Assembly (NCBI RefSeq): GCF_017348835.2
Contig: NZ_CP071375.1
Reading direction: 5' to 3' (one strand)
Length of the DNA stretch: 64,000 nucleotides
Source of the DNA: Escherichia coli
GTDB lineage: Bacteria > Pseudomonadota > Gammaproteobacteria > Enterobacterales > Enterobacteriaceae
Numbering within the stretch: position 1 is the first letter of the stretch; the number at the start of each line of letters is the position of its first letter. Below are positions 1 to 64,000 of the stretch, one piece after another. The translations under genes were made by a program, and so were the position numbers. Below the pieces are notes generated by a model that saw only the letters and a program-made list of their open reading frames with translations, did no database searches and was not told the DNA's origin.

Positions 1-14
1 AAGGTGTACGTCAG

Positions 15-215
15 TTGCCTGCTGAGAGATGTCCTGCGATTGAACGAGCAACAAAAGGTGGTGTCCTGTGTGAAGAACTTCGTCCTGATGTTGATTGGAC
101 ATACTTACGACGCTCGTCATGTTATTCGCAGAATATGTCGATGAAGCAACCAAATGACGAAAACGATCATACCCGAAGCATCAAGAGGCAAATGATTCAT
201 GAAAATCAAACATGA
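15..215 (+). CDS. Hypothetical protein, probably 5'-truncated by the window edge (frame open to position 3)
   Basis: ORF open to the window start. Ends 17 nt inside the YdaT-like ORF. No recognisable motif. Confidence 0.2.
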   Translation: MPAERCPAIERATKGGVLCEELRPDVDWTYLRRSSCYSQNMSMKQPNDENDHTRSIKRQMIHENQT

Positions 216-624
216 GCACATCCGCATGGCGATGAATGCCTGGGCATATCCTGATGGTGAGAAAGTTCCGGCAGCTGGAATAACCCAGGCTTATTTTGAG
301 TTGGGTATGACGTTCCCAGAACTGTATGACGACAGCCATCCGGAAGCCCTGGCTCGCAATACCCAGAAAATTTTCCGCTGGGTAGAGAAAGACACCCCTG
401 ATGCAGTTGAAAAAATTCAGGCGTTGTTACCAGCGATCGAAAAGGCAATGCCACCTTTGCTGGTGGCCAGAATGCGCAGCCACAGTTCAGCTTATTTTCG
501 GGAGCTGGTGGAGACGCGGGAGCGACTGGTGAGAGACGCTGATGATTTTGTCGCAGTGGCAATCGCCGGTTTCAATCAGATGAACCGTGGTGGCCCGGCA
601 GGAAATGCTGTGGCAGTGCATTGA
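199..624 (+). CDS. YdaT-like protein (Rac prophage ydaT family; putative toxin-like/regulatory)
   Basis: 141 aa. N-terminus MKIKHEHI... matches my recollection of Rac YdaT. Sits just upstream of the replication gene, as ydaS/ydaT do in Rac. Confidence 0.5.
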   Translation: MKIKHEHIRMAMNAWAYPDGEKVPAAGITQAYFELGMTFPELYDDSHPEALARNTQKIFRWVEKDTPDAVEKIQALLPAIEKAMPPLLVARMRSHSSAYFRELVETRERLVRDADDFVAVAIAGFNQMNRGGPAGNAVAVH

Positions 625-689
625 GTGATAATAGCCATATCGAATCGCTTCCGGCAACTCGTGAGTAAAAAGATTCGGTATCAGAAGAG

Positions 690-2519
690 GTGAGTATGGC
701 TAACGCCTGGCTCAGATTATGGCATGACATGCCAAATGACCCTAAGTGGCGAACAATTGCCAGGGTGTCAGGGCAGCCAATTGCAACAGTGATGGCAGTG
801 TATATCCACCTCCTGGTGAGCGCGTCACGAAATGTCACGCGAGGTCACATTGATGTCACGACAGAAGATTTGGCAAGTGCGCTCGACGTGACAGAAGAGG
901 TAATTGATTCAATTTTGCAGACGATGCAGGGGCGGGTACTTGATGGTGATTTAATCACTGGATGGGAAAAACGCCAGGTGCTTAAAGAGGACAACGGCAA
1001 TATTTCGCAAACCGCAAAATCTCCTGCAGAGCGCAAGAGGGCGCAGCGAGAGAGGGAAAGAAAGCGGGAACAAAATGGCGATTGTCACGGCGCGTCACGA
1101 AATGTCACGCACATGTCACGACGAGTCACGACAGATAAAGATACAGATAAAGATACAGATCAAGAAGATCAAAACACTATGGTCCATGGCGTAAAAAACG
1201 CCACGAACCAGGCAGGGGATGTTCAGACCGTCAACCCTGGTCAGCCAGCAGGCACGACACCGGAAGCCGATTCAGCGTATGCGCTGAAAGCCGATTCGGG
1301 CGCTGTGCAGCAGGTGATGACCGCAAGGCCGGAGCAATCACACCAACTGCAGCAGCCCGAAGCCGATTCCGCCATTCAGCGGGAAGCCGATCGGGTAGTC
1401 CCGGAAAACACCGGGCAGTCTGTGGGACGAGTGGATTATCCGGATGTGTTCGAACAGGTCTGGCGGGAATACCCGTTGCGTGCTGGGGCAAACCCGAAGA
1501 AATCCGCTTTCAGTGCCTGGAAGGCCAGATTACGCGAGGGGGTGCCACCAGAGGCCATACTGGATGGTGTGAGGCGTTACGCAAGATACCTGGCGGCTAC
1601 CGGGAAAACGGGAACGGAATTTGTTCAGCGAGCGACGACGTTTTTTGGGCCGGACCGGAATTTTGAAAACCCCTGGTTGCTCCCGGTAAGCGGCACGAAC
1701 AACCAGCGTTGTGTGAATCATATTTCTGAACCGGATACCGAAATTCCGCCGGGATTCAGGGGGGGATGTGGCATGAAAAACATTGCGGCAGCCGGGGTTC
1801 TTGAACGTATTCGCAGACTTGCACCACAGGCGTCGGTTCCACCGTACCGGACGGTGGAGGAGTGGCGGGAATGGCAACTTGTTGAAGGACGAAAACGCAG
1901 CGAGGAGATTAACCGCCAGAATCACCAGTTGCGGGTGGAAAAAATCCTGAATCGTTCGGGCATCCAGCCTCTGCACAGCAAATGCTCGTTTGCGAATTAT
2001 CAGGTGCAGAACGACGGGCAAAAATACGCGCTGAGCCAGGCCAAATCCATAGCTGACGAACTGATGACCGGGTGCACGAATTTTGTGTTCAGCGGTAAAA
2101 CCGGCACCGGGAAAAATCACCTTGCAGCGGCGATGGGTAACCGGCTGATGGCGAAGGGGCGCAGCGTGATTATTGTCACCGTGTCTGATGTCATGAGCGT
2201 GTTGCATGACAGCTACGACAACGGCAAATCCGGGGAAAAATTTTTACAGGAGCTTTGCAGTGTTGATTTGCTGGTCCTGGATGAAATAGGCGTTCAGCGG
2301 GAGACGAAAAACGAGCAGGTGGTATTACACCAGATAATTGATCGCCGGACAGCATCACTGTGCAGTGTCGGGATGTTAACAAACCTGAATCATGCCGCAA
2401 TGAGTACACTTCTTGGTGAGAGGATTATGGACCGCATGACCATGAACGGTGGTCGATGGGTGACGTTTAACTGGGATAGCTGGCGTCCAAATGTCAGCAA
2501 TATGAGGGTTGTGAAGTAA
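690..2519 (+). CDS. Phage replication protein: O-like initiator N-terminal part fused in-frame to a DnaC/IstB-like helicase-loader ATPase (C-terminal ~250 aa)
   Basis: 609-aa single ORF. The C-terminal part has Walker A (FSGKTGTGKNHLAAAMG) and Walker B (LLVLDEIG) motifs typical of DnaC-like loaders. An internal Met (1773) is preceded by a G-rich RBS. Iteron-like repeats lie inside the N-terminal coding part. Confidence 0.7.
   Translation: MSMANAWLRLWHDMPNDPKWRTIARVSGQPIATVMAVYIHLLVSASRNVTRGHIDVTTEDLASALDVTEEVIDSILQTMQGRVLDGDLITGWEKRQVLKEDNGNISQTAKSPAERKRAQRERERKREQNGDCHGASRNVTHMSRRVTTDKDTDKDTDQEDQNTMVHGVKNATNQAGDVQTVNPGQPAGTTPEADSAYALKADSGAVQQVMTARPEQSHQLQQPEADSAIQREADRVVPENTGQSVGRVDYPDVFEQVWREYPLRAGANPKKSAFSAWKARLREGVPPEAILDGVRRYARYLAATGKTGTEFVQRATTFFGPDRNFENPWLLPVSGTNNQRCVNHISEPDTEIPPGFRGGCGMKNIAAAGVLERIRRLAPQASVPPYRTVEEWREWQLVEGRKRSEEINRQNHQLRVEKILNRSGIQPLHSKCSFANYQVQNDGQKYALSQAKSIADELMTGCTNFVFSGKTGTGKNHLAAAMGNRLMAKGRSVIIVTVSDVMSVLHDSYDNGKSGEKFLQELCSVDLLVLDEIGVQRETKNEQVVLHQIIDRRTASLCSVGMLTNLNHAAMSTLLGERIMDRMTMNGGRWVTFNWDSWRPNVSNMRVVK
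823..1170. repeat. Iteron-like repeats (two ~40-bp GTCACG-rich units, 823-862 and 1088-1130) followed by an AT-rich GATAAAGATACA tandem; putative phage ori inside the initiator gene
   Basis: gcgtcacgaaatgtcacgc...tgtcacgac appears twice, ~265 bp apart. An (gataaagataca)x2 tract follows at 1134-1160. This is an architecture like lambda ori inside O. Confidence 0.5.
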
Positions 2520-2540
2520 TTTTGTCCGGAGGAAATTTTA

Positions 2541-3302
2541 ATGGAAACCGTATCTGACGCACTGAAAGCACTGAAAAAAGCCTCTTCACATGTGGTGGCA
2601 GCTCGCCTTGGAATCAGTCGTGAAGAGGCTGTCAACGAGCTGTGGGAACTCAAAAGAAATGGCGTCGTTGATAAAACTGGTCACACCTGGTTTCTGGCTG
2701 GCGAAGGTGAATCCCGGGTAACCGAAGAGCGGCCAGTAAAATCTGAAGCACAGGATATGCTGACCGGGGAGGTCGAACAAAAAGTTACCGCAGACATGAT
2801 GATTGAGTTTATCGGTCAGGATGGGGCTAAAACGTGTGAGGAACTGGCGGGTAAGTTCGGTGTCAGTACTCGCAAGGTTGCTTCCACGCTGGCGGTGGTA
2901 ACCGCAACGGGGCGGCTGGCACGCGTTAATCAGAACGGTAAATTTCGTTACTGCATGCCGGGCGATAATTTACCAGCAGAGCCGAAAGCCGCGCTGGTAA
3001 CGGAAAGTGATGGTAAGGCCTTTCCTCAGCCAGCAGGTGCTGCGTTACCAGTCCGGGAAGCCGCAACACAGGAAGAAATTAAAACAGAAACTGTGGCGGA
3101 CATTGTGCAGCCGTTGCCATCGTTTACCGAAACGCAAGCAGATGAGCTGATTTTTCCGTCCCTTCGCAGGGCAAACCTGGCGCTGCGCAGGGCGAAAAGT
3201 GATGTTCAGAAGTGGGAGCGAGTCTGCGCCGCGCTGCGGGAGCTGAACAAGTGCCGGGATATTCTCCGGGATATTACCGCCACCAGAGAACAGCAGCGGT
3301 GA
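2541..3302 (+). CDS. Hypothetical phage early protein with two winged-helix-like segments (DUF1627-like?)
   Basis: 253-aa ORF with an RBS (ggagg) 7 nt upstream. Position downstream of replication genes is as in Stx/lambdoid phages. Confidence 0.5.
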   Translation: METVSDALKALKKASSHVVAARLGISREEAVNELWELKRNGVVDKTGHTWFLAGEGESRVTEERPVKSEAQDMLTGEVEQKVTADMMIEFIGQDGAKTCEELAGKFGVSTRKVASTLAVVTATGRLARVNQNGKFRYCMPGDNLPAEPKAALVTESDGKAFPQPAGAALPVREAATQEEIKTETVADIVQPLPSFTETQADELIFPSLRRANLALRRAKSDVQKWERVCAALRELNKCRDILRDITATREQQR

Positions 3303-3334
3303 GTGGGTGGAAGACGTGGTGCCGGGCGGAAATC

Positions 3335-3616
3335 ATGATACTCCGGCAGTGTGCGGGAACGAGGAAGGTAAAAAGCGTTGGCGCACTTATCGGACGAACT
3401 GAAGCGGCAGTGAGAACGAAGGCACGGGAGCTGGGCATCAGCATGATGTTACGTGGTGATTTTCACCCGTCGGCAAAATATTCTCAGCGTGATATTGAGC
3501 TGGCGCGGCAACTGCATCAGAGAGGCATGCAAAGAAGGGAAATTGCCAGAAAATTAGGCATGCCGCTGCGCATAGTGAATAACTACGTTTATTTCGACAG
3601 GAGGGTGTCTGCGTGA
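3335..3616 (+). CDS. Small HTH-domain protein
   Basis: 94 aa from ATG 3335 (the longer ORF starts at 3212). Two HTH-like segments (VGALIGRTEAAVRTKA; RREIARKLGMPLRIV). Confidence 0.4.
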   Translation: MILRQCAGTRKVKSVGALIGRTEAAVRTKARELGISMMLRGDFHPSAKYSQRDIELARQLHQRGMQRREIARKLGMPLRIVNNYVYFDRRVSA

Positions 3617-3840
3617 AAATCCTGTATCAGGATTACGGCCCGGTGGGGCAGGTGGTTATCAGCAGTACTGTAATGGAGTTTCGGAAGCATAACCGTGTGG
3701 TGGATGCTGTGCTGTTAACCTGTCCGGGGATATCGGCGAGTCGTGCAGGTGTGTTTATTATGAAGACGAAATTATATGGCAGTAAGGCGTGGATAAAGAA
3801 GGCGTATCGTGTAGCGTTGCAGGAGGTTAACAGTGAGTGA
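3613..3840 (+). CDS. Hypothetical nin-region protein
   Basis: 75-aa ORF whose start overlaps the upstream stop (GTGA/ATGA-type coupling). Confidence 0.35.
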   Translation: MKILYQDYGPVGQVVISSTVMEFRKHNRVVDAVLLTCPGISASRAGVFIMKTKLYGSKAWIKKAYRVALQEVNSE

Positions 3841-4168
3841 AATTAAAGAAATGCCGGTAGTTCGTGACGGATATGGCAACTGGACACATCCTGAATATGA
3901 AAAATTCTGTGATGGTCGGGAATATATTTCAACGGAAGAGTTTAACGCCTGGATGGAGGAAAATAATCTTCAATACGTCCTCTGCTTCAGAGATGAAGGA
4001 TGTGCTGACCTTGATGCGTGTGATGCTGATATTTCTGCATGGGAACCGGAACGACCAGAGGGCGATGGCTGGTTTATTGGTTCCATTCATGATACGGAAG
4101 ATGGCCCGGTTGTGTCTGGTTGCGAAATAAGGCTGAAGCATAAAGGCGATAAACCAACTAACAACTAA
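3833..4168 (+). CDS. Hypothetical nin-region protein
   Basis: 111-aa ORF overlapping the upstream stop. Acidic C-terminus. Confidence 0.4.
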   Translation: MSEIKEMPVVRDGYGNWTHPEYEKFCDGREYISTEEFNAWMEENNLQYVLCFRDEGCADLDACDADISAWEPERPEGDGWFIGSIHDTEDGPVVSGCEIRLKHKGDKPTNN

Positions 4169-4270
4169 ATACTGAAGATTTAAATCAGAAACGATTTTTA
4201 TTAAATCCTTAACCGGAGGGATTCCTGCACCCTCAGAACATCAGGAGGCCGCCCGAAAGGGCGGTAAGAA

Positions 4271-4489
4271 ATGAAACATTATTTAGAAAAAAATTACCCA
4301 CGAAAGAGCAGAGCAACAGAGTTTCTGTTTTTCATTCTGTTTATAGTGTTGATGATACCGATATCCCCGCTATTACTGGTCTGGATAATTGGAAGGACAT
4401 TTGAACCAGTTATTGAGCTATATACCGATGTGACATGGGAATCATTCAGCGCACTGCACAATAAAATTAATCCGTATAAGGAAAACTGA
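4271..4489 (+). CDS. Small membrane protein (one hydrophobic helix)
   Basis: 72 aa with a hydrophobic stretch FLFFILFIVLMIPISPLLLVWIIG. Preceded by the hairpin gccgcccgaaagggcggt and an RBS. Confidence 0.4.
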   Translation: MKHYLEKNYPRKSRATEFLFFILFIVLMIPISPLLLVWIIGRTFEPVIELYTDVTWESFSALHNKINPYKEN

Positions 4490-4490
4490 T

Positions 4491-5048
4491 ATGAGCACTA
4501 TTACCAGAGAACGCGCGGAGATTAAATCATACATCACAGGCTTCCTGAGCGACTCGGCGCACGATAACAAGTCTTCAGACAGCCTGCTGGCTAATGTGTT
4601 TCGTATCGCGCTGGCATCACTGGAAGCAGAGCCGATAGCAATGGTAGTGCCTGATGAAATGGATTTGCTTACCTGCCATCTCGACGGTGTAACTAAAACA
4701 TATGCTGATGGCTGGAACGCCTGCCGCGTCGCCATGCTTCAGGCCGGAAACTTTCGGGAAAATAAGAATTCGTCAACCAACAATTTTCGGGAAATCTCGG
4801 AAACGTCAACCAGATCTCCGATAACTCTGGATGGCTGGATAAGCTGTACTGAGCGAATGCCTGAAAAGAGCCAGAACGTGCTTATTTCGATGAATATCGA
4901 TAGCGAGGCTGGGCCATTAATATATTCCGCACGCTATCTCGGAGGCACGTTCCGGCGCGGAGGTATAGCAGTTAGTCCGGGTAATGATCTTAGGCAAGCA
5001 ACCCACTGGATGTCGCTACCAGAACCGCCGCAGGAGGTGAATCAATGA
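4491..5048 (+). CDS. DUF551-like phage protein
   Basis: 185 aa. The C-terminal region resembles DUF551, which is common in lambdoid nin regions. Confidence 0.5.
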   Translation: MSTITRERAEIKSYITGFLSDSAHDNKSSDSLLANVFRIALASLEAEPIAMVVPDEMDLLTCHLDGVTKTYADGWNACRVAMLQAGNFRENKNSSTNNFREISETSTRSPITLDGWISCTERMPEKSQNVLISMNIDSEAGPLIYSARYLGGTFRRGGIAVSPGNDLRQATHWMSLPEPPQEVNQ

Positions 5049-5128
5049 CCTGGCCTGAAGCATTCACAACGGTAGGAATTGCGATGGCGGTGGCGCTGGT
5101 GGTGTATTCGATTTGCCGCTGGGGATAA
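5045..5128 (+). CDS. 27-aa hydrophobic peptide (MTWPEAFTTVGIAMAVALVVYSICRWG), start overlapping the upstream stop (ATGA)
   Basis: Translationally coupled small ORF immediately upstream of the hok/mok locus. Too short to support firmly. Confidence 0.2.
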   Translation: MTWPEAFTTVGIAMAVALVVYSICRWG

Positions 5129-5281
5129 AAACGGTTTGCGGGAAAAGGATAGTTAAGTAGAATTGCTGCGGGTGCTTGAGGCTATCTGCCTCGGGCATGA
5201 ACACCAACGGCAGATAGAGAAAAGCCCCAGTTAACATTACGCGTCCTGCAAGACGCTTAACATTAATCTGAGGCTCAATCC

Positions 5282-5494
5282 ATGCTGAACACATGTAGGT
5301 TAGCCTCTTACGTGCCGAAAGGCAAGGAGAAGCAGGCTATGAAGCAGCAAAAGGCGATGTTAATCGCCCTGATCGTCATCTGTTTAACCGTCATAGTGAC
5401 GGCACTGGTAACGAGGAAAGACCTCTGCGAGGTGCGAATCCGAACCGGTCAGACGGAGGTCGCTGTCTTCGTAGACTACGAATCTGAGAAGTAA
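5282..5494 (+). CDS. Mok-like overlapping reading frame of the hok locus
   Basis: 70-aa frame reading through hok, as mok does in hok/sok loci. Confidence 0.5.
   Translation: MLNTCRLASYVPKGKEKQAMKQQKAMLIALIVICLTVIVTALVTRKDLCEVRIRTGQTEVAVFVDYESEK
5339..5494 (+). CDS. hok: Hok/Gef family type I toxin (HokD/RelF-like)
   Basis: 51 aa: MKQQKAMLIALIVICLTVIVTALVTRKDLCEVRIRTGQTEVAVFVDYESEK. This is near-identical to Hok-family toxins as I remember them. Confidence 0.85.
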   Translation: MKQQKAMLIALIVICLTVIVTALVTRKDLCEVRIRTGQTEVAVFVDYESEK

Positions 5495-5613
5495 GAGACC
5501 AGGCGGGGGAGTAATCTCCCGCCACCTCTGATGTGTCAGGCATCCTCAACGCACCCGCGCTTTACCATACTGAAAATGCTGTTTGAATGTTCATCTCTGA
5601 AAGAGGACTATGA

Positions 5614-5958
5614 ATGAAAAAGGTATTGATTGCAGCACTTATTTCCGGTGTGTCTTTTGGCGCTTTTGCACAGCAGGGTGGTTTCCAGGGGCCAGAAGCA
5701 GAGCGTTCAACAGTAGCGCAGGCAAAAGAACTGAAGGATGATGCATGGGTTATCCTTGAAGGGAGCATCGTTAAAAAAGTGGGTGATGAACGTTATGAGT
5801 TTCGTGACAATAGCGGGACAATTGTCACGGATATTGATGACAGCGTATGGGCCGGGCAGAATGTTTCTCCGAAAGACAAAGTAAGAATTGAGGGTGAAAT
5901 TGATAAAGACCTGAGCAGTGTTGAAGTTGATGTAAAGGCACTGAAATTATTAAAGTAA
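5614..5958 (+). CDS. YgiW/YdeI (BOF, bacterial OB-fold) family periplasmic stress protein
   Basis: 114 aa. Signal peptide MKKVLIAALISGVSFGAFA, then an OB-fold region typical of the YgiW family. Confidence 0.75.
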   Translation: MKKVLIAALISGVSFGAFAQQGGFQGPEAERSTVAQAKELKDDAWVILEGSIVKKVGDERYEFRDNSGTIVTDIDDSVWAGQNVSPKDKVRIEGEIDKDLSSVEVDVKALKLLK

Positions 5959-5976
5959 CCGCCCCTGCTTGTTAAG

Positions 5977-6004
5977 CCCGTCTTACTGACGGGTTTTCTG
6001 TTTG
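5977..6004 (+). terminator. Rho-independent terminator
   Basis: cccgtcttactgacggg followed by ttttctgtttg. Confidence 0.6.
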
Positions 6005-6079
6005 TACATTCCGGCGTATTGCCTTACAATTCGCGCAGTCAGCCTGAACAACTGACACCTGCTGTCACCGGAGAATCCG

Positions 6080-6352
6080 ATGACACAACACATAAAATCC
6101 CACAATTCTGAAGCCGACCCGGAAATTAAGCAGGGGAGGCGTTTTCGTGCGCCTCAGTATGGCTGGTTTCACTATCTGTTCTGTACGATCGATGAGGCAG
6201 ATATGCTTCAAGAGGCGTATCTGCGTCGCGGTGTCCGTGTGGAGCGGAGTCTGAACGCTGATCGTCTGACCTGGACCGTTTCTGTATATCTTCCTGTTCG
6301 TGCACATCTGCCACGGACACATGCCTGCTACCGTCAGCGCGTCTGGAGGTAA
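6080..6352 (+). CDS. Hypothetical 90-aa ORF, possibly the N-terminal fragment of the downstream DUF968 gene in another frame
   Basis: Overlaps the 5' end of the 6300-7403 ORF in a different frame. Confidence 0.3.
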   Translation: MTQHIKSHNSEADPEIKQGRRFRAPQYGWFHYLFCTIDEADMLQEAYLRRGVRVERSLNADRLTWTVSVYLPVRAHLPRTHACYRQRVWR

Positions 6353-7403
6353 TGTGCGGGTATTACTTCGACCTGTTCTGGTTCCGGAACTCGGGCTGGT
6401 GGTCCTTAAGCCCGGTCGTGAATCATTGCCAGTTTTTCATCGCGGCAGGGTGCTGGTGGAGCCGGAACCGAAAAACATGCGGGCGCTGCCATCTGGAGCG
6501 GTTCCTACTGTTCGCCAGCCGCTGGCGGAAGATAAATCACTGCTGCCATTTTTCAGCGATGAGCGGGTGATTCGTGCAGCTGGCGGCGCTGGTGCACTGT
6601 CTGACTGGTTATTACGTCACGTGAAATCCTGCCAGTGGCCACACGGCGATTATCATCACAGCGAAACCGTTATTCACAGTTACGGTGCTGGCGCAATGGT
6701 GTTGTGCTGGCACTGCGACAACCAGCTGCGCGACCAGACCTCCGAATCACTTGAGCAACTTACTCAACAAAATCTGACAGCCTGGATGATTGACGTCATA
6801 CGCCATGTAATGAATGGCACGCAGGAGCGGGAATTATCGCTGGCTGAATTATCCTGGTGGGCAGTCTGCAATCAGGTGGTGGACGCATTACCTGAGGCAG
6901 TATCGCGTCGCTCTCTGGGATTACCGGCGGAAAAAATCCGCTCCGTATACCGTGAAAGCGACATCATACCGGGAGAACAGACCGCCACCAGCATACTGAA
7001 GCAGCGCACAAAAAATATTGCGCTACCGCCTCACACCCACCAGCAACAGAACCCACCACAGGAAAAGACGGTGGTCAGCATTGCCGTTGATCCGGAGTCT
7101 CCGGAATCCTTCATGAAACGACCTAAACGTCGCCGCTGGGTAAATGAGAAATACACACGCTGGGTAAAGACACAACCGTGTGCGTGTTGTGGTAAGCCAG
7201 CGGACGATCCTCATCATCTGATTGGTCATGGTCAGGGTGGAATGGGAACAAAATCCCACGATATTTTCACGCTACCGCTGTGTCGGGAGCATCACAACGA
7301 GCTTCATGCGGATCCGCTGGCGTTCGAAGAAAAGCATGGTTCCCAGGTTGATTTAATTTTTCGTTTTCTTGATCACGCCTTTGCAACCGGCGTGCTCGGG
7401 TAA
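6300..7403 (+). CDS. DUF968-like phage protein with C-terminal HNH/zinc-finger-like motif
   Basis: 367 aa. C-terminal CACCGKPADDPHHLIGHGQGGMGTKSHD...LCREHHNELH. Located before rusA/Q as in other lambdoid prophages. Confidence 0.6.
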   Translation: MHICHGHMPATVSASGGNVRVLLRPVLVPELGLVVLKPGRESLPVFHRGRVLVEPEPKNMRALPSGAVPTVRQPLAEDKSLLPFFSDERVIRAAGGAGALSDWLLRHVKSCQWPHGDYHHSETVIHSYGAGAMVLCWHCDNQLRDQTSESLEQLTQQNLTAWMIDVIRHVMNGTQERELSLAELSWWAVCNQVVDALPEAVSRRSLGLPAEKIRSVYRESDIIPGEQTATSILKQRTKNIALPPHTHQQQNPPQEKTVVSIAVDPESPESFMKRPKRRRWVNEKYTRWVKTQPCACCGKPADDPHHLIGHGQGGMGTKSHDIFTLPLCREHHNELHADPLAFEEKHGSQVDLIFRFLDHAFATGVLG

Positions 7404-7415
7404 AAGAGGTTACTG

Positions 7416-7790
7416 ATGCGTATAGAGTTTGTTTTGCTTTACCCGCCGACGGTGAACACCTACTGGCGACGTCGTGGCAGCACATATTTTGTATCAAAAG
7501 CCGGTGAGCGTTATCGCCGGGCTGTGGCGCTTATTGTTCGCCAGCAGCGGCTGAAATTAAGCCTGTCCGGAAGGCTGGCGATAAAGATTATTGCCGAGCC
7601 ACCGGATAAGCGCCGCCGTGACCTGGACTATATTCTGAAAGCGCCGCTGGATGCGCTGACGCATGCGGGGTTGCTAATGGACGATGAGCAGTTTGATGAA
7701 ATCAATATCGTTCGTGCTCAGCCAGTATCTGGTGGACGTCTGGGGGTGAAGATTTACCCCATAATGCTTGAAGGGCAGGTCAAAAAATGA
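7416..7790 (+). CDS. rusA: RusA Holliday-junction resolvase
   Basis: 124 aa. Motifs DLDNxxKAxxDALTxAGxxxDDxQ and GGRLxV match RusA. Confidence 0.85.
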   Translation: MRIEFVLLYPPTVNTYWRRRGSTYFVSKAGERYRRAVALIVRQQRLKLSLSGRLAIKIIAEPPDKRRRDLDYILKAPLDALTHAGLLMDDEQFDEINIVRAQPVSGGRLGVKIYPIMLEGQVKK

Positions 7791-8608
7791 AACTGGAAGA
7801 TTTACCGAAATACTACTCCCCAAAATCCCCCGGCCTGACTGATGCATCGGCCTCAACGTCGAAAGATACGCTGAGTATCACTGATGTGATGGCCGCGCAG
7901 GGCATGACACAGAATTGGGCTGAGATGGGGTTTTCTGCGTTCCTTGGGAAAATGGGCATTAGTATGAATGACAGAGAGCGGGCAACAGAATTGTTGACAG
8001 AATATGCACTCAGTCGGTGTGATCGCGTGGCGGCGTTAAGAAAACTCCCGGCAGAAATAAAACCGGCAGTGATGCGTATTATGGCTTCGTATGCGTTTGA
8101 AGATTATGCCCGTAGCGCGGCGAGCAAAAAACAGTGCCCCTGTTGTCACGGAAAAAAATTTATTGAAAGCGAGGTTTTTACAAACAAGATCCAGTATCCG
8201 GATGGTAAGCCGCCAGTGTGGGCAAAGTGCACAAAAGGCGTGTATCCGTCTTACTGGGAGGAATGGAAAAAAGTCAGGGAGGTGGTAAAAGTTGCCTGTC
8301 CGGAGTGTGGAGGGAAGGGGGAGGTTTCCACCGCCTGTAAAGATTGTCGTGGGCGCGGTGTTGCCATTCATCGTGAAGAGTCGGTAAAACGTGGTATGCC
8401 TGTTATCAGAGACTGCCAGCGTTGTGGTGGTCGTGGCTATGAAAGATTACCTTCAACGGAGGCATTTAATGCCATATGTAATGTGACCGATGCCATATCT
8501 CTTGATACATGGAAAAAAACAGTTAAACGTTTTTACGATACGCTGGTGGTGCAGTTTGATATTGAAGAAGCATGGGCAGAACAACAACTGAAAAAGGTGA
8601 CCAGATAG
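7787..8608 (+). CDS. Late-gene antiterminator Q (lambdoid Q family with Cys-rich zinc-binding region)
   Basis: 273 aa. Multiple CxxC pairs (CPCCHGK, CPECGGKG, CKDCRGRG, CQRCGGRG). Sits immediately upstream of a pR'-like promoter and tR'. Confidence 0.75.
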   Translation: MKLEDLPKYYSPKSPGLTDASASTSKDTLSITDVMAAQGMTQNWAEMGFSAFLGKMGISMNDRERATELLTEYALSRCDRVAALRKLPAEIKPAVMRIMASYAFEDYARSAASKKQCPCCHGKKFIESEVFTNKIQYPDGKPPVWAKCTKGVYPSYWEEWKKVREVVKVACPECGGKGEVSTACKDCRGRGVAIHREESVKRGMPVIRDCQRCGGRGYERLPSTEAFNAICNVTDAISLDTWKKTVKRFYDTLVVQFDIEEAWAEQQLKKVTR

Positions 8609-8613
8609 CTTTG

Positions 8614-8641
8614 TTGATTTTTCCCGAATCTGTGGTAAATT
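8614..8641 (+). promoter_or_regulatory. Late promoter pR'-like (TTGATT-16 nt-TGgTAAATT); qut region just downstream
   Basis: -35 at 8614-8619. Extended -10 at 8633-8641. Located right after Q. Confidence 0.45.
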
Positions 8642-8688
8642 TGCCCTAACGATGGGCGTTTTATGCCTGACGTTAGAAGAATTTCTAC

Positions 8689-64000: not shown

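What the first reader, a model, noticed from the sequence alone, without database searches (positions are those of the whole stretch)
690..2519. Replication initiator and DnaC-like helicase loader encoded as one 609-aa reading frame
Lambdoid prophages normally have separate O-like and P/DnaC-like genes (for example ydaU/ydaV in Rac). Here there is no stop between the initiator-like N-terminal part, which contains the iterons, and a complete DnaC/IstB-like ATPase. A good internal start exists (GGGGGGAT RBS + ATG 1773, MKNIAAAG…), so the loader may also be made separately. A genuine fusion, or a long in-frame read-through, would be unusual.
Basis: seen in the sequence. Interest (0 to 1): 0.5.

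Follow-up and report, generated by a model that had tools for sequence, protein, structure and literature searches.

The report
Stop-codon loss fuses two replication genes
The long reading frame is real, but it exists only because one base change (TGA to GGA) removed the stop codon between a prophage's ordinary replication-initiator gene and its ordinary helicase-loader gene; about 99% of related prophages keep the two genes separate.

Summary
Window 690-2519 is one open frame of 609 aa from GTG 690; the likelier start is ATG 696, giving 607 aa. The N-terminal 356 aa are a full-length phage replication initiator / replisome organizer with iterons inside its own gene. The C-terminal 248 aa are a full-length YdaV/DnaC-like AAA+ loader with its own Shine-Dalgarno and ATG at 1773. 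The fusion is not an architecture of this family. Codon 1764-1766 is GGA here and TGA in otherwise identical prophages. Stop, 6-nt spacer and loader ATG share one frame, so a single T-to-G change joins the genes. Among complete E. coli genomes, 4 carry the exact G 90-mer and 522 the T one. In IMG/VR, 155 of 156 junctions have a stop, and in metagenomes 5 of 5. No protein-cluster representative spans the junction. RefSeq already annotates carriers as a pseudogene plus a separate loader. The allele is probably not a sequencing error, because it is seen in several independent assemblies and travels with linked SNPs. It appears on at least three haplotype backgrounds, which suggests a mutational hotspot in the run GGGGG-T-G. 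Verdict: an ordinary two-gene Rac-like replication module carrying a rare stop-loss allele. Interest is low.

The parts
696..1763 (+). Replication initiator / replisome organizer coding sequence (356 codons). In relatives this is a stand-alone gene ending in ...IPPGFRG-stop.
   Evidence: phrog_3729 'replication initiation protein' matches 1-356 of a 356-position profile, E=1.9e-257. PGAP calls it 'phage replisome organizer' or 'hypothetical protein' of 356 aa in relatives. The 90% cluster representative P0001 is 356 aa.
824..892 (.). First iteron cluster: three direct GTCACG copies, a GTCACA variant, and one inverted copy at 887-892.
1084..1130 (.). Second iteron cluster: five direct GTCACG copies with start-to-start spacings of 10, 10, 11 and 10 nt.
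1131..1199 (.). AT-rich stretch next to the iterons (ACAGATAAAGAT x2 and following). It is a candidate DNA-unwinding element of an origin lying inside the initiator gene.
   Evidence: GC is 0.35-0.38 in the 60-nt windows at 1110-1199, against 0.5-0.63 around them. Direct repeat D7. The origin function is inferred by analogy with lambda ori.
1759..1767 (+). Shine-Dalgarno of the loader gene, formed by the last organizer codons (AGG GGG) plus the former stop codon.
   Evidence: Duplex with the 16S 3' end is -16.8 kcal/mol for the TGA version and -12.8 for the window's GGA version. The distance to the ATG is invariant in relatives.
1764..1766 (+). GGA codon where relatives have the organizer's TGA stop. 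Base 1764 (G here, T in relatives) is the only difference from 88_1577 in the 90 nt aligned around the junction, and it creates the fused frame.
   Evidence: Alignment A1. 4 vs 522 genomes. 1 vs 45 IMG/VR contigs.
1767..1772 (+). Former 6-nt intergenic spacer TGTGGC, now translated as Cys-Gly to link the two proteins.
1773..2519 (+). YdaV/DnaC-like AAA+ helicase-loader gene (248 aa), complete and with its own start.
   Evidence: NF009043 matches 1-248 of 248, 507.7 bits against a cutoff of 389. PF01695 IstB_IS21 E=1.9e-18. 80% identical over 248 aa to K-12 YdaV. PGAP annotates it separately as WP_000788759.1 even in stop-loss carriers.

Best explanation
This is the replication module of a Rac-like lambdoid prophage, in the order ydaS-like, ydaT-like, initiator/organizer, DnaC-like loader, DUF1627. 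In its normal form the module has two genes. The 356-aa initiator binds the GTCACG iterons that lie inside its own coding sequence. The 248-aa AAA+ loader is translated from an SD made of the initiator's last codons, 9 nt upstream of its ATG. In the window a single T-to-G substitution at 1764 turned the initiator's TGA stop into GGA. Because stop, 6-nt spacer and loader ATG share one frame, ribosomes starting at ATG 696 now run on and make a 607-aa initiator-Gly-Cys-Gly-loader chain. The loader's own SD and ATG remain, so free loader can probably still be made. Free initiator with its conserved C-terminal ...IPPGFRG end can no longer be made. The allele is a real, inherited, rare variant (about 1% or less) and is best read as a neutral or degenerative change in a repressed prophage, not an evolved fusion architecture. 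Shown: the substitution, its rarity, its presence in several assemblies, and the completeness of both halves. Inferred: the protein products, the origin function, and the loss or retention of activity.
For: One-base difference at the junction from strain 88_1577. The exact G 90-mer is in 4 complete E. coli genomes and the T 90-mer in 522. IMG/VR has 45 TGA and 1 GGA for this junction, and 155 of 156 stops over the wider junction family. Metagenomes have 5/5 TGA. Both halves match full-length stand-alone family profiles end to end. No cluster representative covers more than 62% of the fused protein or more than 52% of a junction-spanning query. PGAP annotates carriers as 'phage replisome organizer, incomplete, missing C-terminus' plus a separate ATP-binding protein. 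The allele is real: the window is not PE164 (13 mismatches + 1 gap over 27.4 kb, and an IS3 element is absent) yet shares G; the exact 607-aa product is called on 4 NCBI contigs; G carriers share linked alleles 134T/3159T/4254C against the T carriers 95_0274 and 88_1577 (4254 is covered only in 95_0274), and they span two sub-haplotypes. The loader SD is retained. Rac ydaU/ydaV has the same stop + 6 nt + ATG layout.
Against: No expression or protein data exist, so I cannot show which products are made. The T-to-G change after a G run matches the best-known Illumina systematic error motif (GGT read as GGG; PMC3295828), and such errors recur at the same sites, so agreement between assemblies is weaker evidence than it looks. 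One T carrier (L035) shares 134T, so the linked-SNP argument is not clean. Recurrence on at least 3 backgrounds is unexpected for a purely neutral mutation and could instead mean selection.
Confidence: 0.8

Rival explanations
1. Sequencing or assembly artefact: the true base at 1764 is T, and the G is a base-calling or polishing error in the G-rich context GGGGG-T-G.
For: The strongest Illumina systematic error is T called as G after GG, and it recurs at the same sites between runs (PMC3295828). The G allele is sporadic: 4 of 526 exact-context complete genomes. It appears on backgrounds whose sister sequences are identical except for this base. Strain War is a single assembly.
Against: The allele is present in at least five separate sequence records of the window's lineage: the window, PE164, GCA_910593615.1, GCA_032490275.1 and IMG/VR L027. 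Those records carry two sub-haplotypes differing at 7 or more other sites, and all of them have G. SMN013SH2 (USA) and OkiPb01679 (Japan) share it, while three genomes with the same remnant have T, two of them from the same SMN strain series. A strongly systematic error should affect far more than about 1% of assemblies with the identical context.
Confidence: 0.08
2. Adaptive fusion: the stop loss was selected, either because a single-chain initiator-loader works (fixed 1:1 stoichiometry) or because it disables or poisons prophage replication initiation to the host's benefit.
For: The same substitution occurs on at least three haplotype backgrounds whose nearest relatives differ by 0-1 other bases per 1-6 kb. 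GGA is the only non-stop codon seen at this position. Carriers include decayed prophages, namely a remnant lacking an intact integrase and ydaS and IS-disrupted PE164, where silencing an origin could be useful. The allele has persisted long enough to accumulate linked diversity.
Against: Frequency stays at or below about 1% everywhere sampled. No lineage shows the fusion fixed across real divergence. In War the organizer also carries a frameshift, which points to decay rather than function. A mutational hotspot, where T becomes the same base as both neighbours inside a G run, explains the recurrence without selection. Any of many loss-of-function mutations would serve a silencing purpose, so selection alone does not explain why this site.
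Confidence: 0.1
3. Programmed recoding: the family naturally makes some initiator-loader fusion by stop-codon read-through, and the window simply hard-wires it.
For: Stop, a spacer free of in-frame stops, and the ATG are in one frame in all 156 junctions recovered. No other spacing between 3 and 30 nt was found.
Against: The invariant 9-nt distance is explained more simply by SD-to-ATG spacing, because the GGGGG of the last codons is the loader's SD. Both TGA and the efficient terminator TAA are used. There is no read-through signal or evidence, and the window has no stop left to read through.
Confidence: 0.02

Closest known systems
Rac cryptic prophage ydaU-ydaV (E. coli K-12, b1359-b1360), within racR-ydaS-ydaT-ydaU-ydaV-ydaW
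   Same: The gene order is the same, and racR, ydaS-like and ydaT-like genes lie upstream in carrier genomes. The loader is 80% identical to YdaV over all 248 aa. The junction grammar is identical...CCxGGxTTCAGGGGG-stop-6 nt-ATGAAAAAYATTGC, same frame. The initiators share the C-terminal tail IPPGFRG.
   Different: Rac keeps its stop (TAA). YdaU (285 aa, DUF1376) is otherwise unrelated in sequence to the window's 356-aa initiator, and only the last 19 residues align.
Bacteriophage lambda O / P with ori-lambda inside the O gene
   Same: The working logic is the same (from established knowledge): an initiator gene directly followed by a helicase-delivery gene, and iterons plus an AT-rich stretch inside the initiator's own coding sequence.
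   Different: No sequence similarity to O was detected. The partner here is an AAA+ DnaC/IstB-type ATPase, whereas lambda P is not (established knowledge). The iterons are short GTCACG units at 10-11 nt phase.
E. coli dnaT-dnaC operon
   Same: A DnaC-type loader gene lies immediately downstream of a gene whose product ends in ...SEPDxxIPPGFRG. The organizer's residues 333-356 align to the last 24 residues of DnaT (NF002770 and PDB 6aep/2ru8/9zbt). The paper (PMC13377028) notes that dnaT and dnaC lie in one operon and interact genetically.
   Different: Only the tail is shared: the NF002770 score is 18.1 against a cutoff of 201. The PF17948 DnaT DNA-binding domain, present in sister organizers such as P0014, is absent from this one. 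The loader scores below the DnaC equivalog cutoff (297.7 vs 357).
SPP1 G38P-type replisome organizers (Pfam PF09681 Phage_rep_org_N)
   Same: PGAP names the protein 'phage replisome organizer'. There is a weak end-to-end match of residues 5-122 to PF09681 positions 1-118 of 121, and phrog_4880 and phrog_5968 'replisome organizer' hit the N-terminal 160 aa.
   Different: The PF09681 score of 12.8 is below the 23.3 cutoff, so membership is not established by sequence.

Membership tests
DnaC/IstB-like AAA+ helicase loaders (YdaV subfamily, NCBIfam NF009043) | Full-length match above the curated cutoff | tested here: met
   NF009043 matches 1-248 of 248, 507.7 bits against a cutoff of 389. PF01695 scores 67.3 against a cutoff of 24.1.
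DnaC/IstB-like AAA+ helicase loaders (YdaV subfamily, NCBIfam NF009043) | Walker A and Walker B motifs intact | tested here: met
   GKTGTGKNH and LLVLDEIG can be read in the translation. They align with YdaV's GKPGTGKNH and LLVLDEIG.
Bona fide DnaC (NCBIfam NF005931 equivalog) | Score above the equivalog cutoff | tested here: not met
   297.7 bits against a cutoff of 357. It is a DnaC-like paralog, not DnaC.
Phage replication initiator / replisome organizer (phrog_3729; PGAP 'phage replisome organizer') | End-to-end similarity to the family, which ends at residue 356 | tested here: met
   phrog_3729 matches 1-356 of 356, E=1.9e-257. Cluster representative P0001 is 356 aa and 99% identical.
Phage replication initiator / replisome organizer (phrog_3729; PGAP 'phage replisome organizer') | Binds iterons and initiates replication at an origin within its gene | not testable with these tools
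   Iteron arrays and an AT-rich stretch are present. Binding and initiation are inferred.
Pfam PF09681 Phage_rep_org_N | Score above the gathering threshold | tested here: not met
   12.8 bits against 23.3, E=0.13, although the alignment runs end to end.
Natural (evolved) initiator-loader gene fusion | Fused frame conserved among homologs | tested here: not met
   4 vs 522 complete genomes. 155/156 IMG/VR junctions and 5/5 metagenome junctions have a stop. No representative protein spans the junction.
Programmed stop-codon read-through / recoding | A stop codon that is decoded | tested here: not met
   The window has GGA, a sense codon, at 1764-1766.
Stop-loss allele / pseudogene of a two-gene operon | Single substitution in the stop codon relative to otherwise identical relatives | tested here: met
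   In the 90-nt alignment around the junction, only base 1764 differs from 88_1577, and apart from that base there are 0 differences over 1059 nt of flank. Over the whole 1-4100 overlap there are 3 mismatches including the junction. PGAP flags the carriers as a pseudogene.

The most novel reading that the evidence does not exclude
The T-to-G stop loss has arisen at least three separate times and has persisted. This could mean the single-chain initiator-loader is functional, or is a selected dominant-negative brake on prophage origin firing. That would be a natural experiment in covalently tethering an origin-binding initiator to its AAA+ helicase loader.
Probability: 0.05. Interest if true: 0.5.

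Novelty: already known. Interest (0 to 1): 0.15.

Why it matters
It matters little for biology as it stands. Both genes, their order and the module are well known, and RefSeq already treats this allele as a pseudogene. There are three practical points. First, gene callers that report the 607-aa ORF create a false 'fusion' protein; in the large protein collection it sits in one 90% cluster together with stand-alone organizers and loaders. Second, this module family is always one base away from an in-frame fusion, because the loader's SD lies in the initiator's last codons at a fixed 9-nt distance. Third, the repeated T-to-G change in GGGGG-T-G is a small example of either a mutational hotspot or a systematic base-calling trap. 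Either way it is a useful caution when stop-loss 'fusions' are scored as novel architectures.

Tried and rejected
1. Genuine fusion architecture: rejected by the homolog counts and by two searches of the 5.8-billion-protein collection, one with the whole fusion and one with a junction-spanning query. No representative spans the junction.

2. The window is simply strain PE164, which would leave the allele with only one independent observation: rejected.

3. A single origin of the G allele: rejected for War and for the SMN013SH2/OkiPb01679 remnant, whose closest relatives carry T and differ by one mismatch. L027, which I first counted as a separate event, was reassigned to the window's lineage.

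4. A DnaT-like ssDNA-binding domain (PF17948) in the C-terminal half of this organizer: rejected. The similarity to P0014 is N-terminal only, and only the last ~24 residues resemble DnaT.

5. The GTDB representative genomes gave no exact junction match, so nothing was learned there.

6. Other SD-to-ATG spacings in the family (3-8 and 10-30 nt): none found.

7. The literature search for the role of the DnaT C-terminal tail gave no direct answer.

Full report
**1. Observation**

The mechanical ORF list shows 690..2519 on the + strand, 609 aa from GTG, uninterrupted, and the sequence was read directly.

The real start is more likely ATG 696, giving 607 aa:
- PGAP and the public gene calls start there.
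- The upstream GAGGTGA pairs with the 16S 3' end at -11.7 kcal/mol.
- GTG 690 sits inside that SD and has only -5.5 kcal/mol upstream of it.

**2. What the two halves are**

Residues 1-356 (ATG numbering) match phrog_3729 'replication initiation protein' over all 356 profile positions, E=1.9e-257. PGAP names the same protein 'phage replisome organizer' or 'hypothetical protein'. Sequence evidence for older curated families is weak. PF09681 aligns end to end but scores 12.8 bits against a cutoff of 23.3.

The protein is a mosaic:
- Its N-terminal 144 aa are 87% identical to organizers that carry a PF17948 DnaT domain (P0014).
- Its C-terminal half is a different module without that domain.
- Its last ~24 residues (SEPDTEIPPGFRG) resemble the C-termini of DnaT and of Rac YdaU.

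Residues 360-607 are a complete AAA+ loader:
- NF009043 matches 1-248 of 248 at 507.7 bits against a cutoff of 389.
- PF01695 IstB_IS21 matches.
- It is 80% identical to K-12 YdaV.
- It scores below the true-DnaC cutoff.

The iteron claim holds. Nine of the 44 GTCACG hexamers in 64 kb lie in 824-1130, where shuffles predict about 0.14. Five are at 10-11 nt phase in 1084-1130, followed by a 35-38% GC stretch. This is the lambda-like 'origin inside the initiator gene' layout. Function is inferred.

The neighbours fit a Rac-like early-right operon. A YdaT-family gene lies upstream and a DUF1627 gene downstream. racR and a ydaS-like gene lie upstream in carrier genomes.

**3. Why the frame is continuous**

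In the 90 nt aligned around the junction, the window differs from E. coli 88_1577 at a single base: window 1764 is G and the relative has T. So codon 1764-1766 is GGA instead of the organizer's TGA stop. Apart from that base there are no differences over 1059 nt of flank.

The normal junction reads ...TTC AGG GGG TGA TGT GGC ATG AAA... The stop, the 6-nt spacer and the loader ATG are in one frame, so losing the stop gives initiator-Gly-Cys-Gly-loader.

K-12 Rac has the same grammar with TAA. The GGGGG of the last organizer codons is the loader's SD. That explains why the distance to the ATG is fixed. In IMG/VR every junction of this family has exactly stop + 6 nt, across 10 stop-plus-spacer sequence variants, and none has 3-8 or 10-30 nt. 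The in-frame relation is therefore a by-product of SD spacing.

**4. How common the fused form is**

| Collection | Stop (TGA/TAA) | GGA |
|---|---|---|
| Complete E. coli genomes, exact 90-mer | 522 | 4 (PE164, SMN013SH2, War, OkiPb01679) |
| IMG/VR, this junction | 45 | 1 |
| IMG/VR, wider junction family | 155 | 1 |
| Metagenome contigs | 5 | 0 |

- GGA is the only non-stop codon seen at this position.
- In the 5.8-billion-protein collection no cluster representative covers more than 62% of the fusion.
- No representative covers more than 52% of a query spanning only the junction. Every hit is one-sided.
- The exact 607-aa product is on record on just 4 NCBI contigs.
- PGAP annotates carriers as 'phage replisome organizer; incomplete; missing C-terminus' (pseudogene) plus a normal ATP-binding protein.

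**5. Real allele or error?**

The context (T after a run of G, miscalled as G) is the classic Illumina systematic error (PMC3295828), so I tested this rival.

*Evidence for a real allele*
- The window is not PE164. It has 13 mismatches and 1 gap over 27.4 kb and lacks the IS3 in the tape-measure gene. Both still carry G.
- GCA_910593615.1, GCA_032490275.1 and IMG/VR L027 carry it too.
- A SNP table over 8.5 kb shows that these G carriers fall into two sub-haplotypes differing at 7 or more sites. All share 134T, 3159T and 4254C against the T carriers 95_0274 and 88_1577 (4254 is covered only in 95_0274). This indicates inheritance through some divergence.
- SMN013SH2 (USA) and OkiPb01679 (Japan) share G in an identical prophage remnant next to tRNA-Ser/mtfA. 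Three genomes with the same remnant have T.

*Caveats*
- One T carrier (L035) also has 134T.
- War is a single assembly.

I put the artefact at about 8%.

**6. Recurrence**

The G allele sits on at least three backgrounds whose closest relatives carry T and differ by one mismatch, which is the junction base itself:
- The window lineage: the closest T carrier, 88_1577, shows no other difference within 1059 nt of flank, though 3 mismatches including the junction over 4.1 kb.
- War: 1 mismatch in 6090 nt against L044, plus gaps.
- The tRNA-Ser remnant: 1 mismatch in 3301 nt.

The substitution turns T into the base that flanks it on both sides within GGGGG-T-G. A misalignment-type hotspot is a sufficient explanation, but that is inference. 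Gene conversion between co-resident prophages, or selection, cannot be excluded.

**7. Likely consequences (inferred)**

- Translation from ATG 696 yields the 607-aa chain.
- The loader's SD is weakened but still strong (-16.8 to -12.8 kcal/mol), so free loader is probably still made.
- Free initiator with its conserved C-terminal tail is lost.
- Relatives carry other flagged defects: the portal and a small ORF are frameshifted, and PE164 has IS3 insertions. In War the organizer also has a frameshift.
- In the window itself the portal-like region is split into two ORFs in different frames.
- The simplest reading is a neutral or degenerative stop-loss in a repressed, partly decayed prophage.

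**8. Comparison and verdict**

The module works like lambda O/P and is a homolog of Rac ydaU/ydaV in its loader and junction. Its initiator belongs to a different, mosaic organizer family. Nothing here is a new kind of system, and the fused frame is a rare allele already flagged in RefSeq. Interest is low (0.15). The only mildly unusual point is the recurrent T-to-G change.

Noticed in passing
window 1722-1763 (organizer residues ~343-356): The C-terminal tail SEPDTEIPPGFRG is shared with the C-terminus of E. coli DnaT (PDB 6aep, 2ru8, 9zbt) and with Rac YdaU, although the proteins are otherwise unrelated. All three genes sit directly upstream of a DnaC-type gene. Either the tail is a loader- or helicase-contact motif, or it is conserved at the DNA level because its last codons are the downstream SD.
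   Followed up: partly
protein collection, cluster of P0001: One 90%-identity cluster of 5,786 members holds 356-aa organizers, 248-aa loaders and the 607-aa fusion. The stop-loss ORF appears to chain two unrelated families into one cluster.
   Followed up: no
window 22352-23052: A 162-nt tandem repeat, 4.3 copies at 97% identity, lies inside the portal-like region. That region is split into two ORFs in different frames (20775-22139 and 22136-23521). PGAP flags the portal as frameshifted in relatives with and without the stop loss.
   Followed up: partly
window 3833-4168: A small ORF is annotated 'frameshifted' by PGAP in every close relative examined (PE164, 88_1577, 95_0274). It may be a shared old defect or a model artefact.
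   Followed up: no
window 1764, and L003/L005, L004: The identical T-to-G change occurs on at least three haplotype backgrounds, and GGA is the only non-stop codon seen at this site. This points to a hotspot, gene conversion between co-resident prophages, or the Illumina GGT-to-GGG error motif.
   Followed up: partly
window ~8752-9004 and ~5339-5494: By colinearity with strain 95_0274, the prophage carries tRNA-Ile and tRNA-Arg genes downstream of the antiterminator, and a hok/gef family toxin gene.
   Followed up: no
L003 / L005 (SMN013SH2, OkiPb01679), locus 751-1496: This second carrier lineage is a prophage remnant beside tRNA-Ser/mtfA, with a truncated integrase and a ydaS-like gene missing its N-terminus. 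The replication module there has lost its normal upstream regulatory region.
   Followed up: no
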